Shown here: positions 1-64,000 of the stretch, one piece after another
Layout of the letters: each line of letters opens with the position of its first letter
Position numbering within the stretch: the first letter of the stretch is position 1
Virus record (IMG/VR): IMGVR_UViG_2852055501_000011
Span: 1-64,000 of that record
Direction: 5' to 3' (one strand)
Length of the DNA stretch: 64,000 nt
From: a virus
Lineage: Duplodnaviria; Caudoviricetes
Made by a program: the position numbers and the translations under genes
The notes under the pieces: generated by a model
The model's database searches: none
Told to the model about the DNA's origin: nothing
The model's input: only the letters and a program-made list of their open reading frames with translations

Positions 1-1269
1 TTATTTAAATGCCGGCAGCCAGCCGAACACATCCAGAATGACCGTCAGATACACAATCGCACCGCAGACAATCACCAGATTCAGTACCGCGCTGTTACAC
101 GGCGAACGGTAAATGGTATCGCTGTCGCTGTAGCGTTTGCGGGAGGCTTTTACCAGGAACGGCGGTAAAATCACACTCCAGATAGTAAAGGCCAGACCGG
201 CATAACCGATGGCATAAACGAATCCGTTCGGGAAGAAGAAACACACCACCGCCGGTGGCAGATACGTCACTACCGCTGTTTTGAAACGACCGGCGCTGTC
301 ATTTTTAAAGTTCAGCAGGTCGGCAATATAGTCAAACAGGCCGAGTGTTGCTGCCAGCAGGGAACTGGCCACCGCAAAGTTACCGAAGAATGTCAGGATA
401 AGATCCATGGTTTTCCCTGACATCCTCCCGCCGAGAGCCTCAACGAACACATCAATGTTCCCGCCTTTGGCAATAATCGGGGAGAAGTTGGCACGGCTGA
501 TGTTGCCCATCGTGACCCCCAGCCAGAAGATATACAGCAGTACCGCAAATATTGTCCCGATAATGATTGAACGGGTAATAAAGCGGAATTTGGTTTTGCC
601 GTACAACTTCACCAGGCTCGGCACGTTACCGTGGAAACCGAACGAAATAATACAGAACGGCAGCGTCATCAGAACATAAGGCAGGTATTTCGTTCCGGGT
701 ATTGCCACTGATGCGGAATCCAGCAGATTGGCAATTTCCACGTGTGCAACCAGTCCGGAGAAGGTGGCAAAGAACGCGATAAATTTACCGATAATTAAAA
801 TAGAAGTGATGCGTCCGACCCATAATGAGCTGTACCAGACAATCGCAGCCACCAGACAGGCGACAATCACGACTGCGGCTTTTATCGGCAGGGCGACACC
901 GGTATATTTTAATATCGTCTGAGCCAGAACAGCGGATGACCCGGAGATATAGGCATACGTCAGAATATAGAGTACAAACCCGAAGGCAATACCCACGACA
1001 ATATTCCATTTTTTGCCCAGTAACTCGGTGGTGAAGGTATTAAAGCTGGCGCCCGGTTCAAAATGCAGGTTAACTTCAACTAACATCAGACCGGTCAGTA
1101 ACATCATAATTGCAACTAAAATCAAAATAACGGTGGCACCGGAAAACCAGACACCGGCCATCGCAATCGGCAAAGAAAACATACCGCCGCCAACGACTGT
1201 TGCTATAACAAGCATGGTTCCGCTGGTCAGTCCGGGTGATTTATTTGTATCGGCACTATGAATACTCAT
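1..1269 (-). CDS. Aromatic amino acid (tyrosine) permease, Mtr/TnaB/TyrP family (TutB-like)
   Basis: 422 aa polytopic membrane protein with GTMLVIATVVGGGMFSLP and SFGFHGNVPS family motifs; directly downstream of tpl. Confidence 0.9.
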   Translation of the reverse strand: MSIHSADTNKSPGLTSGTMLVIATVVGGGMFSLPIAMAGVWFSGATVILILVAIMMLLTGLMLVEVNLHFEPGASFNTFTTELLGKKWNIVVGIAFGFVLYILTYAYISGSSAVLAQTILKYTGVALPIKAAVVIVACLVAAIVWYSSLWVGRITSILIIGKFIAFFATFSGLVAHVEIANLLDSASVAIPGTKYLPYVLMTLPFCIISFGFHGNVPSLVKLYGKTKFRFITRSIIIGTIFAVLLYIFWLGVTMGNISRANFSPIIAKGGNIDVFVEALGGRMSGKTMDLILTFFGNFAVASSLLAATLGLFDYIADLLNFKNDSAGRFKTAVVTYLPPAVVCFFFPNGFVYAIGYAGLAFTIWSVILPPFLVKASRKRYSDSDTIYRSPCNSAVLNLVIVCGAIVYLTVILDVFGWLPAFK

Positions 1270-1360
1270 AATAAAAGTTTCCTATTAATGATAAATATCA
1301 CCAACAGCATTCATATTTATCGATTTTATTTGTTCTTTATTGTTATAGGGATGCAGAGAC

Positions 1361-1390
1361 AAAAAGGCCCCATTAAAATAATGAGGCCTC
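1361..1390 (-). terminator. Rho-independent terminator between tpl and the permease
   Basis: Minus strand AGGCCTCATT...AATGGGGCCT followed by TTTTT. Confidence 0.6.
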
Positions 1391-1403
1391 TGTCATCAGA
1401 TAA

Positions 1404-2792
<1,389 letters not shown>

Positions 2793-2986
2793 TTATAATA
2801 ACTTGATAATTTACACAGGCATTTATCTGTTTATAAATATCATGCCTTGTGATGGGTATAAGGTTTATAAATTAGATAGAGTTTTTGTTAATCCGTTTTT
2901 TACAACGGATTGCTTTATTATGTATACAAAAAAATAAAAAGTGAACAAATGTTCTCTAATAAAACCAATGACACATACCCGATAAG

Positions 2987-3004
2987 TGTAAAAATCTAAC
3001 TACA
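2987..3004. promoter_or_regulatory. TyrR box upstream of tpl
   Basis: TGTAAA-AATCTA-ACTACA matches TGTAAA-N6-TTTACA at 10/12, inside the longer palindrome TAAGTGTA...TACACTTA. Confidence 0.6.
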
Positions 3005-3177
3005 CTTAATAAAATATTAAATTAAAAGTAAAATTTTTGTTCATCACCTTTAATTTCACAAGTAATAACCATATTTTAAAATAAAAAAACAAATAGTTAA
3101 ATTACCCACAAACGCCAAATGTTACACACCCGTGTTTTTAATTATAAAAAAATGCAAAAAAAAACACAACATAATCA

Positions 3178-3195
3178 TGCAAACATATATTTACA
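3178..3195. promoter_or_regulatory. TyrR box upstream of tpl
   Basis: TGCAAA-CATATA-TTTACA, 11/12 match; tpl is TyrR-regulated in related enterobacteria. Confidence 0.7.
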
Positions 3196-3599
3196 GTAAA
3201 ATAACAAAGCGGGAAAAATGGTTAGTACTGACTAATTAAAATAAAACTAATTTCATATTAACAAAAAAACATCATTAATATATCTAATAAATACATGTAA
3301 TTATAAATTGCAATATTTAAAAAATAATATGTCTTATTAAAACATTTAAATAAAAAATAAATTTTATTTTAAATGAGGTTATTTTAATGATTGATAACAT
3401 ATTGAAAGTACGACACCATGTGAATAAAAAAAATTAATGAGATATAAGAGTAAAGATATTTAATTAAATTAGTTAATACTTAAACATGACTATTTAGTAA
3501 AAAAAATTATAATTTCATTTGTGCAGTTATATCCGAAAAACAAAACATTGTTCTCAAATATTTACACGTGCATAGATTTGATCTCATATATTCAGAAGT

Positions 3600-4017
3600 A
3601 TTCTCATCTCTTAGGATGATAATAATTTTCTGCGTATATATTCCCATATTGAGCAATATCCCAGTGGAGACAGATGAGCAATAAGCTGTTAATTTGGAGG
3701 GAGCCCTTTCCAGATAATCTATGGCTCTTTCTATAAGTGAAATCGCTGCAGTCAGCAATGTCAGTCCTCTGGCCCAGTAGCTATGGTTTTCCAATCCCCG
3801 CTCTCTGATTTCCCCTAATAGGTGCATAAAGACTGCTCGCACAAGGACATTACGAGCCTCACCTTTATTCAATCCAGCCTGTACGTGTCAGTGCAGAAAA
3901 AGCTCCCAGAACCAATTCAGCATAAATTATACGCCCGATCACTATCAGAACCTTTGCCAGACCATATTGTTTCGGATAACCAACCAACTTTTTCACCATC
4001 AGTGATGCTGTTACCGT
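3600..4017 (-). pseudogene. tnpA: Tn3-family transposase, C-terminal fragment (frameshifted)
   Basis: Reads TVTASLMVKKLVGYPKQYGLAK..IGRI, then [47 protein letters not shown], then [10 protein letters not shown] across frameshifts; boundaries approximate. Confidence 0.88.
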
Positions 4018-4320
4018 TCACCAGAACCGCCTCCTGAAACTTATACGCTAAGGTAGGAAAATGAGTAGCCGAAACCCAGCAAAATTAATGAATATTCGCC
4101 GTTATGCCTCTCAGGTTTATATCGTAGAGTAAGCTAAAGCAATACGTTACTTTCGGGAAGGAATTACTTAACGCCAGGGAATCAGGCGAAGATCTCCAGG
4201 ATCGCAATAGAGGACGTCCTTCCCTAGCAGGAATTCATCAGCAACGTAGACGAGACGCAATTTCTGTCACGGAAGAACAACTTTGGCCATTGCATCTGAA
4301 CACAAAAAATTTCCACACGC
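4016..4320 (+). pseudogene. tnpA: Tn3-family transposase, central fragment in opposite orientation
   Basis: Reads VHQNRLLKLIR*GRKMSSR..RRYAS, SKLKQYVTFGKELLNARESGED and AIEDVLP*QEFISNVDETQFLSRKNNF, with stops, frameshifts and a deletion. Confidence 0.82.
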
Positions 4321-4435
4321 ACATCGAGTCGGGTGGATTCCGGCAGATCACATAGCGCAACATCCTGACAGAATACAGTCACGGACCACGCCGGTAACCA
4401 CCGGCGCAGTTTACCCTGAACTTTCTCCGGTTCCG

Positions 4436-7400
4436 CTATCTGAATGATGCGGAACTGCGTTTGAAGGCCATCACAACCCCTTCCCTCAGAACCACATGTG
4501 CCCTGCCTTTATGCCTGACTCCCACTTCAATTTCTATTTTCACATTCTTTCGTCCACGAGGAATAACCGCATGAGCTGATCCCATAACACTCTGTCCTGA
4601 CCACTGAGAAGTTGCCTGCTGACCAACTCCATCCACACGTATACTAAACCGCAGTTCTCCCGATACCGGACGCGGATTGCTGCCGGAATTATCTTCAATA
4701 ATGGCAGTTATCGAAGGAAGTACTAACGTCATATCATAAAGCATTCCCCCTGCGTAAGTAATTACAGACGTTGCCGTAGTCCAGCCTCCCCCGCCACCAT
4801 GTGTATTTTGTGCGGATGCCTGCGGGTACGAAGCGGCAACCGCAACATCCCCGACCAGTCTCTCCGCATATACCGTCCCCGTAAAACGACCGTCCACACC
4901 GTCCAGGGTCCCTCTGAACACTCCATTGTTAAATTCTGCATTTCCGGTCTGCGCATTCAGAAAATACCCGTTCCGGCCTGTTTCATAATTCACTGATCTG
5001 ATGTGGTTACCGACCAGTAACTTATCAATTGTTGCCTGGCTGATTAGCGCATCGTTAAAAAATGCCTGGCCGTTCTGAATAACAAAAGGGGTTACTACTT
5101 TCCCGTTCAGTGACGATATCACTGCAAAATTTTGAGCATTAACAAGAAACTGACTGTTTCCCTGAGCATTAAACCCCAGTCCGATACCTGTAATGACTTT
5201 ATTCCCTTTGCTGTCCAGCTGGACTTTCATTGTCCACGATGCAGAAATCCTGCCGTTTAAGTCAGTAAGAACCTTTGACGTTTGTTCAATTTTTGCCGAA
5301 TCCGCCCCGACCTGACTTTCCAGACGTGTCACCTGCTGAGCCGTTGATGTGACCCTTCCTGAAACCTCTGTCACACTCGTTTCAAGCCGGTTCACCGCAT
5401 TTGCTGTGGCATTAAACCGCTGTTCACCGGACACCGGTATTTCACCGGCGACAAAACCTTTTGGTGTAACAGATTGCCCGTTACCTGTGTAAGTATCAGT
5501 GACAATCCGGTGACTGACACTTTTATGCCTGGTCAGCTGATATTTTGCGCCTCCGCGTAAATACACATATTCCACCGAGCTGTGAGTCAACTGCGCAGGG
5601 CCCATGACAGGAGACTGATTTGTCCATCGCCAGTCAACATTATCAATAATACGGTTTTCAGACTGAGTCCCCCATCCTGAACCACTCACCTGCCACTCAA
5701 CAATCATGGCAAAGCCCCCGGAGCCGTGAGTTGCATAACCGGGTTTGTTATCTCCGTATTGCCCCAGTGTACGAAATACCCTGAAGTAATAGCGGCGGGA
5801 GGTCGTCAGAGGGAGAATAACCGGGTAATAAGTATTTTCATTTAATGCTGACAGATCCAGATCAACAACAACTGACTCTGTTAAATCAGCCTTTACTTTG
5901 TCCAGTTTACCGGACAACGCCTGTACCTGAGAAGTTGCCTCAGTCACCTCCCCGCCAATATCCGACATACGCTCATCCAGAGCACTGACCACACTGCTGT
6001 CCGCTTTACTGTTGATTTCGGTCAGCAGGTCCTGTGCTAATTGGTCATGGCCTATCTTCCCTGACAAATCAGCCAGTATTTCTCCTGCATCAAATTCAGA
6101 GATCCCCCTGACATAATCGGTCCATGCTGAATAATTACCACTTTTGTCCACCAGCCGGGCGCGGAAATAAAACGCGGTACCGGCGGCCAGACCGGCAAGC
6201 TCATGAGAGCGGGACGGGTACGGCACATCGGCCAGCAGTAACAGATTCTGACCATCATTGGTTTTGCTGTACTGAATTTCAGTTTTCAGGGTATCTTCCG
6301 TGAATTTCCCGAACTCCCAGTTCAGTTTGATCCCGAATACCAGCGTGGACGCCCGGAAGTTCAGCGGCATCGGCGGATCACCCACTTTCCCGGTCAGCCG
6401 GGTCTCCTCTGAATATCCCCAGCCGCTGGAGATTTCCGCTGCATTTATCGCCCTGACCCGCACCAGATAGCGGCCTGAATAGACTCCGGGCACGTCAAAC
6501 GAGGTGGTGGCATTGCGCGGCACATTGATCCAGTTGCCGTCATCACGCCGCCACTGCGCCTCGTAGGCAATGGCATTCTCTGCCGGTGACCAGGTAACCT
6601 GCATGGTTTCAATGCTGATCCCCTGGTTCACGACAGAATAGGAGCTGATGGTAATATCTTTCGGCGGGAACTGGTTGCCGGGCGGAATAACACTGACTGG
6701 CCGTTCATCGAGTACCGCGCCGGTGTCTATCCGGTCGTATTTGTCCGGATCATGCATGGCCGCCGATATCGTGAACGTGCCGTCATCATTCTCAGTCACG
6801 CTCACCACACGATACTGCTGGGCGTACAGCTCATCTGATTCCGTTACCCAGACACATTCCGGTTCCGGCGTTTCACTGTATTCCGTGGTAACGGTTATAA
6901 CGTTATCCGTGACCATCTGGATGGTGCGGGCCTGTGATTTACCGGACGGAAGATTCAGCATCAGCCTGTCACCCGGCGCGGCATCCGGTTTGCGGTCGAG
7001 GGTGATACTCCGGCCATTCACCGCACTGACACGGCCGCCGGTGACTTTCCCGGACAGATTTTCATCCGCCACCGCAATGATGTACCCCGGCTGCGGAATA
7101 TTGCCATCCAGACCCACCTTGAATGTCACCACCCGGTCTTTGTTATTGGTGAGTATGCCCCAGCGGCCTTTACGGTTGGCCTCTGACTGGCGGGTACAGC
7201 CGATCGCCGTCATCTCCAGCTGATTAAAGCCGAACCGGTAAACCAGCTCATTTTCAAACACCGGCTCCATCGCATCGGCATAGCCGTTCAGCGGATCCGA
7301 GTACGATACCAGCGCGGAGGAATAGCGGGCCTTACTGCTGCTGCCGGAATAGGTGAAACGGCCGTCCAGCACGTTGGCTTTGGTGTAACTGTAATCAATG

Positions 7401-8524
7401 TCACGCGGCATATCCGCCAGGGTGATAATCTGGTTGCCGCCCCAGTAGGTCATACCCCGGAAGATAGCCGCAAAGTCACGCAGCACGGTATAGGCTTCAT
7501 TACGATCCTGCACATACACATCACAGATATAGCGCGGCTCAGTACCGCCGCCGCCCTTGCCGTCCGGTACCGGCTGATCACAATACTGCGCAACCCGGTA
7601 CAGCTCCCATTTATCGATATTCTGCATTTTGATGCGATCGCCGAGGCCGAAGCGATCGGAAACCACAATATCGTAAAATATCCAGGCGGGGTTATTGGTC
7701 CACGCCCATTTAAACGAGCCGTCCCAGGTACCGGAATACGCCCGGTGTTCAGGATCATAGTTAGACGGTATGCGGATAACCCGCATCTTCGGCTCACAGG
7801 TGACCTGCGGGATGGAGCCGTTAAACTGCTTTGAATCAAACTCGATATACAGCAGTGCGGTGTGAGGATAGGTCAGTTTGGCATCAATCACCTCGGTGTA
7901 ACTCTGCAGCACCATGGTGTCACCAATTTTGGCACTGTTGGCATCCTCCGTGATTTTCCGTACCCGCAGTGTCCAGGATGTGGCCGACTGCGGCAGATCA
8001 ATGCGGTGAGTACGCTCATAACCTGAGGTGGTTTTACCTTTCACCCGTCCATCCACAACGGTTTTCCAGCTGCCGCCGTCAGTCTGCAAATCAATGGCGT
8101 ATTTCACCTCGTTGCCGACCATATCCCCGTTATCCTCCTGGCGGAACAGGGACGGCCATTTCAGGCGGACGCGGACCGCGGACAACTGCGGGTTAGTAAA
8201 CGCATGCGCCCATGGTGTGCTGCTTTGTACCGTGGTACCAACTGTGATTTCATTCTCCGCCGCCGGCATCCCCTGAATATAGGTTTGAGCCTGGGTGCCG
8301 GAACGGTATTCCCACACCACGCCGGGAAAGTTTTCTGATCCGTCAGCATTCAGCAGCGGGGTACCGTCCAGAAAGATATTCTTCCCGGTCAGCTCACCGG
8401 CAAATTCACCTTCACCGAGGGCGATCAGCAATTTGGCTTTGGCTACGGACTGTAAGTCGTCCGGTTGTTCGACGGGCGCACGCGGGCTGCCACCGCCACC
8501 TTTGCGGCCTGTGATTTGTGTCAT
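4436..8524 (-). CDS. Tail tip / host specificity protein J
   Basis: 1362 aa; GRKGGG N-terminus, WTNNPAW, FN3-like region and DUF1983-like ISASWTMKVQ..FLVNAQNFAV. Confidence 0.93.
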   Translation of the reverse strand: MTQITGRKGGGGSPRAPVEQPDDLQSVAKAKLLIALGEGEFAGELTGKNIFLDGTPLLNADGSENFPGVVWEYRSGTQAQTYIQGMPAAENEITVGTTVQSSTPWAHAFTNPQLSAVRVRLKWPSLFRQEDNGDMVGNEVKYAIDLQTDGGSWKTVVDGRVKGKTTSGYERTHRIDLPQSATSWTLRVRKITEDANSAKIGDTMVLQSYTEVIDAKLTYPHTALLYIEFDSKQFNGSIPQVTCEPKMRVIRIPSNYDPEHRAYSGTWDGSFKWAWTNNPAWIFYDIVVSDRFGLGDRIKMQNIDKWELYRVAQYCDQPVPDGKGGGGTEPRYICDVYVQDRNEAYTVLRDFAAIFRGMTYWGGNQIITLADMPRDIDYSYTKANVLDGRFTYSGSSSKARYSSALVSYSDPLNGYADAMEPVFENELVYRFGFNQLEMTAIGCTRQSEANRKGRWGILTNNKDRVVTFKVGLDGNIPQPGYIIAVADENLSGKVTGGRVSAVNGRSITLDRKPDAAPGDRLMLNLPSGKSQARTIQMVTDNVITVTTEYSETPEPECVWVTESDELYAQQYRVVSVTENDDGTFTISAAMHDPDKYDRIDTGAVLDERPVSVIPPGNQFPPKDITISSYSVVNQGISIETMQVTWSPAENAIAYEAQWRRDDGNWINVPRNATTSFDVPGVYSGRYLVRVRAINAAEISSGWGYSEETRLTGKVGDPPMPLNFRASTLVFGIKLNWEFGKFTEDTLKTEIQYSKTNDGQNLLLLADVPYPSRSHELAGLAAGTAFYFRARLVDKSGNYSAWTDYVRGISEFDAGEILADLSGKIGHDQLAQDLLTEINSKADSSVVSALDERMSDIGGEVTEATSQVQALSGKLDKVKADLTESVVVDLDLSALNENTYYPVILPLTTSRRYYFRVFRTLGQYGDNKPGYATHGSGGFAMIVEWQVSGSGWGTQSENRIIDNVDWRWTNQSPVMGPAQLTHSSVEYVYLRGGAKYQLTRHKSVSHRIVTDTYTGNGQSVTPKGFVAGEIPVSGEQRFNATANAVNRLETSVTEVSGRVTSTAQQVTRLESQVGADSAKIEQTSKVLTDLNGRISASWTMKVQLDSKGNKVITGIGLGFNAQGNSQFLVNAQNFAVISSLNGKVVTPFVIQNGQAFFNDALISQATIDKLLVGNHIRSVNYETGRNGYFLNAQTGNAEFNNGVFRGTLDGVDGRFTGTVYAERLVGDVAVAASYPQASAQNTHGGGGGWTTATSVITYAGGMLYDMTLVLPSITAIIEDNSGSNPRPVSGELRFSIRVDGVGQQATSQWSGQSVMGSAHAVIPRGRKNVKIEIEVGVRHKGRAHVVLREGVVMAFKRSSASFR

Positions 8525-8557
8525 TGTGGATTTCCTGCTGGATAACTGAAGGGAAAG

Positions 8558-9160
8558 TTACTGCTGATCTTCGACGTAAATTCCGGCTGAGATAACCGCG
8601 CCGCCGATGCGGCGCTTACCATAACCGATCGGTACCGGATAGCCCTGAGAAACGGTGTTCACCGGCGCACCGAATGCATATGATGGTTTATTTTCGCCCT
8701 GGTCTTTCATAGCAAGTCCGCCCGGCTGCGGGGACAACATCTGGATTATACCGCCCAGCATCATGGATACGCCGGTCATGGCCAGCCCGGTATGCATCGC
8801 TCCCCATGCCGCCACTGACGCACCGCCTGTCCAGAACGCAGCAGCCACCATCACCGCGCCGAAAATAACCTGCAGCAATCCCCCGCGTTTGCTGCCGATC
8901 ACAACAGGCACAATCCGGATAACATCATCCGTCACCGGAAAAACGAGGTCATCCACCCCGATATTTTTTTTACCGCGAAATACCGCATACGTTAAGCCGC
9001 GGGATTTACTGGTATTCAGATAGCGTTCAAACCCGGGAATTGTGCAGCATAAAGCACGGACCGCTTCGGAGGTTGTGCTGACCAGGCGCTGATGTATTTT
9101 GCCAAAGGTTTTACCCAGCACACCGCCGAGTACAATTTCCACCATAATTTCCTGTGACAT
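8558..9160 (-). CDS. Tail assembly protein I
   Basis: IRIVPVVIGSK and PSYAFGAPVNTVSQGYPVPIGYG motifs; lies between K and J. Confidence 0.92.
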   Translation of the reverse strand: MSQEIMVEIVLGGVLGKTFGKIHQRLVSTTSEAVRALCCTIPGFERYLNTSKSRGLTYAVFRGKKNIGVDDLVFPVTDDVIRIVPVVIGSKRGGLLQVIFGAVMVAAAFWTGGASVAAWGAMHTGLAMTGVSMMLGGIIQMLSPQPGGLAMKDQGENKPSYAFGAPVNTVSQGYPVPIGYGKRRIGGAVISAGIYVEDQQ

Positions 9161-9192
9161 ATTTCACCCGTAAAAAAAGCCGCCGGAGCGGG

Positions 9193-9897
9193 TCATATCA
9201 GTTGCTCATGACGCAGTACCATCACTGTACGGTCACGCCAGTAACCGCCATATGGTATCCGCTGGCTCAGGTGACCGTATAAGTGATGCAGAAGCATGTT
9301 GTCAGGCAATAAAATACCGGCATGATTGGCAACCGGTGCCTGCACCTGCATCACTATCACATCACCGGGTTGCGGGTCGTCAACCTGAATAAATCCCGCC
9401 TCCTGCCAGTTATCTGTGTACCGGTTTTCGCCCTGCTCCCACCAGGGATAATCCACCCGGTAATCCGGCAGTTCAATGCCGCGTTCCTGCCGGAACCAGC
9501 TCATGACCAGCCCCCAGCAGTCGGTAAACCCGAGCACAAACGGCCGACCGAGTAATGGTAATTCACCGCGCGGCTGAACAGTCCGCAGATCCCCCTCCGG
9601 CCAGCTGACGATGTACCACGGCACGCCAAGGGCATCGCACTGTGCTTTATCCAGTTCTGACGGCTGAGTGGTGGCATCCGGGTGACTGTGCACAATACCG
9701 GTCACCGTACCCCAATCCTCAGCAGCGGCGTAATCCTCCGGTGATAATACGAAGTGCTCTTCCTGCGTGGTCGCAACATTGCGGCAGGGAAAGTATTTCA
9801 CCACCCGGGATTTTTGAGCTATTACTCCGCAGCACTCGCGGGGATATTCACGCTCTGCGTGTGCAAAAATAGCTGCCTGAATGTTTTTACGCATCAT
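9193..9897 (-). CDS. Tail assembly protein K (JAB/MPN plus NlpC/P60)
   Basis: YPRECCG, VHSHP..PSELD and DCWGLV...NHAGI motifs. Confidence 0.93.
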   Translation of the reverse strand: MMRKNIQAAIFAHAEREYPRECCGVIAQKSRVVKYFPCRNVATTQEEHFVLSPEDYAAAEDWGTVTGIVHSHPDATTQPSELDKAQCDALGVPWYIVSWPEGDLRTVQPRGELPLLGRPFVLGFTDCWGLVMSWFRQERGIELPDYRVDYPWWEQGENRYTDNWQEAGFIQVDDPQPGDVIVMQVQAPVANHAGILLPDNMLLHHLYGHLSQRIPYGGYWRDRTVMVLRHEQLI

Positions 9898-10655
9898 TAT
9901 TTCCTCAGTAATGAGGTTCCCGGAAAGCCGCCGAACGGGATCGGATTATTTTTCCCGAAACGGGGAAAGCAGCCGGTATTCAGCATGCCGCTGCACTGAT
10001 CCTGTGCCGGGTCATCCACGCGGTTACCGTGTTTGTCAAAATACCCGTTCTGCCCGGCATAATCACAACCGTCACCGGATTTGTATTTGCCGCGTATGCA
10101 CCAGGTACACATTGCATGCAGTTGCCGCGTCGGGATCAGCACCCCCTGCAAATCCATCGGGCTGGCTAATTCAAACTCGATAACCTCATTGGTTTCCGAG
10201 GATTTGCTGTCGATATAAAAAACCGAGACTTTTTCCTGGGTAGGATCTGCCGCCGGGTTGCCATCCGGAAAATTCGCCGCATCCAGATAGTGTGCCAGGG
10301 TGTCGTGTATCGTGACTTTCGCTTTCAGCATGTCATCGTATGCCAGACACAGTGCGGTGATTGAACCGTCGAGGTTTGCCACCGATAACTTCGGCTGTGC
10401 ACCGGATCCGGTGGTGGATGCCTCTATCCCTTCAATCTGCGCAGGCCAGGCCCGATACTCCTCTCCCTGCCACCAGATGGATTTCGCCGGTAATTTTTCA
10501 GGATCACCACCGGCGGCTGTAATTTCTGCCTCTGTATGTGGGATGTTGTATGCATGGAACCGCAAAATATCCGGCGCACCGAATGCGGTACTGTCAACCT
10601 CAAAAAGCCGGACGGCATTACCCGGTTCCAGCTTCTGGTAGTCATTTGTGATCAT
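9897..10655 (-). CDS. Minor tail protein L
   Basis: C-terminal cysteine cluster CTWCIRG..CDY..CSG..CFPRFG and PFGGFPG. Confidence 0.93.
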   Translation of the reverse strand: MITNDYQKLEPGNAVRLFEVDSTAFGAPDILRFHAYNIPHTEAEITAAGGDPEKLPAKSIWWQGEEYRAWPAQIEGIEASTTGSGAQPKLSVANLDGSITALCLAYDDMLKAKVTIHDTLAHYLDAANFPDGNPAADPTQEKVSVFYIDSKSSETNEVIEFELASPMDLQGVLIPTRQLHAMCTWCIRGKYKSGDGCDYAGQNGYFDKHGNRVDDPAQDQCSGMLNTGCFPRFGKNNPIPFGGFPGTSLLRK

Positions 10656-10987
10656 GGTTTAAATGCCTGGGTAAAAGTGAGAGAAAGTGAATAGTTGTCA
10701 CCGCCGAGCGGGGTGAGCTTATGCTCGTCGCACCGGTACAGACCGACCGGCTCAAGCGGGGGTTTCCACTGAAAAGCCTTTATACCGCCGTGACGGTCGA
10801 TAAACTGACGGATAGTCGCGATATACTCCCCGCGGCCGGTAAATTCCAGTGACCACTTCTGGCTGCGGGGATTAAGACCGTCACCGGACACCTGCTCATA
10901 ACCATCACCGAACTTCGCCCTGCGGGTTTTATAGGTGATGTCCTCCGTGGGATTAACACGGGGACACCAGGTGAAAATTTCAATCAT
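10652..10987 (-). CDS. Minor tail protein M (distal tail)
   Basis: KFGDGYEQ..DGLN and AFQWKPP motifs; follows the tape measure gene. Confidence 0.92.
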   Translation of the reverse strand: MIEIFTWCPRVNPTEDITYKTRRAKFGDGYEQVSGDGLNPRSQKWSLEFTGRGEYIATIRQFIDRHGGIKAFQWKPPLEPVGLYRCDEHKLTPLGGDNYSLSLTFTQAFKP

Positions 10988-13900
10988 TGACGGGCCCCTT
11001 TCGCAACCGACCAGATGGCACCGCCGGGCCGCAGATCCGTATTAATCAGCGCCCGGTAACGCTGGTCTACATACTGCCCAATCTCCCGGCCAAACTGTTC
11101 ATAACCAGCTGACGACTGCGTCTGGCTGCCGCCGTTACTGTCAATGGTAATAAACACCTGTGGTGCCGCAGAACCGGTATTCTGATTTCTGCCGATCGCC
11201 CGGACACCGAGAGAGCCATCCGCCGCCCGTGTTAACGGCATAATCGCTTCCGGTCCGGCCTCACCCATCAGCCCGGCACCTTTGGCAAACGCAAAATAAG
11301 TCGGGGTGCTGACTATCTGATTACTGTACGCACTCAGGCCCGGGGAGTCATAAACCCCGCCCTTGGCATTTGCCGCAGCACCTCCCAGGAAGTCACCGAC
11401 AGCACCAATCCAGCCACCGACACCAGACATGGACTTAATACTGTTCACAATCGCAGCGTTAACCAGAATTTTCTGGATAGACTTAAGGACTTCCACAGAC
11501 CAGTCGCGCCAGCTGGCTTTGTTACCGTTCAGCATGTCAGTGATGTTATTCACCATACCGCCCATGGCGCTCTGTACCGCAGATGCGGTTTGCTCCGCAT
11601 AGTCTCCGGCCTCAGCAACCCAGTCTTCCATCCCCCGGGTAACCCCGCTGGTCCAGTCAGACTGAACTTCCTTTATTTTCTGATATTTCAGGTTGAGCGC
11701 GTCAATCTCCCGGTTATAAGCTTCGGTCGCATTTTTTCCCTGATCCGATTGGGCATAAACACGATCAATCTGCTGGCGTTCTTCATACAAACTGCGCCGG
11801 TTTCCGCCCATCCCACGGGTTTTATCGATTTGTTCCGCTTCATCACTGAATTTACGGGCACCGTCACGCATCGCTTTCAGCGCATCATCCATTTCACGCT
11901 GCTTTCTGACCGCCCCGTCGGCCTTTTGTGTCCACTCCGCCAGGGCAACAGAGGATGCGCGGATCGCTTTTCGCTGCTCATCCGTCCATTTGGTACCGGC
12001 CTCATACGCAGCGGCATACAGCGCTGCGGCCTTCTCTCCCTGCGTGGCCCTGACTTTCTGAACCTCCGTAGCCACACTCAGATCCGCCATTTTACGGGCA
12101 TACTGCTCCGCCTGACGTTCCGCTTCTTTCTGCTCTTTATTGAAAGCACTCTGGGCGCTTTTACCCGCTTTCAGTTCCTTACTCAGCTTTTCCTGATTCC
12201 GGTAGGCTGCCACCTGATTATCAATGTATTTCTGCCGGTTATCGGCAAATTCGGGTTTATTCAGCAGACCGATATCATCTGCGGCAAACTCAGCCTGCCG
12301 GATAACACGGGCTTCCCCGGTCAGTGCGGACAGTTCTTTGTCCCGCTCTGATTTCTGAATGAAATCCTGCTGTTTTTCGCTGAGAGGCGCTGCCGGGATA
12401 CGCATCGGGCTGTTAACCAGAGCCAGACGGTTAGTCAGGATCTGATTTCCGGCAGACATTATCCGGTTAAATTCGCTATGCTCCGCATTCACCATCAGTA
12501 ATGAATGACGCATATTATTCTGGGCAGCAGACTGCTGACGGATCAGGAAATCACGCTGACTTTCGACCGCCTTCAGTGCTGACTGAATCTCTTCCGATTT
12601 TTTGCTCAGCTCATTGAGCCTGCTCTGTTCAACCGAAAGCTCATCCTGCGCAGCCGCCAGGGATTTAACCGCATCTTCCTGACTGATCAGATGATTAATC
12701 AGATAGCCGTTGATGCTGGGGCCGCGAGAGGCCAGCATCTGCTGATATCCTGCTATCGCTGATTTTAATCCCTCGACTTTCTGACGCTGCTCATCAACCA
12801 GTTTATTTTGCGCCGCCAGCGATTCTTTGGTTTTACCAGAGTTATCAGCGGTTTCCGGCAGCGTCATTTTATTAAGATTGGCACGAACCTGGTCAATGGT
12901 GGCGGCGTATTCAAGTGCGGACTGTCTTGCCTGCTCCTGCTTCTGGTACATCGTGTACCAGGCACCGGCACCCAGCATCACCAGCCCCGGAATACCACCG
13001 ACCAGCCCCAGCGCACCACCAAGAAGACGTGAACCGACAGATGTGACGTTATTCAGGTTGTTTTGTGCGATATTGCGGGCGTTAATATTGCGTGCAACGG
13101 ATGCCTGTACAGCGGCAAGCCGCTTTTCTGCGCCTGCCTGCGCATCCGTTCCGCGTGCAGCTGCCAGTGATTTTTGTGCCCGGTACTCTGCCGCACGCGC
13201 TCTGGCAACCGCAATTTGTGTCCCGCGCAACTGAGCCTGTGCAAGAGCGACCTCGCCTTTTGCGGCACCGGCCACCCCGATGGTTGCTTTGGTCACACTG
13301 GCGGTCAGTCCGCCGAAATACCGTGCAAGGCCAACCCCGACCAGTGCCCCTGCAACAGTGGCGATGGTGTCTATATTCCCGGCAATACCATTCAGCGCCC
13401 CGGTCAGTGTACTCGTTGCACCTGACGCCTCATTAGCCCCGCCCACCCACGCCATAAAGGCGTTTTCCACCTTTTGCGAAGCCATACTGACGGTCTGCGG
13501 TAACTGCTCAAATTCTTTTCTGAGTTGCTCCGTATTTGTCAGGATCGGGACGATTTTATCCGTGGTCAGCTGCCCGCTCTGCGCCATATCACGCAGACCG
13601 CCGATGGTGGTACCCATTCCGGCTGCCAGCAGTCTGGCCAGTCGTCCGCCGTTTTCCATGACGGAGTTGAATTCTTCTCCGCGCAACACACCGGAGGCCA
13701 GTGCCTGACTCAGCTGAGTGGTAACGGAACTGGCTTCCGCCGCACTGGCACCGGATAAAATCAGTGAGGTGGCAATCGTTTCTGTGACTTTAGCCACATC
13801 CCCCGAGGCATAACCCGCATCACGCATCGACTGTGCAATACGGGCGTACAGGTTGGTATTTGCCGCCAGTGATGTGCCGGTACGCTGACTTAACGACATC

Positions 13901-14244
13901 AGCTCCTGCTGCGCCCGGCTGAAATCCTCCGCAGACACAGAGGCCAGTTTCAGGCGACCGCTTAACTGGCTCCAGGTATCGGCATAACTGATAAGCTGCT
14001 GCGTGGCAAAAGCACCGGCCATAGCCCCCATTACGCCGGTTACTGTCGATTTTATTGATGACAGTTCATTGTTCAGCTCACTGATTGCCCGTTTCGTTTC
14101 ACGTGATGCCGATGATGCTTTGCGTCCGCCCTGCTCCAGCGTCCGGTAATAGTTCTCCCCCATCCGTGAGGCGCGCGCTATTTCAGACTGAAACGAGGAT
14201 GAATTAGCCGATATTTTAATAATAAGCTCACGAAGCTTTGCCAT
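10984..14244 (-). CDS. Tail tape measure protein
   Basis: 1086 aa Ala-rich coiled coil; GVLRGEEFNSV domain and lambda-type C-terminus GLMGEAGPEAIMPL. Confidence 0.95.
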   Translation of the reverse strand: MAKLRELIIKISANSSSFQSEIARASRMGENYYRTLEQGGRKASSASRETKRAISELNNELSSIKSTVTGVMGAMAGAFATQQLISYADTWSQLSGRLKLASVSAEDFSRAQQELMSLSQRTGTSLAANTNLYARIAQSMRDAGYASGDVAKVTETIATSLILSGASAAEASSVTTQLSQALASGVLRGEEFNSVMENGGRLARLLAAGMGTTIGGLRDMAQSGQLTTDKIVPILTNTEQLRKEFEQLPQTVSMASQKVENAFMAWVGGANEASGATSTLTGALNGIAGNIDTIATVAGALVGVGLARYFGGLTASVTKATIGVAGAAKGEVALAQAQLRGTQIAVARARAAEYRAQKSLAAARGTDAQAGAEKRLAAVQASVARNINARNIAQNNLNNVTSVGSRLLGGALGLVGGIPGLVMLGAGAWYTMYQKQEQARQSALEYAATIDQVRANLNKMTLPETADNSGKTKESLAAQNKLVDEQRQKVEGLKSAIAGYQQMLASRGPSINGYLINHLISQEDAVKSLAAAQDELSVEQSRLNELSKKSEEIQSALKAVESQRDFLIRQQSAAQNNMRHSLLMVNAEHSEFNRIMSAGNQILTNRLALVNSPMRIPAAPLSEKQQDFIQKSERDKELSALTGEARVIRQAEFAADDIGLLNKPEFADNRQKYIDNQVAAYRNQEKLSKELKAGKSAQSAFNKEQKEAERQAEQYARKMADLSVATEVQKVRATQGEKAAALYAAAYEAGTKWTDEQRKAIRASSVALAEWTQKADGAVRKQREMDDALKAMRDGARKFSDEAEQIDKTRGMGGNRRSLYEERQQIDRVYAQSDQGKNATEAYNREIDALNLKYQKIKEVQSDWTSGVTRGMEDWVAEAGDYAEQTASAVQSAMGGMVNNITDMLNGNKASWRDWSVEVLKSIQKILVNAAIVNSIKSMSGVGGWIGAVGDFLGGAAANAKGGVYDSPGLSAYSNQIVSTPTYFAFAKGAGLMGEAGPEAIMPLTRAADGSLGVRAIGRNQNTGSAAPQVFITIDSNGGSQTQSSAGYEQFGREIGQYVDQRYRALINTDLRPGGAIWSVAKGARQ

Positions 14245-14268
14245 TACTCCCCCGTTCAGAAAATAAAA

Positions 14269-14553
14269 TCAATGTTCAGAAATAGATCCGAGAAACTCTT
14301 CCAGACTGTCACCGGGCGGTCTCTCATCCTGAGCGCCCCATGTCAGCATCGCATCATTCAGGCTGAGTTTGCCGCCCTGTGCGCCGTACAGCGATGAGAC
14401 AATATGGGCCGTCTGTATGTCACTGCGGATGTCCCCGATCGGACTGAGGCGGTCAAAAGCCATCCACATGGTCAGCTCACCGGCGCTCATCGTTCTGGTC
14501 AGTTCATCCACTGTACGCCCCATCCGGAGCGCCAGTGTCATCAGAAAAAACAT
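14269..14553 (-). CDS. Tail assembly chaperone, frameshift extension (gpT-like)
   Basis: In the -1 frame after gpG-like ORF; frame is open back to the slippery site. Confidence 0.85.
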   Translation of the reverse strand: MFFLMTLALRMGRTVDELTRTMSAGELTMWMAFDRLSPIGDIRSDIQTAHIVSSLYGAQGGKLSLNDAMLTWGAQDERPPGDSLEEFLGSISEH

Positions 14554-14564
14554 CCCGGGCTGCG

Positions 14565-14948
14565 CTACTTTTTTTCCGCTTCATCCGGCGTGGTCATCAG
14601 GTCAAGCGCCTGTTTCAGTAAACGGGCATGAACCGGCCCGTAAACAGCCATCACTTCTTCAGTGTCGTCATCACTGAACACCCGCTCTTTATCTTCATCC
14701 AGCAGCACATCAGAAAACATCACCACATCTGCACGCAGATTGCGCTGCGCCTGTTCTGCCTCTGACAATTTTTCATCACCGTCTGCGCCGGTATTCATCA
14801 GCTCACGCCATCTGAGCCAGGCTGCCGAAGACGGTTCCCGCAGAATAACGGTGACTCCGCTCCATTCGGGTACCTTCACCATCTTTGAACGGAAGGCGTT
14901 TTTTGGACTGAGTGCCAGTTCTTTTAATGACAGTTTCGGATTCGCCAC
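14565..14948 (-). CDS. Tail assembly chaperone (gpG-like)
   Basis: Between major tail and tape measure genes; VKVPEW motif; ends at the slippery heptamer. Confidence 0.88.
   Translation of the reverse strand: MANPKLSLKELALSPKNAFRSKMVKVPEWSGVTVILREPSSAAWLRWRELMNTGADGDEKLSEAEQAQRNLRADVVMFSDVLLDEDKERVFSDDDTEEVMAVYGPVHARLLKQALDLMTTPDEAEKK
14568..14574 (-). other. Programmed -1 ribosomal frameshift site A AAA AAG
   Basis: GCG GAA AAA AAG TAG; the -1 frame continues K-V-A-Q-P-G-M-F-F into 14269..14553. Confidence 0.85.
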
Positions 14949-14951
14949 GGC

Positions 14952-15419
14952 TTATTCCCTCTTTCCCGGCTCAGTTACCGTCCCGTTTTTCAGCGGAACA
15001 GGCTTACCTTTCATACGCAGAGTGAAAGACGCGGTGACCAGCCCGCTGGTTGCCGCACTCCAGCTGTTCTGACGGACTTCTGCCAGGAAGGCATAACCAT
15101 TACCTGACGGAAATTCCACTTTGAACGCATGAATAGTATCTTTGTCATAGGCAGTACGCAGAACTTCCTGGCCCTCATCCGGTGACCAGTTACCGGAGAT
15201 CGTGATTTCCCCCGGAGAGGCCAGCCCGTTGGTCATTTCCTGCTCCGTTGAGCACAGGGTGGTGACATCAATATCCGACTTCTGACCACCGGTATAACTG
15301 ATCTCTTTGGCCGCACAGGCCAGCGGCAGAAATTCTGCGGATGCGGGGTTCACTTCTGTTGCAGGCAGCTTTGAAATACTGATTTTCGTGCCCTGCGTTT
15401 TTTCATATTTGCTCGGCAT
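14952..15419 (-). CDS. Major tail tube protein
   Basis: GGQKSDIDVTTLCSTEQE..GL and FPSGNG, HK97-type tube motifs. Confidence 0.9.
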   Translation of the reverse strand: MPSKYEKTQGTKISISKLPATEVNPASAEFLPLACAAKEISYTGGQKSDIDVTTLCSTEQEMTNGLASPGEITISGNWSPDEGQEVLRTAYDKDTIHAFKVEFPSGNGYAFLAEVRQNSWSAATSGLVTASFTLRMKGKPVPLKNGTVTEPGKRE

Positions 15420-15440
15420 GATTATTTTCCTGTAAGCATA

Positions 15441-15464
15441 AAAAAAAGCTGCCGCAGCAGCTTG
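15441..15464 (-). terminator. Rho-independent terminator in the late operon
   Basis: Minus strand AAGCTGC-TGCG-GCAGCTT followed by a T run. Confidence 0.6.
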
Positions 15465-15479
15465 TTGTTCAAGATTACG

Positions 15480-15815
15480 TTATTGCCAGACCTGACACTC
15501 CAGCGTGGCCCGGTAAAGCGAGGTATCCGCTTCATAGCCCTGCCTCTCTGTGAACTCCGCCGGTGAAAGCGGAGAAACAGCAGCAACAGACAGTTCACGG
15601 ATCCGGCGGGCCTCATCGATGGTTTTTGCATACACATCAATCTGGATATTGGTCATTGTCTCAGCACGACCGCACAGCACATCGCCGCCGGTATCATAAA
15701 GTGAAAAAACACACCACGGCGGCTGAATTTTGGGCTCATCCTGCGGAGCCACATACGGGAAAACCCTGCCCGGCAGCACCGGGGCAAGTAAAGAAAACAA
15801 ATCAGATTCTTTCAT
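15480..15815 (-). CDS. Tail terminator / completion protein (DUF3168-like)
   Basis: RVFPYVAP and IQIDVYA motifs; position. Confidence 0.82.
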   Translation of the reverse strand: MKESDLFSLLAPVLPGRVFPYVAPQDEPKIQPPWCVFSLYDTGGDVLCGRAETMTNIQIDVYAKTIDEARRIRELSVAAVSPLSPAEFTERQGYEADTSLYRATLECQVWQ

Positions 15816-16261
15816 CCGCTCAGCACCTTATCGATAGCCTGACTGAGTTTGCTCAGCGCCAGATCTGCTGCCTCATCCGCTTTGCCGTCAAATGCCGGAC
15901 GGATAAACGGTTGTGATGCCATTTTGGATGTACCGTTTTCCAGGAAACGCCAGTAAAACGCATTACGCGGGTCGTCCGTTTTCAGTGTGTTATCACTGTT
16001 GGTTCCGGCGGCGTTGGTTCCCCGGATGTACACACCGGAGACAACCTCACCTTTATAACGGCTCCGCTGACCGCCGGTAACGATATTACGCACTAACCTG
16101 CCGGTTATGCGGGGTGCACTCTGCCGGACCTCATCCCGCAGCATATCCGCTGCGGCTTTCGCAGCCTCCCGCAGCACACGGGTATTTTCAGCCCGGCTGA
16201 GTAATTCCAGATCACGGGACAGTTCAGCAAAACCGGACAAATCCAGCCTCATATCAGCCAT
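15812..16261 (-). CDS. HK97 gp10-family tail component
   Basis: FYWRFLENGTSKMASQPFIRPAFD motif. Confidence 0.9.
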   Translation of the reverse strand: MADMRLDLSGFAELSRDLELLSRAENTRVLREAAKAAADMLRDEVRQSAPRITGRLVRNIVTGGQRSRYKGEVVSGVYIRGTNAAGTNSDNTLKTDDPRNAFYWRFLENGTSKMASQPFIRPAFDGKADEAADLALSKLSQAIDKVLSG

Positions 16262-16580
16262 CTTTCACCCCCTGTTTACACAGCAGTTCCAGCCGGGTAA
16301 ATTTCACATCCGGGATCACAACCTGAATATCGTAGACCTGACCGCGATATACCATCCGGCATGCAGGATGAATATCCGGCCGGTACCGCATCCATACGCG
16401 GACCGTGATTTCTGACATTTCCGCTCCGGCGGTCAGCAGTTCCCGGCCACTGACGGGTCTGACTTCCGCATTCACAGCCGGGCCAATATCAACCCATAAT
16501 TTTTCTCTCTGGCCAGACGGGAGTATTGTGATTTCAGCTCTCTGAAATACAACAATATGTCTCAGACGACCAGCCTGCAT
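16254..16580 (-). CDS. Head closure / head-tail adaptor
   Basis: MQAGRLRH..SGRE..RYRPDI motifs. Confidence 0.88.
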   Translation of the reverse strand: MQAGRLRHIVVFQRAEITILPSGQREKLWVDIGPAVNAEVRPVSGRELLTAGAEMSEITVRVWMRYRPDIHPACRMVYRGQVYDIQVVIPDVKFTRLELLCKQGVKDG

Positions 16581-16590
16581 AATTTTATCC

Positions 16591-16884
16591 TTACGGCCTG
16601 CGCCGGTAATCTCTTAAATGGCGGTACAAAGAGTCCGGTAATGACTGCCCCTCCCGGTTTTCATACCAAAATCCGACCATCTGTTTTAATCTGAGCACTA
16701 TATCCGCACTTAAAAACAAGGTATCAGGGTCGTCTTTATCAGGTTTTTCCGGGGTAAGCTTTCTGTTAGTGACCCGCTCAACTTCTGATACAGCAGCACT
16801 CAAAAATTGCAGTAAAAGATCATTATCATGGTCACCATCGATATAGCATTGCCTTTTCAGCTCTTCAATTGTCGGTAATGACAT
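16591..16884 (-). CDS. Head-tail connector (HK97 gp6-like)
   Basis: ELKRQCYID..DLL and VGFWYENRE motifs. Confidence 0.88.
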   Translation of the reverse strand: MSLPTIEELKRQCYIDGDHDNDLLLQFLSAAVSEVERVTNRKLTPEKPDKDDPDTLFLSADIVLRLKQMVGFWYENREGQSLPDSLYRHLRDYRRRP

Positions 16885-16925
16885 GAAACCCTCCGGAAAA
16901 GCGGCATCTCTGCCGCCGTAATTAA

Positions 16926-18137
16926 TCAGCCTCCTGCACCTGCAGCTTTCAGTAATTTCACAGCATTACTGTCCACCATCATGCTGCCGACACGCTTCGT
17001 GGTATAGAAATGCACAAACGGCTTGTTGGTGTACGGATCGCGCAGCATACGGATGCCGATACGATCCAGGATGGTGTAGCAGCGTCTGAAGTTACCGAAC
17101 GCCAGCGGAACAGCACCGGCAGCCATATCAGCAAACTGCTCATTTTCCGCAATACCATATCCCAGTAATGCAGACGGCTGACCCAGTTGCAGGCCCGGCT
17201 GCCACAGGTAATTTCCCTGGGAATCCTTCAGTGTGCGCACTTTGAATAACGTATTGTTATTCATCATAAACTTAGCACCGTTGCGGTATGGTTTTCGCAG
17301 GGTATAAATCAGTTTCATCACTTCATCAGCGGTCAGTTCGGTCGGTTTCTTCAGCAACAGGTGTTGCAATTTGCCCCAGTCACGCTCCTTATCCGCTTTA
17401 TCATCACTGCCGTAGGCCAGCAATCCTTTGGGCTTTTTGCTGCCGTCTCCGCTGGTGAATGCCGCGTCTTCCTGCGCTGCAAATTCAGTTGTCAGTTCAC
17501 CGGTAATGAACTGGCCAACGTTGAAAAAGGCATCATCCAGCATGGTCTGAGTCGCCGCCGGATTTCCGTAAATTTCCCCCCATACCGGCTCAATGGTACC
17601 GAGTTTTGACGTACTGGTTTCCGGACGGGCATCAGTCTCACCAACCCAACCGCTGCCGGTACCTCCCATATTCACGAGGCGCTTGTAATTCGGCGTGCCG
17701 ACTGAGACAACATTACATTCCTGACGCATAATGACTTCGTCACGCAGAGCAGAAATAATATTGCGATCCAGTTCTTCCGGCACGGCATAACCACCGTCAG
17801 GATCAGAACCAATCTGCATGGCTTTCTGTTCCAGTTCGGCCAGGCCGTCATCCTTACCTTTGCGGACAAACAGTTCGAATGCACTTTTGTGTTCAGCAAC
17901 ATCTTTGTTTGCCACACCACCTGCCGGGCGTTTCACGGCCGCCAGCTCAGCTTCCAGCGACGATTTCAGCTCGTCCAGTTCGGATAATCTGCCGTTCAGC
18001 GTTTCCACTGACTCGGCCAGTCTGCCTTTTTCTGATTCGATGGCATCAATACGTTTGTCATTTTTTGACTTAAATTCTTCAAATGACGCTTTCAGCTCTT
18101 TTGCCACTTCACTGATATCTTTATGATCAACAGCCAT
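16926..18137 (-). CDS. Major capsid protein, HK97 family
   Basis: N-terminal coiled-coil delta domain; DGGYAVPEE, GDGSKKPKGLL and LKDSQGNYLW motifs. Confidence 0.95.
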   Translation of the reverse strand: MAVDHKDISEVAKELKASFEEFKSKNDKRIDAIESEKGRLAESVETLNGRLSELDELKSSLEAELAAVKRPAGGVANKDVAEHKSAFELFVRKGKDDGLAELEQKAMQIGSDPDGGYAVPEELDRNIISALRDEVIMRQECNVVSVGTPNYKRLVNMGGTGSGWVGETDARPETSTSKLGTIEPVWGEIYGNPAATQTMLDDAFFNVGQFITGELTTEFAAQEDAAFTSGDGSKKPKGLLAYGSDDKADKERDWGKLQHLLLKKPTELTADEVMKLIYTLRKPYRNGAKFMMNNNTLFKVRTLKDSQGNYLWQPGLQLGQPSALLGYGIAENEQFADMAAGAVPLAFGNFRRCYTILDRIGIRMLRDPYTNKPFVHFYTTKRVGSMMVDSNAVKLLKAAGAGG

Positions 18138-18146
18138 AACAGCCCC

Positions 18147-18803
18147 TTACTGATTAAAATTAATGGATTTAAGTGTTTCCAGTGCATCTTCCTCTGCGTC
18201 ACGCAGAGAGAGAGCATGGTAGCCGTCGGCCATAAATGCCTTAGCCTGTGTCCGCGACAGTCCGGCATCACGCAGGACGCGCTCAATACTTTTTTGTGAC
18301 GGGATGTCACCACGGGCAAATGCCGATTTAACATCACTGACCCGGGCTTCATCATTGGACGGGAAGGTCACCAGGCTCACTTCCCACAGATCGATTTCTT
18401 TCAGGAGAAACGCCCCTTTATTCCGGTCGTACTCCCAGTCTTTCAGGATGTAGCCAATAGAAAGGCCGGATAATGATCCGGCCTTCAGATGTGCATGAGC
18501 CCGTTTTGACAGCGGGTCATCCTCGATAAGCAGCCGCCCTTTGACATACAGGCCGGTATCATCCTCCCGCATTTCGGTATACACACCAACCGGTTCGGAA
18601 ATCTGGTGCTGCCAGAGCATGGCCGGAAGACTGCCCTTCTCCCGCCATTCACTAAGTGATGCCTGAAAGGCACCCGGCACAACAATATCGCTGTAGCTGT
18701 CCTTCACGCCGAAAACCGATCCGTATCCTTCAAACTCGCCGGTTTCAGTGACCGACTTTATTTTCAGCGGTATGTCCAGCCGCTGTTTAGTCATTATCGA
18801 CAT
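18147..18803 (-). CDS. Prohead protease, HK97 family
   Basis: MLWQH, GLSIGY and LWEVSLVTFPSN catalytic motifs. Confidence 0.94.
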   Translation of the reverse strand: MSIMTKQRLDIPLKIKSVTETGEFEGYGSVFGVKDSYSDIVVPGAFQASLSEWREKGSLPAMLWQHQISEPVGVYTEMREDDTGLYVKGRLLIEDDPLSKRAHAHLKAGSLSGLSIGYILKDWEYDRNKGAFLLKEIDLWEVSLVTFPSNDEARVSDVKSAFARGDIPSQKSIERVLRDAGLSRTQAKAFMADGYHALSLRDAEEDALETLKSINFNQ

Positions 18804-20007
18804 CCTGCTTTTCCTCTTTTTCCGGGCTGCTCTCAGGCTTTGTGGTCATGTTCATCGGTGTCAGCCAGATATCACCACCTTCACGCGGGTTGAGCTCTTC
18901 CAGTTCCCGGCATTCATTGGGTGAATAGATCCCCCAGTTAATACCGGTGGCATAAGCATCAAACCGTGATTTCATATCTCCGCGTAACAATGCCCCTGCG
19001 TTGAATTTCGCGTAAAAAACCCCCTGTTTTGATGGTTTCACCAGTCCGGCGTTGATACGTTGCTCTATTCGGGTCAGATAAGGCACCAGAGAATAATTGA
19101 TAAAACCAATCCCGAGGTTTTCAATGTTGTTGAACGTTGCCCGGTCGGTGTTCTGGATCATGTGCAGCGGCACACGGAAAATACGGCAGATTTCCTCCAG
19201 CTGGAATTTACGGGTCTCAAGGAACTGTGCGTCTTCCGATGTCATGCTGATTTGCTGCCATTTCAGGCCCATCTCAAGGATCATGGGTTTGTGCGCATTC
19301 ACCAGCCCCTGATGCCGGTTTTCAAAGTCGGTTCTCAGCCGCTCCCAGGCATCGTCTTTCAGGTACTGGTCAGTTTGCAGGACACCGCTGGTTACCGCGC
19401 CGTTCCCGAACAGACGTGAGCCGTGCTCCTCCGTTGCCAGCCCCAGCCCGACCGCCTGTTTTGCATACGCTATCGGACTGAGTCCGGTTAATCCGTCCAG
19501 GGTGAAAATCCGCACATGCCAGATATCATCCTGTGTCAGCGTGTCGTGCCTTCCGTCCGGAAAAGTAACCTGATATTCCGGCTCCCACTTGCTGTTCAGT
19601 TTTGGAGTAACTGAAGACGGATCCAGCGGCAGCAGCTCCACCACCTCACCCAGCGCTTTGACTTTGTAAGCATAAAAATTGCCGCGCAGACACAGGCAGG
19701 CGATCAGTAATTCCCAGAACTCCTGCGGTGTCATGTAATTATTGGGGTTTACAGATAAAAGCCGGTTAAGCCGTTCACGGACAGCCCGGCGGTTGCCTGT
19801 CTCCAGCTGTTCATACAGAGAACACGGCAGCATGCCGACTGACTCCGCCAGCACGCGAACGCAGCTGAATACTGCGGTAAGCTGCATCGCCAGTTGCGGA
19901 CTGACGCGGCGGCCGGAATAGGTGTCATAGGTCAGACCGATCATTTCGCTGAGCTCTGACGAACTCATACCCGTACCGGATTTTCTGAATAAACCGGGAA
20001 AGAACAT
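18787..20007 (-). CDS. Portal protein, HK97 family
   Basis: AVFSCVRVLAESVGMLP, GLSPI and DAQFLETRKF..EICRIFRVP motifs. Confidence 0.95.
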   Translation of the reverse strand: MFFPGLFRKSGTGMSSSELSEMIGLTYDTYSGRRVSPQLAMQLTAVFSCVRVLAESVGMLPCSLYEQLETGNRRAVRERLNRLLSVNPNNYMTPQEFWELLIACLCLRGNFYAYKVKALGEVVELLPLDPSSVTPKLNSKWEPEYQVTFPDGRHDTLTQDDIWHVRIFTLDGLTGLSPIAYAKQAVGLGLATEEHGSRLFGNGAVTSGVLQTDQYLKDDAWERLRTDFENRHQGLVNAHKPMILEMGLKWQQISMTSEDAQFLETRKFQLEEICRIFRVPLHMIQNTDRATFNNIENLGIGFINYSLVPYLTRIEQRINAGLVKPSKQGVFYAKFNAGALLRGDMKSRFDAYATGINWGIYSPNECRELEELNPREGGDIWLTPMNMTTKPESSPEKEEKQDVDND

Positions 20008-20186
20008 TATGATCCTCCGTTGTTATTCAGGCTTCCCGCTGATCTTGATACCAGATATGACCAGAGCAGGCATAAACCGCCGGCAGTGATAAACCCGGCA
20101 GCAGGCATCAGCAGCCAGGCACCGAACGCCAGCAGACAGGCACCCGCAACCCCCACCAGCAGGGCGGTAATAGTCAGTAATTTCAT
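20007..20186 (-). CDS. Small hydrophobic membrane protein (59 aa, not in ORF track)
   Basis: [59 protein letters not shown]; GAGG SD; stop overlaps the portal ATG (TAATG). Confidence 0.7.
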
Positions 20187-20195
20187 TGGATTTCC

Positions 20196-21926
20196 TCAGA
20201 GTGAGCGCAAGCCCCTGGAAGATAAAACATCGGACAGACTTTGTTCCTGCTCCCCGCCGTTCACCATCTGGCGTGATTTGGCAGTAAACAGGGCAAGCGG
20301 CCCGTCAATTTTGTTTTCCGGTGTCGATTTATTCGGAAAAATGTTGTCGTTTTTGTCCGGTTTTACGGTCACGTTCGACATCATCCAGGACATCACCGGG
20401 TTATGATCGTGGTGAAATTTCCCGGAATACACATCGGCCTGAACAATTTTCATCGCTTCAGACAGGTTTTTCACCGTCTGCGCAACTTCCACCAACGGGA
20501 TACCCTCTTCCGCCAGGCGGCGGGAGAACTGGACTGCGCTCCACGGATCAAAACCGAGCTCACGCAAGTCCTCACCCTCACACCATGCCAGAATGTCGGC
20601 TTTGATAATGTCATGGTCAACAACCTCACCGTCAGTCAGCTCAAGATAACCGGCAGCCCCCCACTTACGGTACAGTTCGGCAATATGCTTAGGTGCGGTG
20701 TCTATCCGGCCTTCCGGCAGCCAGAATTTGCACTTGATATGAGTCTGTCCGTGATTGTCTTCGTATACCTTAATCGCTGCGGTTACATCGATTTTATTCG
20801 ACAGGTCAACACCGACCCAGACCGGATAGTTCTTCAGTTCATCATCCGGCGCATTCTCCGGGCAGCAGTCCCATTTTCCTGAGTCCATCCAGATCGACTC
20901 CGCGTTAACCCACATATTGAGGTGTTTGGTCAGAAAGTTAGGCCGGGCGGCAATCTGCTCTTTGGCTTTTTTTGCCAGGCGACGCATATCATCAAAGCGT
21001 TTACAGACACCCAGCCCCGGATTAGCTTTTATCCAGATGCTTTCATCAAACGGATCATCATCTTCATCCGGCGTGTAAATTGCCGCGAAAAAGGTGTCAT
21101 CCTCCACCACGCCCCGCAGCACCTTGATGGCGTAATCCCGCAGTTCGTAGCAGATGCCCTCGCGGTTAAATCCCGCTGTGGTGATCGCAAACAGCAGGGA
21201 TTGCAGACGGGCACCGGTCGCGGTTTCCAGCACATCCCACACATCACGGGTTTTGTGGGCGTGAAGTTCGTCCACAATACCGCAGTGAATATTCAGGCCG
21301 TCGAGGTTATTTGCGTCGCTGGACAACGGCTCAAACTTGGATGCGGACCGCTCCTGGTAAATCGCCAGCTTATTAAACTCAAACAGGCGGCCGAGTGAGC
21401 TTTTGGCCTTTTTGATCATGTTTTTCGCATCTTCAAACACGATACGGGCCTGGTCACGGGTTGTGGCCGCCGAGTAAACCTCGGCACCACCTTCACCGTC
21501 AGCACCGGTCATGTACAGACCGATGCCTGATGAAAGTGTGGATTTTGCGTTTTTACGCGCCACTTCGTTATAGGCTGTCCGGAAACGGCGAACCAGTACC
21601 GGATCGCCGTCATCGTCGTACTGAGCCTCACCGCTGAGCTCATCAACCAGCGGGATCACGAAACCAAAGATATTAATCAGAATAAAGGTATGCCACGGCA
21701 TCAGCTCAATCGGCTTACCTGCCAGCGCCCCTTTGACGTGCGGAACGAACCGGTAAAAATCCAGAATATGCCGGGCGCGTTCCTCCATGAAATAAATACC
21801 GCGCTCAGGGCCGTATTCCAGATCATCAAGAAACCGCTGACACGCCAGGCGTATCAGTTCGCCCGTAACTATTTCTCCGGCAACCACCTGCTCGGCGTAC
21901 CGGATCCCGTCTGCTACGGTTGCCAT
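20196..21926 (-). CDS. Terminase large subunit
   Basis: Walker A VARKNAKST, Walker B IVDELHAH and C-terminal KIDG. Confidence 0.96.
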   Translation of the reverse strand: MATVADGIRYAEQVVAGEIVTGELIRLACQRFLDDLEYGPERGIYFMEERARHILDFYRFVPHVKGALAGKPIELMPWHTFILINIFGFVIPLVDELSGEAQYDDDGDPVLVRRFRTAYNEVARKNAKSTLSSGIGLYMTGADGEGGAEVYSAATTRDQARIVFEDAKNMIKKAKSSLGRLFEFNKLAIYQERSASKFEPLSSDANNLDGLNIHCGIVDELHAHKTRDVWDVLETATGARLQSLLFAITTAGFNREGICYELRDYAIKVLRGVVEDDTFFAAIYTPDEDDDPFDESIWIKANPGLGVCKRFDDMRRLAKKAKEQIAARPNFLTKHLNMWVNAESIWMDSGKWDCCPENAPDDELKNYPVWVGVDLSNKIDVTAAIKVYEDNHGQTHIKCKFWLPEGRIDTAPKHIAELYRKWGAAGYLELTDGEVVDHDIIKADILAWCEGEDLRELGFDPWSAVQFSRRLAEEGIPLVEVAQTVKNLSEAMKIVQADVYSGKFHHDHNPVMSWMMSNVTVKPDKNDNIFPNKSTPENKIDGPLALFTAKSRQMVNGGEQEQSLSDVLSSRGLRSL

Positions 21927-21929
21927 TCA

Positions 21930-22400
21930 TCATTTTCTTTGTTTCAGAAATGCCTCGAAAGGGTCTTCTTCGGCTGGTGTGTTAATCGTTACCTTCTGGC
22001 GGGCTGCCGGGGTCATACCGAACTCGGAGAGCATCGCGCGGATCCGTTTCCATGCATCAGCTTTCATTGCCGCCACGGGGTGCGCTTTTATCAGTGGACC
22101 GCCATCACTCTGTGTTGTGTAGGTGTAACCTTCTTCGTCCAGCGTATCGCAGTGTTGCCGGTATTCGGTGTATGCCTCGATCAGCAGCTCCAGCGCTTTG
22201 GCATCCATCGAACTCATCACGCCCATCACATTGAGTTCTTCACCTATCCGCTTAAACCAGTATTTCCCCTGCCTGGTAAAATGTTTCGGTGTTGGGGGTA
22301 CCCCTGACGGCGGTTTTGGTTCTTTTTTATTGATCGGGCGTTTTGATGGGTTACCCCTGACCAAACGCAAGTGTGACGGGGTTTTCGGTGGTCCCGGCAT
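21930..22400 (-). CDS. Terminase small subunit, P27 family
   Basis: GNPSKRPIN, KAHP and SEFGMTPAAR motifs. Confidence 0.93.
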   Translation of the reverse strand: MPGPPKTPSHLRLVRGNPSKRPINKKEPKPPSGVPPTPKHFTRQGKYWFKRIGEELNVMGVMSSMDAKALELLIEAYTEYRQHCDTLDEEGYTYTTQSDGGPLIKAHPVAAMKADAWKRIRAMLSEFGMTPAARQKVTINTPAEEDPFEAFLKQRK

Positions 22401-22469
22401 AATCGTTTTCTCCTGTTAATACCCCTCCGGAGAACCCGGAAAAAAGTTTTCTAACCTGCGGCGATGTGA

Positions 22470-22540
22470 AAAAAGGCAAGGCGGCGGTCCTCTGGCCGTG
22501 GGGCGGCAGGGATTTGACCTCCCCCTCCCCCATACATAAT
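22470..22540. other. Probable cos packaging region
   Basis: Between HNH and terS as in HK97-like cos phages; G-tract and GC-rich ACCGCCGCCT element; exact cut site not determinable. Confidence 0.5.
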
Positions 22541-22546
22541 GAGCAG

Positions 22547-22903
22547 TCAGCCGCGATTGCGTTCTGTTGCCGTCTTGCTGTAGTGACAGGGCCAGCACAG
22601 GCTTTGCAGATTGCTTTCCGCATCGGTTCCCCCATGTGCTTTGGGTATGATGTGATCGACTGTCTTCGCCTCGGTTGCCCGTCCTTCGCGCAGGCACTGC
22701 TGACACAGATGTTTATCCCTGTTCAGCACCCCAGCACGCAGACGGTCCCACTTCGTTCCGTATCCGCGTTCGTGTCGGCTCTTGCCCTGCTGGTGGTTCT
22801 CCCACCCAGTATTACGGTGCTCTTCGCAGTATCCGCTGCGGTCTGTGGTTGTCTTTGCGCAGCCACGTTTACGGCAGGCGCGGGGTATGCGTGGTGGCAT
22901 CAT
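22547..22903 (-). CDS. HNH endonuclease, terminase-associated (HK97 gp74-like)
   Basis: CQQC..VDHIIP..GGT..NLQSLCWPCH. Confidence 0.92.
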   Translation of the reverse strand: MMPPRIPRACRKRGCAKTTTDRSGYCEEHRNTGWENHQQGKSRHERGYGTKWDRLRAGVLNRDKHLCQQCLREGRATEAKTVDHIIPKAHGGTDAESNLQSLCWPCHYSKTATERNRG

Positions 22904-23119
22904 ATCCTCCGATTATAAAGCCGACTCATTATGAACAGGCTTTATGATTGGTTCATGCCGTCTCTCCGGCTGTCACGCCCTGCTGCTCCGGCAGCTGACG
23001 TTGCTGCCCGTATCGGTAACCACACCGTGGATTCGTTGTTTTTGATTCTCCCCGTGCGCTCACTGCATGAGATAAACAGGTCATAGTTAACACAAGGAGA
23101 CTGCGACAACGCAGCGCAT

Positions 23120-23146
23120 AAAAAAGCCCCGCTGTTTAGCGAGGCC
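23120..23146 (-). terminator. Terminator after the lysis genes
   Basis: Minus strand GCCTCGC-TAAACA-GCGGGGC-TTTTTT. Confidence 0.7.
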
Positions 23147-23247
23147 TTGTTTATCTTTTGTTTAGCTCAAAGAGTGTAATTTAATCACATATCCAAGAGT
23201 ACCTGCCTGAGCGTAGTATTTAAGCCCGTACCCCCATCGGTTTCGGG

Positions 23248-23544
23248 CTATTTTTTTATCCTCTCCGCTTCAATCTCCCGTATTGCCCGCTTATCGTGAT
23301 TACAGCCCGCTATCGACTTCATTGCATCGGCCAACAACAGGATTGCGCCGCCGTATGTCAGTTCATCCGGAATAACCGGCAGCGGACAATCAGCCGTCAG
23401 TTGTGGCGGGATCGGCACCACCGGCGCGGGCACGAATGTCTCTTTCGTATTGCTGCAACTTCCCAACAATGCCAGGGGAAACAGGAGTAACAGCGCACTC
23501 ACTGTCTTTAAACTCCGTTCTGATAACGGTTTTAACTTTGACAT
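23248..23544 (-). CDS. o-spanin (Rz1-like lipoprotein)
   Basis: Signal LLLLFPLALLGSC lipobox, Pro-rich body and CNHDK; overlaps Rz in another frame; start uncertain. Confidence 0.85.
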   Translation of the reverse strand: MSKLKPLSERSLKTVSALLLLFPLALLGSCSNTKETFVPAPVVPIPPQLTADCPLPVIPDELTYGGAILLLADAMKSIAGCNHDKRAIREIEAERIKK

Positions 23545-23767
23545 TCTCCGTGCCCTCCGTTTCTTTGGCTTTGATGTTGTCGAGTGCGGCGCGGTGTCTG
23601 ATGGCAACGGCTGAAAGCGTAATGGTGTTTATCGTCCGCTGTGCTGACAGTTGTCCGGACAACGTTGTGTTATTCACCTTCAGCTGCTGGTTATCCCGGT
23701 AGGTGTCATATACCCACCAGGCGGCAACAATAAACAGCGCGGCAATTACCGTTTCTTTCCAGTTCAT
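23390..23767 (-). CDS. i-spanin (Rz-like)
   Basis: N-terminal TM segment followed by periplasmic helices; position after the endolysin. Confidence 0.82.
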   Translation of the reverse strand: MNWKETVIAALFIVAAWWVYDTYRDNQQLKVNNTTLSGQLSAQRTINTITLSAVAIRHRAALDNIKAKETEGTENVKVKTVIRTEFKDSECAVTPVSPGIVGKLQQYERDIRARAGGADPATTDG

Positions 23768-23922
23768 GGCGCTTCACACTCATAACAGATCACACCGTCC
23801 AGCGGGTTACCCGGCAGCGGCTTACAGTGATTCGGGAGTGAATACAGATAACAACCCGCCAACAGAGCAGTAGTCAGCAGGATGATAGCAATGATGATCA
23901 GTGTTAAAGGGTTCCGTGGCAT
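23764..23922 (-). CDS. Putative 52 aa lipoprotein in the lysis cassette (not in ORF track)
   Basis: [52 protein letters not shown]; LAGC lipobox; ATGA overlap with the Rz start. Confidence 0.6.
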
Positions 23923-24380
23923 ACCGCTTTCTCCGTTTCGCGCCGGTTAATCAGACCCTGCCACTGCTTACCACCGGCAAATGTCCAGCGTTTCATTTCG
24001 TCACAGGCACCCGCGATATCACCGGCATTGAGTTTGCGCAGCATTGTCGAACGCGAGAACGCACCGGTTCCGGTGTTATATGCAAATGAATAGATGGCCG
24101 CCCGGCTATTGTCATCAATCGGCACTTTGATCATCGGGTCAACCGCGCGCCGGACTTTCGTCAGGTCGTCATGCAGCAGCGCCTTACATTCAGCGTCCGT
24201 GTACAACTTGCCGGGCTGAATATCACTGCCGGTATGGCCATAACATACGGTAAGCACTCCGGCCACATCACGGTAAGGTTTGTACTCAACACCCTCATAC
24301 GCGGGGATCAGCACCAGCGCTCCGGCAATCGCCCCGGCGGCACAAGCGGCCATGACTTTTTTAAATAATCGGTTATTCAT
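23904..24380 (-). CDS. SAR endolysin (phage 21 R type, GH24 lysozyme)
   Basis: Ala/Gly-rich N-terminal SAR helix; catalytic E-x8-D-x5-T ([16 protein letters not shown]); GLINRR. Confidence 0.93.
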
Positions 24381-24564
24381 GATGTTCTCCGGCTTTCAGC
24401 TGGAATTCCTTCCGTTTGTAATACCAGTTCACCAGGAACGTCCCGACAGTACAGATGATCCCGGCAACAATAGCCCACTGGTCCAGAGATAAAACGCCAA
24501 AAGCAGAGGTTATAAGTCCCCAGGCGTATGCTGTAGGGCTGGAATATTTGTCAGGCATGCGCAT
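24373..24564 (-). CDS. Class II holin / pinholin with Met-Arg-Met dual start
   Basis: Two TM segments, [12 protein letters not shown] tail; GGGGG SD upstream; ATG CGC ATG. Confidence 0.88.
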
Positions 24565-24887
24565 ATCCACCCCCTGCGGAGTGTTCCGTATGTTGAGTGA
24601 TAGGGTAATGCCGCAACCGGTTTATATTGTTACAGACGGTTAAAGTGAGGTGGCTGCGGCACTATTCGGAATCCCACCAGCGGCGGGAAAGCAATAAAAA
24701 GAGCACTGTGGCTGAATACGGATTAGGTAATGAGCCTGTCGTATTCCAATGCTCTTATTGTTGCTAATGGTAAAAAGCCGCACACAGCTCTTGTGTTAAG
24801 TGATAACGAGGTGATTGATACTGTGGCGGCGTATATGAAAAAGGCCGCACAGAGCAGCCACCAGAATTAAAAAAATATTATTTAACC

Positions 24888-24915
24888 TTGCCTACCTCAA
24901 GTTACCCGCTATAGT
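24888..24915 (+). promoter_or_regulatory. Sigma70 promoter convergent to the late operon
   Basis: TTGCCT-N16-TATAGT with an upstream AT-rich UP-like tract. Confidence 0.55.
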
Positions 24916-24920
24916 TGTAA

Positions 24921-24994
24921 TTGAGCGTTTTCTTTTACAATAAATAAACAAACCTAAGAAACCTTTTGCCGGTCTATATTGACCGGCTTTTTTT
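24921..24994 (+). ncRNA. Candidate ~73 nt prophage sRNA
   Basis: Promoter, A/U-rich body with no ORF, then terminator GCCGGTC-TATATT-GACCGGC-TTTTTTT. Confidence 0.55.
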
Positions 24995-25093
24995 GCCCGA
25001 AAAATAATGGCTGATTTAGTTCAGCCGGACTGCCCTGTGCTACCAGAGCCTCACAGCAATTATCCAGTTGTTCGGAATAACCGAACATGTGAA

Positions 25094-26149
25094 CTATCCG
25101 GAATTTCCGGAGAGTTGAGTTATTTCTGCCTTAGTCTGCTCAAACCGTTCCGCCTCCATCTCCACACCCAGAATGCGGCGATTGTGCTTCAGTGCGGCTT
25201 TCAGTGTCGCCCCGGATCCCATAAAGAAATCGGCTACCAGGTCACCTTCACGGCTGCTGGCTTTTATGATGTGCTCCATCATTGCGGCTGGTTTTTCACA
25301 GGGGTGCTTTCCGGGGTAATACTGAACCGGCGGGAATGTCCACACATCGGTATAAGGCACATCAACGGATACCGTGAAGTAACGACGTAACAACTGATAC
25401 TGATCTGCCAGTTCGTGATATTCACGCCTGAGTGTGTGTTGTTCACTGACCAGATCATTATGTTCACGGTATAACGGGTTATTTCGCTGACACTCTGCAG
25501 CTGTCCGCTGAAAAAGTGCCTGTAATTTCCGGAAATCCGCTTCATTCGGTAACTGCCACTGACTGTACCCGAACCAGTGTGAAGACATCTGTTTGCCGGT
25601 TGCCTGGTCAATTTCTTTTGCCGTGATACCCAATGCATCACGCGCCTGCCGGAAATACTCAATCAGCGGGGTAAACACATTTTTCTTCAGTTCATCCCGC
25701 CGCTGGTGGTACTCACTGCCTTTTCCTTTTACCGGTCCCTGATAATGCTCTGCAAACAGGATCCGCTCAGTAGACGGGAAAAAACAACGCAGGCTTTCTT
25801 TGTTTTGCCGCCGCCACGGGCCGGAAGGCTTCGCCCATATGATATGGCTGAGAACGCTGAACCTCTCCCGTAACAGCATTTCTGTATCTGAGGCCAGACG
25901 TGAACCACAAAACAGGTACAAGCTGCCGTTTGGTTTCAGTACCCGCCAGAACTCTGCCAACATTTCGTCCAGCCAGGAAAGATAAGCAGAAACGTCCGGC
26001 CACTGGTTATCCCAGGCACATGTTTTTACCTGAAAATACGGCGGGTCCGTGGCGATTAAATCAATGCAATTGTCCGGGAGGGTTTTGATATAGCTGAGTG
26101 AGTCGTCGTTGACTAAATTAATACTGTTTAAATTAACAGTACTTTTCAT
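25094..26149 (-). CDS. Orphan DNA methyltransferase, N6A/N4C beta class
   Basis: DPPY catalytic motif precedes HPCEKP and DFFMGSG (SAM-binding). Confidence 0.93.
   Translation of the reverse strand: MKSTVNLNSINLVNDDSLSYIKTLPDNCIDLIATDPPYFQVKTCAWDNQWPDVSAYLSWLDEMLAEFWRVLKPNGSLYLFCGSRLASDTEMLLRERFSVLSHIIWAKPSGPWRRQNKESLRCFFPSTERILFAEHYQGPVKGKGSEYHQRRDELKKNVFTPLIEYFRQARDALGITAKEIDQATGKQMSSHWFGYSQWQLPNEADFRKLQALFQRTAAECQRNNPLYREHNDLVSEQHTLRREYHELADQYQLLRRYFTVSVDVPYTDVWTFPPVQYYPGKHPCEKPAAMMEHIIKASSREGDLVADFFMGSGATLKAALKHNRRILGVEMEAERFEQTKAEITQLSGNSG
26122..26141. promoter_or_regulatory. LexA (SOS) box within codons 3-10 of the methyltransferase
   Basis: TACTGT-TTAAATTA-ACAGTA versus consensus TACTGT-(AT)4-ACAGTA. 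Confidence 0.65.
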
Positions 26150-26183
26150 AGATCCGGGTAACCTTGTTTGTTAAGCTCCCTTT

Positions 26184-26288
26184 GCTTTGTGCACACAAGC
26201 AGTGGGCCTTGGTTTATCCGTGATCACACAAACGGGTGAATGGCTGGGAAGGTGCTACCAACACCCACCAGCCGCCCATTTCACAGTT
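26184..26288 (+). ncRNA. Candidate cis-antisense RNA to the methyltransferase leader
   Basis: Extended -10 TGtTAAGCT at 26169-26177; closing hairpin GGCTGG..GGTG-CTACCAA-CACC..CCAGCC. Confidence 0.4.
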
Positions 26289-26482
26289 TAAAGTCGTCTG
26301 AACCGTTCACCGTTGCCACAGTCTTTCAAAAGACCGGCAAGGCTGAACTGAGTAAGAAGAAGCTGGCAACGCGGCAGGGAAAGCCCTGACAAGGCAGCCG
26401 CATCGCTGACAGAGAAAACCCCGTCCGGTAACACCTCAAAAAAACAAGCCGCTGCTGTTGTCATATCTTTCTGTTTTAACAT
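26288..26482 (-). CDS. Small winged-HTH protein upstream of the methyltransferase
   Basis: SVSDAAALSGLSLPRCQLLLTQFSLAGLL resembles an HTH; AAGG SD. Confidence 0.65.
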   Translation of the reverse strand: MLKQKDMTTAAACFFEVLPDGVFSVSDAAALSGLSLPRCQLLLTQFSLAGLLKDCGNGERFRRL

Positions 26483-26571
26483 GGTATTTTATACCTTTGG
26501 TCAGTTATTGTGCATAAATACACATGTAACTCTGACCAAACGTAACAGCAAGTCTTATGTTTATTTCAGGC

Positions 26572-26600
26572 AATAAAAAGCCCCATCGAAGTGAGGCTAT
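26572..26600 (-). terminator. tR'-like terminator
   Basis: Minus strand AGCCTCA-CTTCGA-TGGGGCT-TTTT, shortly downstream of pR'. Confidence 0.72.
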
Positions 26601-26653
26601 TAATTCTTTATTTTGGCAGCGCCGAAGTTACACGCGCAGCGCTAATTTATCAC

Positions 26654-26683
26654 ACTTTACCGTACGGACATCCGGACAGTCAA
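26654..26683 (-). promoter_or_regulatory. Late promoter pR' with probable Q-binding element
   Basis: TTGACT-N18-TAAAGT just after Q; spacer contains the direct repeat GTCCG..GTCCG. Confidence 0.72.
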
Positions 26684-26723
26684 GTTATTTACTGATTATT
26701 TGATCAGTAAAATATCCATACAA

Positions 26724-27101
26724 TCAGGCGGCTTTCAATGTCGCATGGATTACACCCGTAATATAGGCTTCCGCCCGTGACAAATATGACGTGATGTAAT
26801 CCGGGCGCTTTTTCCACTGCTTCGCAATCGCACGACATGAAATATGATTCTGGTAGTGCAGGCAGATAATGTTGTACCCGTCGATATCATATTTCTTCAG
26901 ACTGCCAACAGCCTGGTCGATAACCATGCCTTCAATATCATCAAGCCACGGCCGATTTCCGGAAGAGGATGCTGACATGTAAGAGACCCCCTTATACTCC
27001 GTTCCGGTACGTGACGAACTCCAGTTTCCCCAGGCTTCCAGCCAGTCTTTTATATTTCTGCTCATCACCAAACATTCCGAACTCTGCTGAATATCGCTCA
27101 T
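26724..27101 (-). CDS. Late antiterminator Q
   Basis: LEAWGNW, DDIEGMVID..V..L, SCRAIA and LSRAEAYITG motifs; position before pR'. Confidence 0.85.
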   Translation of the reverse strand: MSDIQQSSECLVMSRNIKDWLEAWGNWSSSRTGTEYKGVSYMSASSSGNRPWLDDIEGMVIDQAVGSLKKYDIDGYNIICLHYQNHISCRAIAKQWKKRPDYITSYLSRAEAYITGVIHATLKAA

Positions 27102-27131
27102 TGTTTATCTCTCCGCGCTCCGTACAGCGCA

Positions 27132-28148
27132 TTAACCAAAAACGCCGATCCCGTATGACCGGTTCATAAACTTAAATAACAACTCCATCTGACTGCCGTG
27201 CTTTGCTTCCCATGCTGCCGGGTCGCGGTGTAATTCGTCGTGGTGAATACGGCACAATGGGATGGTAAAAATGTCGTGTGTCTTTGTGCCGGTACCGCCG
27301 GTGCCGTGACCGATGATGTGATGCGGGTCGTCCGCCTGCTGGCCGCACACACAACACGGCTGGCTTTTTACCCACTGCAGGTATTTCAGACACTCCCAGC
27401 GCTTTAACTTCGGGATCCGCATAAAACTTGCTGGCGGCTCCGGCTCTATCTCAGGAACAACGACCGGTTTTATCTGCTCCACGATGTCCTGAACAATCCG
27501 GCTGTGTGAGCGCGGTTGATGGACAATGGAATGCTCTGTCATGGTGCCGGTTATCTCTTCCTCCGGTTTCTGCATCAGGATGTATGAGCTGATAAAGGCC
27601 GGAAGATGATCACTGACGCGGCGCATCACCGACCAGGTGAACAAATCGGAAGGATTAAGAAGATGACCGGCCGGCAGCCGCAGATCGGTAAAGATGCTGC
27701 GTGCCACAAACGCCCGTTGGTTGTGTAACAGAATTTCGTCCGCCTGCTGCTGGTGGACATCACCCGCCCGCAAGATGTTGTCATGGTGCCAGCATGTCCG
27801 GATAAAACCATCTTTGTGGCGGGTCATGGTCAGTTCGTGGTGGTGCCAGGGGTTTTCCGGATCGTTAATCTGGCAGTAGCTAACTGATTTAACGTAGTGA
27901 CGGGATCCGGATAGTCCGCCGGCCGCTTTTATCACGGCGGGATTATCCAGGAAACAAAGCACCCGCTCATCTGTCAGCAGCGGCTGCGCATCTGCCGGAA
28001 CGCGACCGGACGGAATGCCATCCATTGAACGGGGAGCTGCACTCACAACATAACGGGCGCCATTCAGGAAATTGCCGATCTCCGCACCCGGATTAAATAT
28101 CAGGATCCTGGCGTCCTTCTGGACAAAGCCGGTTAACAGGTAATTCAT
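27132..28148 (-). CDS. DUF968-family protein with C-terminal Zn/HNH-like motif
   Basis: YLQWVKSQPCCVCG..DDPHHIIGHG..IPLCRIHHDELH. Confidence 0.85.
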   Translation of the reverse strand: MNYLLTGFVQKDARILIFNPGAEIGNFLNGARYVVSAAPRSMDGIPSGRVPADAQPLLTDERVLCFLDNPAVIKAAGGLSGSRHYVKSVSYCQINDPENPWHHHELTMTRHKDGFIRTCWHHDNILRAGDVHQQQADEILLHNQRAFVARSIFTDLRLPAGHLLNPSDLFTWSVMRRVSDHLPAFISSYILMQKPEEEITGTMTEHSIVHQPRSHSRIVQDIVEQIKPVVVPEIEPEPPASFMRIPKLKRWECLKYLQWVKSQPCCVCGQQADDPHHIIGHGTGGTGTKTHDIFTIPLCRIHHDELHRDPAAWEAKHGSQMELLFKFMNRSYGIGVFG

Positions 28149-28936
28149 CAGGCCACCGCCGGAGTCATCATCAGTGCCAGAAGTTCCGCTGATTTGCTCT
28201 CAAAGAAATGCGGCTGCGTTTCCCGCGGATTTGCCGGGGATGTCATGTTTTTACCGTATGCCAGTCCACGCGTCGTTATCGACCAGAACAGGCGCTGTGT
28301 ACCTCTGGATCCAGGCCGAGCTTTCTGCTCCACAATCCCCAGCTCAGCAAGACGTTTGTATGCTCTGGTCGCAGACAATGCGGCATTGTGATTTTTCAGC
28401 AACGTAGTCAGGGACGTTGTCGGTCTGCTGGAACCATCCACCGCGCCAGCCGGTGCATCAATCGCATAGGACGGAGCCAGATCAGGAAGATCAGCCATCT
28501 TTTGCAGCTTCTGATACCCAGCCAGCCTTGAGGAATTCGACAGGTTCAATGTTTTCGCCATAGACTCCAGCAGGATAGCTCCGGCCTGAACTTTATCAGC
28601 CAGCTGTATCGCCTGCTGTGTTCCGGCCACCACATCGAACGTGCGGATCACTTTCAGATTGAATGAAGGACTGATCCACATCGCATAGGCATAAACCAAT
28701 TCTTTGCACACGTAGGTGCCCTGTTCGGTGCCACCACGCAGCACATTTACCGGCTGTGTACCCGAGTCGCAGATTTGCAACTCGGCAATAAGTTGCTCTG
28801 TCTGTGCATTTCTCAGCCAGTAAGGTGGTTTATGCCTTTCCTCTCCACCAGCGGCCCGGTGCAAATCATTCAGGCAATAGCGACCGGCCATATCCCGGCG
28901 CACATTAATACCATCGACAATAATCAGATTGCTCAT
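28148..28936 (-). CDS. KilA-N domain DNA-binding protein
   Basis: GRYCLNDLHRAAGG..GTYVCKELVYAYAMWISPSF; C-terminal NPRETQPHF. Confidence 0.9.
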   Translation of the reverse strand: MSNLIIVDGINVRRDMAGRYCLNDLHRAAGGEERHKPPYWLRNAQTEQLIAELQICDSGTQPVNVLRGGTEQGTYVCKELVYAYAMWISPSFNLKVIRTFDVVAGTQQAIQLADKVQAGAILLESMAKTLNLSNSSRLAGYQKLQKMADLPDLAPSYAIDAPAGAVDGSSRPTTSLTTLLKNHNAALSATRAYKRLAELGIVEQKARPGSRGTQRLFWSITTRGLAYGKNMTSPANPRETQPHFFESKSAELLALMMTPAVA

Positions 28937-28953
28937 CGTTATCTCTCCACTCA

Positions 28954-29355
28954 TCAAGCGCAGCCGTATACTGCGCAGCTCTGTTTCATCTCCCGGCGCT
29001 TTGCCGCCAGCGCCATAAACAACCGGTTATGCGCAGATACAAACCCGCGTTCTGCCATATCTGCCGGACTGGACAGGATCGGGCCGTTGTTGCGCCGGAC
29101 CTCATTCGGGTTTTCCCGCATGATGATCACCAGCTTTCTGTATTTCTGTGCCTTATCTGCCGCGTCAGGTGACAGTGAGTAAGCGGTACCTTCTGTGTGG
29201 ATACGGCTTACTTCCTCAGCAGCACCTATATGAGCCAGTACAGCTAATGCATTCCGGCTTGTACTGCGTGACACTTTGTATTTGTCCATGATGTAGCGGG
29301 TCGTGATTGCAGTACCCGCTGGGATATCAGTTGCAATTTTGAGATAGAGAATCAT
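28954..29355 (-). CDS. Hypothetical protein, possible winged HTH
   Basis: ITTRYIMDKYKVSRSTSRNALAVL; translationally coupled to the upstream gene. Confidence 0.55.
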   Translation of the reverse strand: MILYLKIATDIPAGTAITTRYIMDKYKVSRSTSRNALAVLAHIGAAEEVSRIHTEGTAYSLSPDAADKAQKYRKLVIIMRENPNEVRRNNGPILSSPADMAERGFVSAHNRLFMALAAKRREMKQSCAVYGCA

Positions 29356-29888
29356 GCGGATACCTCCGCCAGATACTGATTCCCGATCGCTTCCAACTCT
29401 TGTTTCAGCGCGAAAGAAGACAACCGGCGCGGGGTGATAAACGGACGCCAGATAAGAAGCATGGAGCCCTTGCTGTTACCATTTTTCTCCTCGCCCGTGA
29501 CGGGATTAACGAAGTTGATACGGCCGCCGGTAATTACCCGGATTTCATCAACTGTTTTCAGTGCCTCCAGAAACCAGCCAACAGACATGTCTTCCGGTAC
29601 CAGCATTACGACAGGCTGATTCTGCATGCGGGATTGTTCGGCTGCCTTTTCCACCCACGGACGGATATTGCTGTATGGCGGGTTACACCAAATAGCACCA
29701 TAACTGACCCACTCCGATTTGAGAGCGTCATCCTGTTCAGTCAGGTACCGAGAACAAAGTGCATTGATGTCACTCGCTGCGGCATCCAGATAGAATCCGA
29801 ACTCCAGATCCAGCGCAGTGAAAAGCCACTCCGGAGTTTGCCAACTGTCTTTGTGCTCAGGGGCTGTTTTGCTTGCATATCCGGCCAT
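29352..29888 (-). CDS. Phage N6-adenine methyltransferase (phage Dam family)
   Basis: DSWQTP, LDAAAS, WCNPPYS and GRINF motifs. Confidence 0.92.
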   Translation of the reverse strand: MAGYASKTAPEHKDSWQTPEWLFTALDLEFGFYLDAAASDINALCSRYLTEQDDALKSEWVSYGAIWCNPPYSNIRPWVEKAAEQSRMQNQPVVMLVPEDMSVGWFLEALKTVDEIRVITGGRINFVNPVTGEEKNGNSKGSMLLIWRPFITPRRLSSFALKQELEAIGNQYLAEVSA

Positions 29889-30130
29889 CAGATAACCCCC
29901 TCACGCAGGTAGTGCTTCACCTTGTGGCGAATCAGGGTGTACTCATCTCTGATATTAAAAAAGTCAGCGATATCAGGTCGGCCACGTAAGCATTTGATTG
30001 CCAGGTTGCGCAAATGCCAATCCTTACGAATATCGCGCAGTACCCACCACCGACGGATCTGATGCTGGACGGCCAGAGCCGGGAACACACTCACGCCATA
30101 AATTTCTTTGCTTTCTGAGCGCATGTTCAT
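29888..30130 (-). CDS. Hypothetical protein
   Basis: 80 aa ORF coupled to both neighbours by overlapping start/stop codons. Confidence 0.6.
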   Translation of the reverse strand: MNMRSESKEIYGVSVFPALAVQHQIRRWWVLRDIRKDWHLRNLAIKCLRGRPDIADFFNIRDEYTLIRHKVKHYLREGVI

Positions 30131-31011
30131 GCTGTCTCCCGTTCTTTGGCGGCCTGCTCTGTGGCCTGTTTCCAGTACCCGCGAAATGCTGCTCGTCCGG
30201 CAATTTCATTCATACGCCCAATGTAGGATTTGTGTTTTGCGACCAGCTCCTGTACGCGGTTTTCTGGCTTCCAGTCGGAGGATGAGAACATTTTTCTGAA
30301 GACTTCATCGCACTCGGTGGTGTCGATGTTCTTTGAGTCCGCAGCGCGTTTAAATCCGGCGGCCGTATTCAGCCAGTATCTGAAACCGGCATTCCAGTCA
30401 GCGTATTGGGTACCCTTGCTGGCGTGGTAGTCGCTGAATTTCTGAAACTCGTCCTGAATATCCAGACCGGCGGCTTTGGCCTGATCGGTGTGTTCTGGTG
30501 TCGGAACAAAGTTTTCCGGCATCACGGTTTTGCTTTTGGTTTTTCCGCGAACAGGATTAATATTTTTATTTTCTGGATCTATGACTGGATCATTACTGAT
30601 TCTGGGTGCAGCTCCTGCACCACTATCGGAACCAGTTGCACCACCTGGTGAATCTGCTGCACCAGTCCCGGAACCATTTGCACCACTCACCCCCGCAGGA
30701 TTTGCACCATATGGTGCAGCAGATTCACCACTCACAACGACAGCATTTAAACGCAGATGATAGATATTTGACTGGTTCAGACCGTTGGCCGATTTCCGGG
30801 ACTCAACACGAACCAACCCCATTTCCACCAAGGCGTTAATGTGGTTTTGCACTGACCGCTCTGACATTTCGCACTGCTCAGCAATGTACGGCACAGACGG
30901 CCACGATTCGCCCTGGTCGTTGGCGTTATCCGCCAGCTTTACCAGTACCAGTTTGCGCAGCGCGTTGCCGGTTTTTATCTGCAAAGCCCGCGCAGTTAAA
31001 ATCATACTCAT
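30127..31011 (-). CDS. Replication initiator (O-like, N-terminal HTH)
   Basis: KLVLVKLADNAND.GESWPSVPYIAEQCEMSERSV; internal repeat region; C-terminal FSDYH..YADWNAGFRYW. Confidence 0.88.
   Translation of the reverse strand: MSMILTARALQIKTGNALRKLVLVKLADNANDQGESWPSVPYIAEQCEMSERSVQNHINALVEMGLVRVESRKSANGLNQSNIYHLRLNAVVVSGESAAPYGANPAGVSGANGSGTGAADSPGGATGSDSGAGAAPRISNDPVIDPENKNINPVRGKTKSKTVMPENFVPTPEHTDQAKAAGLDIQDEFQKFSDYHASKGTQYADWNAGFRYWLNTAAGFKRAADSKNIDTTECDEVFRKMFSSSDWKPENRVQELVAKHKSYIGRMNEIAGRAAFRGYWKQATEQAAKERETA
30606..30730. repeat. Probable iterons (replication origin) inside the initiator gene
   Basis: TGCACCA recurs at about 21 bp spacing with inverted GGTGCAG copies; next to an AT-rich stretch. 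Confidence 0.7.
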
Positions 31012-31196
31012 GGTTTCACCTCACCCACGCGTGTATACCGCTCCTGAAAGGTTTTCAGAGGTTCAAAGCACGGATGTTCATAGCCGTCACGCATGAAAAT
31101 CACCCGGCTGTTCTCCCGGTCGTACCGGATAACGTGAACTTTCCGCCCGCGGCTGTCGGTGTAATACCGATCAAGATTGTCAGCTGTTTCTTTCAT
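31008..31196 (-). CDS. DUF4222-like small protein
   Basis: YTDSRGRKVHVIRYD...VIFMRDGYEHPCFEPLKTFQERYTRV. Confidence 0.75.
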   Translation of the reverse strand: MKETADNLDRYYTDSRGRKVHVIRYDRENSRVIFMRDGYEHPCFEPLKTFQERYTRVGEVKP

Positions 31197-31384
31197 ACCG
31201 CGGCTCCTGCTGTCTTACCCATGCGGTTAAAATCACCTACCGCCCACTTCACAAACTGGTAGTTTGTTTCTGAGAAACCTTCCGGTACTCTTACCGTATA
31301 AACAAATGCGGCAGGGTCTTTACCACCCTTCACAGGAGCAACGCGGAGTTGCGCAAAGCCTGCCAAATGAGTTAATCTGCTCAT
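31193..31384 (-). CDS. Hypothetical protein
   Basis: 63 aa ORF with ATGA coupling to the downstream gene. Confidence 0.5.
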   Translation of the reverse strand: MSRLTHLAGFAQLRVAPVKGGKDPAAFVYTVRVPEGFSETNYQFVKWAVGDFNRMGKTAGAAV

Positions 31385-31448
31385 GCGTTTATCTCTTCAC
31401 ACAAATTGATATAGCGCGACCGAAGCCGGAGGCCGTATACCTTCGGCT

Positions 31449-31946
31449 TCACCCTTTCTTCCGGTAAATCTTCCGGTAAATTTCGATAAGCGAATGCCTG
31501 TATTCAGTTTCTGCGGCAATGCACCGGTTATGTTTCCTGATAATCTCAATAGCTTCTTTTTCATCGATATACCCGTCATTCGAAATTGATTCCCCGATAC
31601 ACATGCTCAGAGCGGCCTTTCTTTGGTCTACCCTCATACGCAGGTCATGCAGCTCAACACTGTCCAGTGCCCCGGCATCCGGCTTTTGGTATGAAACACG
31701 GCCTATACGCTCATTGAAGTAATCAGCTAAAAATTTCTCTTCTGACAGATCCTCCAGTGTTTCCAGCTGACCCAGCGTGAAATAACCGGTACCGTTTTTT
31801 TCGTTAAAGCGATTACGGAACGCGGGTAATCTGATATTCAGAATGGCCGCCAGGGCTTCATGACCGCCTGGGTAACTTTCCACAAAGTCAGAAACCCGTT
31901 GCTTAAGATCCACAATTGGAATTTCTTTCGGTAATTTGTTCTTCAT
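31449..31946 (-). CDS. YmfL/CII-like regulatory protein
   Basis: YPGGHEALAAIL..FRNRFNEKNG..F and NDGYIDEKE; directly after cro. Confidence 0.78.
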   Translation of the reverse strand: MKNKLPKEIPIVDLKQRVSDFVESYPGGHEALAAILNIRLPAFRNRFNEKNGTGYFTLGQLETLEDLSEEKFLADYFNERIGRVSYQKPDAGALDSVELHDLRMRVDQRKAALSMCIGESISNDGYIDEKEAIEIIRKHNRCIAAETEYRHSLIEIYRKIYRKKG

Positions 31947-31975
31947 TGCCTACTCGCTTTCAGGTTGGGTTGTAG

Positions 31976-32194
31976 TTAACCGTGCTTTTCTGTGCTGCTA
32001 TGCTGATAAAGTTCAGGGTTGTACTTGAGTTTTCCGTCAGTTCGGCAGGCTGCCTCGAAGGCTCTGCTTTTTGGAATTAACCCACCCGGACGTTTCTTCC
32101 ATTGGTAAAACGCTTCCGGGGTTATCCCAAAAAAATCAGCCACTTTTCCAGCACTACCAAAATGCTTTTCGATCTCGCTTGTAGTCATTGGCAT
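31976..32194 (-). CDS. cro: Cro-like repressor
   Basis: HFGSAGKVADFFGITPEAFYQW HTH; divergent from cI. Confidence 0.85.
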   Translation of the reverse strand: MPMTTSEIEKHFGSAGKVADFFGITPEAFYQWKKRPGGLIPKSRAFEAACRTDGKLKYNPELYQHSSTEKHG

Positions 32195-32218
32195 CCCCTT
32201 AGGTATTAGTAAAGTTAG

Positions 32219-32247
32219 ATGTTATGGTATTAGTTATCTTTTATCAA
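32219..32247 (-). promoter_or_regulatory. pR-like promoter overlapping TAA-N6-TTA operator-like sites
   Basis: TTGATA-N17-TAACAT; nearby TAAGATAGGTTA and TAAGTGAGGTTA. Confidence 0.65.
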
Positions 32248-32289
32248 TAAAAAATAAGATAGGTTATGTATTGTCTAAGTGAGGTTAGG

Positions 32290-32922
32290 ATGGAGACTGT
32301 AGGAAGTAGAATAAAGAGACTAAGGAATACAACGAAAACAACACAGGTTGAGCTCGGCAAGTTCTGTGGTGTATCAGGCGTAGCGGTCGGCTTTTGGGAG
32401 AGGGATTTAAATCAACCAAGCGGTGATGCACTAATTAAGTTAGCGCAATTTTTTAACACAACAGAACCGTATATTTTGTACGGAATACCGTCAAAGCATG
32501 CTGAAAATGTCATAACAACAATGCGAAAAATCCCTGTAATATCATACGTGCAGGCTGGATTATTTACTGAAAGTATTCCTGAAGATATATATAATGACGC
32601 ACTTGAATACCTTGAGACATCAATAAAAACATCACCATCAAGTTTTGCCCTTATTGTAAAAGGTGATTCTATGACAAACCCTTCCGGTTCACCATCCATA
32701 CCGGAGGGAGCAAAAGTAATTGTAGACCCAGAGGCGGAAGTCGTTAACGGGAAAATTGTCGTAGCCCGCCTTGATGGAACAAGCGAAGTGACGATAAAAA
32801 AACTAGTAATAGATGGCCCGAGTAAATTTCTATCCCCCCTAAACCCCCGCTACCCAAACATTTCCATTAACGGAAACTGCCTAATCATTGGGGTTGTCCG
32901 TGGTGTACAATACGAACTCTAA
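32290..32922 (+). CDS. cI: CI repressor (HTH plus S24 peptidase), SOS-cleavable
   Basis: HTH; cleavage site VQAG; catalytic GDSM serine and TIKKL lysine all intact. Confidence 0.93.
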   Translation: METVGSRIKRLRNTTKTTQVELGKFCGVSGVAVGFWERDLNQPSGDALIKLAQFFNTTEPYILYGIPSKHAENVITTMRKIPVISYVQAGLFTESIPEDIYNDALEYLETSIKTSPSSFALIVKGDSMTNPSGSPSIPEGAKVIVDPEAEVVNGKIVVARLDGTSEVTIKKLVIDGPSKFLSPLNPRYPNISINGNCLIIGVVRGVQYEL

Positions 32923-32963
32923 TTTGTCTTAATCACGCAAATCTAATTTTAATAAGATTTGCG

Positions 32964-32992
32964 TTGACCCACAAGCGAAGATATCTTAGACT
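32964..32992 (+). promoter_or_regulatory. pL-like promoter
   Basis: TTGACC-N17-TAGACT; flanked by TAATTTGTCTTA, GAAGATATCTTA and TAATGAAGATTA operator-like sites. Confidence 0.7.
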
Positions 32993-33022
32993 AAAACCTA
33001 ATGAAGATTAGGAGAGAATCTA

Positions 33023-33235
33023 ATGCAAACCGAACCAATCATCACCACAAACAACATGTCAGTAGACGATGTTGCCGCGTGGATCACCGAAAAAGCCCAG
33101 GCACTTCAAAAGCTGGAATCTCTGCGTGCAGAACGTGACAGAGAGATCCGCGACCACGAACGCACTATCAGTCGACTCGATGAAGATATCATCAAGTGGG
33201 AAGAGCGCTGTACTTTAACAGTACAACCGCAGTAA
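33023..33235 (+). CDS. Hypothetical coiled-coil protein, first gene of the left operon
   Basis: AGGAG SD; heptad pattern. Confidence 0.65.
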   Translation: MQTEPIITTNNMSVDDVAAWITEKAQALQKLESLRAERDREIRDHERTISRLDEDIIKWEERCTLTVQPQ

Positions 33236-33455
33236 CGGCTGCGTATCTGAATAACTGTGTGAAGAGTAAACGACCCCACAACAATAACCATGCAATACCA
33301 TTAGCGGCCGTGCATAACGCGGTGCAGTCCACCAGCCGGCCGCCGTTTTTTACAAACATAAGTCCACCGGCGTAAATCGTCCTGCCGGATAGATACCTTG
33401 CCTGACCGCTGGTGGACTTATCTTTGTGTGAAGAGACAACGAAAGGAAAAACGCA

Positions 33456-33818
33456 ATGAGCGAGAATAACCGCATGACCAGTGTACCGGACTTTCTCTCC
33501 GAGTTAGACGCCGGTGTGTTTGAAAACAAACTTTCTGCTGCACTGAATGAAGTCGCTTTTGGTACCAATAAGAACGGCGGTACTGGTGAAGTACACGTGA
33601 TTTTTAAATTCACTCAGTCAGATGAAGACCGCGTGAAAATATCTCACAAACTGAAAATGGTTACACCGACTAAGCGCGGTAAAAAATCGGAAGAGGATAC
33701 AACCGAAACACCGATGTGGGTCGGTAAAGGCGGGAAACTCACTATTCTACCGGAAGACCAGGGGCAGTTATTTGGTATTGACGGCAGTATCGACGGGAAA
33801 TTAAAAGCCATTAATTAA
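33456..33818 (+). CDS. Conserved prophage protein (YfdP-like)
   Basis: TSVPDFLSELDAGVFENK..PTKRGKKSEEDTTETPMWVGKGGKLT; adjacent to YfdQ. Confidence 0.8.
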   Translation: MSENNRMTSVPDFLSELDAGVFENKLSAALNEVAFGTNKNGGTGEVHVIFKFTQSDEDRVKISHKLKMVTPTKRGKKSEEDTTETPMWVGKGGKLTILPEDQGQLFGIDGSIDGKLKAIN

Positions 33819-33883
33819 TTTCCACTTTTTAAATAAATCATTCCATTTACTTTTTATGTTTTTAATTAAACAGGAGTCTTTTT

Positions 33884-34711
33884 ATGTCTAATTTAGACGG
33901 AACCGCTATTTCTCAGATTCAGAATATGGCCGTTGCTTCATTAAGTCTGGACGCTGTAAATAAATCCCTCTGCCCTGCTGTGGTTTTACCGGGTGATTTC
34001 AATGTTAAAAGCCTGGAGCACTTACAGGAAGGTCGCTATCGCTTCCGTGGTGCGATGGATACAACCAGTATCACTGACTTTGTGAAGTATTCCCTGCAAC
34101 ACGGTGTTGAGGAAGGTGTCAGCTGCTTTATTGATGCTGATGAAATGGCCGCTAAAACCATCTTTAATATCGGTTCCATCGGTGAGCCTGGGCATGCAGA
34201 TAATACAGCCACTGTATCACTGAAAAAGACATCGCCTTTTGCATCACTGCTGAATGTTAACGGCCGCCGTCAGGGTCAGAAAGAACTGGCGGAATGGCTG
34301 GAAGACTGGCGCGATAACCTGATGGCATTTGATGCAGAAGGTAATGTTATTGATATTAAGCAGGCAATCAATGCTGTGCGCAAAATCACCATTGAAGCAA
34401 GCCGCTCCGCAGATCATGAGGACCGTGATTTTGGTGCCAGCCGCTCCGTAATGGAAAGCGTGGAAGCAAAAAGCCGTGACATCATGCCTGCTGTATTTCA
34501 GTTTACCTGCACACCATACGATGAACTGTCTGAACGTGCTATCAAACTGCGTTACAGCGTTCTGACCGGTGGTGATGTACCTGTGCTGGTACTGCGTATT
34601 GTTCAGCTGGAAAAACTGGAAGAACAAATCGCCCAGGAATTCCGTGATCTGCTGGCTGATAAATTCGAAGAAACCGAAATTCAAACCTATATCGGTAAAT
34701 TCAAAGCTTAA
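33884..34711 (+). CDS. YfdQ-family (DUF2303) protein
   Basis: RYRFRGAM.T.SITDF, PGHADNTA and QKELAEWLEDW motifs. Confidence 0.88.
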   Translation: MSNLDGTAISQIQNMAVASLSLDAVNKSLCPAVVLPGDFNVKSLEHLQEGRYRFRGAMDTTSITDFVKYSLQHGVEEGVSCFIDADEMAAKTIFNIGSIGEPGHADNTATVSLKKTSPFASLLNVNGRRQGQKELAEWLEDWRDNLMAFDAEGNVIDIKQAINAVRKITIEASRSADHEDRDFGASRSVMESVEAKSRDIMPAVFQFTCTPYDELSERAIKLRYSVLTGGDVPVLVLRIVQLEKLEEQIAQEFRDLLADKFEETEIQTYIGKFKA

Positions 34712-34809
34712 TTATTTTATGCCGCTTTAACCGGCGGCATTTCTACTGCCAACACCAGAGAATAAGTTAGTTTAATAAAATATAGAATCTTTATTACATA
34801 GAGGCCTCC

Positions 34810-35037
34810 ATGCCTGAACAAAAAAAACAAAGCGTTAAAATGATTATTACTGTGGCATTAGGTACCCCACCCACTATTAACGTTGATGTACAGAATGAAC
34901 TTCATATTAATGAAGAACAACCTCTTACAAAATATTTCTTAGAAAGAGTTAGTGAATATATTTCCGGCAAAGAAGCAATAACGAATGCAATAACAAAAGC
35001 CGCACAAGATACTCTGACAAAAAGAAATATACACTAA
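34810..35037 (+). CDS. AT-rich hypothetical protein
   Basis: 75 aa; GAGG SD; markedly more AT-rich than its neighbours. Confidence 0.6.
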   Translation: MPEQKKQSVKMIITVALGTPPTINVDVQNELHINEEQPLTKYFLERVSEYISGKEAITNAITKAAQDTLTKRNIH

Positions 35038-35079
35038 AAAATAATGGCTTTTTATTACCTAAATTGTGTGGAGAGATAA

Positions 35080-35802
35080 ATGTTATATATATCAACCAGT
35101 ACCGGAAAACATATTGATTTCGTCAATATCACTCCGGATCAGATTTGTATCGAAGATATCGCGCGCGGTCTGTCGAATGAATGCCGCTTTGCCGGGCAAC
35201 TGGAAAGTTTCTATTCCGTGGCTCAGCACTCTGTATATGTCAGCCAGATTGTGCCGCCGGAATACGCACTGGAAGCGCTGCTGCACGATGCCGCTGAGGC
35301 GTATATCAAAGATATCCCCTCACCGCTGAAAGCCATGCTGCCGGACTACAAGGCCGTGGAAAAACGCATTGAAGCGGTTATCCGTGAAAATTTCGGCCTG
35401 CCGCCGGTAATGACAGTTGATGTTCACTATGCCGATCTGGTCATGCTGGCGACCGAAAAACGGGACTTTGAAATAGACCCCGGCGGCCACTGGCCGATGC
35501 TGGATTCAGCCCCACCACATGATGACATCATTATCCGGCCACTGACACCGCCGCAGGCATATCACCAGTTTATGGCCCGGTTTGAAATCCTAACAAGAGG
35601 TGATTCATTTCCAGAGATACTAGAGCTTGGCCTCAGTGTGCGGGCTGCAAATTGCCTTAAACAGGCAGGGATAGTAACAACAGGGCTGTTACTGAAAGAA
35701 ACAGAAGTAAACCTCTTAAGAATACCAGGAATTGGGAGTCAGATACTCAGAGAAATAATTGAATCGATAAAACCATTCGGACTTAAGTTAAAAAAAGGAT
35801 AG
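35080..35802 (+). CDS. YfdR/YfbR-like HD phosphohydrolase fused to a C-terminal RNA polymerase alpha-CTD-like domain
   Basis: YSVAQHS..ALLHDAAEAYIKDI..YAD (HD motif) followed by ELGLSVRAANCLKQAGI..ETEVNLLRIPGIG. Confidence 0.88.
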   Translation: MLYISTSTGKHIDFVNITPDQICIEDIARGLSNECRFAGQLESFYSVAQHSVYVSQIVPPEYALEALLHDAAEAYIKDIPSPLKAMLPDYKAVEKRIEAVIRENFGLPPVMTVDVHYADLVMLATEKRDFEIDPGGHWPMLDSAPPHDDIIIRPLTPPQAYHQFMARFEILTRGDSFPEILELGLSVRAANCLKQAGIVTTGLLLKETEVNLLRIPGIGSQILREIIESIKPFGLKLKKG

Positions 35803-35807
35803 TAATA

Positions 35808-36377
35808 GTGAATAAATTCAAACATCTGATGATTGATCTTGAAGTTATGGCTAAAAAGCCGGATGGCGCTATAGCAGCTATTGCGGCTGTACCGTTCGAT
35901 ATGGTTTCCGGTGTAACCGATGATGCGCTTTTTTATGAGGTGGTCGATCTGCGTAGTAGTGCCGGATTGGGCGGAAGTATCGACGCTGATACCGTGCTGT
36001 GGTGGCTGGGTAAAAGCGATAATGCCCGTGGTGAAATCATTAATAGCGAAAAGGCCATTGAACTGCCTGACGCACTGCTCGGCCTCAGTTCATTCGTTTC
36101 TGAGTTCTGTGGAGAACAGGTTCAGGTATGGGGTAACGGAAGTAGTTTCGATAACGTTATTTTGCGATCAGCTTATGAAAACTGCGGGATAACTCCGTTC
36201 TGGAAGCACTGGAATGACCGGGATGTGCGCACCATTGTCGAACTTGGCCGCAATGCCGGCATCGACCCGAAAAAAGATTTCCCGTTTGTTGGTGAAGCAC
36301 ACAATGCACTGGATGATGCATTGCACCAGGTGAATTACGTGGTCGCAATCCACCAGCATTTATTAAAAAACCTCTAA
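35808..36377 (+). CDS. DEDDh 3'-5' exonuclease (phage type)
   Basis: MIDLE, VWGNGSSFDNVIL, RDVRT and HNALDDA motifs. Confidence 0.9.
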   Translation: MNKFKHLMIDLEVMAKKPDGAIAAIAAVPFDMVSGVTDDALFYEVVDLRSSAGLGGSIDADTVLWWLGKSDNARGEIINSEKAIELPDALLGLSSFVSEFCGEQVQVWGNGSSFDNVILRSAYENCGITPFWKHWNDRDVRTIVELGRNAGIDPKKDFPFVGEAHNALDDALHQVNYVVAIHQHLLKNL

Positions 36378-36407
36378 TCGTATACGGCGATGTGTGGAGA
36401 GAAGATT

Positions 36408-36596
36408 ATGAATACTGAACCGACAAGATACATAAAAATGAAGGAAATGATTTCTCTGACGGGAAAAAGTAAACCGACACTGTGGCGGATGTACGCGAAA
36501 CGAAACGAGTTTCCGAAGCCGGAAAGAACGAAAGGCGGGACTTTTTTGGGATGGTCTGAAACTGTTTATGAGGATTGGGTCAGGAGTGAAAAATAA
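36408..36596 (+). CDS. AlpA/TorI-family excisionase
   Basis: YIKMKEMISLTGKSKPTLWRM..EFPKP..GWSE..V.DW; adjacent to att. Confidence 0.85.
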   Translation: MNTEPTRYIKMKEMISLTGKSKPTLWRMYAKRNEFPKPERTKGGTFLGWSETVYEDWVRSEK

Positions 36597-36655
36597 AATA
36601 CTAACTAGACCCGTTACTTAACCCGCTTTCTGGCGGGTTTTCTTTCCCCGTTATA

Positions 36656-36668
36656 TAACTTATTGATT
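36656..36668 (-). promoter_or_regulatory. IHF site flanking att
   Basis: AATCAA-TAAG-TTA matches WATCAANNNNTTR. Confidence 0.6.
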
Positions 36669-36672
36669 TATA

Positions 36673-36717
36673 TGGTACGCCCTACAGGATTCGAACCTGT
36701 GACCTACGGCTTAGAAG
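36673..36717 (-). other. att core: 3' half of tRNA-Arg(UCU), not an intact tRNA
   Basis: Minus strand CTTCTAA-GCCGT-AGGTC-ACAGG-TTCGAAT-CCTGT-AGGGCGT-ACCA (anticodon loop, T arm, acceptor strand, CCA); upstream sequence cannot form the D arm or 5' stems. Confidence 0.9.
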
Positions 36718-36907
36718 AGCGTAGAATTAATCCTTTGTAATCAATTAAATATGGAAGTAACCAGTGTTCACGCACCATTTCCATAATGAAGTTGTTCAAA
36801 GTCGTTCTATGTCATTTCAAGTCATTTTAGTTTATCCGCCCCATTTCCGCCCCATCATACAATCCCCCTGCTATACTCCCATCATCACCCACCACTCCGA
36901 AACCAAC

Positions 36908-37132
36908 ATGCACAACATCGCCAACCTACCCCAAGACGAAAAAGACAAAATTAATGCCGATTTAGCCGCATCCGGTATCGCGTACAAAGAAAGACTCGGA
37001 CTGCCGTATGATCTGTACGAAACAGAAAACCAGCAGCCCGAGCATTTACGCCCGTACTTCAGAGAGAGGCTGGAGCACTACAGGGAGATCGGGAAAAGGT
37101 TTCCGCGCGGGTTCGAGTATGAGAAGGAGTGA
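36908..37132 (+). CDS. holE: DNA polymerase III theta subunit homolog (HolE / P1 Hot-like)
   Basis: NIANLPQDEKDKINADLAASGIAYKER..QPEHLRPYFRERL matches HolE/Hot motifs. Confidence 0.88.
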   Translation: MHNIANLPQDEKDKINADLAASGIAYKERLGLPYDLYETENQQPEHLRPYFRERLEHYREIGKRFPRGFEYEKE

Positions 37133-37148
37133 TCATGTCACGTTCATG

Positions 37149-37177
37149 CTGACCTATCTTGACAGGAATGGTAAACT
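37149..37177 (+). promoter_or_regulatory. Probable gtr promoter
   Basis: CTGACC-N17-TAAACT with extended -10 TG. Confidence 0.45.
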
Positions 37178-37209
37178 CACGCATAAATTTTCGTTATGCA
37201 TGAGACAAA

Positions 37210-37572
37210 ATGATTCAGTTGTTTTATAAATACTTCTCTGTTGGTGTTATCAACACCCTGCTCCATTGGGCTGTCTTTGCCGTACTGGTCTACTTAGCCA
37301 GCACAACACAGGCGACAGCTAACCTGATTGCGTTCATTGTCGCTGTCACCTTCTCGTTTTTTGCCAACGCAAAGTTCACTTTCAAGAAAAAGGCTACCGG
37401 TGGCCGCTATGTAGCCTTTGTAGGGTTCATGGGTGTGCTTAGTTACCTGACCGGCTTCATCGCGGATAAAGTCAATGCCGCACCTATTATCACCTTGGTG
37501 GCGTTTTCAGCTATCAGCCTGGTGCTCGGATTTCTTTACTCAAAATTATTTGTTTTTAAAGGCATGGAATAA
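37210..37572 (+). CDS. gtrA: Bactoprenol-glucose translocase GtrA
   Basis: 120 aa with four TM segments; [25 protein letters not shown]. Confidence 0.95.
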
Positions 37573-38486
37573 TGAAAATATCATTAGTCGTCCCGGTATT
37601 TAATGAAGAAGAAGCAATACCTATCTTCTACAAAACTGTCCGTGAAAATGAAGAACTAAAAAAGCATGAAGTCGAAATCATCTTCATCAATGACGGCAGC
37701 AAGGACTCAACAGAAAGTATCATCAATGCACTGGCTATTGCAGACAGCCTGGTTAAGCCACTGAGCTTCACGCGTAACTTTGGCAAAGAACCCGCTCTGT
37801 TTGCTGGCCTTGACCACGCTACTGGCGATGCAGTTATTCCTATTGATGTTGACCTGCAAGACCCTATCGATGTTATCCCTGTTCTCATTGAGAAATGGCA
37901 GGAAGGCGCTGACGTTGTTCTGGCAAAACGCACAGACCGATCAACCGATGGGTGGTTAAAACGTAAAACCGCCGAGTGGTTCTATAAGCTGCACAATAAA
38001 ATCAGCACACCGAAAATCGAAGAAAATGTTGGTGATTTCCGGCTGATGTCACGCGAAACGGTAGAAAACATCAAGCTGCTGCCAGAGCGTAACCTGTTCA
38101 TGAAAGGTGTTCTGTCATGGGTCGGCGGTAACGTTGATATTGTGGAATACACCCGCGCCGAACGATCAGCAGGTGAATCGAAATTTAATGGCTGGAAGCT
38201 GTGGAATCTCGCACTTGAAGGCATCACCAGCTTCTCCACTTTCCCGCTCCGTATGTGGACATACATCGGCCTGTTTGTTGCCGCGCTGTCATTTGTGTAC
38301 GGAGGATGGATGATCATCGATAAACTCATATGGGGCAACCCTGTGCCTGGATATCCGTCACTGCTTGTGTCTATTTTGTTCCTTGGTGGCATCCAGTTAA
38401 TCGGGATAGGTGTGCTTGGTGAGTATATTGGACGTATTTACACTGAAAGCAAAAAGCGTCCTAAATATTTGTTGAAAAGGAAGTAA
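37572..38486 (+). CDS. gtrB: Bactoprenol glucosyltransferase GtrB (GT2)
   Basis: [26 protein letters not shown] and IDVDLQDP motifs; two C-terminal TM segments. Confidence 0.96.
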
Positions 38487-38487
38487 G

Positions 38488-39915
38488 ATGATGCAATTCG
38501 CAAAAAACTGTAAAACATCAGCTATTATCTTATGTATGTATATGATACCAATTTTTATATTTGGAACATACTACAGAGATGATAACGGAAGAGTTGTATC
38601 TCAATATTTTGGATGGGATGAGGACGGTCGCCCGCTGACAAACATCATAATTAAATTTTTAAATTTTGGAGGCAGACTTACAGATTTAGCGCCGATGTCG
38701 CAAATACTTTCTATCGTAATATCAGCAATAACATGCGGCATCATTTGCTCTTTTGTCATTAAAAACAATAGATTATCAGTAGTGATATCTACTACATTCC
38801 TATTCTTAAGTCCATTTTATTTACAAAATATTATATATAGGTTCGACGTTGTAACAATGGCAATATCAATTCTATTTGCCGCCATACCATTTTTATTTAT
38901 CAAGATACAGAATATATATGCACACATGCTGATATCATTCATATCGGTGATATGTTTACTATCAACATACCAAGCATCACTTCCGGTTTTTTACTCTCTG
39001 CTGCTACTTTCGTTTGTATTTAATGGTGATGTTAAAATAAACATATGCAGAGCATTATCTGGCGCGGCATCTTTATTTGTATATTACTTCATAATATCAC
39101 CAATGTATGTTGGCGGTGAATATGCAAAATACAGAGCAGAATCAATAGATACAAAATCAGAAAGTGTCATAAATTCGGTGATACTTAATTTTTCAAATCT
39201 ATTTGATAATTTGCATGTTATTATAAATTACAAGTTTTTTGTTATATTCTCTATGGTGCTAGCAGCACTATTAATTAAATCAACATACTATTTAATCAAC
39301 AACAAAAATAATTTAAAAGGATTTATTTTATTTTCATTTTTCTTATTAGCATTTATGTTTTCATTTGGCATATTCTTTTTATTGAAGAAACCAGTCTATG
39401 AACCAAGGGTAATGATTGGAATAAATGCCATCATAATGATGATAAGTATTGCAGCGGTGAGCGGTTGGGATAGAAGGCTGTGCAATGTTTATAGTATTAT
39501 ATCTATCATCCCACCATTATTATTCTTTTTCTCTATGGCAACAAATTATATAAATGCAAGTAATGCATATGTTAAATATGAAGAAGACACCATCCGCTCG
39601 ATGTACTATGACTATAAAAGATTAGATATGTCAGGAGTAGCATACATTGATGGTTACCTATTACCTCCATACATAACAGAGCAGATCTTAAATGAAAAAC
39701 CATTTTTGAGGAATATTGTCGGAAGCCGTATTGGTGGTCTAACATCATATCTCAGTAAATCAGACTTTCCTTTATTTAATTTTTCAGCCAGTGATAAGTC
39801 AATCGACAGCATTGTTTCATGTGGTGAAATATTATCACCGTATAATGGCGTATACACAACAATCAGGATTGATGATAAAAATTATTTTTCATTAAAGGAA
39901 GTAAATTGTAAATAA
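38488..39915 (+). CDS. gtrC: Serotype-specific O-antigen glucosyltransferase (GtrC / GtrII-like)
   Basis: AT-rich polytopic protein; YYRDD..R..GWDEDGRPL, SPFYLQNI.YRFD, YQ and EPRVMIG motifs; third gene of the gtr cassette. Confidence 0.85.
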   Translation: MMQFAKNCKTSAIILCMYMIPIFIFGTYYRDDNGRVVSQYFGWDEDGRPLTNIIIKFLNFGGRLTDLAPMSQILSIVISAITCGIICSFVIKNNRLSVVISTTFLFLSPFYLQNIIYRFDVVTMAISILFAAIPFLFIKIQNIYAHMLISFISVICLLSTYQASLPVFYSLLLLSFVFNGDVKINICRALSGAASLFVYYFIISPMYVGGEYAKYRAESIDTKSESVINSVILNFSNLFDNLHVIINYKFFVIFSMVLAALLIKSTYYLINNKNNLKGFILFSFFLLAFMFSFGIFFLLKKPVYEPRVMIGINAIIMMISIAAVSGWDRRLCNVYSIISIIPPLLFFFSMATNYINASNAYVKYEEDTIRSMYYDYKRLDMSGVAYIDGYLLPPYITEQILNEKPFLRNIVGSRIGGLTSYLSKSDFPLFNFSASDKSIDSIVSCGEILSPYNGVYTTIRIDDKNYFSLKEVNCK

Positions 39916-39917
39916 AT

Positions 39918-39948
39918 AAAACCCGCCGCTTTCTATTGGCGGGTTTTG
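39918..39948. terminator. Bidirectional terminator between gtrC and the tailspike
   Basis: AAAACCCGCC..GGCGGGTTTT. Confidence 0.75.
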
Positions 39949-39955
39949 ATTTAAC

Positions 39956-41923
39956 TTACTGCGTACATATTATCTCTATCCCAAACTCACACCCATTAGG
40001 CATATCAGATGGCCTGACAAGCTCCTGTGATGAGTTGTTTATTATATAGAAAAATGCTTTTCCTGATGATGATGGAGACTGATTATAAAACGGTATTAGC
40101 GTATATTTAAACCCATTTGACTGGTTATAAGACTGCGTAAATATATATGGAGCCCAAGAACCAATACCCTTTTCATATTCAACAACTAATGCAAACGAGT
40201 CACTTTCGCTAACCATTACCGACTTAATACCCATAGGCAAGTAATATGATCTATTAATTATAAATGACCCGTCTTTTTTAAAGATATGACATAACCTCCT
40301 TAATCCTACCGCGTTAACTTCTTGAGATGTATTTTTGGGGATGTAGATATTGCTGAAACCATTAAAATTTATTTCTGACGGTTTTAAATTTGTCTCAATT
40401 CTGTTATCTCGCCCATCAGCCCCCTTAACGTCGACAAGGTACTGACCTTGATTTCCATAATATGAATAGTCCCAAATGTATGAAGTGATATTATTAGCGC
40501 CTGCCCCATCTATCATAAGAGCCCATATACTTGTATCAGTCCATTGCTGAATATAATCTATTTCCAAATTTGCTATCTGAGTATAGTACGCGTACTTCCC
40601 TGATGTTTTTGGTATGCACTTTAAAACAGGCCCATAGTTCCCTTTTATGACCAAATTCTTAAATGTACATGCCGTAATCCAGTTTGTGACAACTTTATAT
40701 TCAAATGCATCTGTTGGCTCATAAACTTCAATGACGAGAGTATACTCCCCCTCTTCAAGATTAAGGTTATCAAAATGACACCAACAGATTGAGTTTTGCT
40801 TTCTGGCAGGGTCATTGGTTCCATCCATGACGTTATTGCAGCGAATTTTTAGAGCTGTTCCACTTCTGTCTGAATAATTTGGAATTAGTCTGACACCATC
40901 AATATTCAAATTACGAAGATTGTTTTTACCCAATACAAGGGCGACGTTATGATTCCATGCTTTCAACGGAGTATCTACTGCAATGCGACCACCGCCTATT
41001 TTTTCAGATTTAAAAAATAGGTTATCCGTTTCAAATACAAACATATCATCACGTAATGTTCTGTTGATTATCTGAGCGCCAGATTTAAACAGAAAATTCT
41101 TTTTGACATTTATTTTTTTGTTACAGTCAAATGAATAGCCAGGAATAACTACTGTCTTGATTCTGGAAATATCCTGCATTGATACAAGAATGCTGCCAAT
41201 GTCAGTATCACGTACAGCGCCAACAGTTCTGATATCAACATCCCCGTAGGTTAACATAGACGCCGTTAACCCATTGCTCAATGCAATATCAATGATGCCA
41301 TTGGCTGCAGCGTTGGTTACTGTATACTCAGCCTCCCCACCATCATTGATCGTGTAATATCCGCGTGTTTTAACCGTTGCCCCAAGTGGCAGTGATGTTT
41401 CCGCTACCATTTCAGCGACATTATCGAAGACGCGAAGGTAGTTTTCAGTCAGGCCACCAACAAAGGTGAACCCGTTATCCGCTTTCAAATCAGTTCTCAG
41501 GTTAGCTCCGCCGATATCAATCCACGCCCCTTTGCCGATACCACCTGTTGATTCGGGAGTTGAGCCAGCCGGAACAACCTTAGGCAAATCACCATCCCAG
41601 CGATAATATTCACCGGTGGTTTCATCACGCAGAATCTGATTACGCTGGGTGATCTCATTGTCTGGCAGTTGCGCACCCTGCTGGAAACTATCAACGGTGA
41701 TGTAACCAGCTGAAATTATTGCCTGATTCATATCGACTTTGAATCGCAAAACAAGCTGGTCGAACATCCACTTCATGCCTTCGATAGTCATATGGCAGCG
41801 GCCAAACCGGTCTTTATATTCGTGTTCCAGCGATGTCACGAACTCGTCAATTTTGCCTGAGTTAAATTTCAGGTCGCGCGGTGCTTCACTCGGTACTGCA
41901 TTTTGAGTAGGGATAGTAGCCAT
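39956..41923 (-). CDS. Tailspike / receptor-binding protein
   Basis: N-terminal MATIPTQNAVPSEAPRDLKFNSGKIDEFVTS and YYRWDGDLPKVVPAGSTP; VKTRGYY..DGG; AT-rich beta-rich C-terminal part. Confidence 0.85.
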   Translation of the reverse strand: MATIPTQNAVPSEAPRDLKFNSGKIDEFVTSLEHEYKDRFGRCHMTIEGMKWMFDQLVLRFKVDMNQAIISAGYITVDSFQQGAQLPDNEITQRNQILRDETTGEYYRWDGDLPKVVPAGSTPESTGGIGKGAWIDIGGANLRTDLKADNGFTFVGGLTENYLRVFDNVAEMVAETSLPLGATVKTRGYYTINDGGEAEYTVTNAAANGIIDIALSNGLTASMLTYGDVDIRTVGAVRDTDIGSILVSMQDISRIKTVVIPGYSFDCNKKINVKKNFLFKSGAQIINRTLRDDMFVFETDNLFFKSEKIGGGRIAVDTPLKAWNHNVALVLGKNNLRNLNIDGVRLIPNYSDRSGTALKIRCNNVMDGTNDPARKQNSICWCHFDNLNLEEGEYTLVIEVYEPTDAFEYKVVTNWITACTFKNLVIKGNYGPVLKCIPKTSGKYAYYTQIANLEIDYIQQWTDTSIWALMIDGAGANNITSYIWDYSYYGNQGQYLVDVKGADGRDNRIETNLKPSEINFNGFSNIYIPKNTSQEVNAVGLRRLCHIFKKDGSFIINRSYYLPMGIKSVMVSESDSFALVVEYEKGIGSWAPYIFTQSYNQSNGFKYTLIPFYNQSPSSSGKAFFYIINNSSQELVRPSDMPNGCEFGIEIICTQ

Positions 41924-41984
41924 GTGCCTTTTCTTCCAATAAAAAAGCCAGCACTGAGGCTGGCTTGTTGGTTTGAGTGTTATG

Positions 41985-44456
41985 TCAGACGTTATAGTCT
42001 GCTTTCGGTGCAAAATACTCGCTTGCGGTGATAGAGAATGTGCCGTCTGCGTCTGGCTTCTTGTCAGAGACTACCCAGCGCATAGCGTCCATTTCAGTGA
42101 TGGTTGATATGATGTACCGTGACGGTGACTGAACATTGTGTCCGTCATAGATATTGAGCTGAATATCAGGGATATCGGCAATAAAGCCTTTATCCGTATC
42201 AGTCCGCGCCCGCGCCGGATATTCTCCGGATGAGTTTCCGAGGTGATCGGTGATGCTCACCACCATGTCACCGGAAAATTCAATACGCTCACTGGTGCTG
42301 AACACATTGCCGTTTCTTCCGGTGATGTGCCCGCCCTGCTGGTTACTGTCGTAGCTGTCTGCCACCAATACCATATCGCCTGGGTACACATAGTCACCGT
42401 CTGCCAGTGTTTGCAGGCTGATGCTTGTCCGCTGGCTTACCAGGCGATCCATTTCCAGCAATGCGCGGTCAATAGCCTGATACTCGTTACGGCATCCGTG
42501 CAGGGTGATTTTGTTCGGACTTTTTGCTGCTCCTTTCACCACTGCACCGTTTTCGATACGGTACTTCAGATAGGTTTTTTTGTTGGTTCGCGGGTTAACG
42601 TATTCAACCTCAACGCCGTCATTCCCGCCCGGCAGCGACATATCGTATGAGATACGAAAGTTATTGCCGGTGATATTTGACCGGTTAAACACCGCTGCCG
42701 GATATTTTCGCTCTTCCTCCCGGGAGAATGTCAGCACGCCGTTGTCAAAGAATGCTGTCACCCGCGCCACGTTGCAGATTGTCTCGATGCGCTGACCGAG
42801 CGATACATCCTCATCATCAAATGTGTAATCGAAGTACCCGAGGCGCTTGTCAGACAGCCCTGCGTAAATCTCATACAGTCCGTGCAGATCGATAGTGTTC
42901 TCCGGCTGCTTGCCGGTAACCAGCCACGTATGCGCCACGGCATCAGCAAATGAGCGTGACGGCCGTTCTGTGTAATCCACTTTACGGCTGACCATGTCAT
43001 AACTGATCACATGCCGAGTCACCAGCGCGTTATATTTGCGCTCACGCGAGCTTGTCGGGTTCTCTGTCGCCCTTACGGTCACACGGACAAGAGTATCGTC
43101 ATTATGCTTCTCATTGAGCCTGCGGCGGATGATGTGGGCCTTCTCCAGTTTCAGGATGCTGTGGTCATTACTGTTTTCCAGTCTGGTTAACTGGAATGCA
43201 TATCGACCGTACCCACCTTGTGGTGTGAATTTCTCCGTTTTGTAATAGTTTTTTGTCTTTGGTGCTGCCGGGAATCCACGGTTATATGATTCCCTGGTGC
43301 CTGGAATTTCCTCGTTGTCGTCGTTTACCTTCCAGAATTCCATTCTGGCATTCGCGTAATCATTCTCGCCAAGCTGGGCGTTTATATGGATCCACAGTTG
43401 CCCGCCTTCCATTGGTGAGAAGAACGGCCCGACTGTCAAATACTGGTTATCATAGAGAATGAACTTCGTGGTATTAACAACAGCATTCGGCGGCAGTGCG
43501 GCAAGGTCATTACCGGAAAGGCTGGTGAAGAAGAACTCGTAATACTTTTTCGGCAACACGATTGATCCGTCATCTGTTTTTTTCGCCTCAGATAGATAAG
43601 CATCAACTTTGATGTCTTTTGTCACGTTACCGGTTGGTGTGCTATACGAAACACTCACGGTCATGGATACTGAGCGTGGTTTGATGATGTCATAGAAATA
43701 ATCGAACTCATCTTGCCTGGCAATTTTAATCATCGCCTCGCCGCCCTTTATCTCACCGGAAATAACCTCATTCGCCGTTGCCTGATACTGCGGTATTTCA
43801 TCACTTTCATTTGGTCCCGGCACTTCCTGCCCGTCAACATCGTGAAATTCAAACCCCTCAAATATCTCAGGGATATTTTCACCGGGCTGAAATATCTGAT
43901 AACTGGCACCATCCAGTGCGGTTAATTCTGATTCCGAGTATTTCACGTTTTCGATATCAAATTTCCCGATACCGAAATTCATCCACTCTGTGACCTTCTT
44001 CTTGTTGTCGATGTACTCAAACAGTGATTGCTGAATCAGATCAGGATATGCCCTCACCTGTCCGTGAATTTCCGGTCGTGCCTGGTATGTTCTGGCGACA
44101 TTGGTTTGCCCGGTGAGCCGGTTGTTCGGACTGTCTTTAACGTTAGCGTCTGCTGATGTGAATGACGGCGTTTTTGGTGCCAAAAAAGAGAAGACCTTCG
44201 ACACCAGTTTGAATATCGGGCTTAACAGGTCTCCAATTGCACCGCCTTTCGGCTGGTCAAATACCTGAATGTGATGAGATTCAGTGACAACAAAATGAAG
44301 GCTGTCACCCTCAGTCAGCTGCACACCATTGACCATGATCACAACGTCGCTGCTGATGCTCTGTTCTTTCAGCCAGTCAAAAAAAAGAGAGCCGGATTTT
44401 ACTTCGACTCTCTCTTTTGGCGTTCCCGGCAGGCGCTGAATTTCAATTACCGGCAT
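41985..44456 (-). CDS. Tail hub / host specificity protein (J-like)
   Basis: 823 aa; SPNNRLTGQTNVAR..RPEIHGQVRAYPDL; follows the NlpC gene. Confidence 0.85.
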   Translation of the reverse strand: MPVIEIQRLPGTPKERVEVKSGSLFFDWLKEQSISSDVVIMVNGVQLTEGDSLHFVVTESHHIQVFDQPKGGAIGDLLSPIFKLVSKVFSFLAPKTPSFTSADANVKDSPNNRLTGQTNVARTYQARPEIHGQVRAYPDLIQQSLFEYIDNKKKVTEWMNFGIGKFDIENVKYSESELTALDGASYQIFQPGENIPEIFEGFEFHDVDGQEVPGPNESDEIPQYQATANEVISGEIKGGEAMIKIARQDEFDYFYDIIKPRSVSMTVSVSYSTPTGNVTKDIKVDAYLSEAKKTDDGSIVLPKKYYEFFFTSLSGNDLAALPPNAVVNTTKFILYDNQYLTVGPFFSPMEGGQLWIHINAQLGENDYANARMEFWKVNDDNEEIPGTRESYNRGFPAAPKTKNYYKTEKFTPQGGYGRYAFQLTRLENSNDHSILKLEKAHIIRRRLNEKHNDDTLVRVTVRATENPTSSRERKYNALVTRHVISYDMVSRKVDYTERPSRSFADAVAHTWLVTGKQPENTIDLHGLYEIYAGLSDKRLGYFDYTFDDEDVSLGQRIETICNVARVTAFFDNGVLTFSREEERKYPAAVFNRSNITGNNFRISYDMSLPGGNDGVEVEYVNPRTNKKTYLKYRIENGAVVKGAAKSPNKITLHGCRNEYQAIDRALLEMDRLVSQRTSISLQTLADGDYVYPGDMVLVADSYDSNQQGGHITGRNGNVFSTSERIEFSGDMVVSITDHLGNSSGEYPARARTDTDKGFIADIPDIQLNIYDGHNVQSPSRYIISTITEMDAMRWVVSDKKPDADGTFSITASEYFAPKADYNV

Positions 44457-44835
44457 AAGTCATAAACTCCACTTTGCTGTAAATCCGCTGAATGGTCAGC
44501 AATCTGTCCAGACGGACGTGTCCGTTATCACCACGGCTGTGCAGAACCATTCCGCCGAGCACAACGCCGACATGAACCGGCACTGAACCGTCATAGGCCA
44601 CAAATATCCCGCCACTTACCGGATGTTCTTCCGGCTTCCAGAAATTCACCTCATTTTGATAACAGGTCATAAAATCACTGTCAGATTCATAACCGCTGTC
44701 GTGATGAATTTCAGCACCAACAACGTGCCGGTAATAGAGCGTTACCAGCCCCCAGCAGTCACACGCAGTAAACGAACATGCCCGGTTAACCCACGGCACC
44801 CCGATCATCCTGTCTGTAAATTCGTCTGTCGTCAT
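44443..44835 (-). CDS. NlpC/P60 tail protein
   Basis: IGVPW..DCWGLV..HVGV..LHS. Confidence 0.88.
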   Translation of the reverse strand: MTTDEFTDRMIGVPWVNRACSFTACDCWGLVTLYYRHVVGAEIHHDSGYESDSDFMTCYQNEVNFWKPEEHPVSGGIFVAYDGSVPVHVGVVLGGMVLHSRGDNGHVRLDRLLTIQRIYSKVEFMTYAGN

Positions 44836-45302
44836 ACAGCCTCCAGCCCCGGCCACTCCTGCGGCTCATAAATGCGTCCGACATTCTTGTTCAGCGGATT
44901 GGTCATCGAAAGTGTCATTGATACCGCTTCCGCGTCCAGTGATACATCCTTTGCAAACAGCTTCCAGCGCACGATTGCCGTACCTTTGTCCGCTTCATCA
45001 AACAGCCGGTAAGTCACCTCGACCGGCACCATCCGTGAATACGACCGCCATGCTTTCAGCTTCTGCTTAAACTCATGCGCTACACGGCTGAATTTTACGC
45101 TTGCGTCGATGATCGGCGTTTTACTTTGCTGACTCTCAGACATCTCAAAGTTACACGGCAGGTATTCAATCCCGCCGAGTGTCTTCGGGAAAATCTGGTG
45201 AGTAATCAGGTAAATATCGCCGAATGATGGGTGTGACAACTGGAGTGTTTCGTACAGGATGCGGTTTGGTCGTTGTGCGCGGAACTCACGCAATGTCGGC
45301 AT
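44832..45302 (-). CDS. Minor tail protein (DUF1833-like)
   Basis: YETLQLSHPSFG..YEPQEWPGL; position. Confidence 0.75.
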   Translation of the reverse strand: MPTLREFRAQRPNRILYETLQLSHPSFGDIYLITHQIFPKTLGGIEYLPCNFEMSESQQSKTPIIDASVKFSRVAHEFKQKLKAWRSYSRMVPVEVTYRLFDEADKGTAIVRWKLFAKDVSLDAEAVSMTLSMTNPLNKNVGRIYEPQEWPGLEAV

Positions 45303-45778
45303 TATCCCTCCTTACACCGCGGCAGTGTTTCAGTGACAATAACATCCAGCCAGCTGCCGAACGGCGGCGGGAACTCAATAATCACATCACCGAATTCATC
45401 ATCATCGTTATGAAGATTTTTACAGATAACCTGACCGGTCCATGTGACTGACGCGCCGTTAACGCTGGTCTGCACAGGATATGGCAAGAAATGTAATTCC
45501 TGCTCCTGTAATCCGCTGCCGCCGATGTCTATTTTCATCCGGAACCACCGGTTACAGTTATCCAGATAATCGGGATGGCGCAGCCACTGAGCAAACGCCC
45601 GCTCCTGCGCCAGCGTGAATATCCAGGTGACATTCCATACCGTTTTCAGGTCATCGGTCAGTTTCTGGAATATCGGTGCGCCGACCTGTGGATGATCTGT
45701 CATGTAACCGGTGTCGATGGTCATGTTTTTATCTGACTTCTGCGCCAGAGGAAGCCAGTCAGGATAGTCGATAATCAT
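45302..45778 (-). CDS. Distal / minor tail protein
   Basis: IDYPDWLPLAQK; first gene after the tape measure gene. Confidence 0.75.
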   Translation of the reverse strand: MIIDYPDWLPLAQKSDKNMTIDTGYMTDHPQVGAPIFQKLTDDLKTVWNVTWIFTLAQERAFAQWLRHPDYLDNCNRWFRMKIDIGGSGLQEQELHFLPYPVQTSVNGASVTWTGQVICKNLHNDDDEFGDVIIEFPPPFGSWLDVIVTETLPRCKEG

Positions 45779-48700
45779 CTCACCCTCGCAGATGCTGTTG
45801 TGTTTCGTGTGATGGCGCTATGCATCGGACCTTTGTTGTCCATGTCAGCGATAAACACATCTATGGTCATGCCGTTACTGTCCTGTCTGGCCTGAGCATC
45901 AATCCTGCTGCCGCCGGATGAATAGTCATTGATATTCACCGTCACCGGCACCTGTCCGCCGCCAATATCACGGTTACTGATAACCTTGCCGTTATCACCT
46001 GGGATCATGTACTGGTTGCCGTTTGACGCTTTGAATATCTCCGGCTTTCCGCCCTCACCAACCCGGTACATTTCACCAGCAGATACAGGGCCACCATCTT
46101 TACGCGCTCCGGCAATCGTCAGTGCTTTCATCCCGATACTGGTTGCTGAGCCGGTCGCCTGTGCCGCAGTATACGCACCGAGACCACTCGCGGATGCCGC
46201 TCCCATCGTTGCTATAGATGCCGCAATAGCCGCCGGAGTCCACGCAGCCAAAGCCGCAGCACCACCGGCAACAGCTGCTGATGCGTTTGCCGCCTGAGTG
46301 GCAACGCCCAATGTCTGGCCGAGGATGAAGTTTTTAGCCATCTCCACGCCGACCTGAACGATAGAGTTGACCACGCTGTTAAGCATGGTATTACCCAGCG
46401 ACCGCGCAGCGTCACTCCAGCTCATGGTTTGTGTGATCAGGCCGGTGATAGCGTTGGACGCATTCCCTGAGAGAGAATCAACCGCCGATGTGAGCATGTC
46501 ATAGCCCAGGCTTTGCTGACTCAGTAACTCCCACTGCGCGGCAAGCTGCTGCTCCTGATACTGTTTATCCTGTGCAGTTTTCAGCGCCAGATACTGTGCG
46601 TCCGTGGCTTGTTTGGCTGCGATATACTGGTCATGGCTGATTTGCCCGTCCTGCTGCGACTGCTTCAGCAACGCCTGCTCTGCCTGATAGTACGACTCCA
46701 TCAGAGCCAGCTTCTGAGCATTTTCGTTAGCCAGTGCCTGAATTGGGTCAATTTTCGCCCGATTCTCAGCGACAATATTCACCTGACCATTTGATGTTTC
46801 TTCTGATATTTTGCGCGAATACTCCGCGTGTATCGCCGCCCTACGTTGCTGATATTGCTCTTCGGTAACCAACTTACCTTTCAGTTGTCGCTCAAGTTGC
46901 TCCTGAGCCAGTTTCATATCCTGATCGGCTTTCACCCTAGGATTCTGCTCAAAGGCATCTTTCCGGTCTTTTATCTTCTGAGTGAGGTCGTACTCCTTAC
47001 CGGCAAGTTCAGTTATTTCGGCTATCTGTGCTGCATTAGCCTTTGACCCAAGCTTCTGCACTGCCTCAAGGATTGCTGCCTCACGGGAAAGCCCTTTAGT
47101 TTCCAACTCTGCAACCTTCGTCGCATTAGCCAGGTCAGTTATCTTCTGTTTGAGCTTTTCGGCTTCTGTGGCTTCTTTTGCTGCTGCGCTGGCTGCTGCT
47201 TTCGATGTACGAACTGTTTCCTTTTTGGCATCAGCAAGATCATAACTTCTGGCTGCTTCATTCTCTATTTGCTGCATTTGAGTCGAGTCAGCCTTAACTC
47301 CTGCTTCTTCAGCTTTCTGCTTTGCGGTGGCGATAGCCCTCTGACGATCATCTGTTATTGCCAGGAGCTCATTTTGCTTGCGAAGATTTTCCAGTAACTT
47401 ATCGCCATCCTGACTGCGCTCAACAGTCAATGATGTTGCGTTAAATCTCTGCTTTGCCCTTGTGGCGTCTTCAAGGTTTAACCCGTACGCTTTAAGGGCC
47501 GCGCTGGCATTCGGCAACACAGAGCCGGATTGAGCCTTGAGGAGATCAGCGCCTTGCAGTAATTCACCGTTGAGCTTCGCCTGCATCAGCCCTGTTGAGT
47601 TTAATGTACGCGAATACTCAGTTGTTTTTGTATCTAATTCAGCCTGCTTTATCTTTATTTCATTGAGTATTTTGGCTCTGTCACTTTCCGCCCCGGCAAG
47701 GCTGTAGTTCCTTTCACCTGCTTTTTTGTACCTCTCATTCAGGCTGTCTATTTCGCTGCCAAGCTCTTTAATTTCATCTTTTTGAGTAGACATATGCTGG
47801 GTGGCTTTCGCTATCATTCCCTCAAGCTGGACGCGGTTCATGCTCTGCATTTTTTCCGTCAGTCCCTCAAGCTCATCAGCAAACTTTGATGCCTCCTGTC
47901 TGGCCTCTTCCGTTTTCTGGAAAAAGTAATAAACCGCAGCACCTGCCAACATGGCGGCACCTGCCGGTCCACCTATCGGTGCAAGCAACCAGTTCATGGC
48001 TTTCAGTGCATTAGCCATCGTCAAACCAGTAGCGGCCACCCTAGCCTGAGATGCGCTCAGTGTATTGTTAGCCTGCGCTGCAATGATGGCTGCATTGCTG
48101 TACGCCGTTTTCAACCTTGTAACGTTAGCCAGCGCTGTGGCCTCTGCCGCCGACCCTCTGGCGACCTGATATTCTGCCCTGGCAAGATTTAGCGCTGACA
48201 TTGCCGCGTCTCTGTCTGCCACTGTTTTTCTAACAAGCACAGCTGCCGCGTCACGTTCAGCTACTGCCGCCTGTCTTGATGCGGACGCACTAGCCATTGT
48301 GTCGCGAGCTTTTTTAACTTGCGCAGCACCAGCCAGAGCCAGTGCACCGGCGTACCTTGAACCAATAACCCCGGCGGCAATAACCAGAATATTTGTCAGG
48401 TAATCAAGGTTTTCACTTACCATCACCACTGAGTCATTAAACCCGCCGATGAACGACTGAACAGTCGATGAGTTACCGAAAAACTTAGTGATGTTATTAC
48501 CAGCCTCCTGTAATGCCTGAGACATGGTCTGAGTAGTTTTCGAAAATTCCTCGCCAATGGCTGCGCCCTGCGACAAAAGTCCGTTAACTACCACGTCAGT
48601 GGTCAGCTTTCCTTCTGCGGCCATTGCGCGTAACTGACCGATGCTGACCCCCATTGAATCAGCTAGAGCGACCATCAACCGACTTCCCTGTTCAGAAACT

Positions 48701-49236
48701 GAGTTAAATTCCTCACCGCGCAGAACGCCGGAAGCAATACCCTGCGATAACTGAATGATGGCATTTTCAGCTTCCTGAGCGGTGGCGCCGGAAACAATGA
48801 AGCCCTGGTTAATAATGGTTGTCAGTTTCGCCAGATCTTCCGCTGATGTGTTGTACTGTCGTGTTCCGCGCTCAAGTCGGGCGTACAATGTCGCTGTGGC
48901 GTCAAGACTTGACCGGGTGTCCTGAGAGATATTGAATACACGTTCAGTCACTTCAACTAACGATTCGCTGGCACGGACAGAGTTCGATAGCTTGTTGTTG
49001 AGAACCGTCCAGGCTTCGGCGTAGCTGGCAACAGCAGAAGCAGATAAATACGCAGTCAGTGACGCAGCAACCCGCGACAGTGAGGCCATTGACCGCTCTG
49101 TGCCATTGACGGCGGTCGTTGTGCGGTTAAATCCGCCCTCCATATTCCGTAGCCGCTGATCCAGTTGACGCTGAGATGTCAGCAACTGCGCAACATCCAT
49201 CTGCACCTGATATACGATTTCGCCTACTTGTGACAT
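45775..49236 (-). CDS. Tail tape measure protein
   Basis: 1153 aa; QLSQGIASGVLRGEEFNSV and C-terminal GARKDGGPV..YRVGEGGKPE. Confidence 0.95.
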   Translation of the reverse strand: MSQVGEIVYQVQMDVAQLLTSQRQLDQRLRNMEGGFNRTTTAVNGTERSMASLSRVAASLTAYLSASAVASYAEAWTVLNNKLSNSVRASESLVEVTERVFNISQDTRSSLDATATLYARLERGTRQYNTSAEDLAKLTTIINQGFIVSGATAQEAENAIIQLSQGIASGVLRGEEFNSVSEQGSRLMVALADSMGVSIGQLRAMAAEGKLTTDVVVNGLLSQGAAIGEEFSKTTQTMSQALQEAGNNITKFFGNSSTVQSFIGGFNDSVVMVSENLDYLTNILVIAAGVIGSRYAGALALAGAAQVKKARDTMASASASRQAAVAERDAAAVLVRKTVADRDAAMSALNLARAEYQVARGSAAEATALANVTRLKTAYSNAAIIAAQANNTLSASQARVAATGLTMANALKAMNWLLAPIGGPAGAAMLAGAAVYYFFQKTEEARQEASKFADELEGLTEKMQSMNRVQLEGMIAKATQHMSTQKDEIKELGSEIDSLNERYKKAGERNYSLAGAESDRAKILNEIKIKQAELDTKTTEYSRTLNSTGLMQAKLNGELLQGADLLKAQSGSVLPNASAALKAYGLNLEDATRAKQRFNATSLTVERSQDGDKLLENLRKQNELLAITDDRQRAIATAKQKAEEAGVKADSTQMQQIENEAARSYDLADAKKETVRTSKAAASAAAKEATEAEKLKQKITDLANATKVAELETKGLSREAAILEAVQKLGSKANAAQIAEITELAGKEYDLTQKIKDRKDAFEQNPRVKADQDMKLAQEQLERQLKGKLVTEEQYQQRRAAIHAEYSRKISEETSNGQVNIVAENRAKIDPIQALANENAQKLALMESYYQAEQALLKQSQQDGQISHDQYIAAKQATDAQYLALKTAQDKQYQEQQLAAQWELLSQQSLGYDMLTSAVDSLSGNASNAITGLITQTMSWSDAARSLGNTMLNSVVNSIVQVGVEMAKNFILGQTLGVATQAANASAAVAGGAAALAAWTPAAIAASIATMGAASASGLGAYTAAQATGSATSIGMKALTIAGARKDGGPVSAGEMYRVGEGGKPEIFKASNGNQYMIPGDNGKVISNRDIGGGQVPVTVNINDYSSGGSRIDAQARQDSNGMTIDVFIADMDNKGPMHSAITRNTTASARVR

Positions 49237-49300
49237 TTACCGGCTCCTTAAAATGAAAAACCCCGCCGATTGGCAGGGTTTGGGTTATTATGTGTAACAA

Positions 49301-49828
49301 TTACTTAGAGCAAGCTTCGATGTTTCCTGTTGAAAGCTTGGGATCTATCCCATCAGGCAATACCACCCATTCAGTTATATCTTCGGCATATTCAAGGTTT
49401 TCCAACTCACCGTTTTCGTATAGTAATTTTAGGTTATCCAGCTCTTTTTTATCATCGTCGCCAATCATTGGATTGTCTGCCTCGATAAATGACTGAGCAT
49501 CATCGATAACTTTCGGATACACCCACTTGACGCTGACAACGTATGCATTTCCATCTTTCTTTTCAGAAATAACGCTATACTTTGATTTGCCATATAAATA
49601 ACCACTCAATTCATAGTAATTATTTGTTTCCGGCAGGCGATTTTTATCAACAAATATTATATTTTTTATACCATCAGGTGTGCATTGTTCTATTTTTGAA
49701 TGAGATAGCAAGTCAGTGTTCTCGGTATTTATGAATTCCAGCACAGTATCTGACGCGGTTTTTTCTCCACACCCAGCAAGGAGCGCGAGAGAAGATAGAA
49801 CAGAAAAACACATTAATGACTTTCTCAT
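49301..49828 (-). CDS. Moron lipoprotein of unknown function
   Basis: MRKSLMCFSVLSSLALLAGC lipobox; AT-rich; followed by a terminator at ~49255-49281. Confidence 0.75.
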   Translation of the reverse strand: MRKSLMCFSVLSSLALLAGCGEKTASDTVLEFINTENTDLLSHSKIEQCTPDGIKNIIFVDKNRLPETNNYYELSGYLYGKSKYSVISEKKDGNAYVVSVKWVYPKVIDDAQSFIEADNPMIGDDDKKELDNLKLLYENGELENLEYAEDITEWVVLPDGIDPKLSTGNIEACSK

Positions 49829-50163
49829 CTCCATCCCTCTCTTTTCATTTTCTCTGTAATTTCACTCAGTTTTTCAAGTTCTTTTCTCTTCTTAAGTATG
49901 ACTGAGTATTGTTTGAAACCATAATGAGATGGAGCGAAAAACTCAGACCCGTTATACATCGCTGGGTTGTTTTTCATCGCCTTCATAGCCCTTGAGGAGA
50001 GCGCTATCTGCTGCTCGCAAAAATGTATGGCTTTGTTTAAGTTGTCGCCTTTATCGCGCAGCTTATAATGTTTTTTAATTTTTTCTTGCAGCCCAAAGTG
50101 GATATCTAAAATTACATCATCAGGCAGATTTTTCAGTCCATCTAACCATTCTTCTTCTGTCAC
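49825..50163 (-). CDS. Moron hypothetical protein (helical, TPR-like)
   Basis: GTG start with SD; KAIHFCEQQIAL..PSHYGFKQYSVIL; ATGA-coupled to the lipoprotein. Confidence 0.65.
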   Translation of the reverse strand: MTEEEWLDGLKNLPDDVILDIHFGLQEKIKKHYKLRDKGDNLNKAIHFCEQQIALSSRAMKAMKNNPAMYNGSEFFAPSHYGFKQYSVILKKRKELEKLSEITEKMKREGWR

Positions 50164-50287
50164 ATCCCCACCCTCAATAATTAGTTTCCCTCATGTTAAT
50201 CATCTGGTAGTGCAAAGGAAAGCAAAAAGCCTCAGTTAAGAGGCGGCGTGTGATCTAAATTACAAGGCCGTCCGTGGCCTGTGGGTG

Positions 50288-51070
50288 TCAGAACAATTTT
50301 GCAATATTCACATTGTGAACCGCTTTCCATGCCGCAGCCGGATAGGAGTTCGCTTTTCCGTAGCGTTCATCAGGAACAGATAGAACCTCTGCTCCATTGT
50401 CGGCACACCATTTCTTGAGCGGATGCCATTTGAATTTTGTTTCGGTCATATTCTCAACCGCCAGAACCGTCGCATGTTTTTTACAGGCGCCAAGTTTCGC
50501 AGCGAGAGCATTCTTTTCACGGACAGCTACGGATGCAGTAGCCATTGCTGTGGCTTCACGCTTGCGACCAATCCACGCCTTAGTTTCCACCGCATAATCA
50601 CGCTCAGCGGCAATCATTGCCTTTTCTTTCTCAGACTTCAGCAGGTTTTCCAGCGCTTCGATATAGTTACCGGGTACCACTGCATTCTTGCGGGAATTAA
50701 AATATGTATCTTCCAGCAACTCGAAGTAGTCCCATGCCTGATCTGTTTCCAGCATTTTGGCGTGGCGTGATGCACCTCTCTCAGTCCAGAGGATAAGGTT
50801 TCTTGCGTGCTTGTTAACTGACCCGAAGTTATCGGGGCAGTTCTTAAACGCATGTAATTCCACGCCTTCTAACTTGAAGTAATGCTTTCCTTCAACAAAC
50901 CGGTCTTTGTTATTTGAGAAATTATCCTGGATATTTCTCGCGTCAGCTCCGTACCCCACCGCCAGTGATTCAGTAGTGATTACCTTCTGATCACGGTAGT
51001 AGACTTCAGGAACCGTAAAGCGACTTTGCGTGACAACTGCATTATTGTTTGCTAATGTAATTTGACTCAT
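50288..51070 (-). CDS. Antirepressor-like protein, ORF6N domain
   Basis: QKVITTESLAVGYG..NIQDNFSNNKDRFVEGKHYFKLEG and LILWTERGASRHAKML.TDQAW. Confidence 0.87.
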   Translation of the reverse strand: MSQITLANNNAVVTQSRFTVPEVYYRDQKVITTESLAVGYGADARNIQDNFSNNKDRFVEGKHYFKLEGVELHAFKNCPDNFGSVNKHARNLILWTERGASRHAKMLETDQAWDYFELLEDTYFNSRKNAVVPGNYIEALENLLKSEKEKAMIAAERDYAVETKAWIGRKREATAMATASVAVREKNALAAKLGACKKHATVLAVENMTETKFKWHPLKKWCADNGAEVLSVPDERYGKANSYPAAAWKAVHNVNIAKLF

Positions 51071-51137
51071 GAAACTTCTCCATCATGGTTAAGTTTGGGG
51101 ATTGCCAACAGTTCGCACCTGTTGGCTTTTCTGTTTT
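51065..51137 (+). ncRNA. Candidate sar-like antisense RNA over the RBS of the ORF6N gene
   Basis: GTGACA-N17-TAATGT inside the 5' end of the ORF; hairpin GCCAACAG-TTCGCAC-CTGTTGGC-TTTT. Confidence 0.5.
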
Positions 51138-51146
51138 TAGTGCCTG

Positions 51147-51713
51147 TCAATGTGTTAACCTCGCTTTTGAATGCCACTCCATGTGTTTCAAAGAACTAAA
51201 CAACGGGCCTTGCACGTCCTTTAAGCGCCCTGTCATTTCAGAATCAACCTCCATATTCAGTCTGCGCAACGATGGCGATAACATGCCGCCCCATATTTCG
51301 TTAATGCGCTTGATGTGCTTATAGGCCGTGGTGAGATTTCGTAACAGAAGATGCTCATCCAGCCCGTTAACTGCCACTTCACGATCCAGAATATCCAGCG
51401 CCCACTTACGGAATTGTTTAGCGACCGGCGTTGATGCAAACATAGCGATCAGGTGAGCGCCGCGCAGTGAGAAAAGGCGGACAACAACCTCAACTTCACC
51501 CGTTTTTCTAACCAACGTCATTTTGACGGTGGTTGTCATCGACTCCGTAAATTCATCAGAATTACGGGAATACACGCGACTAACGTTATCAGTCCGGCTA
51601 TAACCCAACGCTTTTGCTAACTCCGTTGATGTGAGCCACATTTGACCGTCCTGGTAAACCGGCTCAAATGTAATGTCCTGGAAAGTTAAGTCTGTTTTCG
51701 CTACACTGTTCAT
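51147..51713 (-). CDS. Antirepressor-like protein, Bro-N domain
   Basis: Likely start MNSVAK (P22 Ant-like); WLTSTELAKALGY..RNSDEF and RLFSLRGAHLIAMFASTPVAKQFRKWALDILD. Confidence 0.87.
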   Translation of the reverse strand: MNSVAKTDLTFQDITFEPVYQDGQMWLTSTELAKALGYSRTDNVSRVYSRNSDEFTESMTTTVKMTLVRKTGEVEVVVRLFSLRGAHLIAMFASTPVAKQFRKWALDILDREVAVNGLDEHLLLRNLTTAYKHIKRINEIWGGMLSPSLRRLNMEVDSEMTGRLKDVQGPLFSSLKHMEWHSKARLTH

Positions 51714-51785
51714 GTCATTTATTCCTGTTGAGGGATTATTTGATACTGAGGCCTCAATTGTTCGCGCAGTTGAGGCTTCTTCGTT
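51714..51785 (+). ncRNA. sar: sar-like antisense RNA
   Basis: TGGAAA-N17-TACACT promoter overlapping the first ant codons; hairpin GAGGCCTCAATTG-TTCGCG-CAGTTGAGGCTTC between arc and ant, as in P22 immI. Confidence 0.7.
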
Positions 51786-51954
51786 ACGGCATCCTGAATT
51801 CACCATTTTTAGCCATCTCCCTCACTATCTCTAAAATATACTCAAGCTGCACCTGAGTAGAGCGCCGCTTTTCACTGGCAACTTCATCAATCCATTTGCG
51901 CATATCTGGCTGCATGCGGAATGGGTACGGGGAAATTCTATTTTTCTTTTCCAT
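51784..51954 (-). CDS. Arc-like ribbon-helix-helix repressor (56 aa, not in ORF track)
   Basis: MEKKNRISPYPFRMQPDMRKWIDEVASEKRRSTQVQLEYILEIVREMAKNGEFRMP; AGGAG SD. Confidence 0.8.
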   Translation of the reverse strand: MEKKNRISPYPFRMQPDMRKWIDEVASEKRRSTQVQLEYILEIVREMAKNGEFRMP

Positions 51955-52006
51955 AAATTATCTCCTGTGTAGTATTCCAATTGCACATCTTCATGATGTA
52001 ATATCA

Positions 52007-52036
52007 GTTATAACCCATGACTCCCTAATGTGTCAA
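52007..52036 (-). promoter_or_regulatory. Pant-like promoter
   Basis: TTGACA-N18-TATAAC upstream of arc. Confidence 0.55.
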
Positions 52037-52059
52037 TATGAATTTTATAGAGTTCACAT

Positions 52060-52881
52060 ATGAAAATTGATGATAATTTTAAAACCCGTATTACCCTTGC
52101 TAGGCAATCAATGGGGTTAACACAGGGTGAGCTTGCTGAAAAAATAGGCGTTGTACGCAGGCAAGTCGCCGCATATGAGGCTGGTGATTCAAAGCCCAGG
52201 GAGAAAGTCCTATCCAACCTAGCTGCGGCCCTTGGGGCATCACCTGAATGGCTATCTCATGGACACGGCCCATCACCAGACCTGTCAAATGTAAGGAAAA
52301 CTGTCACTCTGATAGAAATCCCAGTGATATCACTGGTTAATTCATACGATTATTTTTTTGGAAAATCTACGGGCGATGTAGGGAATGCTATCGTTGACTT
52401 CATTCCCGCTCCTCTTGGAGCCAAGACAGATTCATTTGCGGTGGAGATTGCTGGTGACGCAATGACTTCATCTAGAGGGTTAAGCTTCCCGTCAGGAACG
52501 GTTGTTGTTTTTAATCCAACCGATCAGGCCAAAATCGGCGACTTTGTTCTTTGTGCTCTTCACCCAGATAAAGCGTTAACGTTTAAGCAGTTTATCTCCA
52601 GCAGGAGTGAGGCGCTTTTAAGACCACTGAACGCACTGTATCGCTCTATGCCGCTTAACGATGATACAGATATTATTGGCGTGGCCATCCACTCCCAGTA
52701 TGACCTGACCGCAAAAAGACCATTTTGGGATAGTTATCCAGATAATGATTTTAACCCGGAATTGTTCCCAAATGACCTCTGGATGGATTATGAAAAAGAA
52801 ACACCTCGGCGGGGGAGTTCCGTACTTTCCCGTCTAGACAAAATCGAGTCTATGCTTGAAAATCTGCTGAAAAATAAATAA
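52060..52881 (+). CDS. XRE-HTH plus degenerate S24 domain repressor
   Basis: ARQSMGLTQGELAEKIGVVRRQVAAYEAG HTH; FAVEIAGDAM has Ala at the catalytic Ser position; TFKQ lysine retained; no Ala-Gly after IPVIS. Confidence 0.88.
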   Translation: MKIDDNFKTRITLARQSMGLTQGELAEKIGVVRRQVAAYEAGDSKPREKVLSNLAAALGASPEWLSHGHGPSPDLSNVRKTVTLIEIPVISLVNSYDYFFGKSTGDVGNAIVDFIPAPLGAKTDSFAVEIAGDAMTSSRGLSFPSGTVVVFNPTDQAKIGDFVLCALHPDKALTFKQFISSRSEALLRPLNALYRSMPLNDDTDIIGVAIHSQYDLTAKRPFWDSYPDNDFNPELFPNDLWMDYEKETPRRGSSVLSRLDKIESMLENLLKNK

Positions 52882-52898
52882 GCCCCGGAAGGGGCTTA
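52880..52898. terminator. Bidirectional hairpin between convergent genes
   Basis: AAGCCCC-GGAA-GGGGCTT. Confidence 0.6.
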
Positions 52899-52899
52899 G

Positions 52900-53592
52900 T
52901 CACGCCTTCTTCCTGCTCACCAGCCGACGCTTGCCCTTAATCAGGTCATCGTTGCGTGCATCATCGGCTTTGGTGATGGCCTCATACTCATCTTTCGTGA
53001 AACCTTTCTCATCGGGATATTTCGCCTTCAGCATCATCACGAACTCAGTCATTGTGAGTTGTTCCGCTTCGCTGCGGGTGATGTTGAAATGCACACGGGC
53101 GGCACTGATGTAATCGACGGCGCGGAACTCGTCGGAGTATTCGTCTTTACCTTCGTTGCGCTGGAGTTTGCGCACCTTGGCCTTGCCGATAATGCCGTGG
53201 GTCATTAGCTCGCGCGCCAGCAGGATGATATCGCGATAATGCATAGCGCCGAACCGGTACACCATGCCGGATTTTCCAACCCGCCATTCACCGATAACCT
53301 CAGAACAGTCATCGTCACAACATGCCTGCATCACGTCCATTGCTGTCGATAAAATGCTGCGCCCGTAAACCGGTTTATTTAACAGTGCAATCAGCCATTC
53401 AGGAACCACTCCGTAAGCGTCTACAGCAGACGCTATAATTTGTTGTACCTCTGCGCCATTTAATTGCGTAAACGCACTCACAATCTCTTTAGGCTCACCG
53501 ATTCGCGTCATGGCATCCAGCGACGGGCGGAACAGGTAATCATTTTCGGCAGTGGATATCACCATCTCGCCGTATTCTAAACGCGGTGTCAT
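52900..53592 (-). CDS. Probable tail assembly chaperone
   Basis: Follows the major tail gene; YLFRPSLDAMTRIG and EAEQLTMTEF motifs. Confidence 0.7.
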   Translation of the reverse strand: MTPRLEYGEMVISTAENDYLFRPSLDAMTRIGEPKEIVSAFTQLNGAEVQQIIASAVDAYGVVPEWLIALLNKPVYGRSILSTAMDVMQACCDDDCSEVIGEWRVGKSGMVYRFGAMHYRDIILLARELMTHGIIGKAKVRKLQRNEGKDEYSDEFRAVDYISAARVHFNITRSEAEQLTMTEFVMMLKAKYPDEKGFTKDEYEAITKADDARNDDLIKGKRRLVSRKKA

Positions 53593-53642
53593 ATATCCTC
53601 CTGAACATTATCAAGGGCACTCGGAGATGCCCTTTGTAATAT

Positions 53643-54398
53643 TTAGGCCGCAGTGACTGTAACGACACATTTCGCCGTCTTACTGCCATCTTCCGATGTG
53701 ACTGTAATATTCGCGGTACCGGCGGCGACACCGGTTACAGTGACAACATTCAGCAGCTTACTGACGGTAGCGAAGTTAGGCTTATCGCTGACCACTTCGT
53801 AATTTTTGTTTGTCGCATCAACCGGAGTAAATCCGACAGTGAACGAGGCAGTTTCACCAGCCTTCACTGTCAGTGTCGCAGGGTTGGCGGTGATGCTCTG
53901 CACCACGATTTCTTCCTGCAACCACTCAAAGCTGTCAGCGTCTGCGACTTTCAGCTCACCGGAATACGTGGCGATCTCTTTGGTCGGGAACTCCATCGAC
54001 CATGATGTGAAGTTCATATACCCCTGAATCACATCACTGCCATCACCTTTCATGTCGAGCTGCACCCAATATGACGGCTGACGGCTGGCCTTGACTTCAG
54101 CAAGGATTTCTTTGGCAATATCAAAAGCAGACGTGGAACCATCAGCACCTTTGCGCTTCAGCTCACCATCAAACTTAATGGTCAAGTCCAGACCGGTCAC
54201 GATGGCCTCGGTCAGCCCTTTTGTGTCGTCTGCTTTGGAAGTAACTGTTTCAGTACCGTAATCCAGCCCTTTACTGGTCAGTGCGCCGAGACGCAGAAAC
54301 GCGGACTGTTCAGGAACCGTACCGGGGCAACCGGGCGCGATGCGGAGAATCCCCGCATTACCCATCACCAGGCCTTTATCATCAGGGCATTGTGCCAT
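53643..54398 (-). CDS. Major tail tube protein with C-terminal Ig-like (Big_2) domain
   Basis: Tube domain followed in frame by VQSITANP..PVDATNK..VTGVAAGTANITVTSEDGSKTAKCVVTV. Confidence 0.88.
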   Translation of the reverse strand: MAQCPDDKGLVMGNAGILRIAPGCPGTVPEQSAFLRLGALTSKGLDYGTETVTSKADDTKGLTEAIVTGLDLTIKFDGELKRKGADGSTSAFDIAKEILAEVKASRQPSYWVQLDMKGDGSDVIQGYMNFTSWSMEFPTKEIATYSGELKVADADSFEWLQEEIVVQSITANPATLTVKAGETASFTVGFTPVDATNKNYEVVSDKPNFATVSKLLNVVTVTGVAAGTANITVTSEDGSKTAKCVVTVTAA

Positions 54399-54462
54399 GT
54401 TGTAACCTCTTTATTTGCAAATAAAAAAGGCCGCATAAGCGACCTGTTTGAAGTGTGTTAGT

Positions 54463-54831
54463 TCAGGATGTGCAGCGGAAAGCCAATTGCATGATGAACC
54501 GGCCTTCTTCTGTCGGTACCGGCTTAGGCATGCCGCCAAGGTTGTAAACTGAGTTGAGTTCGCAATCGTCCGGAAACTCGGATACGAAACTGAGAATGTC
54601 TTTCGCCCTGGTTAACACCGGCTCCGGATCATTCTGTGCGGACACCAGAATCAGCATTACATTGTCATCTGCGCCAAGGTCAGAAAACCTGCCGCTGCCG
54701 CCGTCAGGCTGAATAACGGCATATTGCTGTGTGCGTGACTCCGGCTCTTCTGTCCATGTCAGGTACTGAACAGTGAAGTCATCCAGCAGGCCGACGCGGT
54801 TCAGATAACGCTCAAACGCTTCGTGTATCAT
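54463..54831 (-). CDS. Tail terminator-like protein
   Basis: Position before the major tail gene; GGMPKPVPTEEGR. Confidence 0.7.
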   Translation of the reverse strand: MIHEAFERYLNRVGLLDDFTVQYLTWTEEPESRTQQYAVIQPDGGSGRFSDLGADDNVMLILVSAQNDPEPVLTRAKDILSFVSEFPDDCELNSVYNLGGMPKPVPTEEGRFIMQLAFRCTS

Positions 54832-55196
54832 ATGCGCATCTCCTGATGCATGGCCGCTTCAATCTCATCGCGACTCTCTTCAAATCCCAGCGTGAGGAAC
54901 TCTTTTCGCGCAGTGGCACGCCGGAATGTCTGCTTAACTTTCGGGTCATGAACAAATACCGCGTAGTTGGCAGAATACCCGACACGACCGGTAACGCGGG
55001 TGCCGTTCACTGTGATTTCACGGAACTGAGAGTTGATAAGTGTTGATGTGTCGATAGGCGTGAACAGCGTGGCCTGAGCGCCACCAATCAGCATTGCTGC
55101 CTGTATTGCGCGTGTAACTTTGCGCCCTGTGATATTGCCGACCAGTGCATTGATATTGGCGCTGACCTCTGCGATACCTCTGATTTTCGCTGCCAT
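54828..55196 (-). CDS. Tail completion / neck protein
   Basis: TPIDTSTLINS..VGYSANYAVFVH..EFL motifs. Confidence 0.78.
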   Translation of the reverse strand: MAAKIRGIAEVSANINALVGNITGRKVTRAIQAAMLIGGAQATLFTPIDTSTLINSQFREITVNGTRVTGRVGYSANYAVFVHDPKVKQTFRRATARKEFLTLGFEESRDEIEAAMHQEMRI

Positions 55197-55197
55197 A

Positions 55198-55539
55198 TCA
55201 CACCGCCGTTATCAGGGTGTAGTCATCCGCTATATGCTCGAATACGTCCTCATCACGCTTGATGAATTTGATTTCGTCAGCACCGGCAGATACCGGATCA
55301 CCTGAGTGCTTGCCGATAGCAATAAAGTCACCTTTCTTCGCATCAGCATACTCAGTCCAGAATACCAGTTTGATAGTGATTTCAGAGCCGATATCAATCT
55401 TTCCGCCCTTAAGCTCACTACCATAGCCACACAGGAAATAAACCGGCTCCGAAAATTCGGGCTTACCGTATCTGTCCTTTCCGGCAAGCCGCCACAACGT
55501 AGCCCATGAGGTATACGCCCAATTAGCAACTGAACTCAT
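55198..55539 (-). CDS. Head closure protein
   Basis: Position and size; coupled to neighbouring genes. Confidence 0.65.
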   Translation of the reverse strand: MSSVANWAYTSWATLWRLAGKDRYGKPEFSEPVYFLCGYGSELKGGKIDIGSEITIKLVFWTEYADAKKGDFIAIGKHSGDPVSAGADEIKFIKRDEDVFEHIADDYTLITAV

Positions 55540-55907
55540 CGATACCCCCCGACCACACCGAAGAAGCCAACCGTTTTGCTCGACAACGGCAAATCAGAGA
55601 GACACCCGGCACTGTCCCATGCGCGGATCTGGTTCAGCAGATAATCAGTACCGGCAGAATCATATGCGAAAGAACGAGACGCCCCGTTAGGGGCGCTCTG
55701 TGATGATATCTTTCGTGCGCCAGACAGCGAGGCCAACCGGACAGCGGTGTAAATCAGCAGCAGTTTCTGCGTGGTTTCGTCGTAGTTGGCTTCGAGACAC
55801 CCGGACTTTGCATTAACCTGACTCAGTAACAGCGACAGCACAGAATCAGGCAATGTAAACCCGAGTTCCGCAATCATCGGCTTTACGTCATCAAGAGTTA
55901 TCTGCAT
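55536..55907 (-). CDS. Head-tail adaptor
   Basis: ISSQSAPNGASRSF..DSAGC; position after the capsid genes. Confidence 0.68.
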   Translation of the reverse strand: MQITLDDVKPMIAELGFTLPDSVLSLLLSQVNAKSGCLEANYDETTQKLLLIYTAVRLASLSGARKISSQSAPNGASRSFAYDSAGTDYLLNQIRAWDSAGCLSDLPLSSKTVGFFGVVGGYR

Positions 55908-56176
55908 TATTTTTTACCGTTCTGTTTTGCCTTTGGCTGTTCAGGCTGTTCAGGCTGTTCAGGCTGTTCAGGCTGTTCAGGCTGTTCAGGCTGTTCAGAA
56001 TCGTCGTTACCAGGCGATGCTACTTCAATATCACCCGATGCGATAATCTCAACCAGACCGGCCTTTTCCCATTCTTTCGCGCTTTCATCTGACATTGTCA
56101 GTTGGCTACCGGCTTCCACAGGCTGGAAACCGGCACCGGCGAAGACGTTATTTGAAACTACTTTTACCAGTGCCAT
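55907..56176 (-). CDS. Small head-region protein with (EQP)7 repeat
   Basis: 89 aa ORF directly after the major capsid gene. Confidence 0.7.
   Translation of the reverse strand: MALVKVVSNNVFAGAGFQPVEAGSQLTMSDESAKEWEKAGLVEIIASGDIEVASPGNDDSEQPEQPEQPEQPEQPEQPEQPKAKQNGKK
55935..55997. repeat. Perfect 9 bp tandem repeat x7 (GGCTGTTCA)
   Basis: Counted directly; in frame, encodes EQP. Confidence 0.95.
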
Positions 56177-56185
56177 AAATCCCCC

Positions 56186-57262
56186 TTATGCGCCTTTCGC
56201 GTGAACGACTGAGAAGTGACCGACGATGTCCTGCTTAACCATCAGACCGGCAGCGCCCCATGTGCGCCATACGTAATCTGAGTTATAGAACTGACGCGGG
56301 TCTGCAACAGTACCGAACGCCTGACCGACAATCGGAGCGATAACGCCGGCGCCCAGCGGAACGATCAGCATTTCATTGCCTTTCAGCTCGTAATCTTCTT
56401 TGATGTCTTTGATGCCGGTGATTTTCTTCACTTCGTCCAGGATGGTGCGGGTCTGGTTAACATCGAAATACACGCTTTCCCAGTTTGACAGGATTTCACC
56501 TGACACATACCAGGTCTGCTCACCGTACTGCAGGTTTTGCAGTTTCAGCACGTCACGCAGTTTGATGATTTCTGTGCGGATTTTCTTTCCGTCCTGTTCG
56601 GTGGCAAAGTTTACCGTCAGTGTCACCTGGGCTACGCGCTCATCAGCACGGATACCCTTCCATGATTTGCCATCAAACTTGATGAAATTACCTTCAGAAT
56701 CACGGAACCCGTTCCAGATAAAGTCAACGTATTTGCGGCGGACAGTATCAACAGAATCAGACTGCGCATCGGACAGAGAGGCCAGTGCGGAACCTTTCGC
56801 GAAGATTGGGTCACGGAAGCCAAACTTAAAGCCAGTATCGTGAATCGGCACCATAGTACCGTCGAAAGTGAACGCGCCAGCATCCAGCAACGCACCAATC
56901 TGTCCGGACATTGACGTATGAGCCACGCCACCACTGCCTTTGCGGGCATATTCATACACGGATTCTTCCAGACGCACGGAGCGGGAAAGCCCCATCAGGT
57001 CATTCAGCAGGGTAAATTCGGTATTCGGCTGAAACTCGGACAGAACAGTCTGGTCGTATGCTTTATATAGGCGGCGGATGTCATCAACTGCGTTAGCGGC
57101 ATCAACTCTGATTGCGCCGTTACCGCGTGAATTGGCGCGGATAATGAACTCAGCAACAGCCTGCGAGGATGCGTCACGGGCAATCTGCAGTTCGCCAAAC
57201 TGCGCCGTATTTGCTTCAAGGTTGCCGGTTTCGGTCGCTTTTTTGGTTGAAAAATAAAACAT
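56186..57262 (-). CDS. Major capsid protein
   Basis: ~358 aa from MFYFST; DGTMVPIHDTGF and C-terminal WGAAGLMVKQD; position after the decoration gene. Confidence 0.8.
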   Translation of the reverse strand: MFYFSTKKATETGNLEANTAQFGELQIARDASSQAVAEFIIRANSRGNGAIRVDAANAVDDIRRLYKAYDQTVLSEFQPNTEFTLLNDLMGLSRSVRLEESVYEYARKGSGGVAHTSMSGQIGALLDAGAFTFDGTMVPIHDTGFKFGFRDPIFAKGSALASLSDAQSDSVDTVRRKYVDFIWNGFRDSEGNFIKFDGKSWKGIRADERVAQVTLTVNFATEQDGKKIRTEIIKLRDVLKLQNLQYGEQTWYVSGEILSNWESVYFDVNQTRTILDEVKKITGIKDIKEDYELKGNEMLIVPLGAGVIAPIVGQAFGTVADPRQFYNSDYVWRTWGAAGLMVKQDIVGHFSVVHAKGA

Positions 57263-57272
57263 TCGGTTCTCC

Positions 57273-57710
57273 TTACTTGAACACAACGCGAACCAGCTCA
57301 CCCGCCTTAGCGGTCAGTGCTGAATCTTCTTCGACATAGGCGAATACAACTTCACCTTCCGCAGCGGTGGCCGCTGTGATCTGGCCGTTGGCAACAATCA
57401 CCGGCTGGCCTTTTTTGTACGTGCCGGCAGCAGCGCGGACGTTCAGGAATAATCCCTGCAATGGCTGGATTGCAACCACCCAATCACCGGCCTTCAGGTC
57501 GTCATCTACACCTTTGCAGCGCAGATAATCCATGTTTGCCACGTACAGGATTGCCGACTCTTTACCATCTACTGAGGCTTTGAACTTGCCGCCATCGAAA
57601 AAGCCTACCGTGCCTGGCTTAATGTCTGCTAACGCCTCGCCTTCACGATTTAACAGCGGGTTAGGAAAAATACCGCCCGCATGAATCACACGTTTTGTTT
57701 TGTTCGCCAT
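57273..57710 (-). CDS. Head decoration / cement protein
   Basis: Beta-rich 145 aa between scaffold/protease and capsid genes. Confidence 0.7.
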   Translation of the reverse strand: MANKTKRVIHAGGIFPNPLLNREGEALADIKPGTVGFFDGGKFKASVDGKESAILYVANMDYLRCKGVDDDLKAGDWVVAIQPLQGLFLNVRAAAGTYKKGQPVIVANGQITAATAAEGEVVFAYVEEDSALTAKAGELVRVVFK

Positions 57711-57716
57711 TTCGTT

Positions 57717-59120
57717 TTACTCCGGCATTTCTGATACTGAGGTGGAAGAGTTCTGCTGAGAATGGAACGAGCCATTCAGCCCCTGAACCGGTGCGCACTG
57801 TGCATACAGTTCTTTCAGCGGGTCGCCGTCCAGCGCATTCACCGTCGTTTCTGAGAAGCCAAACTTGGATTTCACCGCTTCACGCATGGCTGATTTTTCT
57901 TTATCAGCGTTTGCGTTTAACTGACTTTTAAGTGCGCTGATTTCATCAGTGAGCGGCTTGAGTGCGGCATTCACTGCTGCGGTGACGTCATCTGTGTTAG
58001 CGGCCTTGTCTTTGGCCTCTTTCTCTGCTTTCTCACGCGCCGCTTTCTCTTCCGGCGTTTCTTCGCCTTTTGATTCATTGGCAATCATCTGGTTGTACGC
58101 ATCCATCAGCTCAACATCGGATTTTCCGTCTGTGTCGATGCCTTTTGCCTTCAGCGCGTTTGTGATGAGTTGTTTCATCGGGTCGTTTTCCTTATTGGTT
58201 TTTACTTCGTACTCTGTTGGCTTGCGCACAACTTCAATGGGCTCACCGACAAGATCAGCTTCGCCGTTGTCGTCGATGAGATACTTTTGCTGGTAGGTTT
58301 TACCGGATGTGTAGTAGATGAATTTGTCAGGCCAGACTGCTTCCGGATAAGGCCAGTCGTCATCAGGAAATTTCGACCTTAATGCAGCACGTAATGCACT
58401 GTGGATATCATCGAAAGAGAGATTTGACCCGTTGGTGAAGAAGAATTTCACCTTGCTGAGAATGCCCGCTTTCGTACAATTTGCCGCATCAATCAGGCTG
58501 GCATTTTCGATATCGCATTTCTGCCCGTCATCGTTAACGAACATCCCGACACCATCCTCCGGTGTGGCTGCTGCCGGCTCACTCGCCGGAAGAATGGCGA
58601 TGTGGTCAAAGTGCATGTTTCGGGCTACCCATGTATATGGCTTACCCTTTGACTTACCTTTGTTCTGCTCGCGCTGCAGCAGCAATCCGGTTGATACGTG
58701 GATCGGGTCTTTGCTGTTACCGGCAATGATGTCATCCACTCGGGCAAGGAACTCTTTGCCTTTTTCGGTGGCATCCGCGAAACGGCGGTTGACCTTCACG
58801 TCCATGACGACTCTTTCACCATCTTTGCGGACATTTTCAGCCCATGCGCCGATGTGAAACTGGTTTACCGCTCTCGGCGTGTCAGCCGATACGTAATCTG
58901 TGCCGATTTTAGGGTGTCCGTACGGGCACTGCTTCCCCTCCATCGACTTAAAGCTTTTGTTAATTTCGCTGGCCGGATATAGCCCCCCGTTCATCACAAC
59001 GTCATCAACAACAGGCACAACGCCGCGAATGACGATATGCTCGTCACCGTCGATGATTTCAGTTGAGATATTAGAGGAGTTGATAGCCAGCGATTTAACA
59101 TGAATACCCGAAAGCTTCAT
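57717..59120 (-). CDS. Prohead protease / scaffold (DUF2213-like)
   Basis: VMNGGLYP, PYGHP, HVSTGL and FDHIAIL motifs; acidic Ala-rich C-terminal scaffold. Confidence 0.8.
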   Translation of the reverse strand: MKLSGIHVKSLAINSSNISTEIIDGDEHIVIRGVVPVVDDVVMNGGLYPASEINKSFKSMEGKQCPYGHPKIGTDYVSADTPRAVNQFHIGAWAENVRKDGERVVMDVKVNRRFADATEKGKEFLARVDDIIAGNSKDPIHVSTGLLLQREQNKGKSKGKPYTWVARNMHFDHIAILPASEPAAATPEDGVGMFVNDDGQKCDIENASLIDAANCTKAGILSKVKFFFTNGSNLSFDDIHSALRAALRSKFPDDDWPYPEAVWPDKFIYYTSGKTYQQKYLIDDNGEADLVGEPIEVVRKPTEYEVKTNKENDPMKQLITNALKAKGIDTDGKSDVELMDAYNQMIANESKGEETPEEKAAREKAEKEAKDKAANTDDVTAAVNAALKPLTDEISALKSQLNANADKEKSAMREAVKSKFGFSETTVNALDGDPLKELYAQCAPVQGLNGSFHSQQNSSTSVSEMPE

Positions 59121-59139
59121 GTGGTGGCCTCTTTGGTTA

Positions 59140-60132
59140 TTAATCTTCTTCTGCTGACCAGGCTTTCCGCTCTGCTGCCAGCCGGTCAATAATGCCTTTG
59201 TTGTAAATCGTCCCGTCATCATTCAGTAATACCGGCTGTGTCGCGCAGTAGCAGTTAAACCGGTTGCCGCCGTCGGCATAGAACGCTTCGACCTCTTCGA
59301 CAGTGAACACCTTGCCGTGTCGTGCTGCATGCCAGCTGCGTGTAGTCGGTTTCAGCGCAGATAGCCACAGCAGACCGGTACGCAAACCGAGCCGCTCACT
59401 TGCCCACGTGGTTTCATTCCAGTTTGCACTACGTAACGCGCCTACCTGTTCCGTCTGAGCTATGCGCTTTGCGTTGCTCATTGAGACATCCAGCCTCTGA
59501 CTAACGATTCTGGCTGTTTCTCTCGGGTTGACACCCCTGGCTATCGACATGCCGATAATGTTCGACAGGTCAGCGCGGGCGGCATCAGAAATACCTTTCC
59601 AGTCGCTGAACGTTGAGATAAACGCTGCGGCTAGCTGGTTCTGATATGCAGGCTGCGACATCAGGTAAGTGAGCGTTGTCTGTGACGCATACACCTCTGA
59701 CTGTAGCGACAGATTGGTGTACGCATTCAGCGTACCGCGATCATACTCAGCTGCGACATGGCTGAACGCCCACAGATTTTCATTCCCGCCATCAAGCAGA
59801 TATTCATCCAGAATGGATTGCAGCCTCTCAAGGAAACGCGCGTACTCGTCAGGACGCTCAGTGAGGTCATACGAATAAACACCAGCGTTAACCCTGATAA
59901 GCGAATCTGGTTCGTTCTGTGCGTTTTTAGCGAGGATGTAGCTGTAGAGTGAGTTCTGATTTCGCTCTCTGCCGGTGAATGACAGATCGAACAGCTGGCG
60001 GAGTTCTTTTTTCAGTCCGTGATACCGCTTTTCAATATCGCGGTACATCTTTCTGACTGGCTTTCCTGACTGTGTCGGGTCGGCCTTATTTCCCGGTATT
60101 ATCGGCGACCCTGTTCTCTGGTTCTTTATCAT
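59140..60132 (-). CDS. Head morphogenesis protein (Mu gpF / SPP1 gp7-like)
   Basis: AKRIAQTE, WLSAL..TTR.WHAARHG and NCYC motifs. Confidence 0.88.
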   Translation of the reverse strand: MIKNQRTGSPIIPGNKADPTQSGKPVRKMYRDIEKRYHGLKKELRQLFDLSFTGRERNQNSLYSYILAKNAQNEPDSLIRVNAGVYSYDLTERPDEYARFLERLQSILDEYLLDGGNENLWAFSHVAAEYDRGTLNAYTNLSLQSEVYASQTTLTYLMSQPAYQNQLAAAFISTFSDWKGISDAARADLSNIIGMSIARGVNPRETARIVSQRLDVSMSNAKRIAQTEQVGALRSANWNETTWASERLGLRTGLLWLSALKPTTRSWHAARHGKVFTVEEVEAFYADGGNRFNCYCATQPVLLNDDGTIYNKGIIDRLAAERKAWSAEED

Positions 60133-61531
60133 CAGTTAACGGGTCTCCTTTGGGTACGGTTTCCGGTGGTTCAATACTTTCAAACTCGGTCAGGGTCGGA
60201 TATTCCCCCAACGCCCTGATTTCGTTCTCCTGGAATACCGAATGACCGAATGCCTGCTGTGTTTTAACAGCGACATCGGCAGCTTTGTTCATCGAGTCGA
60301 TTTTCTCAGCCTTACTCGGTGCCAGTAAATCAGACCAACTGACGGTGATTTCCTCTCTTGGCTCGATAATGCCGAGCGCCCAGAATCGTGATACCACGGA
60401 CTCAATCACTGATTTCAGAAATCCTGTGCGCCGTGACATGCACGTTTTCGCCCAATCCTTCATGTCCTCTGTTGATGCCCGTTCACCGGTAATCTGACCA
60501 ATCAGCACCTTAACCGGCATATTGATTGAGGCGGCGAATTCAGCCAGTGCGGTACGCCATGTCGGTTCAGGGTCAGCCGGTGCAACGGAAAGCACACTTG
60601 CCGTTCCTTCCTGCATCATCACTGATGCGTCAATGCTCTCGTTTAGTCTGCGAACCTGCTCATCAAGTGCATCGGCAAGGCCGTCCATATTGGTGCCTAA
60701 TGCCTCCGCCAGGCGCTGGAAGTCGGTTTCTTTGCTGAACGCATAGTTGAGCTGACGACTGGCGTTTTTCAGGAATCCTTCAGCACTGCCGCCCGATACC
60801 TTTTCAGCATCAATGAGCTTGTTGTAGCCTTTCCGCAGTAGTGGGGTTCCAGATGTTAACTTTCCGTCCGCCGCCCCTTCAGCAAGAATGATTACGCGAT
60901 CAGGGTGAATATCAATAATCCGACCGGGAGAGCCATCTGATTCCTTGCCGACATGCAATTCCGTGAATGAGTACAGCGCCGGATAGCCGTAATCCTCACT
61001 GAGCTGGTCTTCATTCCAGCGCCTCACATCAAGCTGCTCTTCCCATGCGGGGATCATGCGGATAATGGCCTTGTCTTTCAGGCGGGAAACCACAGCTCTG
61101 TCGACCGGTTCATCCCATTTTCGTCCATCACGCAACTGAATAATCAGACCTGAATACCGGCCAACCAGGTTACGCTTGTCTGCCTCTTTGATCTGCTCCC
61201 AGTGTGATTTAAGCAACTTGTTCAGCTTGTTATCCCAATCAGTAGAACCGTCTTGGTCTGCTTCTTCGTCACCTTCGAATATTTCAGGAACATCAATCCA
61301 GCAGCCGGAGATATACCGGTCTACTGCCGCACCACCCAAAGCGTTACGGTCATAGGCGTTGTAAAAGTCATTAAACGTCAGCACTTCCGGATAACCGAAC
61401 TCGCGCCAGATGCGCGGGCGCTTTGTGTTGCCGGTTCCGATGCCGCCGGTTGCATATGTCATTCTGGCTCTTGCTACCGCGCTGATAGCGTTATTCACCG
61501 CCAATGACAGCCTGTCTCTGTTTACTTCCAT
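60086..61531 (-). CDS. Portal protein (DUF1073-like)
   Basis: Directly after terL; EFGYP, IHPDRVIIL and GGSAEGFLKNASRQL motifs. Confidence 0.85.
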   Translation of the reverse strand: MEVNRDRLSLAVNNAISAVARARMTYATGGIGTGNTKRPRIWREFGYPEVLTFNDFYNAYDRNALGGAAVDRYISGCWIDVPEIFEGDEEADQDGSTDWDNKLNKLLKSHWEQIKEADKRNLVGRYSGLIIQLRDGRKWDEPVDRAVVSRLKDKAIIRMIPAWEEQLDVRRWNEDQLSEDYGYPALYSFTELHVGKESDGSPGRIIDIHPDRVIILAEGAADGKLTSGTPLLRKGYNKLIDAEKVSGGSAEGFLKNASRQLNYAFSKETDFQRLAEALGTNMDGLADALDEQVRRLNESIDASVMMQEGTASVLSVAPADPEPTWRTALAEFAASINMPVKVLIGQITGERASTEDMKDWAKTCMSRRTGFLKSVIESVVSRFWALGIIEPREEITVSWSDLLAPSKAEKIDSMNKAADVAVKTQQAFGHSVFQENEIRALGEYPTLTEFESIEPPETVPKGDPLTDDKEPENRVADNTGK

Positions 61532-61542
61532 TGTTGCCCTCA

Positions 61543-63024
61543 TTAACGTTTACGAACCAGCATGCCTGAGTGAGATTTCTTATTACGGCGACTGACCGCG
61601 AAATAACGGAATCCGTCAGCGTCGTGTGATGTGTAGTCGTGAAGTGGTTTATCTTTCCAGCACCCGCGTTTGCCATCCCATTCTTTCCGGTACGCCTCAA
61701 GGTGGGTAATGCCTTCGCCACACTTGTTCTCATCGAATACACAGAGCGGCAGGATTTCGCGCACTGCCTCAATACCCTCATCAACGGATAGCTTCGGCAC
61801 CACCTCAAAGCGGATGGAATAGGTTTGCCCGTCAATTTCGTACCCTTCCCGCGCCAGTTCCCGGCGTGATTTCGCGTCTGAACCGAACTCGCGGTTGTCG
61901 ATATCATGCGGCCCGTTGTGGCTGGCATATTCATAGCCTTTGTCTTTCAGTACTTTCATGTAGTGCCGCAGACCTTCGCCACTGTTTGAGTAGTGATCGA
62001 TGATGTGAAATTCTTCACCGACTTCACGCACAAACCAAATTGACGTTGAGTCACCCACGCCGATATCCCAGTACGTATGCACCGGCAGATGTGAGTTATC
62101 AGGGACTTCACCAATGCGTTTATTTTCGTACAGCCAGCGGAATTGCTTCGCGTAATACGCACCATCAACAGACTGCTGAAATGCCTCTGACGGTATCGAC
62201 GGGTATTCCCTCTTCATATCGTCGCCGAGTGTTTTTTCTTTGGCGTAGTACCAGGCTTTCTGCCGGTCGTTGAGCGTAATTCCGTACTTGCCGGATAGCT
62301 CAGCAAAATAATCAGACAGGCGTTGCGGAAGTTGCTCAACAGGGTCGATTGCGTACTGCGGGTTCTTCCACCAGGAGAAGAAGAAAAACTTCCAGTCCAG
62401 CGGAGATAATGATTTGCCCTGCATCAGTGCTTTTTCAGCCAACTGGCAGTAGTCAAAGAAATAACCGGCCCGCCCTTCTGCCGTGCTCTCAATAGTCGTA
62501 AAGCATTCTGTTGATACCGCCTCAAACGCCCCTGTGACAATCTCACGGGCTTTCTCTGGCTGCTTGGCGCATATCTTCCCGAACTCTGATACGTGCAGGT
62601 AACGCAGCGTACCGCCACGAAACGACACGGACACAGTCACTGAGCCGCCTTTGCTGAATACCAGTTCACCGGCGGAGTCATTACTCGCGGGGTTGGCTGC
62701 TTTGATTTCGTCTGGCAGGCGCTCGTAGGCATATTTGATTTTCTCTCGGAACAAGCGCTTTGCGTCCGGCAGGGTGTGTGCAATCAGTGCGCACTTCGCG
62801 GATTCAAATATGGCCGCGTCCAGCTGGATGATGCAGACCTCTGTCGTAAAACCAAGCTGACGGGCTTTCAGAATGATGTTGCGGTTGTGAATACCTTCGA
62901 AATATTCCGTTTGCTCAGGCGTCATTTTAAAGCGAACCGGGCGACCTTCTTTATCGGTGATCCAGTACAGATTATTCAGACGCCATTGCTTATTACGCAG
63001 TAACGCTAAATGCTCTGGCTTCAT
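61543..63024 (-). CDS. Terminase large subunit
   Basis: ILKARQLGFTT, LHVSEFG, IESTAEG, WDIGVGDST and SHDADGFRY motifs. Confidence 0.95.
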   Translation of the reverse strand: MKPEHLALLRNKQWRLNNLYWITDKEGRPVRFKMTPEQTEYFEGIHNRNIILKARQLGFTTEVCIIQLDAAIFESAKCALIAHTLPDAKRLFREKIKYAYERLPDEIKAANPASNDSAGELVFSKGGSVTVSVSFRGGTLRYLHVSEFGKICAKQPEKAREIVTGAFEAVSTECFTTIESTAEGRAGYFFDYCQLAEKALMQGKSLSPLDWKFFFFSWWKNPQYAIDPVEQLPQRLSDYFAELSGKYGITLNDRQKAWYYAKEKTLGDDMKREYPSIPSEAFQQSVDGAYYAKQFRWLYENKRIGEVPDNSHLPVHTYWDIGVGDSTSIWFVREVGEEFHIIDHYSNSGEGLRHYMKVLKDKGYEYASHNGPHDIDNREFGSDAKSRRELAREGYEIDGQTYSIRFEVVPKLSVDEGIEAVREILPLCVFDENKCGEGITHLEAYRKEWDGKRGCWKDKPLHDYTSHDADGFRYFAVSRRNKKSHSGMLVRKR

Positions 63025-63025
63025 G

Positions 63026-63628
63026 TTATTTGCTCGATAGTTCGTCCATCAGGTCGGATAGCTGGCTGGCTGTTTTATTCGGCTGCATGTCATCAAGTCC
63101 ATACGCCTGACGCTCAAGACCGATAAGGTTCTTCAGTGTTTCGCTCAGCGCTTTGGCTGATTTAACCCGCTCAGGCAGAGAGATTACCGCATGGTAAAGC
63201 TCATTCAGCTTGTCTCGCCCGTTGTCATCAGGCTCAATCATCAGCTCACCGAGTTTCTCCAGCGCGGCCACATCGGCACACTCTGCACTCAGCTCGTCAA
63301 ACAGCGCGTTAGCCAATTCACGCGCTCGCCGGATGTCGCCGCGATGCTCCATTCGAACATTGGTTATTACCTCTGCGGTAGCTTCGATAAGTACGCGTTC
63401 CGATAGCGCCGTTTCACTGCGTACCTGACTGCGTACCTCCTGTTTGCGTACCATGTCATCAGACCTGGCTTTTATCTTCGCATTCAGGTCACGCGACCAA
63501 TCGTCACGCTTTGCTCTCTTTCTTATCGCCCCTTCGGATATGTCGTGCTGTGAGGCAATTTCACGGAGTGACATCACGCCAGCTCTGTAAGCCGACTCGA
63601 TGGCCTCCCAGTCTGGTCTTTTAGCCAT
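63026..63628 (-). CDS. Terminase small subunit
   Basis: PDWEAIESAYRAG.MSLREIA..ISEGAIRKRAKRDDW HTH; upstream of terL. Confidence 0.85.
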   Translation of the reverse strand: MAKRPDWEAIESAYRAGVMSLREIASQHDISEGAIRKRAKRDDWSRDLNAKIKARSDDMVRKQEVRSQVRSETALSERVLIEATAEVITNVRMEHRGDIRRARELANALFDELSAECADVAALEKLGELMIEPDDNGRDKLNELYHAVISLPERVKSAKALSETLKNLIGLERQAYGLDDMQPNKTASQLSDLMDELSSK

Positions 63629-63630
63629 TC

Positions 63631-63828
63631 CTATTCCTTACTCTTTTCCTCAGCTACCGGAATGTATCTGATGTCGCTGATTTCATCCGGTGCGATATAT
63701 GTCCATGAGCCATCCAGACCGGCAATGCCAATCAGTCCGTTAGTAATGCGCGGCTCTTTCGTTGTCATCAATCCGTGATATGTCGTGCCGTCCTTTTTGG
63801 TTGCTGTGACTTCGTATTTTTCAGCCAT
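63631..63828 (-). CDS. Hypothetical protein
   Basis: ~65 aa; GAGG SD; ends 2 nt before terS. Confidence 0.6.
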   Translation of the reverse strand: MAEKYEVTATKKDGTTYHGLMTTKEPRITNGLIGIAGLDGSWTYIAPDEISDIRYIPVAEEKSKE

Positions 63829-64000
63829 GTCCACCTCAGTTGATTGATGTTCACCATTTCTTCCACCACGGCAGGTGTCGCCGCATATGAGGGTGTCTTT
63901 ATCCCGGTGTTACCGATTATTCTGGATGTCCACACGCTAGCTGTGAGGAGTGGCACAGGTCGTGGCTAATGTGGCAGATGAGATCGGCGGCTCGTAGGTA

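What the first reader, a model, noticed from the sequence alone, without database searches (positions are those of the whole stretch)
35080..35802. HD phosphohydrolase fused to an RNA polymerase alpha-CTD mimic
Seen: an intact YfdR/YfbR-type H..HD..D domain continues in frame from ~35608 into ELGLSVRAANCLKQAGIVTTGLLLKETEVNLLRIPGIGSQILREI, with a visible shift to A-rich codons at the junction. Known: this parallels RpoA [37 protein letters not shown]; alpha-CTD binds UP DNA, activators and NusA, and its Arg265 is ADP-ribosylated by T4 Alt/ModA. Here the R265, N268, C269 and G296 equivalents are kept while K298 and S299 are lost. Inference: either an integrated decoy coupling an alpha-targeting phage factor to nucleotide hydrolysis (defence), or a titrator of host activators. 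I do not know a described system with this architecture.
Basis: partly seen in the sequence, partly recalled or inferred. Interest (0 to 1): 0.78.

Follow-up and report, generated by a model that had tools for sequence, protein, structure and literature searches.

The report
Prophage YfdR enzyme with alpha-CTD-like tail

Summary
Window 35080-35802 (+) is one intact 240-codon ORF. Residues 1-172 are a YfdR homologue, 56% identical to an E. coli protein annotated yfdR, with yfdP and yfdQ upstream in the same order and the H..HD..D ligands invariant. A low-confidence linker follows. Residues about 179-237 pass Pfam RNA_pol_A_CTD (48.8 bits, cut-off 23.8) and fold as alpha-CTD (all top 50 PDB matches, TM 0.75-0.86).

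The fusion is not a one-off. Three diverged lineages (100/87/75% identity) occur in Morganella, and one exact sequence was seen on 76 contigs. HD and tail diverge in parallel.

The tail is not a recent copy of host rpoA (45% identity). It sits in a roughly 200-bp low-GC cassette (GC3 0.29 against 0.56) between mosaic breakpoints. Relatives carry three other genes there, or other tails at the same junction.

The Arg265 equivalent is Lys in one lineage, and no HD defence-family match was found, so the decoy reading lacks support.

My best reading (about 0.4) is that the tail is a tethering adaptor, more likely for DNA than for a protein, on a YfdR enzyme whose E. coli homologue binds DnaA.

It is a new variant of known kinds and of moderate interest.

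The parts
35080..35802 (+). Whole ORF, 240 codons plus stop: YfdR-type HD domain, linker, alpha-CTD-like tail
35070..35075 (+). GGAGAG Shine-Dalgarno-like motif ending 4 nt before the ATG
   Evidence: read from the sequence
35080..35595 (+). HD phosphohydrolase domain (residues 1-172), YfdR homologue; ligands H50, H69, D70, D119
35596..35622 (+). Linker (residues 173-181); residues 175-181 are modelled at pLDDT below 50
35614..35769 (+). Match to Pfam PF03118 RNA_pol_A_CTD (model positions 14-65 of 67)
35598..35797 (+). Low-GC cassette (about 200 bp) between the two points where similarity to tail-less relatives stops and resumes
33456..33818 (+). yfdP-like gene (56% identical to E. coli YfdP), same operon
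33884..34711 (+). YfdQ / DUF2303 gene, same operon
35808..36377 (+). Rv2179c-like 3'-5' exonuclease gene. Its GTG start lies 5 nt after the stop, and an AAGGA motif (35795-35799) sits inside the end of the tail ORF
36390..36596 (+). AlpA-like excisionase/regulator, last gene of the operon
36620..36639 (+). Terminator-like hairpin followed by a T run after the operon (consensus scan only)
32266..32922 (+). CI/LexA-like repressor (HTH plus S24 peptidase) upstream on the same strand

Best explanation
This is a genuine, conserved early gene of a lambdoid (Hendrixvirinae-like) Morganella prophage. It lies in the leftward early operon: repressor, yfdP, yfdQ, yfdR-tail, exonuclease, alpA. The N-terminal 172 residues are a YfdR-type HD metal phosphohydrolase. 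The E. coli homologue is annotated as a 5'-deoxynucleotidase and was shown to bind DnaA. A linker modelled at low confidence joins this domain to one alpha-CTD-fold domain of helix-hairpin-helix type. That domain belongs to the large pool of non-RpoA alpha-CTD-like modules and entered as a roughly 200-bp low-GC mosaic cassette. Inferred, not shown: the tail is a tethering adaptor that holds the YfdR enzyme on a partner. The partner is more likely DNA, bound at the minor groove or backbone through the conserved R/K265-N268-hairpin face. A host protein that normally docks on alpha-CTD is less likely. The tether would raise the local concentration of the enzyme, or of its DnaA-blocking surface, during early lytic growth. 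The tail is not a recent mimic copied from host rpoA.
For: Shown. The ORF is intact and both domains are identified. The yfdP-yfdQ-yfdR synteny with E. coli holds. The operon context is supported. In the full-length model residues 175-181 have pLDDT below 50.

The fusion recurs in three diverged lineages, at 100, 87 and 75% identity to the window protein. HD and tail identities fall together: 0.96/1.00, 0.88/0.84 and 0.76/0.73. Nearly all tail substitutions between lineages are conservative (R/K, I/V) and the ORF stays open. The exact 240-aa sequence P0276 was seen on 76 contigs and the 241-aa P0290 on 32. All source names given are Morganella.

No closer relative of the tail exists outside this fusion. 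The best non-self identity is 48% in the 1.84-billion-representative search, and 47% over the 59-residue core. The two word-based searches returned only the fusion and fragments of it.

Residues kept across all lineages and in the Mecenats66 tail include N268, A273-G274, T277, P293, I295 and G296; position 265 is R or K. Positions used by RpoA for protein partners vary: 261 is G/G/D/H, 271 is K/K/E/K, 288 is N/S/S/D (the roles of these positions are recalled).

The tail carries net charge +3 against -12 for the HD part. Of the 90 closest representatives scanned, 65 also score as HHH_5 and only 4 carry the RpoA dimerisation domain. A second Morganella phage protein, Mecenats66 ORF34 (phrog_444/DUF2591 N-terminal domain), carries a related tail with the same derived residues: AG273-274, TT277-278, PGIG, F310, K313. 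The module is therefore portable between different N-terminal domains.

Noguchi and Katayama 2016 (PMC4776307; abstract and Discussion read) show that YfdR binds DnaA. They also note that YfdQRST do not bind oriC tightly in vitro but could do so in vivo. This is a gap that a DNA-binding tail would fill.

RNA-library contigs from one sample bridge the junction (X15: 35461-35732; X16: 35083-35698).
Against: The RpoA residues recalled as most critical for UP-element DNA binding after R265 are not kept. Position 298 is Q/T/K/G. Position 299 is I/V/L, and only 3 of the 132 best-scoring domains of the other, non-RpoA proteins compared have I there. The classical HhH model HHH_5 scores only 13.6 bits against a cut-off of 27. 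One variant (P0003) has E at position 294 in the second hairpin.

Most YfdR homologues, including the closest phage ones at 92-93% identity, have no tail. Other tails at the same junction are stand-alone genes elsewhere. A fusion can therefore arise by simple deletion without functional coupling.

One diverged metatranscriptome contig (X17) shows G>T at 35623. On its own this would turn codon 182 into TAG; the other differences in that contig were not all listed. RNA-library contigs do not prove transcription, as the tool itself warns.
Confidence: 0.4

Rival explanations
1. Incidental mosaic fusion. The tail is an independent small accessory module that landed in frame behind yfdR by phage recombination or deletion. 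The two halves work separately, or the tail does little.
For: The left breakpoint lies in the last codons of the HD domain and the right one at the start region of the exonuclease gene. Relatives carry three genes there instead. The 280-aa variant (cluster of 270 members) is yfdR fused to a protein (phrog_1372) that is a separate gene in L006. Providencia has a third tail. The same HD allele occurs with different tails: P0005 and P0017 are 93% identical in HD, P0003 and P0009 96%. GC3 is 0.29 in the tail against 0.56 in the HD part.
Against: No stand-alone form of this tail was found. The 76- to 80-aa entries start at the internal Met165, inside the HD domain. For the 87% lineage a 76-aa and a 241-aa entry share the same longest-contig length (4,151,415), so I read them as alternative gene calls of one locus. 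The tail has co-diverged with HD over three lineages, with conservative changes and no stop.
Confidence: 0.25
2. Alpha-CTD surrogate or titrator. The tail competes with the RNA polymerase alpha-CTD for UP elements, activators (CRP-type, phage CII-type) or NusA, and so re-programmes host or phage transcription. The HD domain acts as scaffold or passenger.
For: The tail has a true alpha-CTD fold with rmsd about 0.7-1.2 A to E. coli alpha-CTD chains. T285-E286-V287 and L289-L290 are kept. The prophage encodes a CII-like activator and a CI-like repressor. A lambda CII activation complex is among the matched alpha-CTD structures (8igr). The gene is expressed from an early operon (context).
Against: Identity to host RpoA is only 45%. 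D258, E261, E288, K298 and S299 are changed, and the segment beyond position 317 is missing. The kept TE..LL motif is also the consensus of the non-RpoA modules, so it is probably structural. K271 is E in P0005.
Confidence: 0.2
3. Integrated decoy for defence. The tail baits an alpha-targeting enzyme of a superinfecting phage (for example an ADP-ribosyltransferase) and switches on nucleotide hydrolysis by the HD domain.
For: Phages do modify the RNAP alpha subunit (T4 Alt/ModA/ModB; Rac of phiKMV-like phages), as stated in passages of PMC7824862 and in the abstract of PMC7552054 shown in a search listing. Prophage accessory genes often exclude other phages (general knowledge). R265 is present in the window's own allele.
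Against: R265 is K in P0005 and in the Mecenats66 tail. No PADLOC model matches the HD part or five neighbouring ORFs tested. The HD domain is of the YfdR/YfbR dNMP-phosphatase type and not a dNTP triphosphohydrolase. Its only dNTPase-family match is weak (phrog_7076, E 0.0011), and DatZ and OxsA appear only as weak fold matches. The flexible linker and the lack of a confident inter-domain interface in the model give no hint of allosteric coupling (weak, because the alignment is shallow over the tail).
Confidence: 0.07
4. Artefact: read-through from an assembly error, or a decaying pseudogene.
For: Some assemblies carry 6 or 8 A instead of 7 at 35790-35796, which changes the C-terminal residues (P0122, P0273). 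RefSeq-style entries list only 76 codons. One variant contig has a possible stop at codon 182.
Against: The identical ORF recurs on many contigs and in 14 DNA runs that hold all sampled words, spread over 8 studies. These may include the window's own source. It is conserved at 87% and 75% identity with the frame intact. P0273 also shows a second frame change after DDALF, which I read as an error-prone assembly.
Confidence: 0.02

Closest known systems
E. coli YfdR (CPS-53/KplE1-type prophage 5'-deoxynucleotidase and DnaA-binding protein; PMC4776307)
   Same: 97/172 (56%) identical, ungapped, over the whole HD domain. Same gene order repressor-yfdP-yfdQ-yfdR. Metal ligands kept.
   Different: The E. 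coli protein is 178 aa and has no C-terminal domain. Neither DnaA binding nor nucleotidase activity has been tested for the Morganella protein.
C-terminal domain of the bacterial RNA polymerase alpha subunit (RpoA, Pfam PF03118)
   Same: Passes the Pfam cut-off. Same fold. R265, N268, C269, G296 and E302 equivalents kept.
   Different: No alpha N-terminal dimerisation domain is present. Identity to the host RpoA CTD is 45%. D258, E261, N294, K297, K298 and S299 are changed, and the chain stops at the position-317 equivalent. It scores 48.8-51.4 bits where Morganella RpoA scores 88.4.
Non-RpoA alpha-CTD-like modules (tandem-repeat and multi-domain proteins in genomes and metagenomes)
   Same: These are the best hits in the 1.84-billion-representative search (2481 at E<=1e-3). 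G at position 261 is their commonest state, 50 of 132. 65 of 90 also score as HHH_5.
   Different: Most carry 2 to 12 repeats. No HD family appears among the 25 families most often matched in the 90 proteins scanned. Most keep K/R298 (79 of 132) and S/T299 (92 of 132), which this tail lacks.
Morganella phage Mecenats66 ORF34 (phrog_444/DUF2591 domain plus alpha-CTD-like tail)
   Same: C-terminal single alpha-CTD-like tail on a small early accessory protein of a Morganella phage. 42% identical over 66 residues, sharing the derived AG, TT, PGIG, F310 and K313 residues.
   Different: The N-terminal domain is different. The paralogue ORF38 in the same phage lacks the tail. The paper on that phage mentions none of the terms DUF2591, ORF34 or 'RNA polymerase' (term search only).
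PglW (BREX/Pgl serine-threonine kinase), internal segment
   Same: The tail aligns weakly to profile positions 807-863 (PADLOC) and 798-858 (NCBIfam). This shows that a defence protein also holds an alpha-CTD-like segment.
   Different: The scores, 19.3 and 17.6 bits, are far below family level (NCBIfam cut-off 990). No kinase or other PglW part is present.

Membership tests
RNA_pol_A_CTD domain (Pfam PF03118) | Score at or above the curated gathering cut-off | tested here: met
   48.8 bits against 23.8; 51.4 bits in the six-frame search. P0004 scores 41.6 and P0005 36.3.
RNA_pol_A_CTD domain (Pfam PF03118) | Compact helical alpha-CTD fold | tested here: met
   AF2 model pLDDT 89.3. All 50 top Foldseek PDB matches are alpha-CTD, TMq 0.75-0.86.
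RpoA (RNA polymerase alpha subunit) | N-terminal dimerisation/assembly domain and full-length equivalog score | tested here: not met
   The N-terminus is an HD domain. The NCBIfam rpoA equivalogs score 28-47 bits against cut-offs of 228-523.
RpoA alpha-CTD as UP-element binder | Residues R265, N268, C269, G296, K298, S299 (list recalled from the E. coli literature) | tested here: inconclusive
   Four of the six are kept in the window allele; K298 is Q and S299 is I. R265 is K and C269 is R in P0005. DNA binding itself is not testable with these tools.
YfdR / YfbR-like HD 5'-deoxynucleotidases | H..HD..D metal ligands | tested here: met
   H50, H69, D70 and D119 are invariant in 39 aligned sequences and align with 2gz4.
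YfdR / YfbR-like HD 5'-deoxynucleotidases | Homology and synteny with E. coli yfdR | tested here: met
   56% identity over 172 aa. yfdP and YfdQ lie upstream. PHROG 318 E 7e-87.
YfdR / YfbR-like HD 5'-deoxynucleotidases | Curated model cut-offs (Pfam YfbR-like; NCBIfam 5'-deoxynucleotidase equivalog, i.e. YfbR proper) | tested here: not met
   23.7 bits against 25.9; 19 bits against 122. It is a YfdR-type relative and not a YfbR equivalog.
YfdR / YfbR-like HD 5'-deoxynucleotidases | dNMP phosphatase activity; DnaA binding | not testable with these tools
   Known only for E. coli YfdR (PMC4776307; the enzyme activity is as annotated).
Known anti-phage defence systems (PADLOC-DB 2.0) | Match of the protein or its neighbours to a defence model | tested here: not met
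   Only PglW at 19.3 bits, on the tail. The five neighbouring ORFs tested gave none.
Classical helix-hairpin-helix (Pfam HHH_5) | Score at or above the cut-off | tested here: not met
   13.6 bits against 27, E 0.097.

The most novel reading that the evidence does not exclude
The protein is a phage-made stand-in for the RNA polymerase alpha subunit. An HD-domain scaffold would carry alpha-CTD-like heads on flexible linkers; I could not test whether it dimerises. In one version the heads compete with RNAP for UP elements, activators or NusA during the early lytic programme. In the other they serve as bait for alpha-modifying enzymes of rival phages and couple that event to nucleotide hydrolysis. 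Either way it would be the founding example for the function of a large, unstudied class of non-RpoA alpha-CTD-like modules.
Probability: 0.12. Interest if true: 0.8.

Novelty: new variant of a known kind. Interest (0 to 1): 0.5.

Why it matters
YfdR is one of the few prophage 'exo-xis region' proteins with a known host target (DnaA). Here it carries an extra, well-folded module of a kind known almost only from RNA polymerase. If the tail tethers YfdR to DNA or to a transcription partner, that would explain how a weakly acting phage factor is aimed at its target.

It would also give a first handle on the function of alpha-CTD-like modules outside RpoA. A 69-residue query found 2481 representative proteins at E<=1e-3, and my searches found no paper on them.

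There is a practical point for annotators. The 76-aa entries, which start at codon 165 and some of which carry RefSeq WP accessions, hide the fusion. One such 76-aa sequence was seen on 148 contigs.

Tried and rejected
Oligomeric state is therefore open.

3. I looked for a stand-alone or differently fused close relative of the tail. The 'longer' and 'near' word-based searches returned only the fusion and its fragments or alternative calls. The viral-contig scan gave one 42% match (L004; not followed up). Genome contigs gave only tail-less yfdR. In phages the best hit was Mecenats66 at 43%. Searching phages with the Mecenats66 tail found only itself. The plasmid collection returned RpoA genes, many on chromosome-sized records.

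4. In a sample of 121 genomes of the bacterial family of G001, 119 held RpoA. The only extra matches over the cut-off were a 49-codon fragment without a start codon in G016 and a marginal match in a 518-codon frame in G009. None lay in a frame of about 240 codons.

5. Identity of the other tails: the 105-aa tail (phrog_1372) and the Providencia tail (phrog_11960 and others) have no known function. There was no PDB sequence match, and the ESM Atlas gave only 'hypothetical protein' clusters at 0.80-0.81. The Atlas search with the whole protein gave one 0.75 hit.

6. The 66-aa gene upstream of the exonuclease in phage IME1369_02 was tested as a possible source of the tail. It is unrelated.

7. 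E. coli genomes hold no near-identical DNA.

8. Programmed -1 frameshifting at the A7 run into the exonuclease frame was considered. I set it aside because the run plus GGA serves as the exonuclease Shine-Dalgarno, and the A6/A8 variants look like homopolymer errors.

9. Parts of the stretch without cover in the RNA runs (for example X16 at 35705-35771, X18 beyond 35570) carry no weight.
Full report
**1. What is there**

Window 35080-35802 (+) is a single open frame of 240 codons. A GGAGAG motif lies at 35070-35075, just upstream of the ATG (read). The window is part of an IMG/VR provirus record of 84,356 bases.

Its left end holds host genes: a tryptophanase-like lyase and a Trp/Tyr permease at 1-2774. 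A lambdoid prophage follows. Its immunity region has a CI/LexA-like repressor at 32266-32922 (+), and a CII-like activator and an O-like replication protein on the other strand.

The finding lies in the operon that runs rightward from the repressor gene. In order, the operon holds:
- a phrog_1744 ORF;
- a yfdP-like gene (33456-33818);
- YfdQ/DUF2303 (33884-34711);
- a 75-codon low-GC ORF;
- the finding itself;
- an Rv2179c-like exonuclease (35808-36377);
- an AlpA-like excisionase (36390-36596);
- a terminator-like hairpin at 36620-36639.

The host is almost certainly Morganella. Every source name given for close relatives is Morganella. Named Morganella morganii contigs carry near-identical neighbouring genes.

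**2. The two domains**

*HD domain.* Residues 1-174 match PHROG 318, 'deoxyribonucleoside 5' monophosphate phosphatase', at E 7e-87. They match the HD protein Atu1052 (PDB 2gz4) at E 1.4e-15 by sequence and 6.6e-10 by fold. They are 97/172 (56%) identical, without a gap, to an E. coli protein annotated 'yfdR: 5'-deoxynucleotidase'. That E. coli gene follows yfdP and a YfdQ-family gene behind a LexA-family repressor, the same order as here.

H50, H69, D70 and D119 are invariant in 39 aligned homologues. The curated YfbR models are not reached: Pfam gives 23.7 bits against 25.9, and NCBIfam 19 against 122. The domain is therefore YfdR-type and not a YfbR equivalog.

*Tail.* Residues 179-230 score 48.8 bits on Pfam RNA_pol_A_CTD, where the cut-off is 23.8. 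They match solved alpha-CTD chains by sequence down to E 1.7e-8.

The full-length AF2 model (pLDDT 81) is confident for the HD part. Residues 175-181 fall below pLDDT 50, and the tail is modelled poorly because only five sequences cover it. Modelled alone with 26 aligned sequences, the tail reaches pLDDT 89.3.

**3. The residue claims**

The Morganella rpoA gene was taken from a genome. BLASTP aligns the tail to RpoA 259-314 without a gap, 25/56 identical. Protein residue j corresponds to RpoA j+77.

R265, N268, C269, G296 and E302 are kept. D258 becomes L, E261 G, E288 N, N294 G, K297 S, K298 Q and S299 I. The chain ends at the equivalent of position 317. The functional meaning of these positions (UP-element contacts, the '261' and '287' patches) is recalled from the E. 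coli literature and was not tested here.

**4. Not a one-off**

The 5.8-billion-protein search found full-length fusions in five clusters, at 100, 97, 96, 87 and 75% identity (P0001-P0005), plus a fragment cluster. Cluster look-ups show the exact 240-aa sequence P0276 on 76 contigs and the 241-aa P0290 on 32.

The stretch 35080-36400 is held whole (all sampled words) by 14 DNA runs from 8 studies. These may include the window's own source.

Across lineages the HD and tail parts diverge in step: 0.96/1.00, 0.88/0.84 and 0.76/0.73. Tail substitutions are mostly R/K and I/V exchanges. This is what purifying selection on a long-standing fusion would give. I could not compute dN/dS, because only the window's DNA was available.

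Many public entries list only the last 76 codons, starting at Met165 inside the HD domain (P0305 on 148 contigs). For the 87% lineage, a 76-aa and a 241-aa entry share the same longest-contig length, 4,151,415. I read these as alternative gene calls of one locus and not as a separate gene. I see no Shine-Dalgarno motif before Met165 (reading).

**5. Where the tail came from**

GC3 drops from 0.558 in the HD part to 0.294 in the tail. The exonuclease gene has GC3 0.474.

DNA alignments with four tail-less relatives were made: phages IME1369_02 and PSTRCR_117lys, and two M. morganii contigs. Similarity holds up to about 35597, the codons for ...RFEILT. In the one relative compared on the right side (IME1369_02), it resumes at about 35797, just before the exonuclease start.

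In M. morganii L006 and phage IME1369_02 the gap is filled by three other genes, the first two of comparable size in both records. In L006 these are a 228-aa phrog_874 protein, a DNA methyltransferase and a small ORF. The tail is therefore a mosaic cassette of about 200 bp.

The cassette is not a recent capture of host rpoA. Over the 59-residue core the tail is 42% identical to Morganella RpoA, 44-47% to the best non-RpoA modules and 44% to the Mecenats66 tail. Alphaproteobacterial RpoA reaches 50%.

In the search of 1.84 billion representatives, 2481 proteins matched at E<=1e-3. The top of the list is made of proteins with 2 to 12 matched stretches. Of the 90 such proteins of at most 600 residues that I scanned (of the 150 listed), all carry PF03118, 65 also score as HHH_5, 16 carry Sigma70_r4 and only 4 carry the RpoA dimerisation domain. 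No HD family is among the 25 most frequent families.

**6. The C-terminus of yfdR is a fusion hot spot**

At the same junction three other states occur:
- Morganella has a 280- to 284-aa form whose 105-aa tail is a separate phrog_1372 gene in L006.
- Providencia has a 238-aa form with a third tail.
- Most homologues stop at 174-180 aa.

HD alleles group by lineage and not by tail. P0005 (alpha-CTD tail) is 93% identical in HD to P0017 (105-aa tail). P0003 is 96% identical to P0009. This shows that fusions here can arise by simple recombination. It is the main support for the incidental-fusion rival.

**7. A second carrier of the module**

Morganella phage Mecenats66 ORF34 joins a phrog_444/DUF2591 domain to a related tail, 42% identical over 66 residues. 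The paralogue ORF38 lacks it.

The two kinds of phage tail share residues that RpoA lacks: A273-G274, T277-T278, P-G-I-G at 293-296, F310 and K313. Bacillus phage Goe8 and a CbK-like phage also have proteins annotated as alpha-CTD-containing (passage in PMC9127768). The module is thus portable among phage early proteins.

**8. How it most likely works**

*Shown.* There are two independently folded domains joined by a linker modelled at low confidence. The HD active-site ligands are intact. The gene sits in an early-operon position.

*Known for the homologue.* E. coli YfdR binds DnaA through Phe46 of domain I and moderately blocks DiaA and DnaB binding. Over-supply of yfdQRST inhibits initiation. 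The authors note that these proteins do not bind oriC tightly in vitro (PMC4776307; abstract and Discussion read).

*Inferred.* The tail is an adaptor that holds YfdR on a partner. I favour DNA for four reasons:
- The residues kept in all lineages and in Mecenats66 include N268, the A273-G274 turn, T277, P293, I295 and G296, with R or K at 265. As I recall the RpoA literature, R265, N268 and G296 lie on the DNA-contact face.
- The positions RpoA uses for protein partners (261, 271, 288) vary.
- The tail carries net charge +3 against -12 for the HD part.
- The nearest relatives are HhH-class modules.

Several points count against DNA. Positions 298 and 299 are not kept. HHH_5 is far below its cut-off. 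One variant has E at position 294.

I put this reading at about 0.4. The rivals are incidental fusion (0.25), alpha-CTD surrogate or titrator (0.2), decoy defence (0.07) and artefact (0.02).

**9. The decoy idea**

Alpha is a known phage target (passages of PMC7824862), so the idea is reasonable. Against it:
- The bait arginine is lysine in P0005 and in Mecenats66.
- PADLOC gives no match except a 19-bit hit of the tail to an internal PglW segment.
- The HD domain is of the dNMP-phosphatase type.
- The gene context is a phage early operon and not a defence island.

**10. Expression**

Contigs from two RNA libraries of one sample bridge the HD-tail junction (X15: 35461-35732; X16: 35083-35698). 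A metatranscriptome contig (X17: 35502-36293, 48 differences) covers a diverged copy of the tail and exonuclease. The tool warns that DNA can be present in such libraries, so this is weak support.

In X17 a G>T at 35623 would by itself make codon 182 a stop. Not all differences in that contig were listed, so I cannot tell whether that copy is broken.

**11. Literature**

I found no paper describing an HD/alpha-CTD fusion or the biology of non-RpoA alpha-CTD-like domains. The searches used these terms:
- alpha-CTD, phage, HD domain, fusion;
- PF03118, RNA_pol_A_CTD;
- alpha-CTD-like and related terms with prophage;
- alpha subunit C-terminal domain, helix-hairpin-helix, bacteriophage;
- Morganella, prophage, HD family hydrolase.

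The library lacks most subscription journals and supplements were closed, so a description could have been missed.

**12. Verdict**

The architecture is real, conserved in Morganella prophages and unusual: none of the extra alpha-CTD matches in 121 sampled genomes of the same bacterial family lay in such a frame. Its mechanism is open. It is a new combination of two known domain kinds. The interest is moderate and lies mainly in the untested role of a portable alpha-CTD-like module on a DnaA-binding phage enzyme.

Noticed in passing
window 35788-35810: The ORF ends in a run of seven A (35790-35796), then GGA TAG TAA TAG. The -1 frame is open from 35787 straight into the exonuclease GTG at 35808. 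Public variants with six or eight A change the C-terminus (P0122 ends KKDSNSE) or read through into the exonuclease (P0273). The run plus GGA also looks like the exonuclease Shine-Dalgarno, and P0273 has a second frame change, so homopolymer errors are the simpler reading. Slippage producing an HD-tail-exonuclease product was not tested.
   Followed up: partly
window 35572-35802: Many public entries, some with RefSeq WP accessions, list only the last 76 codons, starting at Met165 inside the HD domain, under the name 'DNA-directed RNA polymerase subunit alpha C-terminal domain-containing protein' (P0305 on 148 contigs, P0291 on 28). This hides the fusion.
   Followed up: partly
window 34810-35037: A 75-codon ORF with very low GC (GC3 0.197) and no Pfam, PHROG or PADLOC match lies between yfdQ and yfdR. 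One RNA-library contig of a relative (X18) skips 34742-35035 and has 32 other letters there, so this is another optional cassette.
   Followed up: no
L006 5001-7010; proteins P0009, P0012, P0017, P0052: The commonest tailed form of Morganella yfdR (280 aa, cluster of 270 members) is a fusion to a phrog_1372 protein that is a separate gene in M. morganii subsp. sibonii. Providencia has a third tail of about 60 residues, whose last 50 residues or so match the C-terminal portions of several unrelated PHROG families.
   Followed up: partly
L005 1527-2054: The tail-less yfdR of M. morganii H1r has Arg in place of the first metal-ligand His (H50). It may be an inactive enzyme that is still kept.
   Followed up: no
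L020 2159-2722 (Morganella phage Mecenats66 ORF34): A DUF2591/phrog_444 protein carries a related alpha-CTD-like tail. The paralogue ORF38 does not.
   Followed up: partly
window 36764-39915 and 39956-63628: After the AlpA gene come a DNA polymerase III theta-like ORF (phrog_1105), gtrA/gtrB/gtrC-like O-antigen conversion genes, and then a tail-spike gene and many further large ORFs on the minus strand, which I did not annotate. The 84-kb provirus record looks like two prophages side by side. I found no integrase next to the AlpA gene.
   Followed up: no
window 35623: In one diverged metatranscriptome contig (X17) a G>T here would, taken alone, turn codon 182 (GAG) into TAG just after the junction. 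Other differences in that contig were not all listed.
   Followed up: no
tail residues 178-238 against PglW profiles: The BREX/Pgl kinase PglW profiles contain an internal segment (about positions 800-860) that aligns weakly with the tail. This suggests an unremarked alpha-CTD-like segment in that defence protein.
   Followed up: no
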